Positions 1-64,000 of a stretch of DNA of 64,000 bases are shown here, one piece after another. Under the pieces are notes generated by a model. The model did not search any database. It saw only the letters and a program-made list of their open reading frames with translations, and was not told the origin of the DNA. Numbering within the stretch: the first letter of the stretch is position 1; every line of letters starts with the position of its first letter. This stretch comes from Perna viridis (Eukaryota), in assembly GCA_037379345.1 (NCBI GenBank), contig CM074517.1:29326001-29390000 (forward strand). Direction: 5' to 3'. A program made the translations under genes and the position numbers.

Positions 1-322
1 TTATTAAGTTGCTTTATAGATCTACATGATGAAATGTATAATAATTCATTCCAATCCGTCTGCTCTTAGTAGATAATCCACATGGAAAATCCAATAGTTT
101 CTATTGTATTCTAGTGTCATTTACAGAGTAATCTCCCTAAATTTGGAATTCTACAGTACGTTCTATATAATTTTTATCTCCAAAGAGCACAAGTTATATG
201 AAAAACCACATGTTAATTTCTGTTCAATACAACATTTCAAACAAAATATCAAAAATAAAAATATGTAGGCTTTCCCATCATAAATCACATTTTGCATGAT
301 TCTTACCTGGAGTACTATTTAA
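1..322 (+). mobile_element. MITE family D copy (truncated by window edge), ending ~30 bp from the DHX16 exon 10 donor
   Basis: Colinear with 60739-61053. Confidence 0.8.
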
Positions 323-345
323 ATAGCATATTGTTATAACAGTTA

Positions 346-648
<303 letters not shown>

Positions 649-1224
649 TTAGTTTTCTTGGAGTTCTAATCAGACAGCCGGCTTCCATTTCTACCTTGTC
701 CACAGCATCAGACCTGTCACAAGACACCATTTTGAATTTTTTCGGCAACAACTGGGTGCAACTATAATTAGAATCATGTGAGGCTCAGACACAAATTTCA
801 ATGTTTTTAAGTGGTTGATAACTAATACTATGTAACCAAATGATTATGGTTGATCCAATGAATGGCCAAATATCATATGACACAGTTTATACATGTCCTT
901 ATTGATATATATTTCTTCCATTCTTAAACAGTGATTAACAATGCACATGGAATTAAACAACAGACGTTGATTTCATTACAATGGGAGATTTCCCATCATT
1001 TCAGATTTTCCATTTTTTCTACAGATTTCATGGGAGAAACAAATTCTCTTTATTCATATTCTTGATTTAAACTTTTTCTCCAATCTCTATGGTAGAATTT
1101 GTATTTTAACAAGCTCGCTAAAGCTCAAATGTAAAAATTAATTTTACCAACTCAAGTGAAGAAGTTATTTAAACTGCTGATTACTGAATTGAAATTGAAA
1201 ACCTATGTGTGCATTGAAAACTTA

Positions 1225-1410
<186 letters not shown>

Positions 1411-1526
1411 TCACCTTCCTAGAAAGAGCAAAATTATATTCACATAAGACAGGTGGTCATATATACAGATCAATCTTAAAAAGAATATACAACTCAGGGA
1501 TATCTAAATAATAATCTTTACAGGAA

Positions 1527-3505
1527 TACAGGTAGTCACTACGACAAGTTGATGATAGCATAGGTAGTTAATAATACAAGTTGATGATAGTACAGGTAAT
1601 CACTAAGACAAGTTATGATAGTACAAGTAGTCACTAAGACAAGTTATGATAGTACAAGTAGTCACTAAGACAAGTTTATGATAATACAGGTAGTCACTAC
1701 GACAAGTTGATGATAGTACAGGTAGTCAATAATACAAGTTGATGATAGTACAGGTAATCACTAAGACAAGTTATGATAGTACAAGTAGTCACTAAGAAAA
1801 GTTTATGATAGTATAGGTAGTCACTGAGGCAATTTATGATAGTACAGGTAGTCACTGAGGCAATTTATGATAGTACAGGTAGTCACTATGACAAGTTGAT
1901 AATACAGGTAGTCACTACGACAATTTATGATAGTACAGGTAATCACTACGACAAGTTATGATAGTACAGGTAGTCATTACGATAAGTTGATGATACTATA
2001 GGTAGTTAATAATACAAGTTGATGATAGTACAGGTAATCACTAAGACAAGTTATGATAGTACAAGTAGTCACTAAGACAAGTTATGATAGTACAAGTAGT
2101 CACTAAGACAAGTTTATGATAATACAGGTAGTCACTATGACAAGTTGATGATAGTACAGGTAGTCAATATTACAAGTTGATGATAGTACAGGTAATCACT
2201 AAGACAAGTTATGATAGTACAAGTAGTCACTAAGACAACTTTATGATAGTACAGGTAGTCACTGAGGCAATTTATGATAGTACAGGTAGTCACTGAGGCA
2301 ATTTATGATAGTACAGGTAGTCACTATGACAAGTTGATAATACAGGTAGTCACTACAACAATTTATGATAGTACAGATAGTCACTATGACAAGTTTATGA
2401 CAGTACAGGTAGTCACTACCACAATTTGATGATAGTACAGGTAATCAGTACGACAAGTTATGATAGTACAGGTAGTCACTACAACAAGTTTATGAAAGTA
2501 CAGGTAGTCACTGCGACATGTATATGACAGTACAAGTAGTCACTAAGAATGGTTGATGATAACACAGGTAGTCACTACACCAAATTTATGACAGTACAGG
2601 TAGGCATTAAGACAAGTTTATGATAGTACAGGTAGTCACTAAGACAAGTTTATGACAGTACAGGTAGTCACTAAGACAAGTTTATGACAGTACATGTAGT
2701 CACTACAACCAGTTTATGATAGTACAGGTAGTCACTAAGACAAATTTATGATAGTACAGGTAGTCACTGAAACAATTAATGATAGTACAGGTAGTCAATA
2801 ATACAAGTTGATGATAGTACAGGTAGTCACTAGAACAAGTTTATGGTAGTACAGGTAGTCACTACGACATGTATATGACAGTACATGTAGTCACTACGAC
2901 AAATTTATGATAGTACAAATAGTCACTACAACCAGTTTATGACAGTACAGGTAGTCACTACGACAAGTTGATGAAAGTACAGGTAGTCACTAAGACAAGT
3001 TTATGATAGTACAGGTAGTCAATAATACAAGTTGATGATAGTACAGGTAATCACTAAGACAAGTTTATGATAGCACAGGTAGTCACTGAAACAATTTATG
3101 ATAGTACAGGTAGTCACTATGACAATTTATGATAGTACAGGTAGTCGCTATGACAATTTATGATAGTACAGGTAGTCACTATGACAAGTTTATGAAAGTA
3201 CAGGTAGTCACTAAGACAAGTTTATGATAGTACAGGTAGTTAATAATACAAGTTGGTGATAGTACAGGTAATCACTAAGATAAGTTATGATAGTACAGGT
3301 AATCACTAAGACAAGTTTATGATAGTACAGGTAGTCACTGAAACAATTTATGATAGTACAGATAGTCACTATGACAAGTTGATGATAATACAGGTAGTCA
3401 CTACGACAATTTATGATAGTACAGGCAGTCACTAGAACAAGTTTATGATAATACAGGTAGTCACTACGACATGTTTATGACAGTACAGGTAGTCACTATG
3501 ACAAG
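1527..3505. repeat. ~29-30 bp minisatellite array (consensus near GTACAGGTAGTCACTAAGACAAGTTTATGATA), ~2 kb, in DHX16 intron 8
   Basis: Direct inspection; roughly 65-70 monomers; a block at 1561 recurs at 1999. Confidence 0.97.
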
Positions 3506-3650
3506 ACAAATTATTTAATGTATGCTACAATAATTTAATCACAAAATATCTTATTTGTAGAACAATGGCTTGTTGAATTAACTATAACCATATTCCTGAT
3601 ATATCAGTGTATTTGTATCAAAATATCTTAAATTGTTGGTTTTTTTTTCA

Positions 3651-3764
<114 letters not shown>

Positions 3765-4330
3765 CTAAATGAAAATTAATGACAATAAGAATTAAAAACA
3801 AACCTATAGCCCCCTTCACCCATGCTAGTAAGAGACTGATCACAGCAAAAGGATTCTTAAGCAAGTCTATAACTAATATAAACCAACTGATTTCTCTGGA
3901 TGCCTATTTTTGCATTTCATGATGTCAATTCAGTTTCCCTGTAATTTAATTTTGTGAGTTATAAATGCACACTTAAACATAAATTCTATAAATAGACCAT
4001 AATGTATGAACATATCAATGGTGACTTATTTTTGCAAATTTTTCTTGATTACAAAAATAAGCAAAAACAAAGTGCATGGGAAAATAAATTGGTTTTCAGT
4101 ATACTTAAAGTGTTTCATATTATAAACAAACTCTATAAATTTCAAAGGTGTGTTAAGCATCAATAGTGTTGTTAAATGCAAGACAGATCAATGATAAGGC
4201 CTCTAAGGCCCATTATTATGTTATACTGTTCATTTTCTGTTTAAAACAGTTCAAAATCAATCATTTCAATAGTGTGGGTACTAATTTGGTTAAAAAAAAA
4301 GCCTTTTCACTTGAAAACTGACAAAAGGTA

Positions 4331-4689
4331 TAACAAAATGCTTTGCTGGGCACAGCTTCAATTTGACTGCAGTGAACCAATCCTGAACAGTTGGGGCAAG
4401 TATGGACACCATTAAAGCTTGATACAGCTCTGAATTTTGATTATAATTAAACATTTAACACAGGATAAGAATTTGACCAGAATCAGTTGTCCTTTTTTTA
4501 GGCAATTATTCAAAAGCTGTTCAAGTCACAACCCCTAAAATCAATGCCAGCCTTCCTTTTCTGATATCTCACCTTCTAATATTTCATAAAGATCTACACA
4601 CTTATACTCAACTTATTGTCTGGACACGAAACGTCTATGGATGATGGATGATGACAGCATGATTTAGCATTTTTGGGGTCATATAAAAA
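4331..4689 (-). mobile_element. Decayed HINE-like element; related fragments at ~21185-21310 and ~48455-48790
   Basis: TTTTTATATGACC start on the - strand, GATG microsatellite; 4380-4440 resembles the reverse complement of 21225-21280. Confidence 0.55.
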
Positions 4690-4721
4690 CTGCTTATTCT
4701 TTATCCAAATAACCTACTTAC

Positions 4722-4910
4722 AGCTTGATATAAATATTGTGGTATCTGAGTTGTTTTTCCTGATCCAGTTTCTCCCTCTATAATAAGAACCTGGTGTTCA
4801 TCAATAGCATCTATCAAATCTTGTTTGAATGGGTAGATGGGTAAACTTTTCTGCGTTTCTTCAATCGTTTGCTTCTTTTTCTCCCTTTCTGACATTTCGG
4901 GATCATCACC
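4722..4910 (-). CDS. DHX16: DHX16 coding exon 7, helicase motif I (SLPIYPFK...GETGSGKTTQIPQYL), 189 nt
   Basis: Walker A GETGSGKT; TAG acceptor, GTAAGT donor, phase 0-0. Confidence 0.97.
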
Positions 4911-5588
4911 CTAGAAATAGAATATGTTTATATAAAAGATTATTTTACATTTACAATTTTACACTAAAAAATCTAATGAAGGTAAGCAAGGACAAAATAA
5001 AAAATATTTTCCATAAAATCAGAATTTACAATTCTAGAAATAATAATAGAGGTTTTTTTGTATTTTTTTTTTTTGTGTATACCATGAAAACATGAAAGGA
5101 TTTGTATAATTAATATTTCTTTTACAAATATTTTTTTTTAACATTTAACATGTTATCATTTTAAGATCGCACATACATTTTTTGTACCATTAAAAACTTT
5201 ACACAAATAAATGCAATTAAAGCCAGTATTGAAACTACCTAAAATTTCCATAAATACATATCTTTATTATATGTACATGCATATAACTTTGGAGGGTTTT
5301 TAATGAACACTTTCCCTTTACTATTATATGTGCTAAACAGAGATGATATAAATATATTCTAGCTATAGGTAAGAGTTGATATTTTGAAGATACATGTATT
5401 TAAAAAAATGCCATAATAAAGTGAAACCGGTCTAAAGGCAACTTTTAAAATACAAAAAAATTCTGTCTAAACATGAATTTTTTTATTCCTTTCAAATTAC
5501 TTTAAACGTATATATGTACATGTATTTTTGAAAATTGGGTAATAAAACACACATCTAAACCAAATAAATTCAAAGGAGTTGGGTTTAG

Positions 5589-6089
5589 TTTGTTTTGTTT
5601 GTTTGTTGGGGTTTAATGCCCGAGCAGCAATATTTCAGCTATATTCAGGTGATGAACATGAAGTGGATGATAAAATGAACATGAAATGATGATGAATTGA
5701 AAAATGGGATGGGACACAAGGATAATGGGGTCAACAAATTTTGATTGCCACTGGAAAAAGGGGAAGTGGGTAGGGTCGGGCAATTTAGCCTCCTGTGGCG
5801 GAGCCCTATGGTTCCTACTCCGGGAGAATACCACAGTAGGGTTTTTTAACGTGCAAGGAACGGTGTACCACTATGGTTTGCGGTCAGGTTTTCCGTATTA
5901 TAGCCTGACAACCCCAGCATGTAACACACCAGGGGTACCTCATTCCACCACCTGGGCACACAACTCAGTTGCTCTGTGGGCAGAGCGCCCTAGTCCCCGG
6001 CAAAGGTTCTGAGCACTATTTAGTCGCCTTTTACGACAAGCTTAGTGCTGCTGCAGGCCTATTCTTTTGACACCTGAACCTGCACGGTC
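5589..6089 (-). mobile_element. SINE-like non-autonomous retroelement, family A, copy 1
   Basis: 13-bp TSD GAGTTGGGTTTAG (5576-5588, 6090-6102); (CAAA)n tail; highly similar to 15766-16365 and 63353-63750. Confidence 0.9.
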
Positions 6090-6201
6090 GAGTTGGGTTT
6101 AGAGATTTCACTGTATTATTCATGTGACATGCAGGTCAAATAGGAAATTGTATTTTGCTATTCATTACATGTCACTATAACAAACAATGAATCTATCATA
6201 C

Positions 6202-6544
6202 CTTTCTTGTTCCTGGCATCTGTAAAGCTTGGACAAACTCTATTTCCTCGTCCATAATCATATCATAATCTTTGACAGATTTTTTCTCCCTGGCTTTATC
6301 CTTGGCATCTTTGGCCCCAAATCTCATCAATGCAGCTCCCACATGTTCCTCTTCCCACCTCTTCTGTTCATAATTTGGTCCCTTTTCTGTTTCATCTTCC
6401 TCATATTTTTCTGATGGCTTAACATCATCTTTTGGCATGTAGTAATGGTCTGCTTTTTGTTTTTCACCAGCTTTACGATGTTCTTTAGCTAACTTCAGTA
6501 CTTTCTTTTTGTATTCTAACTCCTTTCTTTCTTTATCGGTGAGT
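6202..6544 (-). CDS. DHX16: DHX16 coding exon 6 (LTDKERKELEYKKKVLKLA...EQKRWEEEHVGAALMRFGAKDA...QMPGTRK), 343 nt
   Basis: EQxRWEE and FGAxDA motifs; CAG acceptor, GTATGA donor, phase 2-0. Confidence 0.95.
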
Positions 6545-6780
6545 CTGAAAAAAGTGTCAGTTTAAAATAATATACATACCCCAATAATAATTAAATCCAA
6601 CAGAGCTGCCTGCATAGACAAAAAAAAGTTTGACAAATAATTACATTAAAATGTGTGTCTTTTCAATATGAGTATAATGTGAGTTATTCATATTCATAGC
6701 TTTTCTGTGCACACTGTTAGATATTGTGATATTAACCATTAACAATATTTTGGTAAATTTACTCTAGATTTATATTGTAT

Positions 6781-7277
6781 TGTTCATATCACAACACATA
6801 TGTTATGCCGGAGCTTGCCGAGACTACTCACACTTTTTGTATCGCACTAGAATTCTAACAAATAGGCTTTTGGTGCAGGGTTATGTTGTTACAAGATTGA
6901 AGTCATCACTACAAAAGTTTTATGGTCATCATCATGAACTCGTGGATCGCTACAGTGTATCCGTCTGTGCCATGAAAACTGATTTGTTCAATGTGTCATA
7001 GTTTTCCTTTCCTCTTTCGTCTACCCCAGACTTGACTTTTTATGAGCAACTTGGCAGGTGTTTCTAGAAAAGCAGAGGACTGTTACCCTACTGGAGCATC
7101 TGGTCCATGCTCCCAGTTTTTAGTGGAGTTCGAGTTGCTCATTTGCTTTTGTTACTTTGTATGTATCATTTTAGTTACTTATGTTCTTTGTTGTGTATGT
7201 CTGTTTCCATGTCTGGTCTTTGTCCCTGGATTACATTCTTTTGATTAAAGCTATAATCTTGGTTCCCTTGATTACTC
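6781..7277 (+). mobile_element. Penelope-like (Naiad-type) 3' fragment in DHX16 intron 5
   Basis: Colinear with ~59997-60495; same terminus TTCCCTTGATTACT. Confidence 0.85.
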
Positions 7278-7969
7278 TTAGCACAACACAATAAAAATGT
7301 CTGACCTGTATATAATTTTTCTATTATAATAAATTAAGGCCTTAAAATTAAAATGTCTGAGTTTAGGATAACCCCATACTTTATGCCTGTCTATGCAGAC
7401 TGTACTTTTCATAAAAAAAGAAACAAAAATCCAGACTTTTCTACCTGATGAATTTTCAAGTGTTATACTAAACACTCATATTTTTTGCCTTCAATAAATG
7501 CTATACATGTTTGCCATACAAAAAAATGCCTAGGTTCTCAGCCCACTTTTTAAAAAAAAATTGATGTGGGAGAGAGGTATTTTTTTTTGGGGGGGGGGAG
7601 AGAAATTTCATTGAATTGAACAATTATGTAAATGTAAAGAATGTTGAGAAGTAAAATACTCCATGGCATCAAAACTTTACTGGAATATGAGATGTGGCAA
7701 GAAATAAGAGCCATCTCTACACCAAAAGACAAACTTTCATTTTAAATGATCAATGTTAAATAACAGCCTCATTTGCATCATATTTTTCACCGTTGTTTTC
7801 GTGCAGATGATTCTGTTAACTAATTAAAAATCGATTAAGGACTGGATATGAAAATTTGTGGAACAAATATAAAATTTACGAATTTTATCGTAACAAAAAT
7901 GGCAGATACAGGAGGGTTTTAGGGATGCAGCGGCGCCTGAAAACTTAGCATATTTTTTTTTAGCCTTAC

Positions 7970-8142
7970 TTCATGTCACCAAATAGATACTCTTCGTCAA
8001 CAATCTCAGCCTCCAAATCTTCTAACTTATCCCTGTGTCTCTTTTTATAATAATCTCGTCTAGACTTTTTACGTAACTCGGGAATGATATTAGATCTGTC
8101 CTCTTTCTCTAGCTGTAACCGCTTAGCTGCCTCTTCATATGC
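7970..8142 (-). CDS. DHX16: DHX16 coding exon 5 ([31 protein letters not shown]...DEEYLFGDM), 173 nt
   Basis: Manual translation; [11 protein letters not shown] and DEExLF motifs; GTAAGG donor, phase 0-2. Confidence 0.94.
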
Positions 8143-8489
8143 CTAAATATATTTACTAAATTATAATGGAGCAAATTTTTTTTGGTCATTTTATTCACAG
8201 TTATCTCCCTTAGACCAAAAGAAAAAAAAAATACTTGTGCCAACTTTAACGGATTGACTGGTCTTAATTTTAAGAGTGTACAAATTCTTTTATGAACGTT
8301 AATCATCATTGTTTTCACCTTATGAGTTATTAAAAGCACAAGTCCATTGTCAAGTTGCATATGTACATTTCAAATTGATTTTAACATTACAAATGATGCA
8401 GCTTACAAAAAAAAATAACATTACACAAATTAAACACTTCTCCAAGCAGCTAACAAAACTTTTATACAAAATTATTCTTCCACCTACAC

Positions 8490-8775
8490 ATATTTCTCAG
8501 ATTTTTACTACATCACTTAACACATTATTTTTTCTATTTATACATTTTTCCTGATTTTGACATCATGTAACAATTACATATTTTTATTTATAACTTATAT
8601 CTATTTTCTGGTTTTGACATAACGTAATATACACATTTATATATTTATACCTTTTTTTCTGATTTTACTATAACGTAAAATAAATATTTGTCTATTTATG
8701 TTTTTTTCTGATTTTGACATCACACAGCATATACATTTTTTTTAATTATACCTTTTTTTCCGATTTTGACATAAC
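8490..8775. repeat. Degenerate ~52 bp tandem repeat (about 6 units) overlapping the DHX16 exon 4 donor
   Basis: Anchor GATTTTGACAT or variants at ~8500, 8553, 8610, 8661, 8710 and 8762. Confidence 0.8.
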
Positions 8776-8905
8776 TTTTCTTTGATGATCTTTGTCCTTT
8801 TCTCTCAATCTATTGGCAAATTTATCTCTCTCCTCAAGATCCTGTAATCTTTCCTGTTCAGAATCACTGGAGTCAGAATCCATTTTGTCATCAGCATCCA
8901 GGTCC
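8752..8905 (-). CDS. DHX16: DHX16 coding exon 4 (DLDADDKMDSDSSDSEQERLQDLEERDKFANRLREKDK...SEKK), 154 nt
   Basis: Manual translation; ERLQDLEERDxFAxR motif of DHX16; TAG acceptor, GTATAA donor, phase 2-0. Confidence 0.93.
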
Positions 8906-9074
8906 CTATGAAAATAAAAGATACATCATATACATGTAATACAAAGTCAATTATCTGAGGATTTCTTATGTGCAAGATTTCCAATAATAATTTTCATTGG
9001 TTTGTTCTTCCAAGTTAAATGATAAAATTGATTTTCACAAGAAATTTGATTGGCTGTATTACTTGTCAACAGCC

Positions 9075-9295
9075 TTAAGGAGATAGACCTGGTGTAAGGG
9101 ACACAACTCCTGCAAATCATTGGAACATTTGTTTTCAGCATTTTACATCAAATATCATGTAAGCATCAAAGTAACTTGGATTGATTTTATTTTCTTTTAA
9201 ATGGAAGCTTGAAAGGCTTTGGTGAAATTAAATATGATAAAAACACAGCACTGATTTCAAGAGTTATGTCCCTTACCCTAAGTCTACCTCCTTAA
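9075..9295 (+). mobile_element. TTAA-bounded MITE family B (Kolobok-like), 221 bp
   Basis: ~35-bp TIR TTAAGGAG(G/A)TAGAC...GTAAGGGACA(T/C)AACTC; same length as the copy at 38807. Confidence 0.85.
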
Positions 9296-9546
9296 ATCAG
9301 GATTTTTTTTACATGTATTTGCATGTGTTTTTTTTTTCTTTTAAAGAGTTATATTCTTATTTTACATGTATAACCTTACATCTAATTTCCAATTCTGAAT
9401 TACAAGCATCTATTAAAGACCTAATGGAACAGTTGATTAATCCAGTTCAAGGTACATGTATGTGTGTAGTACTTGCATGACATGTATGTATATGTACATG
9501 TACTTGGTACAATTTTTATAAACATGTACAAAGTACAGGATAATAC

Positions 9547-9629
9547 CTGTCTGGATTAGCATCACTTTCATCTGATGATGACTCCTTTTTTCTTCGAAGA
9601 TGCTTTTGTCTTTTTTCTGCTTTTCTTCT
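9547..9629 (-). CDS. DHX16: DHX16 coding exon 3 (RRKAEKRQKHLRRKKESSSDESDANPD), 83 nt
   Basis: T-tract+CAG acceptor, GTATTA donor, phase 0-2; KHLRxK motif; frame differs from the ORF track. Confidence 0.88.
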
Positions 9630-9748
9630 CTGAAAAAAAAAAGATTTAGCAATAATTTAAGAACCTGTATCTATCAAAGTTGTCACAGTCCAATCATATG
9701 GTTTTTAAGCATAAACAGGTTCATGATGTAGATTTAACATATACCATA

Positions 9749-10056
9749 CCGTCAACCAAAATTTTAATTTCTCCACTCTTTACAGTGGAGTCACTCATGT
9801 CTTCCACTGTGACTCCACCAAAGTAAAAAATGGGATAAAATTGCTCAATTTCAATAGTTTTCAACATTTTTCTGTCCTTCACTGAAATGTTATTAAACTG
9901 CTAGAACCATTAAATATACCTTGTTATATGGACAGGAGAAGTTAATTACAGACAATTTTTGAAATGATGACTCAACTGTGGAGAGTGGAGATACTGTGAC
10001 TCCACTAAAAATATCTCCACTGTGGAGAGTGAAGTAATTAAAATTTGTGTTGACAG
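9749..10056. mobile_element. TA-flanked MITE (Tc1/mariner-like) with GACTCCAC/GTGGAG internal repeats; partial second copy ~18045-18260
   Basis: ~31-bp imperfect TIR C(C/T)GTCAAC..AAATTTTAATT..T.CACTCT; TA on both sides. Confidence 0.75.
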
Positions 10057-10343
10057 TAGTGTATTCATTCTTTCTTGTAATTTTCAGGAAAAATTAGAAG
10101 GATGATACATGTAGTATAAATATCAAGAATGTATTATTCACATAGTACATGTACATGTATGGTAAAAAAGACTAGAAAATAAAAAATCCACAACTCTTTA
10201 TTTGGGATACATTATAGTTTGTTCTAAGAAATTAGTTCAAAGGTTGTTTAGATCATTTTCAGAGCTCTTATTCAACTAGAGAACATAAGATTTTCAAGTA
10301 CAATTTACATTAAAACTAAAACATCTGCTTTTTAATCCTATAC

Positions 10344-10475
10344 CTTAGGTTGAATACTGTATTCATCATCACTCCCAGATGACACCAACTTATAACTCTG
10401 ATTTTTCTTTTGCAGCTCTAGAGCTTGTCTCTCTGCAATTCTTCCTGGTTTTTCTGCAATATCTTTCTTTGGTAT
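10344..10475 (-). CDS. DHX16: DHX16 coding exon 2 (IPKKDIAEKPGRIAERQALELQKKNQSYKLV...QPK), 132 nt
   Basis: Polypyrimidine+CAG acceptor, GTATAG donor, phase 0-0, KPxRxAExxA...NxSYxL similarity to DHX16. Confidence 0.92.
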
Positions 10476-12087
10476 CTGTAAAAAAAAATAACTTAAATCT
10501 AACATTTCACTATGCAACTGAACCACATTTTTATGATGAAAAAAAACTTAGCATGCCATCATTTTTATTCAAATTTTAATCTGACATGATTACACTTTTT
10601 TCAAATGCACCTAAATTGCTATATTTTTTTCATGGTTTACTACAAGTAGTCATCAGTGATGTGATGGATCATTGTAAATGTAGATACATGTACATGTATA
10701 CATAATACAGGTATGAAATACACGAATTTGCACTTATTATTTTGCTGTGAATAACCCCAGAATTGTCTCTAAGTGATGAATTGAAGTCAAAATAACCAAT
10801 TTTAAATTGTGATGTCTTTATCTTTCAGTAGAAGAAGAGTTCAGTCAAAAATAGTCCTTTGATGACATACTATTTTCAGGACCAAACCAAGTTTTACCAT
10901 TCATTTGACCTGAATCAAGAATGACTAATAAAGGAAATTTTGCGGACTTCCGGTCTAGTGTTCCTGATTTTTTACTGGTCCTGTCACATTTTTACCAGTG
11001 ATATCCAACTGTCTAACAAACCTTCAGAAAGACTGTAATTCTATTGCAATGAAATAGATATAATTATCAAATGAAGACATACCTGTATACATGTACCTGT
11101 ATTTTCAAGTCATGGGATAAGCAATAAGAGCTTGTAACCAGAAAAACTTAAAGGGTAGCAACTACATGTAAATAAGAACGAATATATTTGTACAGATTTA
11201 ATCCTGATTAAAATGCTTTCAATGATTTTGCAGTATATTGGGCCTCATTGTATCATGGCAGTCCTTAGTTTTCTAGACTGAGAAAAAAAAAGGCCTCTTG
11301 AAAGTGGATCTTTTATTTTGTCTAAATTAAATTACTACAACATTTTAAATTTGCACCAATTTACTATTCTGATGCAGCATCTTTCAAACTTAGTATATGT
11401 AGTTGCTTGCCAAAAGGTGCTTAAAAATGCTCCCATTGTATCACTGTATTGAAAAGAGGGTTCTCGAAAATAACTTCTTTCAAAAATTTATTTCACTTCA
11501 ACAACTGTTCAAAGGATCATGCATGGTAACTTTTTTATCCATATTTCATCTTCATTGGACTTCACAGTAATTTTCTGAATATAACCATAGCAAAATGGGA
11601 AAATGGCTGAAATCCAGAGTTTGTCCCCTGTTTTCCTGTCGTTAGGAAAACTGGATAAATATGTGGTTTCAAAGTTTACACTTGATCCGAGTTAAAAGAT
11701 AACAAATACTGAAAATGTGCATTGTTCCATGTTCTTATTCTAGCAATATCACGATGCAGTGAGACTTGTGATATAGTGGGAAAAGTGTACAAATACATAT
11801 ATCGGCAATAAAATACCGAAATTTCAGCAGTGGGACGATTCAAATACATCAAAATCCTAAATCATGGACTCAATGTGAACACACAAAACAAAGGATATCT
11901 ACATGTAAAATGTAGAGAACCAAATAAAATACATGTAGATTATACTCACATAAATTAAAGCTAAGGTAAACAAGACATCAAGTCAGATAAGCTGTGCCAG
12001 CAATCATCAACGGTTCTCCCTGAGATAGCATGATAATGTTAGGTTGTTCCGCAGCATTAATAAAAAGGTTTAATTATTATTATTTAC

Positions 12088-12285
12088 CTTTTCCCATAAC
12101 TCCTTGGCAAACTGTAAAGTATTTGTGTTGATGTCAACAGCGCCAGTCTCCCTCAATTTTTCAACAAATCCATCAGAACTGGAGGACTTCTTGCAAAGTC
12201 CAATCAAATACTGTGAAATATATTTGTCAGATATACCTAAAATGTCATGCAACTTATCGCTAACCCATGTATCTAATGAAGACAT
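12088..12285 (-). CDS. DHX16: DHX16/Prp2 coding exon 1 (MSSLDTWVSDKLHDILG...KELWEK), 198 nt
   Basis: ATG at 12285; N-terminus resembles DHX16 (WVxDxLHxxLG); GTAAAT donor; phase 0. Confidence 0.93.
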
Positions 12286-14289
12286 CCCTCAACAAGTGTT
12301 GTGTCTGTTGAAGGAACGACTTTAAACGATTTCTACTAAGGGGAGATAACTCAGGAAAACAGTGGTGCGTTCGACTTATTTCTTTAGAATCCAGACGTCT
12401 GTATTCAATCCTTCACAATTTTACATTCAATTAAATATGTTATTGCTGGATTTATACATATAACTAAAATATTTTTTTGTATTTATGTATAAATTTTGTT
12501 CAATATAAATCACACAAGTGTTGAAATGAAGCATTTTACTATTCGAGCGGACCATCATGCGAATAGAAACAAAACGTGCACAACGACACTGATTTGTAAG
12601 ATTTTCAGCGGATTAACGGTAAATACGAATTTAATAATCCTATAAATGATATTTGTTATCATAGAATGACATATTTATATATAAAACAACACTGGAACCA
12701 TAAATTTGCCCCTGTTAGAGACGTGGATTGTCAATATCGGCTTTCAGCTATTTCAGTCGGAAAAAGGGGGAGGGATATATTAGGTTCCACTCTCTAGATA
12801 TGCAACTGCAGATGATTTTATGACATTTTGTGGAATTGTGGAAATAAAGCTATTGAGACACCCAAACAAGCAAATCCAACAATTTTTACTTGTAAAAAGT
12901 CTATATTTTTCAAATCCTGACCTTTTCAAGGGCTTTTGGAGATCCATGAAAATGATATTATCTTATATTATATCAAAAAAATCTGTAGCTATGGTAACAT
13001 AATGGAAAAAATACCTGTTTTAATAACAAATTTTGGGTGCCTTCCCAAATTTTACAGTCAAAAGGCAGGTTTTCTAAAATATCAGGCACTTTAAAACTGC
13101 AAGGAAAAGTAAGCAGGCATGCTATTGTTGTGAAAAAAAAAAACGAAAAAATATGTGTACCTTTTTTCTGCCCATTTGTTCATGATTTTAATTCTTAAAG
13201 TTGTTGCAAAATTTTGCATTTTTAAAAGACAGCCAGCTGGTACACAGAAGAGAATCCACTGCAGCAAGGACCTGAATTATTATTTCCGGTTAGCTTTAAA
13301 GATACATTTTACCCCTCTTTATCTTGACAAGTATTGCATCTTTTAACATTCAAATGCCCAACATGCCACAATCAATATTTCCACCAAGTTTCACCATTTA
13401 TTTTTAAGTTTTACTAAATCAGACCGGGTCAACTTGGTTGACGAAACAGTGCAACTCAATCGTATCAACTTGGGGTCAGTACCAAGCTGGTTTCGCCAAT
13501 GTGTTAATTTGTCATGGAATTGTCTACGTAGTATGAAAGTTTATTAAATATTTACATTGTAGTGCTAAATCCACAGCATGCACAACAAAATAAATGTGAG
13601 TGACTCAGTCTCGAGTCTTTCAAAACAGCCATTTCCAATTATATACACATGTATACACTTATACATCTCTCTATGTACATAATGTAGTTTTAAATTCACT
13701 CTTATCGTTAATTTTAAGTTCGCTAGTTTATTTTGGTTTGGAAATCTTGTATAAATCATGCACAGAGAAAGGTGACAGTATCTTCAGTGTGTTGAAGCTG
13801 GTCAGAATATTGTAGAAGAAATAGAACAAACCCTTTAAATGTGCAATGTCTGTAATAGGAACTAGAACTTTTCTGGCAAGATCTGTTATGACTGTAGGTC
13901 TCTGAAGGTAACCTTTGCTGTTATCTCCAAGTCTTTTCTGGCTTTATTTAGGTGATGTCTATGAGTAATCCCTTTTGGGATTCGGTCCTGGAGATACATG
14001 TATTTTTTGTGAAGGATTGGTCATATTCGTAGTCGTCGAAACAAAAAATGTCTATAAATCTATAAATTGTGATGTGCCTGACTTGTGAGTGAAGCAATGA
14101 GTGGAAATCCTATAATGTTGATTTGTTTCAGTACATGTTTTACATAATATTGCCTGCTAATGGACAGTTGTGGAGTAGAATCGTTTTGAAATTTAAGGAT
14201 GTCAGTGCTAGCTTGATATGTAATTTACAAACTGTGTAAATCACTCCATCATATGCAGTATTCATTATTCATACATTTGAAAAGTCATT

Positions 14290-15320
14290 ATATGCAGGGT
14301 GTGAAACTCTTGAAACATTTGACAATTTCTCTGAAAATGAAATTAGAAAACTTACTAACCACTTACAAACCAAATCATGTGAATTGAATATCTTACCAAC
14401 TAAAATCTTAAAAACATATATGAATGAACTTTTGCCAACAATCACACGACTAGTGAATCTTTTGCTTTCACAAGGAGTTTTTCCTTCCAAATGGAAACAA
14501 GCAATAGTAAGACCATTGCTTAAAAAATCTGGGCTTGAACTTACATTCTCCAACTACTGTCATTCCTATCTGAATTAATAGAAAAGGCCACTCTTTATAG
14601 ACTGAACTAGCATGTAGATGAATATGATCTCCTTCCGAAAAATCAGTCAGCATACCATCAATATCATTCATATGAGTCAGTACTTCTTCGGCTCGTAAAT
14701 GACATTCTTGACGGCATGGAAAAGCAGGAGATCACTGCATTGATAGCAGTAGATTTAAGTGCTGCCTTTGACACTGTTGACCACAGCATTTTACTAGACA
14801 TCCATGCATCACTGTATGGTGTGTCTGACTCAGCTTTGTAATGGGTAGATTCCTACTTACGACCGCGTAGTTTCCAAGTTCGAGTAAACTCTAGCACTTC
14901 ATCAGTTCGTGACCTCAACTGTATGGTCCCCCAGGGAAGTTGTCTTGGTCCGTGTGCTGGTACAACTTTTGATGTTGTGGAACCTACCATCACAGTGTAT
15001 GGTTTCACAGATGACCACACAGCAAATAGACGATTCAAACCATCACCGAGTGAAGAAATCAAAGCCATTAATGAACTTGTTTACTGTGCCATTACCATCA
15101 ACAAGTGGATGAATAACAATAAATTGAAAATGAACAGTGCAAAAACTGAATTTATACTCTTTGGTAGCCGTGCCCAGCTTGCAAAATATACCACCACAGA
15201 AATTAATATTTGTGATGATGTTATTAAATCAAACTTGTATAAGGTATCTAGATGCTTTTCTTGACAAGTCTTTAGCGTTTGAAGAACATATAAAAAAAGA
15301 AATGCAATGCTCAATTATTT
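14290..15320 (+). mobile_element. Decayed L2/CR1-group LINE reverse transcriptase fragment
   Basis: FPSKWKQAIVRPLLKK, DLSAAFDTVDH, VPQGSCLGP, GFTDD, WMNNNKLKMNSAKTE across frameshifts and stops. Confidence 0.9.
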
Positions 15321-15765
15321 TAAGATCAAAAGTTTTCCCTTCCCTATAGGCTTGACCATAGGTCCACATCTTTAGAGAAATTAAAATGACTAGTAGGCGT
15401 AGTCATTTGTTGGTGCCATTGAAAACAAAATGTTTATAATTTAACCACAAAAACATTAAACAATATTTTAGAGCTTTTGGGAGTCGATCCATCACCCTTT
15501 AAAAAAAGTACAGCAAATTGGATTGCTTTTCCTTGTCAGATAAATACCGAGATCATTAAGACATTGTTGTATAAATTCAGGATTGTCTCCCCCCCCCCCT
15601 TCCGATCTTTTTCTAATTTGATTCAACTCTTGATACTTTTAATATTTTATGAAATAAAATGTTCTTAAATTTTATTCATTAAAAAATAGTAGAAATCATT
15701 CAGTGTATTTGAATCTTGTTGATTTTGCCAACAGTGATAATCGCAAATTTAATTGTTCCATGATT

Positions 15766-16365
15766 CCGGGTGTCAAAAGAATAGGCCTGCAGCAGCACTA
15801 AGCTTGTTGTAAAAGGCGACTAAATAGTGCTCAGAACCTTAGCCGGGGGCTAGGGCGCTCTGCCCACAGAGCAACTGGGTTGTGTGCCCCAGATGGTGGA
15901 ATGGGGTACCCCGGACGTGTTGCATGCTGGGGTTGTCAGGCTATAATACGGAAAACCTGACCGCAAACCATAGTGGTGCACCGTGTTGGGAAAGATGTCA
16001 CATTCCTCGCATGTTAAAGAACCCTGCTGTGGTCTTCGATAGGAGTAGGAACCCTTACAGTCCGCCACAGGAGGCTAAATTGCCCGACCTTACCCATCCC
16101 TCCTTATTTCTAGTGGCAATCAAAATTTGTCAATCTTATGATCCTTGTGTCCCATTCCTTTTTTCATTTCATCATCATTTCATGTTCATTTTATCATCCA
16201 TTTCATGTTCATCGTCTGAATATAGCTGAAATATTGCTGCTCGGACGTTAAACCCCAACAATCAATCAATCATTTTATCATCCACTTCATGTTCATGGCC
16301 TGAATATAGCTGAAATATTGCTGCTCGGGCGTTAAACCCCAATAAACAAACAAACAAACAAAACC
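15766..16365 (+). mobile_element. SINE-like family A, copy 2, with duplicated 3' end
   Basis: TSD GTTCCATGATT/GTTCCATTATT (15755, 16366); 3' ~80 nt present twice. Confidence 0.9.
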
Positions 16366-16423
16366 GTTCCATTATTTGTTTACACACGCGTTTCATTCCC
16401 TGACACATTAAACCCCCGGAAAT

Positions 16424-16640
16424 TGCCAATCAAAACATTGTATTATACCATTATAATAAACACACTCACCAATCGTATTGATTTATGAAAGGTATAGGTG
16501 ATTAATAAGCATGCGTAATTTGGAAATACATTGCCGATTTGTTATGTGTGACGCAAATTTGAATACATGGCGCACACCAAATGAACACATGGCCCTCATT
16601 TTGAGTTCATGACGCAAGTAAAGTAACACATGGCGCTGCA
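16424..16640 (+). promoter_or_regulatory. Promoter/enhancer-like motif cluster
   Basis: CCAAT at 16426 and 16469; TGACGCAA at 16549 and 16610; ACATGGCG at 16565 and 16628; locally raised CpG. Confidence 0.4.
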
Positions 16641-16824
16641 CCATTTACAAGTTGCATTTCTCAAAAGAAAAAATGACCATTGCCAAGGCAGATGTTGACT
16701 TGTTGTGTTCATTAAAAACTTAATGATCATAAACTTCAGCCAGAAGGAAAAGATTTCTTTTATGCATTGGAAATTTTATATGTCTTTTCATCCAATAAGT
16801 TACTCTGTTTTACATAATGTTAAT

Positions 16825-16928
16825 TTCCTTGAATGACTATTCACAATTATTTTGTCTTCCCTGAATGACTTTTCACAATTATTTTGTCTTTCCTGAATGA
16901 CTTTTCACGATTATATTTCTTCTATGAA
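16825..16928. repeat. 32 bp tandem repeat x3
   Basis: TTCCTTGAATGACTATTCACAATTATTTTGTC and variants. Confidence 0.85.
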
Positions 16929-19900
16929 CCTCTGTTTGTAAATTATGACAACTACCTGTACACCTGCATATATATATCTTCATTATGTTTGATTTCTATT
17001 GAGATTTTTATTTAATGTTCGTTTTTGCCCTCAAAAACATGTCTTTCTCCATTCCAAAGTTGAAATGGATTATTACCCCCACAAATTTAGTAGATCATAA
17101 ATTCCTGGTTATTTGCAAAACTACATATACATAGTATGTCCTAACTGCTTACATAGTTTCATGAAATTTAATGCAGTAGTTTCCGATGAGTTGCACTTAC
17201 AAAAGTGTGATTGACAGATGGACAGACAGACAGGCGAATAACACCAAAAACAATATGTCTCCTGCACTTCAATCCGTTTGTTTCATTAAGTGGCTTGCTG
17301 TATTATTTCTGCCCCTTGTTAGTTCCTGCTACAGGATAATTTTCCTTTTATACTATTGTAGATAATGATAAAACTTGCACAGATAAAAGTTTAAGTGACA
17401 AAGAAGACATAAAATCATTTCTGATGATTTGGAAATTGTTATAGTCAACTACACTTCAATATATATACACAATGGCTGTATAGATTTTTGCTCAAATTAG
17501 CCAGCCCTGTCAAAAAATTGCCAGTCTCGGGCTGGCCACTATTTCTAACTCTGTCTGCCATTAGACTCAAATTGGCAGAAAGTACATTGTACTTACATTT
17601 GTAAAACTTGTGTTAAGTGATCAAGTTAAGTGTGAAATTAAGTGGTAAATAATACATATATATAAAGAATTTATTGGACATGTTCAGATGTAGAACCAGT
17701 AGTGATTACATTGTATGTAGACAAATACAAAGTAGTTAATACAAATTTTTCTCATACTGTATAGTGGTCTAGATTTTAGACTCGTCAAATTTGTTCGGAA
17801 ACTTTTACTTCAATGAAACTTGTCTAAACCCTTTTGGAATTTTAAATTTGGTTCGGTTAAAACAGATGTTCTGTTTTCCAAGATTCAAAACAAAATATGT
17901 TTAAACTGATGTAAATGGAGTCTTAAAAGTGTCTGGTTTAAACTGGTTTTGTAAATATTTAGTGATTGACAGTAGTTTTGAAACAAGTTGTTTACTAGTT
18001 TGAGAGTCACGTGCAATAGGTACATGTACATTATTATCAGCCAGAACTCTTCACAGTGGATTGAGTCATGATTTTTCTCCACGTTTCATTTATTTTTTCT
18101 GTATAAAACTCAAATGATTTTAAACTTTTAAGAATCATTAAATTATAAATTTTGTTATGTAAACTGAAGTATTGAACTACAAGCATATATCAAAATGGTG
18201 ACTCCACTGTGACTCCACTCAAAAAGTAAAGAGTGGAGAAATTAAAATTAGTGTTGTCAGTAGTGTATAAACTAATTGATATGTACTCGTACAATGTCTA
18301 ACATGCTATTACTTAATTTGCATCTGAGTCATTCCTTCATGGACTTTCCACATCCTGATCTTATTAGCAGTCACATTACAGCTGTATGTAATCCTCTTTC
18401 ACTGGCTAACATACCTGTTGTGAAAAAAAACTTAATTAATTATCATCAGTACGAATAAGGTTTCTTCATGTACTTGTCCTTTAACATTATCCTTGTACAT
18501 TTGTACCTTTAACATAGCCTATGATTTAGAAATCAACTCTTTATAAAGGTCACATTGCAATTTCTCATGGTTGATCTTTCTTTACTGTACTTTCACCTAC
18601 ATGTACATGTTCTTTAGTATATACATGTACATGTATCATTGTATTAGTGTCTCATGTTAAAAGAGTTGCTGCTTTGTGTGTCATTATTAATATGTCAATC
18701 ACATCACAAGTGTAACTTAGAGGTTGAAGTTATAAGCCATGTAATGAAGTATTTTGGTTGATTAATGTTGAAAATTACATGGATGATCCAGGGGTTGGGT
18801 AGGCAAGGGGCCATGGGCCTTTTTCTCTTTTTTGCTGAAAATGGCTTCTTCAATTAAAAGAAAACTACATGGTTTCTTTACTATGACCCCTTCAGATTGT
18901 CAATATCTTTGGAAACTCATGAAAATGGCCCCTTCTCAAAATTTCCTTCCCAACCACTGGACTGATTTTTCTAATGTTATATATACATGTACATTAGTAT
19001 AGATACATGTTATTATGTATCATTTTATTTGATACTTTGAAAGAGCTGTGTTTAGTGTGTCAATTTTGATCAATGGAAAATTAACACCTCACACGAAGTT
19101 TTAACTTGGAGGTGAAAGTGTTAACCGTGAATGCCACAACCACAATGAGGTGTTATAAAAAAAAAACAATTTTTGGCACATTTGCCCATTCATTGGAAAA
19201 AAGTTGTTTATTTATGATGTGATGCCCACCAGTATTTATTTTTTCCATACAAATGTGTATGTACGTCCGTAGTGTTTTTATTTTAAATTGAGTCTTTTGA
19301 CACGAAGAATTGCTTGTACATGTAATTTCTCCCCCCCCCCTCTTTGCCCCACATACTTAAAGGAATTTCTATGTACACATGTAATGTAATATTAATTTAT
19401 GGTATTACTATTTCTCCACTCCTACAGAAAAACGGTAATGCTTACTTTTCTTATTAATTGAACCATATATATATAGAAACTGTCATGTATATCAGTATTT
19501 CAATTATAAATGATATATATAATATTAATAGTTCAATCATTAAATACTGTACTGATTTGATTATTAATATGCTAGATCCAATCAATATATCAGATTTTAA
19601 TTGATTGATTTTATCACATTTCCCGAAATTCTCCTTGTTTCACCATTGAATGTAAACATGTTTTTATTCTGTTTGAGGATCAATACTTTGACCTGATTTG
19701 AGGACAAAACTTGTTCAATATTTTCTTTGACCATTTGGATTGGGTAACCAGTCATTAGTCAGTATACATTATATTCTATTAATGGTTGAATAATTGTGTT
19801 TTGGACCCAGTCCATGCATGTGGTTTAGATGTTTACATTAAGTATTGGGTTCCAATCAGTTGTGTATTGCCATTGTGCCATATCAAGGGGGATTAATTGG

Positions 19901-19948
19901 TGATATTAATGGAAGCTAATTGTGCTTTTTTTTTTTTTTTTTTTGTAG

Positions 19949-20005
19949 AAATGACTGATTTGTGACAGTTATCCAGATAGGAGATCTGATGTATTTCAAG
20001 TCTTG
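19949..20005 (+). other. Candidate non-coding 5' UTR exon of IVNS1ABP (57 nt)
   Basis: Long T-tract+GTAG acceptor and TTG|GTGAGT donor; correct strand and position upstream of the ATG exon. Confidence 0.4.
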
Positions 20006-20699
20006 GTGAGTTGTATAAAAGTTTTATTGTAGAAATTGATTTTTAACAGGAAGGACCTGTCAATGATGATGGTCAAAGGAAGTTTGAAGTGAGCATTTAT
20101 AGTACGTCTGTTGACATTTAAAGTATAGTCATGGGAACAAATGTAAATGTTAACTTGTGCCATTACTTTGTGGTCAATGTTGTCTCTATTGAAAGATTGT
20201 ATAATTGACACTTCTATGAAGTGTGTGGTATAATCCCATCATATTTTAGGTCTAAAGTAGTTAGAAAATCACCATGTTTCAATGGATTCAGACATTTATT
20301 TTTTACCCCTGTCTTTCACAAGAAAAAGGGCTGTACAAATTGGCATGTCTTGTATTGATCATTGCACTCTCCCTTTTAATTATTATGAGATATTATTCAC
20401 CCTCCAATCTACATATAAGAATTTATACAAATGTACTATGGCAACAATATTATGACCATCTAACAATATGTGCCCCATATGGTACTGTTATCATCATCCA
20501 TGTCATTTGTTATCATCCATAGATATTTTGCTTTCCTGTGAAAACTTGAATATAAGTTGGGAGAACTTGGTAAAATTTAGCAACAAGGTTTCATGTTGGT
20601 CGATTTTAAGGGGTAATGGCCCACTACAGTTTCGGAGCTATGGGCAAAAACAAACATTTTATATAATTTAACTACTTTAGTATATAACTGGGGTTCTTG

Positions 20700-20920
20700 C
20701 TGAAAACAGACATGCACAACAAAGAACATAAAGTAACTAAAATCGTACATACAAAGTAACAAAAACAAATAAGCAACTCAGACTCCACTTAAAACTGAGA
20801 GCATGGACCAGGTGTATCGCTAGGGTAAGCATCCTCTGCTTTTCTAGAAACACCAACCAAGTTGCTCAAAAAAAAGAAGGAGGAAAGGAAAACTATGATA
20901 TGTTGAACAAATCAGTTTTC
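20700..20920 (-). mobile_element. Penelope-like 3' fragment, antisense
   Basis: Reverse complement matches ~60190-60425. Confidence 0.8.
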
Positions 20921-23900
20921 AGTTTTACATGGAGGTACGTGTATGACCAGAACATATTCAGAATGAAGCATTTTCTAGTTTACTAACAAAAACATGAGTA
21001 AAAGTGAATTGATCTCAATGAAGTTATACCAAAAAGGTGCCATGTGTACTACAAAAGGAAAGTTTTGATGGATTTAAAGGGTAACTGTCCTATTTTTAGG
21101 GCAATAACAGTCAAAAAGGGGTCAGATCTTCGTGTACATTTCTTATATCTTACAACTTATTCTACAGTTTTTAGATTACTTTCATCCTTATCAGAATCTC
21201 GGAAAACAATTTACCCCAATTTAAATTAAGAGCTGTGTATCAGGTTTGAATGTTGCATTCATACTCGTTCCAACTGCTTATCATACAAACTCTTTGGTCA
21301 TATCAGGCTGAACTTTTGAAGTATTTAATTGTACATGACTGTGTCTATCATGGGTAAAAAAGCAATACACAAGTTAAAAGTAGTCCAGTAAAGTTCTGAG
21401 GGTTAATGAATAAATAAAACTTTTTATATGCAGATCCACATCTTTGTCTGACATTGTATGTTAATATTATCAAATTATACAAAAACTGAAATATTAATTA
21501 TTATATAATGGAATTTTTGGGGTGATAACAGTTAATCACACAAAGTTAAGCAGCGCCCAGTAATACGACACATATTTTATACAAATGACTCTTTGACCTT
21601 GATTGTAATTGCACAACTTTTAGCTGTAAAACGGAAGAAACCTGTTCCTACCCTCGTCCTCTGTTGAAGATCTGGGAATTTTTCCACTTGTGGGAGAAAT
21701 TCTTTCCCTTTTCACTCATTCCTCTGCACTCCACTTGTCAAAAGACAGAATTTCTCACACTCGTGGCAGAAATCACAGATCATCAATAGATACTCATGTA
21801 AGAACATATTATTGTTTCATATACACTTGAATATTTTGAAATATCATTTCCAGGATTAATTGGCAAAAAGCCAACATCCCTTGCATACATGTACCGGTAT
21901 TCGTAACCCAACATCTGATTATAATCTTTCATTGTTCTTGGGGAAATCCTGACGGGTAATACAAGAAGTTGTTTAAAATTAATATTAACATGTACTTCAT
22001 GGTTTTTGCTGTGTAAATATTATTAGTAAGAAGTAAACTAAAGTAAGATGAATTGCTTTTATTGCTTTAGTTTAATTATGTTTTTTGGAGAAGTAAATTA
22101 GTGGATAAGATATTGTTTCTATTAATAGAAATATAGGTAAACTCTCTTTTTTTGGCTCAAGGTTTTGTTCATTTTAGACATATGTACTATTTCATGTAAA
22201 AATCATAAGGGTTAAATAAGTCATAAGTTATGATGTCACAATACTTTTTTTCCGACGCAGTCAGTGTAGTTTTGCTTTTTACCCTTAGACCTTAAAGGCA
22301 CTCTTCCATGGAAACACAAGTCACCTGCTCGCAATTCTGTTTCCCGATTGGCCAAATACCAATTATTTAGTGGCATTCGAAAAAACTGTATCGAAAATTA
22401 AAATTGGGTACCATGTGTAATTTCGGAATGAAATGTTGAAAATTATAAGTAATTGGAACAAATTTAATGCATGCGTCGACTATCTTTATTTTTAAAGATA
22501 GTACTTGTCTATTATGACATCTTAACTACCCGGTAATGACTAATTTTACACTCTTTTTTTTTCAGAAATTGGCCAGTCTTTTGATTAATTGAGAGTGATG
22601 CATATTAACTGCAGACCAAAAGAAGTCTGTTTTAACTTGCTTCTGATTTAGTCTGGGGTTTTAATGTATTCAGAATAAAATCCATTGTTACCTTCCAAGA
22701 TCAGTTTCTCTGTAGAGTGTTGTCTAACTAGAGTAAGTTTTTACCATGAGACATTTATAAATAAGTATACCCAGTAACTTTACTTTTAGGTTATTAGTAA
22801 TAAACAGATATTGATTTACTTTCAAGTCCTTCTCTGAAAAAAATAATCTAAAAGAGTATCTTCAGCCTGTACATCTCTGTCTGGCAATGCTTTATTGGTG
22901 ATATCATAGTTTTAAATGTATGTACTTCATGATAGCTTCATTTCAAAATTTAGATGGAAGTTATTAAATTTTTTTGCAAGGCTTTAGAATTGAGTATTTA
23001 CTGATTGAAAGTACATTGTTTTCACTTCGGTAACCTTTGTGATTATAAGGTAGCATGCTGGCTTTGAGTGTGGGAGGTTAGATCATACAAAAAACTAAAA
23101 TAGGTAGTCACTACTTTTCGTTATGACTGGTTGGATCTGAGCCAGCATAGTATATGAGTTTGAGTGGGTAGGAGGTGCAAAAATCAGTCAACGACTGTCA
23201 CCTCCAAGATGCTGACCTTTTCTCTGGCATATTTATCAGATTTTCATGAAATTAAGTGTCCTGTTAATGTAAGTCATACCTATTACTTAGTGCATACAAA
23301 CTAAATCTATCAGGAACAGACTAAATCATACTAAACATAAAGGAATAAGGCATTTTCATGTTTCATACAGGGGGTAGTCCAGGTTTTCAGGGAGGTGGAG
23401 AGGGGTCATGGGTCCAGTATGTTTGCCAATCAGGGGGCATTATTGAAAATCAAGATTTTGTGCCCAATGGAAATATCATACTTTTTCTGACATCAAAGGA
23501 AGTGTTCAGGACTTCATGGTTGACCTTATCCCTTTGAATATTGGCCTATGACCTAAGACAATGCATTGTCTATATCTTATTCTTCAATTTTATAGGAACA
23601 AATGCAAAACTTGGCTCAGAAAAAATGAAGATGTTCTATCTTTAGCTTGTATTATATATAGATTTGATCTATTAAGTATCTTAAACTTGATTAAAGTCAT
23701 GCTAAACTTAGTCAAATACACTACATTTATTTAAAAATAGTTCTAGAGACATTTTAAACAATTCAGGATATGATATAAAAGGATGTGTTTTGCCAAAGAC
23801 AAGTAGAATCGACAATTGATCTTTATCTTAAGCGAAAGTTGAATCTTAAAAGGAAAACCTGAATTTCACAATTGATTGAATAAATAGATTAATGCTTGTT

Positions 23901-23963
23901 TTATTTTTTAGTACTGAGTTCTTTCTGATGCTTTGGATCTCTTTCAAACACTATATTTTTGGC

Positions 23964-24287
23964 TTAAGTGTAAGTGTTTGTAAGAATCAGGCAAAATGGG
24001 AAAAATCAGAAACGTGTATTTCAAAACCCCACCGATCTGACAATGTAGACCATTATTTAGTTTCTGCATCACTGGCTTTGCTCAAAATATTTTCAATAGA
24101 ATGTTAGAAAATTGAGGTTTTTGACAGTCATCTGCCCTTAAAATGGCCATTTTCAGTGCATTTCAATGAAATTTAAACTCAATGCACTCGATGGTACAAA
24201 TAATCAAATTAAACTATCAAAATGATGTTGTTTTTTTTCATACCATATTTCACACACTACCTGATTTTTATAGAGACTGACACTTAA
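23964..24287 (-). mobile_element. TTAA-bounded MITE family C
   Basis: ~30-bp TIR TTAAGTGT(A/C)AGT...TAAGAATCAGG; homologues at 30596, 42938 and 51364 are in the opposite orientation. Confidence 0.8.
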
Positions 24288-24999
24288 AAGAATTGTAATA
24301 CATATTGCAATATTGGCATTCCTGTCCTGTTAAAATAAAATCAATCCTTTGTAGTTTTTTATGCCTCCACTACAGGATGGGTGTGGTGTGTAGTTTTCCT
24401 CTTGTCTATTGTTCTGTCAGTTTGACATTGCACAACAAACACTTTTTCTCAATATTTGCTATAACTGAGTAGATTCTTGGTATGTCATTGTGATATGTTT
24501 TTTTCTCCAGTAACAGTAGCATGATAACCTCTGTCTAATCATCGTTGTTATCAACACCTCCATTCATAATTAATCCAGTAATTTGTGGTTTTTATTACCT
24601 GAATATCAGAGAGAGATGTACTCTAAGGAGAAATGTCAGGAATCTGCTGACTTGTAGATTTAAGTGTTACTTGGTAATTCATTTCTTGTACATGTAACAG
24701 TCATTTTGGCATCTCAGTTTGGCATTATCCAGTATTTGGAGCACCTCTGTCAGGGGGTAAACTTAAAAGAAACCAAATTTTGTAACACTGAAAACAAAAG
24801 CAATGGAAGACCTCTACCATGTGTACTCTTGTAGAGGTAAATAATTATTTTGATTCATTTCTTGTACATGTAAGAGACATTGTGACATATCCAATGTCTT
24901 AATTGCAATTGCCATGGCGGCCGAGTATGTGCAAAACTCTTGGCTGGTATGTTTTACCCACAGAAGCCAAGTTGCTCACAATTCCAGGCGGGTCACAAA

Positions 25000-25890
25000 A
25001 TAAAGAGAATTGTCACTAATCTACAGTTCATTATGATTATACATAAAATACATTTTACAGGATGAAAAGTTATTTTGACCTGAGAAAATTACGAAAATTC
25101 ACATATACGGTGCGCCCAATCAAGTTATCAGATTCCTTAATACGGATGAGATCCATATGGCACAGGGGAACCACACAATAGGCATCAACAATCGAGGAAT
25201 TCTCCTTATAACGATAACTTCCTGTTAAGGCAAGTTACACTATCGTCAACAATATACAATCTACCACCTCGGACCATTGTCCGGAACTCAATAACTTCCT
25301 GTTAAGGCAAGTTATACTAACAACAATAATTCACAATAATCTCGGACCATTTTGCGGAACCTCGCAACATGTTGGCCGGAATACGAATACTTCCTGTTCA
25401 GTCAAATATACGTCAAAACGTCAAACATTATCAACAAAAACGAGTTATCTACCAGTTACAACAAGTTGCAGCTCTCAAAAGCAATATTCCTCTTGCATCA
25501 CTTGTCTCCAAAAACACATCCCTTAACCACATAGAATAAATTTGATCTTACATTCAGTTTGCAACTGTATATTCCTAAACATTAAATCTCCAATCACACA
25601 TCGCCCCTTCGTTCCTTTTCTCATCTCCTCATTCTCTTTTTTTGGCCACCTATCCCATTTTATTCCACTACTAAATTTCTATCTTCAATCTTTTTTAAAC
25701 TGAAAATCAAAGCCCTTATATACTGTTCAACACCAATTTTACACCAACTATGCACCAACTATTGTAATTATCATATCTTACATAACCACCAATTCAACAT
25801 CAACTTAGCACCAATTTCCAATTAATCAAAAACTTTGTCAACTACTTCAAACAACATCCTAACTTTATACTGTACTTCATCACCTTTCCT
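25000..25890 (-). mobile_element. Probable antisense retroelement remnant with ~77 bp internal repeats (25210-25400)
   Basis: Abrupt switch to A/C-rich + strand within a T-rich intron; (A)ATA(A)CTTCCTGTT three times; no intact ORF. Confidence 0.4.
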
Positions 25891-26308
25891 ATAGTAAATC
25901 AGTTTTGAAGCAAACAGGTATAGAAATAATTTTGGTGGCTAATAAGTAGTGCACTATGTACTTAAGCCCAATGTAAATATTTTGCAGAATTTATTTTGGC
26001 GTTTTATGACAGACTGCTGAAAAAAAGCACCCTGATAAAATTTTTCACTGTACAGTATAATACTTTTGCATGATGACATGTACCATATCCCCCATTTCCA
26101 GGTTCCTTGCTCAACTTCATCCTGTTTACTATATGACTAATATTTTTAAGGTTATGCATTATTGAACCTTTTATAACAGATTTCTCAACGTCCTTAGGAG
26201 GGATGCTTAGATATTTGGTGTTTTACTTTTGCATGATGGTTTGTATGGAGTCCCCCCTTTCCAAGTTCCCTGCTTATCTGCTTCCTGTTCACTGTTCAAC
26301 TTAGTAAA

Positions 26309-27033
26309 TTTTTATATGCCTGTCAAAGACGGGACATATTATGGTATACCATTGTCCGTCCATTGTCTCGTCCACACGGCGGACAATAACTCAAAAACGC
26401 TTTCACCAACTTTAATGAAACTATGATGAATTGTTCATATCTATTGACGTAAGCTCCCTTTCGATTTTTGTAAATTTCAGATTTTTCGTTTGGGTGTTAT
26501 GGATTTTTTTATTTAAAAAAGGGAGATTTTCAAGTTTTCACACAATACTCAAAGACACTTTCACCAACTTTTATGAAACTTTGGTGAATTGTTCATATCT
26601 ATTGAAGTAAGCTCCCTTCCGATTTGTATAAATGTCAAATTTTACGTTTCTGTGTTATGAAGTTTTACTCTTTATAAAAAGCCTGAAACGACCAAGGAAA
26701 TTTTATTGGTTGGAAAATCGTTTAAAACAGACCATTTGTTATGATGATCGACTAATAAATATAAAAGGTACTTAGTAACCTTGTCAGAAAAGTATGTTTT
26801 AAACAAGATAGATATGTATGGGTGAAATATCAAGACAACAAACTTAGTTGAACTTGAGGTAGCCTTTGTAGTGCCAATTTTTTTGTGCATTTTTTATTTA
26901 CTTTTTTTTTTGGGGGGGAGGGTATTTGACAGGGCTCACAGTATTTCTAGAAGATCATATAAATTCATTAAAAGCATAAGGACAAGTTAAAAGGGCAACG
27001 GCGTATCATTTGCTTTAAGCACAGCTCTTTATT
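26309..27033 (+). mobile_element. HINE-like element with ~158 bp internal repeats, nested in an older repeat-bearing element (~26065-27205)
   Basis: TTTTTATATGCC start, GTCC repeats, duplicated unit at ~26385 and ~26543; both flanks carry ACAGATTTCTCA...TTTTGCATGATG units. Confidence 0.65.
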
Positions 27034-28658
27034 AGGCTGTGCATAATGGAAATTTCCGAAACAGATTTCTCAGCTTATATCGGAGAGAATGCTAAAATAT
27101 TTGGTATATTGCTTTTGCATGATGATTTGTACTGTGTGTCCCCATTCCAGGTTTCACAGTAATGGTTGAGCATTCTCAGCACAATGTGCCATGCAACATA
27201 TTGTTTTTTTTTGTTTGTGTGTGTGTTGTTTTAAAGGGGGGAGCATATCTTTGGGTATCCTGCTCAAGATTAACACATTAAAAAATGTATTATAGAAGAA
27301 GATGAACTAATCTGTCCTCATTTAAGTAATTAGAAGTCGATTTTTTTCTTTTCAATGACAAGTTGGCAAGGTACCAAAACGCAGACCATTATCCCCAAAT
27401 TTAGTCATATGATATCATCATTTCCATGTTTATTTATAATTGTAACTGTTTAAATGTTTTGAATTTTAATCACTTTAAAGGTTCAATGTAGTAATGACTT
27501 GTATTTGTGCGTAATGTACAGGCTTTACAGTAACCTGTTGGACATAATTGTGTAATGGTAAATGTCTGGTAAATAAGGATTAGAGCAGTTGATACATTGG
27601 TCAGCTGGTCTATGTGTACAACAAGCATTCAGGAACTTTTGTTTTGATGGTCTTAATTTCATGAGGAAATATATTAGTTATCAGGTAAATTGAAATTTTT
27701 ACACATGACGGTAACCTAGACTTTTCTACATGTATAATGCAATAATATCATGGATATAAATTAGGGGTTTCTTTTAAATTAATCACTAAATTGAAAATAA
27801 AAATTTATCTAACTGGGCTTTATTTCAAATTTGTTTTATTTAGTACTGCAATATAGAGCATAGAGAAATGTTTTATGCCAACATTGTATTATTTTACTGG
27901 CATGGGTTTAATGTGACAATGGAAAATCTCAACTCTCATTACTGGCTATGGTAAAAAAAACTTTTGGCCTTACTTTGTTGTAGAGACTTAATTAAGGTTA
28001 GGTGTCAAAATAAGCACCCTTCCACTGGCTCATGACAAGCAAGTTTCATGCAGGGGCATGTCAGAGTCAAACAGAGCATGCCCTGGTGGCCCATCTCATT
28101 TTTTATGAATTTTCTGCATATCACAAGGGCAAGTAAACTTCCCTCTGAGCAAGTTTATTTTCAACAAAACTAGCCTGCATGACAAATGTTTTAATTTCTA
28201 CCCCTTAATGCATTTACATCAAATCAAGGCATCTGACTTCAAAGAGCACAGATAAGTGTATTATGGTAATGTCCAAGTCAATTTGAAATTGTTTGTTATG
28301 CTCTTTTTTAAATGGAGGGCCATTAAAGTTAAAATGGGTATAAATAAAACCTTTAGATCATGCTGAGGTCATTGATCTTTTAACTGCAAAGGTGCATTCA
28401 CCATGACTAAGTTAATGCACTACTGTACAGTGACCACCTGTGAATAAAAATGTATTTATGTCACTATAAAATTATTAACATATTTTTTTTTCATAAAGTT
28501 ACTGGGCCTGAATGAGACAGGTAAAGCTTTTGATTTTTTTCTTTAAATTTTGAATTTGCTTTGTGCCATTGTAATTTAATGCTGCTTGTTGACAAGTTTT
28601 GAGGAGAAAATGTTTAATTAATTTTTTTTTCTCTAGCACAAGTAGTTGGTATGTATAT

Positions 28659-28880
28659 TTAGACACACTGGGACTGGTTTTTAAAGTGCTAGCTTGCAAA
28701 ACAACAGCCCATAGGTAGGCATGTCTTCCCACTCAGAAACATTATTCCAAGCCAACAAGTTGTCACTCTGTCACCTATATGTCATGTGCTACGCAGAGAA
28801 GCAGTGAGGTTGCTACCAATTTTAAAGTCTTTGGTATGACTTGGCCGTGGGATCAAACTCACGACCTCTTGCACTCAGGA
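28659..28880 (-). mobile_element. Decayed tRNA-head SINE; weaker head remnants near 23035 and 42203
   Basis: Reverse complement reads GAGTGCAAGAGGTCGTGAGTTTGATCCC (B-box-like GTTYGA) followed by CAAAGACTTTAAAATTGGTA...TGCTTCTC, a body I recognise from bivalve SINEs. Confidence 0.55.
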
Positions 28881-29073
28881 ACTAAAATGAAGGGAATAAT
28901 GTGGAGTAGTTACCACCATAAATATTATAAAGCATGTTGGTATGGCATCAGTATGAATATTCTCATACTTGAATTTCTCGAGCTTTTGATCTTAGATGAC
29001 GCCTCTCACCTGTGCAAGTGTGAACATATTTTCTGACTTTGGGAAACCAAAGCCTTGTCTTTTTGATAGGTCA

Positions 29074-29147
29074 TCTGGCTGACTTTATGTTAGGAGGAGA
29101 TGTGTTGAATGTCTGGCTGACTTTATGTCAGGAGATATGATGAACAT
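29074..29147. repeat. 38 bp tandem duplication
   Basis: TCTGGCTGACTTTATGT(T/C)AGGAG twice. Confidence 0.8.
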
Positions 29148-30595
29148 GTAGTGATGCACGCATATACTAATGTTGATATGTTGATCTATATTCTGACCTT
29201 AATACACCGATACTGGTGGCAGAGACACATGTCAAGATGATTGTTGTCCTACTTATTTTTTTTTTTTTTAAAGATTATAAAATAAATGTAAATTTACATT
29301 TAAGGACTGAATAAATTTTGCTTGGCTTTGTATTTTATCAACTGTAGTGATTTTAAAAAAGAACAAGATAGGGTTCTGTTTAGTTGTACAACTATTTCAA
29401 TGCCATACTGTTCAGTTGCGTAATTTACTTAGCAACTAAGTACATTAAAGAAGAAAAATTAGATAATATTTAGTTTCTTTATGTTCTTTACATGACAATT
29501 TGGTTGCCGTTTGAAGTTTGGACCTATTTCTAGGACAACATATCTTATCTCAGACAAAGTAAGAATTTCTGTTTGTTTAATTTTAAGGATGTTAGACTAC
29601 TTGTTCAAATTGTAATACATGGTTAAAGGAATATTCAGATCATTGTAATTTATGCCTGTACTTAACTTAAATACTAATCTAGCTTGAATTGTATATACCC
29701 TGCATATTATACCCCCACTGCAGCAAGTGGACGGATATATAGTGATAGTTTATGTTTTTAAATGATGTTATGGTTAATAGACTCAATGAAGTGGTGGGTC
29801 CAGAAATTCTGAAAAGGGGGAAGGGCATTGACTGATGGTGGCTATCTGTAATTTTCAAAATTCAACCAACTTTTTCAGTCATAAGAGGAAGCTAGGGTCC
29901 CCCTTAGATCCACCTATGAAATGAATTGGGGTAGTCCATAGAGTCAGTTAATGTTATGATTTAAGACAATATGTGGTATGATAATTACCCAAAAGTCTAA
30001 TGTTCTAGACCATTAAGATTGGTAAGTTGCTTTTTTGTATTGTTGAAGATATTGATACTTAGCCATGTAGTCCAAGCATGTGTCAGAACTTATTGTAACA
30101 TGAATTGAGAATTTTCCTTTGTTTTTTTTCCCCCAAGTAAATATGAGAGGAAGACCAAGTGTGCTCCAACAAGAAATCTTGTATAATACTGCATGAAATG
30201 TCACATGTTTCCCATATAACTCATTTGGAAAACAGCCATGCAATATCAAACCTCATTAGCAGAAATATTGCACATGGAAAACTACTCTTCTGACAAAAAT
30301 GACTCCGTGCAAAACGAGAGCATGAGTTACCTGTACCAGTGTATCTCTCATTTGTTAATTATTGATTATTGGTTGTGATAAATTCATGTCAGAAATCATT
30401 TATAGCACCACCGTTCTCATTATCTGAATAGATTTCTCGCCCTGCAGGCTCGAAGTCTATTTGAATAACTCATAAGACCGTGCTATAAATATAACTTATA
30501 ATCATAATCTTCATTTTGACTGTGGTTAAATAACAAGAAATGATATAACAGTATTATACATGCATTGTTTACAACACCTGTAATATTGATCAACT

Positions 30596-31852
30596 TTAAA
30601 GTGACAGTCTTTGTAAGAATCAGGCAGTTGATTTAAATGAAATCACAAACACTTTGACTGTTTAATTTGACTAATCAAAGAATAAAAGCAAGATCTTTCA
30701 TATCACATCACTTGGCGTCCATCGTCGTCTGAAATTGTCATCGTTGACAATTTTTCAAAACTCTTCTCCTCTGATACTACTTGATCAATTGGAACTAAAC
30801 TTGGTATGAATGTTCCTTGGGGTATCCTGCATAGAACTGATGTGGGGATTTTTGATGCGTCGAAAAACATGATTGCCATTACTAAAAATAGAACATAGGG
30901 GTCACACAATAGTTTTTCCCATTTATCTCCAAAACGGTTAGATTAAGCCCAATCCTGACTGAGTAAAAGTGTTCAGCATGATGAGATCTATCTGCGGTCA
31001 AATTTTCATTTTAATCTGTGTAGCCACGTTGGAGTTTTTGCCCTTTTCTCGACGTTTTTTTGCTATTTTTAATGTTATTTTTTCAAAAATCATCTCCTCT
31101 GACACTACTTGACCATTTGGAACCAAACTAGGTATGAATGTTCCTTGGAGTATCATGCATAGAACTGATGTGGGGATTTCTGTTCTGCCAAAAAACATGG
31201 CCACCATTACTAAAAATAGAACAGAGGGGTCAGACAGTAGTTTTTCACATGTATCTCCAAAACCGGGTTTAGCCAAATTCTTTCAATAGCTGAAATGATC
31301 CTTATGACAAAAGTCTTCAGGCATAAAATTTGTCAGGTGCCTACTTATTACCTTTGACGGGAAAATGACAGTTTTTTGGGGTTTTTTTTTTACAGTTTTC
31401 AGCCAATGTCTTGAAAACTATGATTGATTTAGACTTTCATTTACTGAAATGATCCTTATGATAAGTCCTATCAAAATTTTCTTGAATCAAAATTGTTGGA
31501 CAACTTCTTGTTTAATTTATTGCCCTTGAAAGGCAAAATTGAACCAGGTGAGTGATTCAGGCTCCTGGGAGCCTCTTGTTTTTAATAAAATTGTGTTATA
31601 ATTTCATTTAAATAATTTCATGGTCAGATAACTCTGTCAACAGCCTCAATTTCTAACATTGTAATGATATAAATTTTCATCATCTCTAGTGATGCAGAGA
31701 TAAAATTCTGGTGTTTTCAAATAGAGCAAACTTAATCCTTAAGTGAAAGTACATATATAATTTTGATGGGATTTTGACACTTATGTTCCAGATTTTTTTT
31801 TCTCAATTTGCCTGTTTCTTACACAATCTGGTACATAAATATGGCACTTTAA
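30596..31852 (+). mobile_element. MITE family C copy split by a Helentron-type insertion
   Basis: Left arm ~30596-30700 and right arm ~31581-31852 together reconstruct family C. Confidence 0.75.
30702..31580 (+). mobile_element. Non-autonomous Helentron-type element (HINE-like) with ~330 bp internal repeats
   Basis: CACTTGGCGTCCATCGTCGTC microsatellite-like 5' part; repeats at ~30762 and ~31092; 3' CAGGTGAG subterminal motif, AGGCTC/GAGCCT hairpin and CTTGTT end. Confidence 0.8.
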
Positions 31853-33191
31853 GGTAGGAATCATAACTTGTTATTATTAATCACATGAATTGAATTCACA
31901 TGTCTTCAGTTCATACCTTTGACCCCATGTCTGACCTTTCCACACAGGTAGATAGTTCTATTGATTGGCTTTTAAGTACCCTTGGCTTTTTGTTATGAAA
32001 ACTTGTTGTAATACTGCAAAGTCTGTGTTATTGATTTACTGGTGAATGGTGCTTTGATTTTTGATAAGTGTACTTGTAATTCAATTCCATCGTTTTATTG
32101 GTGAGCATGAAAAGAAGTTTTTGTTTTTATTATGTTTTCTTGTTGATAAATGCAGCAGATGCATATTAGACTGCCTCAACTTCCATTGGTGTTTTTTTTT
32201 TTTTTTTTGTTTAAAAAAGTAGCATTAAAATTGAGTCATGGGGTTGTCAAGTTTTGTGAAGCCTGAAAAGAGCAAAGGAATTTTTACAAAATGTTGTTTT
32301 TTTGGCAGGTTGGGAACAAATCCTGAAATTAGAGATTACTCCTCATTTAGGGTACTACCCTTAATTAGTTATTTATTATTCACCCATTATGAAATAGAAA
32401 GTTTATAAACTGTTATGGTTTAGTTAAAATTGGAAATATGTATTGTATTTATCAAGCATCCAGGGGTGGTCCAGGTAAGGGGGTAATGGGCGTACGCCCC
32501 ACTTTTCAAAGAAAAAAAAGCCAAAAAAAATACTGTCTTCTGCTAAATATTGTGTTGAATATGTCAATTTATCATATTTATTCATTTGATGTGTCATAAT
32601 CTGGTTTCCATTTATACTGATAAGTTATCTTTTATTCTTCTTTCGAATATTGTGATTAAGCACCTACTGTACTAGAATAGTGTTTTTCATCTAGTATATT
32701 ATTTGAATGTAAAAGATACGCAATAATCTTCTCATTCAGAAAAGAAAACATTTTGTGCATTTTCAAATATTAAAATGTGTTTCAGCAATTTTAAGGTGAA
32801 TCCACGAGTAACTTGAGACGCATTACATTATTGATTTGGGGGTCATCAAAATGACATTACTTAAATTGTAGTTTTTGCACTGCAGTCAATCACATGGAAG
32901 GTCTACATGTATGTATATAGATGAAGAATAAAATAGAAAAACACCTGAAAACTTGGTTCATATTACTTTAATGATGTTGAGCTATTTCAATTAGAACATA
33001 GTATAGTGTTACCCATGGATGGTTTAGGAAGGTGGAATGATCTGCCCTTTTTGATACGTTTTATAAACGCCCTTTCCTTTTCTGCTAATTAACTCTGAAT
33101 AAATGATGATAGTTGCAGAATGTGCCTTCAAATTTTCCTCTAACATACTAGAGTGCCTTTTTTACCTGTATTACTCTGCCTTTTTCAATAA

Positions 33192-33410
33192 GGCCAAAAT
33201 TAAAATTAAGTTTGTTTCCCCTTGCCCTACCTACCCATTAAAATTGGTCCTGTTGTCATTATTGGACAAGATTTTTTTTTATTTTCAAAGCCAAATTTTC
33301 CACTTCTATGATCATGGTTTTTACAGAATCATATGAACTTATAGGGGGGAATATTTTTCCTACCTACCTACCTACCCAAAAAGGAAACAGACATAATTTT
33401 ACGTGATGCC
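33192..33410. mobile_element. Zator-like MITE (GGC termini, TAA/TAG flanks, CCTA repeats)
   Basis: 28-bp imperfect TIR ending TGTTTCC/GGAAACA. Confidence 0.6.
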
Positions 33411-35323
33411 TAGCTGCAGGGAACCTTATGGTATAGTAAAACCTGACAACAAGACATCTACATCAGTTTTAGTGCCTTTTGAAATTATGTAAACTGAAAT
33501 GGATATATTTGGCTAGGTTTAACAGTAAAGGATATCTTTCTTGGAAGGAGTTTATGACATGAGTGTTTGTAAACATTCACTTATCATTGACCTTGATCTT
33601 TGTTATATCAAACACTTTTTCATCTTGAGTTTTATGAATGATAGGTCAGAACAAACTAGACATAAACTAGCGGTATATATGTCATTAAGGTCACTGATGT
33701 TATTGTCTTACACAGAAATGGTCACAGGTAGGAATTGTTACACATTTGTGTAATTCTAATGGTATGTAAACATGATCTTTTTACTTTTTTGTATGGAAAT
33801 AATTATTTGTTATTTGCTGGAGTATTGACTTACTTTAGGTAAACCTTGTCATTGTTTTCAATACTTCCATGAAACAGAACGGTACTTGATCGACGAGTTT
33901 TACTGGGCTTTGTCTGTAGTCAAATGAATTTCAAATTTTATTGAATGACTGTTTGTTTACCACTGAAAACAAACAGCACAATCTGTCTGAAGCAGATACC
34001 TTTTGAAGTCCATCATATCAGTCTTTACCTTAGGTGAATGGGAATGGGACCAAATCTACAGTCCAGATGGAATGGTTTCAATGTGCTGTGTTACACTTAT
34101 TTTATTACAGTTTTCATATCTTTTTTATTTTTACAACTATTAGTTTTACATTTAAAAAATGATGGATTTTTTATACATTTTTATAAAAAAAAAGAAATAT
34201 TTTAAGTAGTTATTTCATAGTCCAATTCTTCTCAAAGTGGTGGAGTGATGTTCTAAAATGTTCTGAGAATATATTAGTGTATTCATGTCATACTGTCACT
34301 TTAAGTGGGATATTAAGAATCTTACACTGCTGAGAGTGCAAGACGGAGAAATCTCAGACACTCAAGGGTAAGATTTCAACATTGATCTCCAATGAGGCTT
34401 TGTCAAATTAGAGAAGACTGAACCTCACCTGAGGGTGTATGACATTATCTAATCTTGCTATTTCTAGTGGTATTTGATTCTTTTCTCACTTTTAAAATTA
34501 ATTTTGTTATTAGTGTGTCATTTCAGAAAGTTCTGCCATTCAAATTCCTATGTATTTACTAGACTTCTTGAAACATCTAGTGTTTTATTTTACCTGTAAG
34601 TGAGATGAAGGAAATCTCACAGAGCTAAAAATAAGAATATCAACGAGAAAAAAAAAGACATCCATAAACTGAACCATTAACTTTAATATCTTCCTTGTCC
34701 TCTAAATGGTTAAGAAAATGTATTAAATACAAATTGCAAATTACGTATGTTTTACAAATATGACATATTAACTCTACATCAAATCAAAGCTTTTATTTTA
34801 GTGGAATATACTGACATGTTTCGTCCTGACTGAAAGTCATGCCCTTTTTTTTTTTCTTCATATTAGTATTTCTAGTCTCCGACTATCAAGACTGAAATAG
34901 AACAGGTAAATTGGGGGACTTGTGTATCATGTGCTGTTCAGACTTCACTTACATGTACCTTTTGATGCTGAATGTAAATGCAATTGATTGATTAATATAT
35001 ATGTATTTGCATGAATCATTAGAAATTTTTTATGCTATAGTTTAGCATTTTTTTGGGGGTTTTTTTTATGTGTATCTTTTTCCCTCAGAATTGCCAAACT
35101 AACCCACCATTCAGTTTTGTGTGAATTTATGTAAGAATTCTATCCCTTCCCTCATTAGTTTTCCTGTTTAGTGAAAAGTTAAGACATCAAATGTCATATA
35201 ACATCTGTACTGTATAGAATGCATAAATCTTAATTTCTCAGATAAATTGTTTTGTAATTATGGCACTCTTTCCTTTTTAAGGTATATTTAACATTAAATG
35301 AGCCAGTGATATAAGTTGTAACC

Positions 35324-35664
35324 ATGGAAATGGAAGTGCCATTGACCAACGGTATGAACAGTGATGTTCACCTGGAAGCTGATCTCCAATATGAAGCCAC
35401 ACAACATAGGGCTGAGGTGCTTGACAACTTACACAAGTTACGTAAAGAAAACCAATTCTGTGATGCCATTTTAGTCATAGGGCGACATGAAATCCCAATT
35501 CACCGTGCTGTTGTTGCATCTTCAAGTACTTTCTTGATGGAGTTATTTGAGAAGTATAAGAATAATAATGAAGAAAAAGAGGGCTTGGTGAAGAATATGA
35601 TCAAACTGAAGGAAATGGAGCATGAAAGTTTCCTGTATCTGTTGGATTACATGTATACTGGCAG
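35324..35664 (+). CDS. IVNS1ABP: IVNS1ABP coding exon 1, BTB domain, 341 nt CDS (exon probably starts at 35282)
   Basis: LRKxxQFCDxxL...HRAVxA...LDYMYTG BTB signature; ACCATGG context; in-frame TAA at 35312-35314 upstream; GTGGGT donor, phase 2. Confidence 0.93.
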
Positions 35665-36740
35665 GTGGGTATATTATCATAAAATTTTGATTATTTTAGT
35701 TAAGTCGGCCCTGTATACTGGCGTTGCACGCACGAATGCAGAATTTCAGATTATGCATGGGATGTAAATGGACTTTAAGGTCAAGCAAAGCTATGTGAGA
35801 ATTTTTTGGGGGCTAGAATTGTGAAATCTCAAAATTTCATGCAAACAATCAGCTTGCCATGAATATTTAAATGTAGCCTGGATAAAAATTTTATGATAAT
35901 CTGAATTGAAAAGTCACGGTTCAAATACAAAGCAAGGAAAACAATGTCAATCATTATAGACAAAATGCATGTTCTTAGGTTTAAAGAAAGCCACATATAA
36001 TGAATTGAGCTAGAGCACTCCTACTTCTACCCAGCAATGTTAACTTTTAGAACAGTTTGTGTGGGAGATTCTATCTCATTTACGCTGTCTCAAGTGGGAG
36101 GTTTTCGTGTAAGAGCAAATATGTGAAGTGAAAACTTTTTTAGTACTGGTAAAGAAAATATATAGTAGTTATAATAAAAAAAAATGACTATTTTTATAAA
36201 GGTTATACAATGGTGCATTTATTGTATTTCGCAGTATTTGTTCCATTTTCTATCACTGAAATCTTACATTTTTATGCGGACGAATCTTAATATTTCATTA
36301 ATTTTGTGAGAGTTTCCCGCTATGGTGGGAGGGTTAACAGATTAGGATGGAATGCAGTGTTCTACTTCTTATTCCATATGATGTATATGTTTTATTATAT
36401 GTAACTAATTGAAGAATTTTAAAGTCATTTGACCATTTTCATTCTGATAAAAAATATGCTGCATCACATCTAACCAAAAGCAATATTTAGAATTGTTTCA
36501 AGCTTGAGTGTTGTTGCTGTTGTTTTTTTTCGTAGTGTTAGTATTTTGACAACTGTGGTTTATCATGCTGCACTATGTGAAGCATTTTATTATTTGTTAT
36601 TCTGATGGAGGAAACCTTTGAAAGTGTTTTATATTTTAGAGATTAATTGTTTTTTTGTTTTTCAATTGGTAATTGTTTTCGTAGATTTAACTGAATTAAG
36701 TTGTTTTTTTTAACTAAGATGAGGTAAATATCAGACTGTT

Positions 36741-36957
36741 CAGTGTTGTAGGATTCCTATTTCCCGTTACCCGGGGCAAGTTAAATTTGGGTCAGGGAAA
36801 GTTAGGTACTTAGTTAAACTTTCCCGTGGCAAGTTGAAAACTTCATATGCTGTAAGGATTTGTTTTGTTAGGAAAGCAGTCATTGACTGTGGGAAAGTTG
36901 ATTTTATATGGATTTTTCCCGAGGAAACCTCAATTTCTGAAAAATTCTAGAACACTG
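36741..36957. mobile_element. MITE with CAGTGTT(G/C)TAG termini and 5-bp TSD
   Basis: CTGTT at 36736-36740 and 36958-36962; internal GG(C/A)AAGTT repeats. Confidence 0.7.
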
Positions 36958-37457
36958 CTGTTGTAAGGCCAAGTAAACTTAATTGGAAGATTTTCATCCA
37001 ACCTTCACAAAAAATATGGGGCAGGCATTGGGATTTAATTATTTTATTTTTTAGTTCTTACCAGATATTTGCCTAATTTTAGCTATTTGTAAGCTACATT
37101 AGTATCATTTTAGTCACCAGAAAATAAAAAAAATTGTATGTTATAGTACCTCAATACTAGGAACTGATATGAAAAAAATCCTGATTTTGAATTTTTTTAT
37201 TTTCATCAACTTGAAAATGGAATGAAAATCTAGTAATTAATTAATATTTTCACTCTTTGTACCATTAATGTAGTTATATGTTCTTTATTTTCAATTATCA
37301 TTGTTTATCTTTGTTTTCTCCATTGTTTTGTTTATTTTTAAGAGTTCAATTTTTGCATATCCATGTACTTTACATTTTTCAAATGAAAATTTTATGATAA
37401 ATCAGGAATTTTAATATGGTGAAACTATAAAGATTTGTACTCCTGAAATTATACTTT

Positions 37458-38071
37458 ATTATACTTGGTGTCACATAAATAAGATACTGTTAAAATTTGA
37501 ATAAAAATATTTTCTGCGACTTTATTGACACCTACCGTCGTTTAAATTGTCTTAAATGACTTGCTCATTCGTTTAGCAAAACGGCTTCTCCCTAAACATT
37601 AAATCGTTAAATTCTGGTGAGATTTTTATTCTCAGTCCCAATATTTACATTATCAAAAGTCAGCGATGTTTATAGTGATCGGGTTGCTAGGAGATGTTGT
37701 TTACGTTTAAATGGTTTGTCCAAAAATCGAAGAACCTAGTATGCATTTCGGCGCTAATTCGGATATCTCAGATTTATTCTGCGCAAACATCATACAACAC
37801 CGAGAAGTTGATCAAGCAGACGATTGTCACCGGAGTTTGACAGAAACTTATGAACTTTGTTTATAAACAAATTGTCCCATAGAAACCAACATGGTGGATA
37901 TTAGTATAGGATTTTCCCGTAATAAACGACTCGTTGGAACAATCACTTGATGCATATATGCGAACTATCTTCAGATTAAATAAAAGAGAGACAACTCTAA
38001 CGGTAAGTCCCGACAGTTTAAAAAATAGAGCTTCAAATCGAAAATGTGCTGTATGTGACGTCGAGTATAAT
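37458..38071. mobile_element. ~614 bp CpG-rich non-autonomous DNA element
   Basis: 20-bp imperfect TIR ATTATACTTGGTGTCACATA / TATGTGACGTCGAGTATAAT; CpG much higher than in the host intron. Confidence 0.7.
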
Positions 38072-38139
38072 GATATTTACATTAAAAAAAAGACTGAAGA
38101 TGTACATGTACAAGATATAATAATTATATTTTGTTTCAG

Positions 38140-38264
38140 ATTGTCCATTCCTGGGCCACATGTCAAGGCAGTGTACAAAGCAGCCATCAAGCTGAAAATG
38201 GCAGACGCTGTCAGAACCTGTTCACAGTTTCTGTCTGAGAATCTGACTGTGGCAAATTGTTTAG
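38140..38264 (+). CDS. IVNS1ABP: IVNS1ABP coding exon 2 (LSIPGPHVKAVYKAAIKLKMADAVRTCSQFLSENLTVANCL), 125 nt
   Basis: VKxVYxAAxKLKM typical of NS1-BP; TTTCAG/GTATAT sites; phase 2-1. Confidence 0.93.
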
Positions 38265-38806
38265 GTATATATGCCTGCCTGTATAGTGATATGGGCAGGC
38301 AATGTTCCTATTCTCCTTGTAACAACTTCCTGTGTATTTGCCTTGTATCTTTCCTTTCTGTGAGACAGCTGTTGTCATGGTGATGATGAAGAATGGTTTA
38401 TTCCAAGGTTATCTCCCTTTAGAGGGATTCCAACAAAAGAAATTGATAAAAAGAAATTAAATAAAATGGTAAGACCCATTGAAAACTAAGAATTTGATTA
38501 TATTTCACAAAAATTGATCAAAATTCAGAAGTTCCCTTTAGAATAGCAAATTGGTGAATGTTATTTGTTTACCCGTGTGCTTAATTTACCTATGAATGCA
38601 GTCATGATAAAATGCGTTGAAATAAAAAGGAAAAAAGATCAACACATTGTTTCAGCTGATTTCCATTTTAATAGAATTTTTTTTCAGTTTTCTTTTGTTT
38701 CTTTAAAATTATGTACAGTTATTATCTCACAAAATCCTTTTAATTTATAGAAATGATATCACCATGCCCACTAAATTAAAAATAAGAGGCTTGGAATCTT
38801 TTAGAC

Positions 38807-39027
38807 TTAATGAGGTATACCTAGGGTTAGGGACACAACCCTTAAAAATCATTGGAACTCTTTGTATTCAGCATTTTACATCAATCTTATGTAAGCATCT
38901 AATTAACCTGGATTAATTTTATTCTGCTTCAAATGAAAGCTTGAGAGGCTATGGTGAAATTAAGTATGATGCAAACATTTCACTGATTTCATGAGTTATG
39001 TCCCTTACCCTAGGTCTACCTCCTTAA
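38807..39027 (+). mobile_element. MITE family B copy 2
   Basis: Colinear with 9075-9295, TTAA at both ends. Confidence 0.85.
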
Positions 39028-41087
39028 CATACTTTATCCAATTCTTTAATAAAGTGTTTCTTTTGCTTCTTGTATAAAATATATTAAATCATTCCAATCA
39101 AGGTAAGTAAATCTGTACAACCCTGAGTTGCAGTGGAATCCCCCTTTTTTGTTGTAAGTAGTGGTAAGTTTTAATACATTTATTTTTGTGTTCTTATTTT
39201 ATCATCCCTTGGTAATTTATATCACTATTACAAGTTATGCCAGTTTTTAGAAGGCTTGGGGGAAAGAGCCTTTTAGGTTTTTAGGCTGAAAATGGTCTGT
39301 TAAGATTTGAAAATTTTGTATGGAATCTTAAAGAATTCTCCCATGAAGACTACTCAAATTTCTTTTTTAACCACTGGTTATGCCTTTATAACAAATGGGT
39401 TACTGCTATTTTTAAAAAGGATCATGTTAACTGTTTCTTCATTCTCCTGTTTATAATTGATTTCAGCGGTGTAAGCATTTTCAATTGTACAAAGATACTG
39501 TTATGATCTCTTAAAGACCACATGTATCTTCAATCCACTGAAAAGTGTATTTCTAGAATAATTTGTGTCAATATTTTGAATGTTATGATGAAAAAGCTAT
39601 GAAAAGTCATTGTTCATATACTTTATAGCAAGTAATACATTTAACTTTTGGAGATAATGTTGGTCTTCCATCGATTGAATGACCATTACCTGATGAACAT
39701 AGGTTCAGATACCTGTGGAATAATAGATAGTTTAAATTTTCTTGGCAAATGTCCATTTAACTCTCTGACAGAGTTCTTCAGGTGGTTGTTATATAATCAA
39801 GTGAAGACCAATTAACTTTATCCCTGTGAACATCATCATTGTATGTGCTGTAATATATCTCCCTTAAAAAATTAATAAAACAAATGGTCAACTTAAAAAT
39901 CTACATTACTGTTTGTTTCTAATTTTGAGTTCTGGGCAGTTTTATTACTTGTAGGACCAGCTGAAAAAATATTCACAAATGATTTAAAAAGAAAATCCTA
40001 TTAATGAAAACAGTTAGGGCATGCATTATAATTTAAAGTGGGAGTTATTTGTTGTATGAGATTGGCATGTACCCCCCTTTCTGCAACAGAAGACAAGTTT
40101 TTCTTTGAACTATACTGAATAGGGGCTGATTAATCATTACTTTTTCAGATGCATGGTTGTCTTGAAGGGAGGTTATCAAGGTATTCGGTATTGTGTCGTA
40201 CTATTCATTTGATTTGCCGAATTGATTGAAAAAGTAGATTATGTGGTCTTCAGACTTTTTGTAGATCATCAAACACCGTTGAGAAAAATCAGCATTTACA
40301 TACAATGAATACATTTTTTATTGAGCTCATTATCAACTTGTATAACTAATGAAAGATGTATAATATACAAACTTCATGTTTGAAATTTAAAAGGCGCAAG
40401 AAAAATATCTAGGTGTTTTGTCAAGGCAGGTTACACCCTGTTTCATATGAAAATAGGAACCAGTCTAAAGGTTTTGAAGGCATAAGAACTCTGTAATCGT
40501 ACTTGTAGAAATATTAGTTACACTGCAGAAAAGCAAGTTTTTATGACTGTTGTATATGCTTCTTTAAAATATGATGTTAGATATTCAGCAAATAGAAATA
40601 TTTCATGAAATATTTGAACAACTCATTAGAACACAAGATCTTGTAACCTACAAAACAACACTTGCATATTGTCACTAGCTAGAGTTCTTAGAACAAAGTT
40701 ATGAGTCTTTCTGGTATATAAATCAGATTAGATGCTAGTGCACCAATTTAATTTGATATTTTCATCAAAACGAAAACCAATTTCTGGTATTTTTTTCATT
40801 GTATCTTTTATGGACTGAGAAAACACTCTGAACAAGTTCTACTCAGCATAATGATTACACAGCTTTATTATCATTGAAGCCCAACTTGCACTTTCATTGC
40901 ATATCCCAATTCTTCATGATATATTATATAGAAATAAATTTGTATTTATTTAGATACTGAACTGCCATGGCTGCCAATCAGGTACACAGTCATGTGACCT
41001 GTTTTAGATCATCACATTCCAGCATCTAAATATACAAATAATCGTTCAGTTCTTTCATGTTTTGTATCACATGATTTTCTTTTCCAG

Positions 41088-41216
41088 GTGTTAGAAAGGC
41101 TGCAGTAGATGATCAGTTGAGGACACATGTCGACTTGTTTATACAAAATAATATCAATACTGTTACTGCCTGTAAGAAGTTCTATGGTCTACCTACAGTC
41201 AAGGTTGAAATCATAG
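41088..41216 (+). CDS. IVNS1ABP: IVNS1ABP coding exon 3, BACK domain (VRKAAVDDQLRTHVDLFIQNNI...FYGLPTVKVEII), 129 nt
   Basis: Manual translation; VDxxIQ...FxxLPxxKxE resembles NS1-BP BACK; TTCCAG acceptor; phase 1-1. Confidence 0.88.
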
Positions 41217-41359
41217 GTTGGTACATGTAGTACTTTTTGAGAATTCTCTTTATTATACTGTAGTCGTATTATTTTCGTGGTGCTAATTTTTGCGGTTTCT
41301 GTCAATTTGACATATTTGTGGGTATCAGTTTCCTTGGTTTAAAAAAATGATTAAAAAAA

Positions 41360-41623
41360 TCTTTCCTCTTTTGCTACCCAGCACTTGACTTTTTATGAGT
41401 AACTTGGCAGTGTTTCTAGAAAAGCAGAGGACACTTACCCTGCTGTTGCACTTGGTTCAGTTTTTAGTGGAGTCCGAGTTTCTCATTTACTTTGTTACTT
41501 TGTACGTGTTATTTTGCTTACTTTATGTTCTCTGTTGTTTGTGTCTATTCTCCGTGTCTGGTCTTCGTCCCTGGATTACATTCTTTTGATTTCCGCTAGA
41601 ATCTTGGTTCCCTTGATTACTCT
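41360..41623 (+). mobile_element. Penelope-like 3' UTR fragment, apparently inside a TA-CTG MITE remnant
   Basis: Colinear with ~60222-60495; same terminus. Confidence 0.8.
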
Positions 41624-42385
41624 TACATATTGCTATTACTCTATTTTGTAGGTAAAATTTTTCAAGCTTTTCAGTCCACTGCAAAATTAGTACTCTGCAA
41701 AAATTAATATATTTAAAGTATCTCATCTTACTGGAATCATAACTGGTGAAAGCAGGTCTAGATACCATTTGACTTTATTTGTCTGTCTCTCTGTCGTGCT
41801 TAGGGGTTCCTACTTTGCTATTTAGTGTATTCTGTAACTCTGTAAGTATAGGGCTGCATAAGGTAGTGTTGCCGAGCTGAGCATTTTGAAATTGGATCAC
41901 CATTGACATGCATGTTAACCAAATTTAATGAAAATCTGACTCCACTTATATAGAAGAAGGCAAAACATAACCTAAGGCATGACTGAAGGACAACTTGACT
42001 GATAAATGCACTTACATATGTACTGGCATATTGTTTGCAGGTTCAATGAGAATAACAATTTGCCAACATTTGTGCTATCAAGTTGATAAATGTAATATTA
42101 TATAAAATGCTTATTCTGACTTGGCATTGACATCAATAAATATAGAAATGTTTTGAAGAGTAATAATAGAATGCCTGAAAAAAAACCTGCGAAAAAAACA
42201 CCATAGTGGTCTCAAGGATGCAATGCTTGCCTTGAGTGTTGGAGGTCGTGTTTAATCACCAGACTTGCCATAGTATCAGCAATACACTTAGAGTCAATTA
42301 AAAAGTCAGTGTTTGGAATTGCATACCTGTAAATGTTTATTATCAAAGACCTTCTATGTATATTTGAATTGCTTTACTTTGAAAG

Positions 42386-42504
42386 GTGCAGAAGGAGATT
42401 TGATAGTTCCCAGTAACAGTCGTCATCTGTTGGAGCTGACTTTGAACTGGGCCAGAGAGAATATTAATACCCAGAAACCAAGGCTGGATGACCTTACAGA
42501 ACAG
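42386..42504 (+). CDS. IVNS1ABP: IVNS1ABP coding exon 4 (AEGDLIVPSNSRHLLELTLNWARENI...LDDLTEQ), 119 nt
   Basis: PSN...NW...LxxLxE pattern of NS1-BP; phase 1-0. Confidence 0.87.
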
Positions 42505-42937
42505 GTGAAATGATTATTTGTAGTTTATATTTTTAGACTTAATATCTTTACATGTATGATACTATTTCTTATGAGTTAGTCATTTTTGGCCGAACAACAT
42601 ATTATTTTTTGCAAATTTTCAACTCCTTAAAGGAGAGAATTACCATGTAAATAACAACTCTGTCATATTTTTCAATTTCAAAACGTAGCAATAATTTCCT
42701 AGTTGACAATATTGAGAGGATAAAATACAGGCATTAAAATATGAAATTTTAAAGCATCAGTGTATCGGTATGAAATTTAAACTATTAGAAATTTTAGTTG
42801 GTGATGAAATTTATAGCTTTTGTGTCATATTGGATACTTTTAAAAGACTTGTGGTTTGACAATATTCAATGCTATGTCATTTTAAACATGTGTTGAGTAG
42901 CCAATATATCGATAAGTATTACTTCTCGTTTACTTGA

Positions 42938-43292
42938 TAAAGTGTCAGTCTCGGTAAGAGTCAGGCAGTGAATAAAAAAATGTATGGGAAAAAAATCACC
43001 TTTATGGAAAAAGGTGAAGATTTTCATAATATTTTGATAAGTTGTGTTATAATTTCATTGAGATGCCCTGAAAATTATCATTTCAAGGGCAGATAACTGT
43101 CAAAAACCTCATACTTCTAATATTCTATTGAAAATTTTCTGAGCGAATCCAGTGGTGAGGAGATCCAATAATAATTTTTTCAAAAAGCGAAAGCATCCTT
43201 GAATGAAATTACATTGTCAGATCAGTGATTTTTGACATGCATGTTTCTGATTTTTCCCATTTTGACTGATTCTTACAAATACTTACACTTGA
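42938..43292 (+). mobile_element. MITE family C copy
   Basis: TIRs and internal similarity to 23964-24287. Confidence 0.8.
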
Positions 43293-43360
43293 CAGGCTAT
43301 TGTAAATTAAATTGATATGGTCAGGTAATTGATTCATGATATGTTTAATTTTAACGATAG

Positions 43361-43477
43361 GTGAACATTCTGTACTTGAACAAAGATAACACATTGACAG
43401 ACTGCATTAATATAGACGATGAGAGAACTAAGGAGGATGGTGAAGTTCATGATTATAAAATTATCAAAAAAAGACAT
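43361..43477 (+). CDS. IVNS1ABP: IVNS1ABP coding exon 5 (VNILYLNKDNTLTDCINIDDERTKEDGEVHDYKIIKKRH), 117 nt
   Basis: VxxLYxxxDxxLxD pattern; TAG/GTATGT sites; phase 0-0. Confidence 0.86.
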
Positions 43478-44216
43478 GTATGTATATTATAGGAATAAAA
43501 ATGATGTTAGATGAGTTCATCATTGTACAAATGAGACCAACTCAATCACTAATTGAAGCTCAAAGGGCTGCATATAGAGTTTGTGAGTGAATAATCATGT
43601 TTATTCACCAATGAATTTCTGGACTACTTTCATTCCATATAATTCCCCAATTTTTTTAAAGGGTTGTATATAAAGTTTTGAATTGAGATAACGAGTTCAT
43701 ACACTGATAAATTACCTATGCTCCTGATAATTCTTTGAAGTTGTTTATTTCATTTGAATATATTTGACATTTTACTGTATCATGAATTCATAAACAATAA
43801 TAGTCAGACAGTCAAAATCTACATAACAGTTAGTACTGGAAATTAAAACATTTGAAGCTAATGAAAACAAATTTTGTGTAGTGAATGTTCTTATAGCAGG
43901 TTGAATGGTTCAAAATGCAATTAAATTTTTGGGAAAATTTTCAGGTCTTGATTTAGTCTATATAGGTTTTCTTTTCCCTCTGTCTCAAGATGTTAGTTCA
44001 AATTGGCTACTATATTCAAATTATAACCCAAACTTTTAAGTATCTGGTCACTGAAACTACTGTAGAAATTAGCAATGTATAATTTTATTTCAGAAGTAAC
44101 ATGGTTTCTGATTGTATCAAAAATTTTGTTTATCATCTCATAGACCAAATTTTGTAATGACTGTAAAGTCATCAAATTTTTTAATGATTTTGAATTTTGG
44201 TACTTACATTAAATTA

Positions 44217-44371
44217 TAAGGAATGACTGTTATATTTTTAAGGTCTTTTTGATATAACCTCAATGCCTGTGGTGCACACTTTAAAATATACTGCTACGTA
44301 GGTTATTTAGTGTGCACCATCTAAATGAGGATATTTCTTCATAGACCAAAAAATATAATAGTCATTCCTTA
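44217..44371. mobile_element. 155 bp MITE
   Basis: TIR TAAGGAATGACT(G/A)TTATATTTTT. Confidence 0.7.
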
Positions 44372-44545
44372 AATAATTTATAAGTCACTTGAATGGAACC
44401 GTGTTTGATATTATAATGTCCTAATGTGCTGCTATTGCAAATCAAAAGTTTTGTTTTTGTCTTGATGAAATTCATTACATAAATGCAATTAATTTATCCA
44501 TTATTTCACCATTTTGAAAGCAACCTATCTGAATATTATCTTCAG

Positions 44546-44912
44546 AGCAACCCCATGAAAGGCTTTGAGACTTCACCAAAGGGTCCTTTAGCTGGGAATG
44601 TAAAAGTGTTCAGTATTAACCCAGAAAACCCTGTAGACCCAAAAGAATGGACAGTGATAGCCAGCTGTCAGACAGAAAAGAAAACTTTTATGTCACTGTG
44701 TATGCTAAATGGTGACTTAGCTGTTTTATTGATACACTGTCGTAAAACAGCTAGTCAGAGTCCTTCAGACAGTGGTTCAGAAGCCCCAGATTCACCAACT
44801 GGTAACCCTGAATCTTTTGAGAGGTCTGTGTCCTTGACCCCTTTAGCGACCATGACATCACCCAGATGTGGTTTTGGGCTCACTGTTGTTTCTGGAAAGC
44901 TGTTTGCCTGTG
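44546..44912 (+). CDS. IVNS1ABP: IVNS1ABP coding exon 6, intervening region and start of Kelch 1 (EWTVIAS...LNGDLAVL...MTSPRCGFGL...LFAC), 367 nt
   Basis: EWxxxAS motif of the NS1-BP intervening region; CAG/GTAAGT sites; phase 0-1. Confidence 0.92.
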
Positions 44913-45281
44913 GTAAGTTTTATTTGTTTATAAATTGAGTCACTGACTTAAAGTTTGTTTCATCATATTTGTTGTTATTGTCTATAAACACTTTGCTGTT
45001 GTGGGAGAACTTGAATATTAGTTGGAGGATCTTTATAATACAGTTCCATACTACAGAATGATGATTGGGGTCAGGATCTTTATTTAATTGTACCACAAGA
45101 TTCAAATTTATAACCACAAAAAGGAGTTTTTTTTTCAATAACATACTTGGTATAAATGGCCATAACCATTATAGAACTATGGGCCAAAAATAGGTCAGAA
45201 GTAACCATGTTCCTAAATCTTGTATAAATTGCTTGCAGTATTTCTTATATGTAATTGCACATTTTAAATATTTCATTTTAG

Positions 45282-45527
45282 GTGGCTATGACAGAGGAGA
45301 ATGTATGGACTCCACAGAATTTTATGATCCAAAGACTAACAAGTGGATATCTGCTAGTAATATGTCTGTTCATAGAGGGCGTTTCAACATCGAAAGTGTA
45401 AATGGCATTGTGTATGCTGTCGGAGGTTCTAATGGACAAGTTGAACAAAGATCTGTTGAATGTTATAGCCCAGACAATAACAAGTGGACAACTGTTTGTA
45501 AAGTGGAAAAAGCTAAAACTTCTCAAG
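45282..45527 (+). CDS. IVNS1ABP: IVNS1ABP coding exon 7, Kelch repeats (GGYDRGECMDSTEFYDP...RGRF...YAVGGSNG), 246 nt
   Basis: GGYxRxEC and YxVGGSNG motifs typical of NS1-BP; phase 1-1. Confidence 0.95.
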
Positions 45528-47295
45528 GTATTCATTGCTTTAAATATTTGTTACAAAAGGGATTCTATTAGTCAAATTAGTAGTGGTTTTTCATTTAAAA
45601 TATATAAAGGAGGGGAATTTATTTCTAATTAAATTAGTATAAACCATGTTTGGGTATTTATGGCAGTTTTGAATATTTTATCATGGAACTACATGTATAT
45701 GATATGAACTAGTGATATGAAAATTTGTCGTCTTGATTATGACGAATAGTCAGTAAAATCAGATTGGTCAAAAGCACTGTTGTGACATTTCTTACTTTAT
45801 TCTGCCCAAACAACAGGTGATGTGATAGATGGACAATGGCTAAAATTTTCATCATAATAGGTGCCTTATGTCAAGCATCAAATATTCCAGAGGAGTCATA
45901 GAGAAAAGGGTTTTAGAACTCGTGAAATTTGAAAATTGCATAATATCAACTTTCACTATTTAATTTCAACATCATAATAATTAACACTGAACATCCTTAT
46001 GTTTTTTGCACAGTCTTTCAGGTTTCAATTTAAAGGTCACCATAATTGACGGCCATATGAACTTGAAAGACTATGTTCAAAATATCACACAAGTGTACAA
46101 TGATGATAAAGTAGGACATGTTGGTATAATGTTGGACAAAATTCTACTTTGAAAACTAGATTAAATGTCTCAAAAGCCTAAATAAATTTGGAATGTGATA
46201 CTGGTTCAATTCAATTTTGCAATGAAGATAAGTACAAAAAATTCAATTGGTTTATAAATTATAACAACAGACTGGAATGTTTTTAGTCCAAAAAAAAAAA
46301 AAAAAAAAATAATTCCTTGTGTATTTCTCCAAAAACTGCGTTTTGGATAAATGCCTGTGACTTAAGAGTGTAATTTTAATGTTTTCAATGAAAAACACGA
46401 TTTTGTCAGATAAAAAATGCCATATGAATATTTTTGACATTTTAAAAGTCATGGCTTAGCCTAGGTCAAGTACCCCTATGCCAATCTGGCAATGTCTTTC
46501 TGTAGTGGGTTTGGTGACTCTGTATCCTAGTCCATCTCCATTTTGCCTCTGTGGCCTCTTGTTGATCACTCCCATATTAATGGGTACTGTTAGATGATTA
46601 TTGAATTTTTGTCACCAATAACCATCTTACAAAACCTCATCAACATGAGAAAGTATAAACTGCTCACAACTCTAGACAGCTGATGGACTGAGAAAGTGTA
46701 TCCTGCTCATCACTCTATCCTGGAACAGCACTGAAAATTAATAATAAAAATAACAGTAATCTGAATACATTTTGTTGAATATTTAGTTCTTCTATTATGG
46801 CTGTGTAATTTGTCCAAACTTCTTTTGTGCTGAAGAATTAAATGGTTAACAAAAGTTCAATAATGCATTGAAACTTATATATGGTGACTTAAATAGATGT
46901 CTTGTTAAGAATGTTTGCTGGTCATGTCAGATTCGCTGACTCCTTTGGATTTATCCATTTCATAACTTTAATATTTTTGCCCTGTAACCCCCACTTTTCT
47001 TCTCATAATTCCATTAAACACACCTTAAAATGTCATTTGGGAAGTTTCATGAAATCCTCATTGTTTCTTCAGTATTTTTAATTGTTAGAATTTACTAGAA
47101 CAGAACCTCTAGAGAAATCCTTTTCCCACCAAAATTTCAAATACATAATCTAAAAAAAAGAGCATGCTGACTAATCTATTTTTTCTTCTTATATGGTTCT
47201 GGCATGAAAGGTCTTAAATGATTTTACAACTCTTTGAAGCCCTTGTTATTCTTAATTAGAGTAGCAAACATCCTTAGGACAGGTTTCATGGTACC

Positions 47296-47502
47296 TGAAG
47301 GAGGTAGACCTAGGATGAGGAATGTAACTCTTGAAATTGGTGATATATTTGTATCTCATTTAATTTCACCAGCCTATCAAGCTTCCATTTGAAACAGAAT
47401 GAAATCAGTCCAAGTTACTTTGGTGCTTACATGAGATTGATGTATAATGATGAATAAAAACGTTACAATGATTTGTAAGAGGTGTGTCCTTAAAACTAGA
47501 TC
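47296..47502 (-). mobile_element. MITE family B copy 3 (decayed, inverted)
   Basis: Reverse complement colinear with 9075-9295. Confidence 0.75.
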
Positions 47503-49752
47503 AAATTGTAGATAATAATCTTTGCAGCTGGTCAGTTTTTGTTCATCCTTAATTTGATCATTTGTTCTTTTTCTTGATTATATTGAAAGTTTAATTTTAT
47601 GGTTTATTATGTTAACTACTGAAATTAAAAGTAATCTCTTGGTTCTAGGTTAAATATTGTAATTTACAAAATAAGGAAAACCTTAGAAACTGGTTTCTGA
47701 ATATTTTTAGACTTGTGCAGGAAAGGTTTATTTTTTCAAACGAAGATTATCAGATGAAAAAGAGATTTCCAACACGAACACTAAATTTCTTTTTAAAATG
47801 AACAGTGTCAAAATTCTTAAGACATTAAACAAATAATTGAACAATATCCTGAGGTTAAAATTGAAAATTTGGTTAAAAAAACAAAATCAATTTGAAAAGA
47901 ATTAGGAACAAATCTTCAGTAAAATTATGAAGAGGAAATCTTCAGTGCATTTATAAATATTTGAAACAAGATGCAATATTGACTTACCTCCCTTCTCGAA
48001 GTTCAATGAGATATGGTTCATCTAGAAATCCAGGCATGTATTTAAGGAGAGAGGTGTTAATCATAGATTTTACCTCATCACAGGATAGTGCTAATTTTGA
48101 CAGGTGAAATTTAAAGGTGTTAAAAGATGACATTTTGGTGACATTTAAATTTTATGAAAATGATTTGTGGAATTGATCTGTTAAATATATTATTGGATTA
48201 AAAGTATGTGTGTTAGCCAAAGCTATTGACCAAGTAATTCTTTGTCTTCTGATTTTATATCATAATTTCAGATATATATTGTTGACCGTATTTTTTTATA
48301 TATTAAATAGAGCCATGATTTTTAAACAACTGGAATAAAATTTGTGGTTATTTAATGGTATGGTTCAGACATTTGGTTTTTATTCGAATATTTGAATATT
48401 AGTTGGCTGACCTTTTATCATAAAATTGTATATGGAGGTTCCCAACTACAAACAAAAGGTTGTTTAGGGGATATGGATCCCAACCATTGTAGAATTAGGG
48501 GCAAAAAGGGACCAAAAACATACATTTTATTGAATTTAACTAGAAAAATCCAGTAAAAGCATGGGAATGTCTTAAGATATTCTTAATTTCAGTGGTTGTG
48601 ACTTGAGCTAAGTTAGAATAAGGGGTTTAAAAGGGGCCAGAAGCCAGTATTTTTTTCTGATTTCTGGATAATAGCTTCAGTGAAAGGGAATGAATCTCTC
48701 TGAAATTGTACCATAAGGTGTCATACCTACAAAGGAAGGTTTGGATTGATTTTAGAGGTTTCAACTGTAACCATTTTGGAATAAGGAGCCTAATTGATTT
48801 TGGTCATATTCTCATCCTGCATCAAAAATCTAATTTTCTAGGATCTTCAGGTTAGGGGTGTAAAAAGCTAAGAAAGGGAAGCACGAAAATTTTGAAGGGT
48901 AATATTTATGAAAAATCAAGATATTTTGTTCGAAGAAAAAATCACATTATAAGGGGGCTTATGCCGGGCACACCTTTTCTTAAATCTGCACCACATCCAT
49001 GTTTTCACAGAATGTTTTCTTTCTGTTGTCCTGGTTAGGAAATATCAATGTACCCCTTAATAGATTCATAGTCAAGACTTGGAAATGTTTAACAAGCATA
49101 GTAATAATCATTAAACATTATAGACAGCGGCTAATAAAGGATATCAAATCCTTCTGCTGACATTTTTTTACCTCCCCTTTCAACAAAATGGTTTTTTCTC
49201 CGGTCAGTCTGTCTAGTAAATTAGGTTGTTTTCATGAAATGAAAATGAATAGCATTTACCAGGACTTTGTGATTTTTTATGGTTTTTCATCATAAAACAA
49301 AAGGCATTTTATATAGGCAGTACGGAAATAAGTATAAAATGAATATCTTGCTTTTGTATCTTATCTTTTCTGCCAAAGTCAGTGTAAAAGTTAACTATTG
49401 TGGGATGCCAACTTTTTGGATTTCATGGGATCAGTTAAATACATAATCAGATCGTGTAAAAATAGCAAGATCTAATGGATTCTATAAAATGACAAAAATG
49501 TGTTAGACCAAAACAAATTACCTGGAAATGATATACTACATGGGGGTGTAAAATTTGGCATATTTGAGGCAAAAAGTATTAAAAAATATTGGTGTTTCTA
49601 ATTTGGCAAATGCTTATTTTTATACTGAGAGTAAATATTTTGTGGCATTTATCATGACCCACTGCTAAATTACACCTAAATTAGTACCATGTGGAAATGT
49701 ACGGTCTGGGTTCTTGCTCACTTCATTAATTTATTTTATCTTTTTTTTTCAG

Positions 49753-49878
49753 CTTTGATCAGTGTTGGTGGCAAGCTGTATTGTATTGGTGGTTGTGTGG
49801 GTCAGAACAGTGTGACTGACTGTGAAGTGTTTGATACAGAGACCAAAACTTGGTCCAAAATTGCACCGTTACCTACAG
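49753..49878 (+). CDS. IVNS1ABP: IVNS1ABP coding exon 8, Kelch repeat (LYCIGG...CEVFDTETKTWSKIAPL), 126 nt
   Basis: Kelch GG...W pattern; strong T-tract CAG acceptor; phase 1-1. Confidence 0.94.
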
Positions 49879-50730
49879 GTATCACATGGTTTGGAATTTT
49901 GATTACGGCCAAATTTTTATGATTTTTATACCACACAAAATGTAAATAAATGTAAATGGAAATTTATTTTGTATGTAAATAGTCCATTAATGGAACTAGT
50001 AGAATGTTGTAGAAAATAAATGTTCTTTGAGTAGAGGGTTAACTCCCTTTGCTTGAACTTATTAAACTGGTAAAACTTCCAAATTATGATTATGAAAGTG
50101 TGCTACTTTCCTTAGAGTTTTCTATCAAATATCTGATTTGAATATTTTATTTAAAATATTTTATTTTCATTTTTCCATGAAATTGATATACTTTGATACA
50201 AAAATTGGAGTTCCAAAATAATTGCCTTTATATAGACCAACCCTTCACTATATGAGAAGGCATTGTTTCTTTCATTTTTTTTTTCACAATATAAAGGAAG
50301 TTTGATGTTCTGTAATTTATTTCAGTTGATAACAAACATTCATATACAAATGTTGGAAGAAACGATTCAGCGACAAACTTGCATTTAATTTAATATATTG
50401 ATAACAGTGTTTTATCGAATGTTCCCTGTGAAATAAATTCTGTAATTTCACTCTTGGACTTTCTCCAGCCAAAACATCACAACTTTGAAACCAGTTCATA
50501 AAATTTGAAATTTATGTTGAAAATAGCAATGAATAATTGAGGAAATCTACCGGTATATAATTAATAGGATAATCAACTGGTTATTGTGAATAACCAAAAT
50601 ATGATCACTCATACCAAGAACACTGTAAGATTTAACATGTGCAGAGCAAGTTCTGCACACTCGTTAAATCTAGGCATTCTTCAGCACTCGTTAGTATTAT
50701 ATCTGTCTGCAAAATTGATTTTTTTTTCAG

Positions 50731-50904
50731 CTCGATACCAGATAGCTGTGAGTTACTTCCAAGGTTTTATCTATGCTATTGGTGGTACAGATGGATGGAA
50801 TTGTCTTGGGATTACAGAGATCTATGACATCAAGTCCAATAAATGGGTTGTGGGACCAAGTCTGAATGTCAATAGGAGAGGCGCTGGTTGTGATGTTTTA
50901 AATG
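50731..50904 (+). CDS. IVNS1ABP: IVNS1ABP coding exon 9, Kelch repeat (IYAIGGTDGWNCL...LNVNRRGAG), 174 nt
   Basis: WNCL and RRGAG motifs of NS1-BP; CAG/GTAAGA sites; phase 1-1. Confidence 0.95.
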
Positions 50905-51363
50905 GTAAGACTTTGATAGATGGATTTCCCAATGTAAATTTTCATTGGAATTTTGAAATGCCTATTTTGATTTTCACAAATGTTAAATTTAGCAAACTTT
51001 ACTTCTTTGTATACTAGTATATAGTGCATAATGTCTGTTGCAACTACCATATGGCTGTTATTTTGGCAGATGTAAATTTAGCGATTTTGAAACAGAAAGA
51101 TATATGAAAATTTTTGGCATTTCTAATTTTGACAGATGGAAAGTGCCCAGATTAAATATTTGCAGAATTTATTTTGGCATATTTAAATAGACCACTAAAA
51201 AACATCAAAGTAAGCATGCCATCAAAATTACCTGCTATATATGGTAACTTATTAGCTTGTCACTGGATTGCTGTTTGACCTTGTTAACCAGTTAATCTAC
51301 ACACAGGATTTTCACTTGTCTATATTTCATTTATATATTTGAAATAACAGAAGAAATTACTAT

Positions 51364-51734
51364 TTAATATGTCTGTCTGTGTAAGAATCAGGCAGTGGGT
51401 GAAACATGGTATAAAATAAACCCTTCATTTTGAAAAGTGTATTTTGACTTTTTGTACCATCAAATTCAAGGAAAGAAATACAACATTTTTCATAAATTGA
51501 GTTATAATTTCTTAAAATGAATATTTATAGGGCAGGTAACTCTCTCAAAAACATCATTTTTCTAACATTTTATTAAAAATTTCTGGGCAATTGCAGTAAT
51601 GCAGAGATCAAATAGTGACCTTTTCAAATTGAGAACCATCCTTGAGTGAAATTATATTGTCAGATCAGTGAGTTTTTAAGGTGAATGTCTAATTTTTCCC
51701 ATTTTGCCTGATGCTTTCAAAGACTTATACTTAA
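51364..51734 (+). mobile_element. MITE family C copy
   Basis: TIRs, TTAA at both ends, internal similarity. Confidence 0.8.
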
Positions 51735-51786
51735 TGATTGGGATCAAATACAAAAATATAATCATGTCCTTAAAGCAACATAACTA

Positions 51787-51993
51787 CTGTGAAAGTATAA
51801 TTGTTCATGGGGTACCAATTTTCATGGTTTTCATGGGTCTGGTAAACCATGAGATTTGGTTCCCAATGAAGAGGAAATTTCCCATTCGTTTGTGTGATAG
51901 AGTTTCAAATCCACGAATTCAAGAATCTGTAAACTGATACTTTTTCCCTAAATCATGAAAAATTGGTACCCACAAATAAAAGTACCTTCACAG
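51787..51993. mobile_element. TA-flanked MITE (CTGTGAA...TTCACAG)
   Basis: Imperfect TIR including GGGTACCAATTTT/AAAATTGGTACCC; TA TSD. Confidence 0.75.
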
Positions 51994-52066
51994 TAATGAA
52001 AGGAAAACATTTGTTATATTTTAGTGATATATCCTAGGATATACTGTATGGTACCATTTGTTTCAG

Positions 52067-52347
52067 GTAAATTGTATGTTGTTGGAGGAAGTGATGGATC
52101 ACACAGTCTTAAATCGTCAGAAATTTTGGAGAACAATTCATTCATACTTGGACCTCCAATGAGTATAGGCAGGGCCAATGTTAGTGTTGTGACTTTAAAC
52201 AATCGTCTTTTTGCCGTGGGAGGATTCAGTGGCAAAAAGTTTCTGGATACATTTGAATACTTGGACTCAAAAAATGATGAATGGAGTGGATACTGCCCAG
52301 CGAACAGCAATAACCAGGCCAGACAAGAGAGTGGAAATTCAAGTTAA
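52067..52347 (+). CDS. IVNS1ABP: IVNS1ABP last coding exon, Kelch repeats 5-6 and TAA stop, 281 nt
   Basis: GGSDGSH...RAN...AVGGFSGKKFLDTFE; spliced CDS totals 2025 nt (674 aa) in one frame. Confidence 0.95.
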
Positions 52348-55300
52348 CAGAACATACTCCCTTTTTTCCACATTTCATTGTAAATTACATAAGGGTGCTT
52401 CTTTTTTCCCTGTTTTTTTTCATTATTCATTTGTAAATGGTCAACCATCATTTTTTCATTAGTTTTCTTTATGAGAAATGGAGTTATTGTTCTTGATTAG
52501 AGGGTACTAACAGGTTCAACAATGTCACATTGGGAGCCAAGAGTTACTTTTGTTTTGCTTTCCATAAACAATAAAATATATATATTTTTTTTACCAATGA
52601 AATATCTTTGAATATGAACTTAATTATTGATTTTTGTGTATCAATTTTCATTTTTTTATTGATTAATCAGTTAGCCAACTTTTCTAATGAAATGTCAAGT
52701 GCTGGTTTAGAGAGGTTTTTTTTAGAAATGCAATCAGTTTGAAATAAGGTATCTCATTAAGTGTTTGTTCTATATGAAAGACTATTTTCCACATCAAATG
52801 TGCTTGTAGTATATTGTGTTCATTGAAATTTAAGAAGTGCAGCTCTGCCTTAAAATCAGGCAGAAGCTTATTACAAATGATTCATGCATTTCTTAATCCC
52901 AAATATATATTTAAACAGTTTCATTGATTATCTTGAGATATGAAGAATCATCCCTCCCTGGTTTTTAAGCAGAACCATACTTAAAAACAACTGAATTTTT
53001 TCCTGTCAATTATTGCTCAGTATTTGTGATTACATGGTTAATACCCTTGCTAGTTTTCATTTCATTTTTCGCAACTACTTTGTGGCTTTTTTTGTCTTGA
53101 AATAGTTTAATTTGTGTCTGAATTATCTTTACAAGTAGGTTCAGTTTTGCATTTATATAGATGTGTTTTTTGTTTTTTGGTTTTTTTTGAAAGGTTAATA
53201 TTTTTGTGTGTGTTTATGTGTTTATGTAGTCATTTGTTTATTTAGTTATGTCAATAAGATGATAATGATAGAAAAATGAAATGCCAAATGTTTCTTTTCC
53301 TGTGTAAATATGATGAAATAGATCCAGTAAAATAATTGAATATTAAGTTAACGTATCAAGACTCAAAAATTTATCTGAGTATGCTTGTGCATAACGATAC
53401 CAAACTCATTGTATTTATTTATTTATGTGCATCATTTAGTGCTGTCTGTGAAACTATCAAATTTTGTTAATTTTGCTTCTATTCATGGGTTTATTTTTAT
53501 TCTAACCATGTACAGTTGATAAAACGATATATTTTTCCAGTATTTATTGGGCATTTTAAATGACATTGTACTAAGAACATGACAGTTATGAGGAGACGGC
53601 ACCGTAACAGCTTTTAAGAACATTATTAGGATATGATGCTTATTTTCAATTCATGTTCTTTCGCTTCTTTTGTGCTGTTGATTGCTCAAACTTTTTTGCA
53701 TGTTAGAGTTTATTTTATATAATTATATTTGCTTTTAATGAAAAAGTACAAGATTTGTTCACACCAGAAATGCTGTAGTTTAAAATCTAGATCATGGAAT
53801 GTAATTTTATGCAGTCATATTTATTCGCAGAACATTAATTTTTTTTTTACCAGCAGTAATGGTACAAGATTCAGCTTTTATACCTATAGCATGTTGAACA
53901 CTGGTATTGGTACATTTACTTTCTTTTGTTCCTTGTGTAAATAGTCTGAGGGTGGCTTTCTATATTCTTGCTCTCTCAGATAGAGTTATAAAGGTTTTTT
54001 TAATATATTTTCTTCTAATTTGCTCTTCAGGCTAGTTTCGTATTTGACAAACATTTTCTGTGAATCACTATTTTTGTTTAAAAAAATTGTAGGAGTTAAT
54101 GGACTTTGTTAGATTATTGGAATTAGGGGACTTTGTTCAACTGTAGAAGTTAAGGGACTTTGTTTCACTCACTGATGTGTGAATATAGAGCTACTGAATT
54201 CCTTTTGTGATAATTAACATTTCCTCCCATTGGAGCATTATATAAATTAATAAGAGCCAGTGATTGTTATCTGCTGAAATTTTAAAATCTTATATAGAGT
54301 TTCAGTTCTCAACTATATGCAGTAGATAAATAAATTGTAAAAAAAAGAAGAGAAAAAGTTGATTAAAACACCTGGTCACTACTTTTGACAATTAGCATCT
54401 GGCTGCAAGATCTGTTAAACCTAGTCATAGCTTCTGTATCAGTTCAGTTAAATCTAAATGAACTTGTAATCTGTAAAATTACTTTTAACTTGCTCAGATG
54501 GTCAGGTGTTTAAAAAATATTAGCATCACTTATTCCTGCAGGTGGTTTCTGTTCCAGTGTTCAGGACCTGCTATCGTTCATTGTACATGACTGGCAGTAG
54601 CATCACCACAGTTTTCTGCAGTTATAAATCTTCTGTTGGGTCCAGAAAATTCCTCTTTTGATCTCATATATTCTTTGGTGAAATTTCTTAAATAGATTTT
54701 AACACTTTTATACTAGGTGTCAAATTCCAAAACCATATGTAAGGATATAAGCATGTTTGCTATGAAATATTACTTTTTTTTTCTGAGTTCACCTATGTAT
54801 GTGTGCATGTGTGATTTTCCATTCCAGAAACATGAAGGCAGCTTTGTTGGAAAAATTTCAATAGAGTGTTTCAATCATAACTTTATTCAATCATTGCATG
54901 TGCTAAGAACTGTTCCTAGTAATTATATATGATTAACTTAAGTTTTTGTTTACATATGTTAACAAGCCAATATTTACCCATGAGAATCACAGGATAAGCA
55001 TATGGCTATCATATGTTGATTATCATATGTGGCACATTTGGCTGTTTATAGTATTCTGTATAATATTAACCTTTGTATAAAGACCTCCAACCATCAGATG
55101 TGACCATAAATTTTATTCTCTATTGAAAGGTCACTTAGTACAGGTTTGACTGTATTTAGAAAATAAGGACATTAAGTAAAATTTTATGAATCAATTTATT
55201 TTCCTTCTAGTCGGGTTTGAATGTACATTAAACATGTGACATGAAGTAAACTTGAAAATTTATTGATTTTTCTTCCTATCATAACTGTTGCATGGGATTT

Positions 55301-56460
55301 GGTGGTGTAAATATACTTCAACAGTTATTGTGTTTGCAATTCTAGGTGTGAAAACAAATGCTGTTTTTTTTTTTTTTTTTTTTGTTTACCAAGGAAATTT
55401 GTAAAGGTGATAAATTTCAAACAAAGAAATTGTTAGTAATTTTGTTTTTTGTTTTTGAACAATAATGATTTTTTATGGGGTACTTTTTATTAGGGTATTT
55501 CATACATTGCAATTTACATTATAAACGAGTACAACTATAAAGGTTATGAATTATGATGAAATGTTACATTTTCATGAAATATGATCTCTCAATGGTGAAA
55601 AGTTTAAATCTCAAATTTTGTACTGTTTTTTTTTGTTTTTTTTCAAAATCATTTGGTCACAGACATATCCTATGTATAGAATTTATAAAAACTTTAATTT
55701 TGCAATGTATTGTTTCAGTTTATGCAATTCATTTGATGAAACTATACAATACAGGGTTCAGAATGTTTTCAGGTATTTTGAAACGGACCAAGTAAGTTTG
55801 TCGTCATTTATTAGTATTTTGTCTGTGCGACAAAGAGTGTGATATGTATGTCAGTTTTGAACATCTCATCATTAATGGTTTTGTTTATCAGCCATGTCAC
55901 TGTCAATTTGAAGCTCCTTTGTCATTGGAAACTGCCAATACTTTTATGGTTTCAGAATGAGGTAGAAAATATCAGGCAATAATAACAATGGAAAAACAAT
56001 AAAGTAGACAATAATTTTTTATTACTAGGACACCATGCCTGTTACACTGTGATTTCTGTGATTTTGGTCAGTTATGTTACTTTTAATTCTTTTTAATTTA
56101 ACCAAGAGAATGTTTTGGTTTTTGGGGTTTTTTTTTCCCTCCAAAATTTACATTTTTAGAGAAGAAAAAATCAGTTGACACTTGTCACTTAATTACTGGT
56201 AGACTTTTCAAATAGCTTTTGAGCTGTAATTTTTCATCTGGTGGGGTTGTTGTCTCTTTGACATATTCACCATATCCATTTTCATTATATTACAATAACC
56301 CCTAAAAACTTATAAAGATCACCTTATATTGATAGAGATCTTTATCTTAATAATTTTGCACATTTTACCCTATTGTTTTCATTGTATACTATTCCAAACT
56401 CACTATCCAGGGTATGATTATATAAGCTATGTCCTACATTTGTTAAGTTAATAAATCCTG
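52348..56460 (+). other. IVNS1ABP: Probable long 3' UTR of IVNS1ABP
   Basis: U-rich, almost free of recognisable transposons unlike flanking introns; AATAAA near 52570, 54329, 55998 and near 56450, the last followed by GT-rich sequence; true end unknown. Confidence 0.45.
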
Positions 56461-56464
56461 TTTA

Positions 56465-57030
56465 AATTTACCTGTGTTCATCTTTTTGTGCCAGTTACCT
56501 GTGTTCATTTTTTTGTGTCAGTTACCCGTGTTCATTTTTTGTGTCCATTTTTCGTGTCGGTTACCTGTGTGTTGTTTGTGGTGCCTGTTCCTCATGTTCA
56601 TGAGGCAAGTAACATAATATGTAAATCTGTTGTACAAGACACTCATTTTCATCACTAACCTGTGTTCAGTTTTGTAGAAAGTTACATGTGCAGATCTTTT
56701 GTATAAGTTACTGGTGTTCATTTTTTTGTGAAAATAACCAGGCCTCAACTTTGGAGGAACTTACCTCTGATCTATGCCAGTTACACAGGTTCATCAATTA
56801 GGCAAGTTGTATTTGTAGATCTTTAGTACCAGTTCCACATGTTCCTCCTTTAGGCAGGTTGCATGTGAAGATCATTAGTACTAGTTCCATATGTTCATCC
56901 ACTGGGCAAGTTACATGTGAAGGTAATTGTTACCAGTCACACATGTTCATCCATTGGGAAAGTTACATGTGTAGATCATCAGTACTAGTTACCATTTGTT
57001 CATTTTATGTGCCAGTTACATGTGTTATTC
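56465..57030. repeat. Degenerate minisatellite built on GTTAC(C/A)TGTGTTCAT
   Basis: Motif recurs every ~28-40 bp. Confidence 0.7.
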
Positions 57031-57500
57031 TGTTGTGGAAGCACAGCACCATTATTGATTGATATGGCTAACATTCTCAACTTTTATGGAACATTTTGCC
57101 ATTTATGGATATCACTACTTCATACCATGATCAACAACATGTTACCATGGTAACTTATGAATCAACTTCGATCACCTTTTAATTTACTTCACAGTTGACT
57201 GTAATGTTGAATTTTATTTTGATTGGTTATGTCGCCTCTTAAAGAACAAAACCTTGATCCCCTGGGTATCCTGGTCACTTTATACATGTAGTGTAAATCT
57301 GAAACTATGCTGCACAATCATTACAGAAGTGTTGTACGGTTCAGGGGCCATTGGCCAATTTAAAAGAATAACAACAGAACCTGGTAGCAACTCCCATGAA
57401 ACAGAAATCGCTGGTTTTTTTTCCGAAACAATGCTTACCTTATCGTACCCCTACAAATTACAGAGCTTTATTTGTTAACTAACTTTTCTTCAAATCAATA

Positions 57501-57650
57501 NNNNNNNNNNNNNNNNNNNNNNNNNNNNNNNNNNNNNNNNNNNNNNNNNNNNNNNNNNNNNNNNNNNNNNNNNNNNNNNNNNNNNNNNNNNNNNNNNNNN
57601 NNNNNNNNNNNNNNNNNNNNNNNNNNNNNNNNNNNNNNNNNNNNNNNNNN
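57501..57650. other. Assembly gap (150 N)
   Basis: Run of N; contiguity across it is not guaranteed. Confidence 1.
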
Positions 57651-57775
57651 GTATGGCTTCTCTCCGGGAGTAAAGCGGGGTATTTTGTACTTTTCAAATG
57701 CTAGAACATTGCATTTAAATATAACCCAAGAACTACTTTGTTTAAGTCCGAGAGAAAAGCTTTTATAGAAGCATC

Positions 57776-57822
57776 TTGCATTCTTTTTATTGCCGCTAGA
57801 ATTTTGATTCCCTTGATTACTC
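57776..57822 (+). mobile_element. Penelope-like extreme 3' terminus, shortly after the assembly gap
   Basis: TTGCATTCTTTTTATTGCCGCTAGAATTTTGATTCCCTTGATTACTC matches the ends of the other copies. Confidence 0.65.
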
Positions 57823-58107
57823 ATTCAACAGATCCTGTATATATAAAAAGACATACAAAAGATCAGAGGCTGATTACAACACTAAAACATAATTAATAAT
57901 CTATTATACGGATGTGTTGTCTGAATTGTAGTAAACACAGTTTTGCACATCTATGTGATCGTTGCGACTATAATTGAAAATGTCACCGTCTAAAGCCTGG
58001 TTTGTTTATAAAAAGGCGTTAAACTTTGAACTGGCATACACAGGCAGGACAAGATATGTGCTAAATTATCTTACGTTGAAATTCGCAGACCCTGGAAAAA
58101 AGCAACA

Positions 58108-58225
58108 CACCTACCGGTGCACCTGGTCCATACTCCCACTCTTTAGTGGAGTCCGAGTTGCTCATTTGTTTTTGTTGCTTTGTACGTGATTTTTTTTTGT
58201 CATTTCATGTTCTTTGTTATGTTTG
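58108..58225 (+). mobile_element. Penelope-like 3' UTR fragment
   Basis: CTACCGGTGCACCTGGTCCAT...GTGGAGTCCGAGTTGCTCAT matches 60304-60358. Confidence 0.75.
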
Positions 58226-59257
58226 TAATTTGTGAACTTGCTGCATAAGAAAGAGCGTGTAGTGCATGACAAATCTCCACTTAAATGGTGGAATGAAAAC
58301 TCTGCAAAATACCCTGAGCATTCTTTCAGTCTTGGCCCGTCAGTATTTGAGCATTCCAGGAACTTCCATTACGTCTGAACGAATACTAGTAGTTACGAAA
58401 TTAAGAAATCGGCTGTGTTCGATAATATTATTTTCTTGAACAAAACATATATTTCGGATACTAAAACTGCCATATGTAAACAAAATCTACCGGTTAACCG
58501 GTTAACCGATCGACAGTTCTTACCTTTAACCGATTATTAACTTCAGATGATTTTGACAACACTAGTAAAAAGTAATAGAATTCACAGTATTAAATTGAAT
58601 ATTTACACCAGTATTGAACGCAATATTGCTATACCAGAAAAAAAAATTACGAACACCTTGTGCACTGCATTCAGGCACCACTGTTAAGCGAAAGAAATGA
58701 TCGTGAACAGATCGGTATGGTCCATACTGTAACTGGTTTTGAATATACAAAAAGACAATTGCCTATGGAAAGAAGGACAAAGTTCTTGGTGGTTTCACAG
58801 GGGCTTGCTCCCATTATCAAACATGCTGCACCACTAGTATTTATAACTAACCTATATACTAGTGGGGCTGCGTATTAAATTTTGAAAGTGGGACCAAGCC
58901 CCTGTGGTGGTTTTGATATTAATGAATTGAAGACCTGGGTGAGTTATTTTCATCGTTGTCTCCCCTCGCCGTTCCCCTTTATTTAAAAATCGCCTTAAAC
59001 CACTCACTGGATTATCAATTTGATCACCAACATTTTTAGGGTATCTAGGCTAGAAACCACTACTTCCACTTCCCATAGGCTTCTATGCAAATTTCACAAT
59101 ATTCAATGGCTTCTCTGGACTTTACCTTAACTTTAACCTGCAGAGGACTATATATCAGCATGATTCTACATGTGTCAGCTCACAATCCTCAGAATGGCAT
59201 GTGGGGTTAGCAGACTTGCAGTGCAGTACTGGTCACCGGAAGTGAAGTGTCTATAAA

Positions 59258-59659
59258 TAGCATGGGAAGTCCCAGTGTTATCGTAAGATAGGGGTATATT
59301 TAGAAATCATTATGGAGATTAGGCTCCACATCACAAGAAGCAAAATGCACCTATAAAATGTACAGAAATGTTTTTCCTTTCAGAAACTGTTTAAATTTTT
59401 GAAATAAGATGAGAACTCTTTTCACAGCACTATGAGGAACAGGGGTAATTTCTGCGTAGGACTATTTTTGCGTACGTTCCAAATGCTCATTGGTTGAATT
59501 GGTGGTCTGTAACCTCTACTCAGTTGAAAATTGTTCAGATTAGGCGTATTTAATATGACCGTCATTGCTATTTTTTATCACATGGGTGAAGTCACCAGTT
59601 TCAACCGATATATCTCAGAACCTGAGGTACAGGAAAATAAATGGGACTTCCTACGTTTA
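59258..59659. mobile_element. ~400 bp MITE
   Basis: Imperfect TIR AGCATGGGAAGTCCCA / TGGGACTTCCTACGTT. Confidence 0.5.
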
Positions 59660-59764
59660 GCTAAAAAAACTCTACAATGTAGAGCTGGTTTTTTTTTATT
59701 ATTTGGTTGAGGTTGTATGACGACTTCTTATTGGAGTTATTGCCCTTGGAAGATCAAACATGAA

Positions 59765-60498
59765 GATGACGTATTATCTTTAAACAATCATAACATCGGG
59801 TATTTGATACATTGCTTCTACCCCAAAGAACTTGAGATAAAGGATACTACAGACACTGTGAAGTCAGCCTAATATCTTGATCTTGGTAAAAGAAAACTAT
59901 TGACCAAACTTTACGACAAACGTGATGACTTTTCATTCAAAATTGTCAACTTTCCTTTCATCTGTGGCAACATCACTTTAGCACCTGCGTATGGAGTGTT
60001 CATATCACAACACATACGTTACGCCAGAGCTTGCCGAAACTGCGCAGACTTTTTGTATCGCGCTAGAACTCTAATAAATAGGCTTCTGGAGCAGGGTTGT
60101 GTTGCTACAAGATTGAAGTCATCACTACAAAATTTTTATGGTCGTCATCATGAACTCGTGTATCGTTATGGTGTATCTATCTGCACCGTGAAAACTGATT
60201 TATTCAACGGGTCATAGTTTTCCTTTCCTCGTTTGTCTACCCCGGACTTGACTTTTTATGAGCAACTCGGCGGGTGTTTCTAAACAAGCAGAGGACGCTT
60301 GCCCTACCGGTGCACCTGGTCCATGCTCCCAGGTTTTAGTGGAGTTCGAGTTGCTCATTTGCTTTTGTTACTTTGTATGTATGGTTTTCATTACTTTGTG
60401 TTCTTTGTTGTGTATGTCTGTTTTCCATGTCTGGTCTTTGTCCCTGGATTGCATTCTGTTGATCATCGCTATAACCTTGGTTCCCTTGATTACTTTTT
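59765..60498 (+). mobile_element. 5'-truncated Penelope-like retroelement, Naiad-type (RT C-terminus plus 3' UTR)
   Basis: One frame from 59765 reads DDVLSLNN...YPKELEIKDTTD...SA*YLDL...KLYDKRDDF...PAYGVFISQ..RYARAC...FYGRHHELV, ending with no C-terminal GIY-YIG domain; 8-bp TSD AACATGAA (59757-59764, 60499-60506). Confidence 0.85.
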
Positions 60499-60650
60499 AA
60501 CATGAATGAAAAAGTAATTAAAAAGAAACTGTGAATTATTGAAATAGTCTTCATTTGGTTCACGTTGTGACTTCTTATTAGAGTTATTGCCCTTATGATA
60601 CCAAAATTGACGAATTTCGTGGAGGTTTACGAAGAAAAGTCTGTCGATAG

Positions 60651-61053
60651 TTAAGTAGCAGTCTTTGTAATATTCATACAAATTCTGTAAAATGTGATAC
60701 ACATAAAAAGTCTACATATTTTTTTTGTTAGTTTTGGTATTAAGTTGCTTTATAGGTCTATATGATGAAATGTATAAGACATTCCAATCTGCCTGCACTT
60801 AGAAGATAATCCACATGAAAAATCCAATAGTTTCTATCGTATTTTAGTGTCATTTACAGAGTTATCTCCCTTAATTTTGAATTCTACAGTACATTCTATA
60901 TGATTTTTATATCCTATGAACAAGGGTTATATGAAAAGCCACATGTTCTTTTCTGTTTACTATGAAATTTTAAACAAAATATCAAAAATAAAATATGTAG
61001 GCTTTCCAACCATGAATCACATTTGCATGATTCTCACGTGGGCAGCTACTTAA
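60651..61053 (+). mobile_element. TTAA-bounded MITE family D, 403 bp
   Basis: Termini TTAAGTAGCAG / CAGCTACTTAA; 60739-61053 is colinear with positions 2-322. Confidence 0.8.
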
Positions 61054-63352
61054 ATGAAATAATCCTTATAATTAGGACTACAAAAGCTAGTCTCAATTTT
61101 GACGAAGTTGTATGACGACTCTTGGTTAGAGTAACTGTCCTTAAATGGGGAAAATGTCGGTTTTTTTTGCAGTTTAGACAATAATAGATAGACAGTTGAC
61201 GAATTGCTTCTTTGGACTTGTGTAGGCAAAAGTCTGCATTGGTTGTAGGATACATTGATTTTGAATCTTTTTGTTGAAACTTGATAATAAACCTTATTGT
61301 AACCAGAGCGCTGCACGACCACCTGAAACTACTCGACTGAAATCTGAATACAGGGGCTTGCTCATAGTTGGGCTGCATATTTGATAGCAGGCGCAAGCCC
61401 ATGTGATTAGCCTTACAAAATATTCACCTGAGTTGTGGTATGTAAAGACTCCTGTGATGAGTTACTGTGCCCTTGAAAGGTATGAAATAGCTATTTTTGC
61501 ATTTTTAGACCTGTGCATTTCAGTTACTGGAATTCTTTTTAATACATATTTCATAAGACGAAGAAATTAGCTCCAGATACGCGATGCGGAATTTTAGTAG
61601 TCATATACAGGACTAATTCCACCATCCTTGACATGCGCGTTTACGACCAAGCTGCAATATTTGACGTCCGTTATCGATCTGTTCACGATTATTTCTCTCA
61701 CTAGAAATTAACGGGAATAAATATATCGATTCCATATTAATCGTAGTTGGAAAACTGTTTATAGTACAATTGATAAAATGCTACAATACTGTTGTACTCC
61801 TAAATATTACCACTATATGGGCTCAATAGTCCATCTTAGTGTAGGGCAATTAAAATGTGTAGTTATCAAAAGCTTGCAAAGGCTCGTAATTTTACTTTTC
61901 CTTGAAGGTCATTTCGCTTGAAGACTTAGTTCACTTTTAACGTCACAGAGTTACTACCGACAACGCCGCCGTCGTTTCCCATCCGTCAGCACAGACAGAC
62001 GTGTATTTCTGCGCTCAAGCATTTATCGACTTCTAACGTCCATAGAATATTGAATTTAGTTCGGGATTCGGGTGAGAATTTGGTTAGGTTATTGTTTATC
62101 AGCAAAACGATAATTGATCTTTGATTGTTCTGTCTTTTCAAATAATTGTTATATATTTTCATTATAGTTGTATCGAATGCTAAATGGACCTAATAATTAT
62201 CAAAGTTAACAACGCACGAAAAAAGTGATATAGCCGGAGACATGAGCATACTATCGGTAGTGCTTTGAAATTGCATTTCGTTCCTACCAAACGCTTCTTA
62301 AACATACTACTTGTTTCTTGTTGGCAGTTTCAGAAATGATACGAACAGGGAGACAAAGGAGGAGTTTCAATATCATAAGAAGAGGTCCACTGTTTGCGAA
62401 TGAATTCCACTACTCATTAGATGCTTGGCAATTATCTAGGGATGCCATGTTGGAGGCCAGGCATAAGAAACAAGGAAAAGTTGGTAAAAAAGGTAAGAGA
62501 TGAAGTAGTTCAGTGTATGAAAATGAGAAATGAAAAAAAAACAGTGTTTATCCTTCTGTTCCAAGACAATTCTTGTTTTTGAGTTTTCCATCATTGCCCA
62601 AGATTTTGCAATTTATCTTCACGCTGATGTTGTAATTTTGAGAAATATAACAATATTTGCATTTATACATGTAGCAGAGAAGAATCATTCAAGTTTTCGG
62701 AGTTACTCTCACAAGAGGGGCCAATCATCACTATTTCCACAGTGGCTTTCATCGTTCATGAGTCCATAAAATAAACTACTGGTTATTCAGAAATTTTTGC
62801 GGTGTTTTTATTAATGCAAAACAAAAAAATGCAGTGGCTTGACGATCTCGCATTCTACCCGAGTGTCGTTGATTTATTTTTCTTTGACAATTCTTAGGGC
62901 ACCGCTAAGTGCAATTTTACAACGATTTCAAATACCGTTACAATATTTACTGCAAACACGGAAAATTCGTGATTTTGTATTCTTCAAAGTTGCAAATCCT
63001 GAAAATAAATGCAAGCGAAAATTATTTGTGTTTTTCATTTCACAGGTAATTTATGTTTTACTATCGCTATTACTATTGAATATTCACTTTCAGCAAAAAA
63101 TGATTCTATCACAAACGATGGAAGAAAAGAATTTGAAGCTCCAAAGAATGACTCGATACACGAGGTTTGTACAGAAATGTTTGCTTCTTAAGTACTAGTA
63201 AGCGAGGTATTGCCGTAAATTGAAAAGTGCAAAGCATATTTGTTTAACGTTTGTAGTGACTCGAATGTTAACATATATTAAATCATGTCCACGCAGCGGC
63301 AGACCTCCGTTCCCGTTTCGGCGCCAGCATTAGTATTTCTCCTACTTCGAAA

Positions 63353-63750
63353 TACCCGTGCAGGTCCGGGTGTCAAAAGAATGGGTCTGCAGCATGCTGG
63401 GGTGATCAGGCTATAATATGGAAAACCTGACCGCAAACCATAGTGGTGCACCGTGTTGGGAAAGATGCCACGTTCCTCGCACGTTAAAAAAAAAAAACCT
63501 ACTGTGGCATTCTCCCGGAGTAGGAACCATAGGGCTCCGCCACAGGAGGCTAAATTGCTCGACCCTACCCACCTCTCCCTATTTCCAATGGCAATCAAAA
63601 TTTGTCGACCCCATTATCCTTGTGTCCCATCCCATTTTTCATTTCATCATCATTTCATGTTCATTTTATCATCTACTTCATGTTCATCGCCTGAATGTAG
63701 CTGAAATATTGCTGCTCGGGTGCTAAACCCAAACAAACAAACAAAACAAA
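63353..63750 (+). mobile_element. SINE-like family A, copy 3, with internal deletion
   Basis: 12-bp TSD CCTACTTCGAAA (63341-63352, 63751-63762); (CAAA)n tail. Confidence 0.9.
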
Positions 63751-64000
63751 CCTACTTCGAAAAGTGGTAGTGGGTGTCCGTCCTTCCATACGCAGAGATG
63801 TACCATGCCTTCATCGGTCACTCCTCATACTCTGCCGAATGGAGTTTAATGAAACTTGTTTTTAACTACCAGATGTATGTACTATAGGCATCTGTCTAAG
63901 CAAAATTCTTAATTACAGGACTTTTGTCTGTCATGAATAATGTTCCAGTATTCTTTGCCAGGGCCAGATCAAGACACTTTGAAAAGGGGGTGCCAGTCGA

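Follow-up and report, generated by a model that had tools for sequence, protein, structure and literature searches.

The SINE copies found at this locus of Perna viridis raise the question that was posed in 2016 for the LP-SINEs, namely what job is done by their head and how a SINE is expressed without a Pol III promoter. The window, the whole stretch of 64,000 nucleotides that was analysed, holds three copies of one SINE family, each bounded, as a preliminary description had reported, by target-site duplications (TSDs), here of 13, 7 and 12 bp. The features, with stems named as in the fold given further below, are as follows.

5589..6089, − strand: full-length LP-type SINE copy, from its start at G6089 to a (CAAA)n end
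6090..6102, − strand: 5′ TSD of this copy, 13 bp, with its partner at 5576-5588
5589..5648, − strand: SINE 3′ tail, similar by eye to the 3′ end of a Nimb/I-type LINE (L358), followed by CAAA repeats
15762..16365, + strand: second SINE copy, 5′-truncated, without the 5′ strands of S1 and S2, and with a duplicated 3′ tail
63353..63750, + strand: third SINE copy, with the exact 5′ start and an internal deletion that takes out S4 and S5

The second copy is flanked by its 7-bp TSD at 15755-15761 and 16366-16372, and the third by its 12-bp TSD at 63341-63352 and 63751-63762. Two copies had been considered 5′-complete; only the one read from 6089 to 5589 (−) retains the whole head, the second being truncated and the third internally deleted. 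Comparison of the tail with the L358 LINE by blastn gave just a weak nearby match (E 0.4). The earlier view that the element lacks tRNA A and B boxes held for tRNA genes (0 in the element by ARAGORN) and for the B box, which is absent from the SINE copies, and needs amending for the A box, to which a lone weak match was located at +144 of one copy. No Rfam family was found in the window at the gathering score, and matches near the head were at chance level. The SINE body carries GCACGTTAAA at 5830-5860 (−), a stretch similar to the 3′ portion of the Nin domain as shown in the supplement of the 2016 study, and in this it agrees with oyster LP-SINEs. Elsewhere in the window, positions 1525-3505 form a tandem array of ~2 kb with a unit of ~31-32 bp, and another interspersed repeat family of ~500 bp is represented at 6781-7280, 20701-20921, 41361-41625 and 59997-60497.

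A 23-base core of the head has 7,191 exact matches in the genome, against none for the reversed control, and elements of the family, ~500 bp long, open with the head. The 5′ boundary was studied in 41 copies selected for carrying the head, 27 of which have a TSD at the cut-off of at least 9 bp. Nineteen of these 27 TSD-bounded copies start exactly five bases 5′ of GTG and 3 more start at four bases, while G occupies the start position in 31 of the 41. The tails in this sample are CAAA or CAAT and the TSDs are variable. Three SINE families from metagenomes have a purine at the same boundary distance (16/21, 3/4 and 8/8 copies). Within the family, variation did not suffice for counting covariation, with 52 of the 57 copies belonging to a single type. 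SINE copies form clusters, are inserted head-to-head, and also lie in or near copies of Nimb LINEs (L005, L060, L390, L391). A start fixed at a purine is explained equally well by a transcription start, and it is among the points in favour of the role put forward for LP-SINEs, in which the head would act as a promoter at the DNA level inside the element and the RNA fold would be incidental.

By sequence comparison the head is that of the LP-SINEs of Matetovici 2016 (PMC4758252), so its sequence was known and the present element is a new one within a described group. According to the available text of that study, LP-SINEs occur in snails, abalone, oysters, scallops and medfly, and their ~70-bp head is common to the LINEs Nimb-17_LMi, I-3_DR and RTE-9_CPB; the head was put forward as a promoter, and experiments were called for. 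Its supplementary figures S2 and S7 contain heads with the same core and layout as here, judging by eye, and, again by eye, the printed scallop heads fit stems S1 to S5 apart from a single bulge in S5. Together with the SINE heads from metagenomes, they bear out the statement in the preliminary description of a similar motif in other invertebrates. The description had also named a match to a described LINE 5′ UTR head as a finding that would speak against it; there is such a match, namely the LP-SINE/Nimb-17 head in the available part of PMC4758252. The family agrees with the LP-SINEs shown there in having a non-tRNA head of ~70 bp at the exact 5′ end, TSDs, a tandem-repeat tail and a LINE origin, and differs from them in its body. 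Here, too, the 5′ end has no tRNA or 5S head, the TSDs vary in length, the 3′ end is a tandem repeat, and the head is LINE-derived as judged against the printed heads and against the one that opens an intact Nimb/I-type LINE. Within what is available of PMC4758252, the promoter proposal draws on the head standing in for the tRNA heads of oyster SINEs and being shared with LINEs at their 5′ ends only, and the trypanosome Pr77 element, described there as both promoter and ribozyme, indicates that a promoter could coexist with an RNA role. In scallops, on the other hand, the head has been added ahead of a tRNA-derived region (PMC4758252, available text), which does not favour a promoter.

The available text of the 2016 paper gives neither an RNA structure nor viral copies of the head. 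A search by name found, besides the paper, two passing mentions and no follow-up, motif strings had no match in the main texts of the literature, and a search by topic, in the text of the sources to hand, found no description of the fold or of viral copies. Kojima 2018 (PMC5786205) treats LINE-derived parts of SINEs without this head (supplement search, 0 hits), LP-SINEs go unmentioned in the available text of Martelossi 2024 (PMC11481361), and none of the motifs of Eckert 2023 (PMC10085705), bar one, is reported in its available text from known genomes. The five-stem fold and the viral occurrence were thus not found in print, while the head sequence has been known since 2016.

Beyond the LP-SINEs, the head (L221/L358) opens an intact LINE whose ORF1 has a zinc knuckle and whose ORF2 encodes endonuclease, reverse transcriptase and RNase H, and which we take to be of Nimb/I type from its domain order and by way of the 2016 paper. 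This LINE, with both ORFs (L358:912-7040, G001:C4), lies inside a 537-kb scaffold of a Solemya velum gill symbiont and is likely host DNA assembled into the bacterial scaffold, although it may be a transfer into the bacterial genome. A LINE carrying the head was not found in the P. viridis genome, where all 23 off-family pattern matches proved to be SINE variants and the 2 pattern matches at 30 Nimb loci were both separate SINE insertions; one may be hidden among the 7,191 matches. The abundant Nimb-type LINE of this genome is related to that of L358 (ORF1 ~43% identical; a downstream block of the 5′ UTR 62% identical over 210 columns, E 4.9e-7) and in 25 of the 30 loci opens with a different structured head. 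In that head a terminal stem of 7 bp is accompanied by a loop of HDV-like appearance, an identity for which neither Rfam, with chance-level matches only, nor a strand-order descriptor gave support. The partner LINE of the SINE is unmatched among the Nimb LINEs of its own genome because their tail differs from that of the SINE. These LINEs include a young family with many open ORFs and a sharp 5′ start, clustered on C15, C3 and C8 (L389:701-7290, L359-L388), and the copy at L389 sits inside a tandem repeat of ~600 bp with an 11-bp TSD.

The first 78 bases of the full-length SINE copy, its head, are predicted to form a doubly knotted RNA with the strand order S1-U-S2-S1′-..AGAAUA-S2′-S3-S4-S3′-U-S5-UAA-S4′, made up of the following parts.

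6074..6087, − strand: pseudoknot 1, predicted stem S1, 6087-6085 with 6076-6074; loop L1 is U6084
6053..6083, − strand: pseudoknot 1, predicted 7-bp stem S2, 6083-6077 with 6059-6053; two-sided change at 7/7 pairs
6039..6052, − strand: pseudoknot 2, predicted stem S3, 6052-6050 with 6041-6039; two-sided change at 3/3 pairs
6012..6049, − strand: pseudoknot 2, predicted stem S4, 6049-6043 with 6018-6012; at least 4 bp in 13/21 homologues
6020..6038, − strand: near-invariant core, with U6038, hairpin S5 (GUCG-UAARAGG-CGAC, 6037-6023) and UAA (6022-6020)

A conserved AGAAUA (6065-6060) lies immediately 5′ of the 3′ strand of S2. The two long stems and the GTCG/CGAC hairpin of the preliminary description reappear here as S2, S4 and S5, and its CCCG/CGGG pairing as S1, which in the 6089 copy has one C-A mismatch. 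Most copies have CCCG/CGGG, and a double change of G-C to C-G (CCG/CGG to CCC/GGG) occurs in L032, L220 and L261. A further pairing of AAAGG with CCTTT did not prove to be conserved, CCTTT being present in 2 of 56 copies. The earlier fold had overlooked S3, 3-4 bp long, the addition of which makes the second half of the head a pseudoknot. Another candidate stem, GCYU/AGGC, was considered by eye and dropped, as its partner strands are not conserved.

The fold was assessed on an alignment of 21 representatives, chosen by eye at one per family or virus copy; they favour a pair of stacked pseudoknots with an invariant hairpin between their strands. Paired cells amounted to 87.6% versus 69.4% after shuffling, and the covariation score, carried by S2 and S3, was 0.499 versus 0.183 ± 0.023 for shuffled and at most 0.136 for slid controls; shuffle counts on these 21 rows, hand-picked and partly related, are not probabilities. 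RNAalifold recovered S2, S5 and S3 from the same homologues. Pseudoknot 1 (S1 plus S2, by a fixed rule) was better than shuffles, at a fraction of no more than 0.033, in 16 of the 21, and five failed the strict rule (L261b, L218, L221, L113, L187). S3 is present with 3-4 bp in 20/21, and S3 and S4 together were better than shuffles at 0.05 in 13/21. The four pairs of S5 never vary and so lend no covariation support; the search patterns had fixed most of them, and relaxed viral scans revealed no compensated variant. A single change is seen within UAA, to CAA in L261, where the pattern C-N-A-A is kept. Since a single head folds barely better than its shuffles (z −1.67; 9 of 200 equally good), the structural evidence is comparative rather than thermodynamic. 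The preliminary description had asked for covariation, which is seen in S2 and S3, and compensatory changes there would not be expected of a promoter.

Homologues were also collected outside this genome. A scan of metagenomes gave at least 122 stretches, mostly SINE-like heads from a few families of invertebrate type; 50 of the 122 matches listed passed an automatic pseudoknot rule, many others being without the 5′ part. Five of 7 matches in prokaryote genomes show the full layout and have the appearance of repeats from animals, present in bins or scaffolds, rather than of bacterial genes. Four loci in contigs of bacterial MAGs (L216, L218, L217, L220) carry a head-bearing SINE or repeat of animal type, some beside microsatellites near contig ends, and are likely contamination. 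At L220:2550-2590 the block after the head is presumably of the RTE 5′ UTR type, which fits the case reported for RTE-9_CPB. A phage collection contained no match to the module.

Viral copies were identified with a pattern for the hairpin only, which demanded neither AGAATA nor an upstream pseudoknot. Nine viral loci matched, of which 7 have AGAATA together with complementary upstream stems and 2 have neither. Relaxed scans added one virus (L261, the same as L445) with two variant copies, the remainder being chance-like. The module is present on the coding strand of 7 contigs from 6 RNA viruses, 6-123 nt 3′ of the last stop codon, and is repeated in tandem in L073 and L445. No ORF follows it, and its distance to the end of the contig is 89-183 nt. 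Pfam identified RdRP_3 in L084, L087 and L445, RdRP_4 in L078, a Peptidase_A21 capsid in L075 and L086 and an S-domain coat in L073 and L445; noda-type, tetra-type and S-domain capsids are represented. L073 has no RdRp match by Pfam and is assigned to the RNA viruses from its coat protein. In a 212-kb DNA virus record the module lies between ORFs, 215 nt upstream of an ATG. The base at the boundary position varies among the viruses (purine in 3/7), and at the 7 viral loci Rfam gave nothing above chance-level matches.

The position on the sense strand after the last stop codon of RNA viruses argues for a function at the RNA level. As judged from these comparisons, the head is a structured element conserved from molluscs to RNA viruses. 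In support of a functional RNA without fit to any known ribozyme consensus, as proposed in the preliminary description, stand the covariation, the occurrence in RNA viruses and the lack of any match in Rfam or to ribozyme core motifs. A promoter would be useless in the 3′ UTR of an RNA virus, and for the head as a whole we regard a promoter whose fold is incidental as improbable; more likely the head fixes or shields RNA 5′ ends than serves solely as a DNA promoter.

The head may instead bind a translation factor or the ribosome: it would be a 3′ cap-independent enhancer in uncapped viruses, an aid to translation in LINEs, and in SINE RNA a means of docking near newly made ORF2 protein. Tombus-like viruses use 3′ translation enhancers, and Alu RNA docks near ORF2 protein via SRP9/14. 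Four of the six RNA viruses are tombus-like by Pfam, the invariant hairpin loop is a candidate binding site, and the module precedes an ATG in the DNA virus and also stands in a LINE 5′ UTR. Such a role would leave the position at the exact first base of SINEs and LINEs unexplained, and the head has no likeness to the enhancer families in Rfam; we consider it unlikely. A translational or ribosome-binding role and a pure promoter each leave half of the data unexplained.

The retroelement boundary and the viral position are both accounted for if the head represents a new type of exoribonuclease-resistant RNA (xrRNA) that sets and protects the 5′ end of the element, a reading that we prefer tentatively, at slightly under even odds. 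Xrn1 or Xrn2 would trim a read-through or decapped SINE or LINE transcript and stall 1-2 nt 5′ of S1; the product would be a stable, unit-length template, which the ORF2 protein of a Nimb/I-type LINE would copy from its 3′ tail. A viral RNA with this block would be reduced to a 3′ fragment of 90-180 nt, as happens with known xrRNAs. An exoribonuclease block would explain both the 5′ boundary of the retroelements and the start in viral 3′ UTRs while leaving the viral genome undamaged. It is further suggested by the tandem viral copies, since tandem xrRNAs occur in flaviviruses (PMC13556198, PMC13001430), and by the fixed 5′ boundary, since in the available text of PMC12397905 class 3 xrRNAs stop Xrn1 at the base of the first helix. 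The covariation of S2 and S3, the unrequested upstream pseudoknot in 7 of the 9 viral matches, and the head opening the L358 LINE, with a different structured head in the related LINE of P. viridis, also point to a block. A stable 5′ fold of R2, whether cleaving or not, is described in the available part of PMC11331408 as aiding template use. Against this reading, a simple H-type pseudoknot, as modelled here, can exist without the ring by which xrRNAs are defined. Also against it count the five homologues that fail the strict rule for pseudoknot 1, the pass of just 50 out of 122 metagenome matches, the hand-picked and partly related rows of the alignment, the missing RdRp match of L073, and the outcome that no LINE bearing the head turned up in this genome.

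The features that suggest a block are in part those of a self-cleaving ribozyme. Many invariant nucleotides, pseudoknots and a size of 50-80 nt are named as marks of such ribozymes in the available text of PMC10085705, and the head has ~25 near-invariant nucleotides, two pseudoknots and a fitting size, which also count as ribozyme marks against an exoribonuclease block. A new ribozyme class would cut 1-2 nt 5′ of S1 and so free the element from read-through transcripts, producing a sharp 5′ boundary as observed, and 5′ ribozymes are given for six LINE clades in the available text of PMC5786205. The head occupies the place of the different head in the sister Nimb LINE. That head resembles an HDV-like ribozyme in appearance, and the invariant YUGUCGU and the C-UAA before S4 are reminiscent of strands L3 and J4/2 in ribozymes of this type, so that the active site may be a rearranged one of HDV type; the UAA-to-CAA change of L261 retains C-N-A-A. 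On the other side, the HDV strand order is not matched, by a descriptor of limited sensitivity, and viral copies show no conserved base where the cut would fall. Ribozymes of linear RNA viruses are found mainly in 5′ UTRs according to the available text of PMC13725137, whereas every RNA-virus copy of the module is 3′, where a cut would strip the genome of its end. We hold self-cleavage to be possible and on the doubtful side, and the variable boundary base and the cost of a cut to a linear virus favour an exoribonuclease block over it. Separately, a cut where the 7-bp stem S2 begins was rejected, as copies retain the preceding bases, and a pistol-like reading was considered by eye and dropped, as its partner strands are not conserved.

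Taken together, we think it somewhat probable that the LP head is a new class of RNA machine for 5′ ends, be it the fourth class of xrRNA or a self-cleaving ribozyme of a new kind. On this reading it would have travelled among LINEs and SINEs of animals, several unrelated RNA viruses and a large DNA virus, and would enable retrotransposons without a promoter to carve templates from host transcripts. Given the five-stem model and the viral copies, the question of 2016 comes down to a short bench test. Should it block Xrn1, the head would be an xrRNA with a new fold, carried by cellular retrotransposons; should it cleave, it would be a new ribozyme class. Either outcome, if true, would provide a compact 5′-protecting part for RNA templates and a case of a functional RNA module exchanged between transposons and viruses.

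Among known systems, the HDV-like ribozymes at LINE 5′ ends (R2, RTE, and Pr77 of Ingi/L1Tc) share with the head a place at the very 5′ base of non-LTR elements. A double pseudoknot, a 7-bp helix and a CUAA strand preceding the final stem are further features in common; unlike those ribozymes, the head has no P3/L3 nested in P1, and its 7-bp helix lies away from the 5′ end. A descriptor of the HDV order P1-P2-P3-L3-P3′-P1′-P1.1-P4-J4/2-P2′ gave 0 matches in 17 of the 21 homologues and scattered, inconsistent ones in 4, and its sensitivity is limited, as it also missed the presumed HDV-like LINE head. Pairs of core motifs of the hammerhead, twister, pistol, hairpin and hatchet ribozymes were found in 0/21 homologues for each class. 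As to class 1 and 2 flavivirus xrRNAs, the head shows no three-way junction and no Rfam match, its covarying stems forming two serial pseudoknots. Class 3 xrRNAs are built on a P1-P2 stem-loop with T-loop L2B and an AGY anchor; their loop motif is absent from 21/21 homologues and the topology differs. Class 3 xrRNAs of Tombusviridae and Solemoviridae (PMC12397905, available text) are likewise small pseudoknotted modules in viral UTRs, whereas the head is without a T-loop L2B, J1/2 docking or the AGY arrangement. The coremin motif, too, is a conserved module across unrelated virus families, xrRNA motifs being distributed over unrelated viruses in the available text of PMC10520033, although the head homologues contain no coremin sequence. 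Relative to the known viral xrRNAs, the head combines two pseudoknots with a hairpin and occurs in animal retrotransposons.
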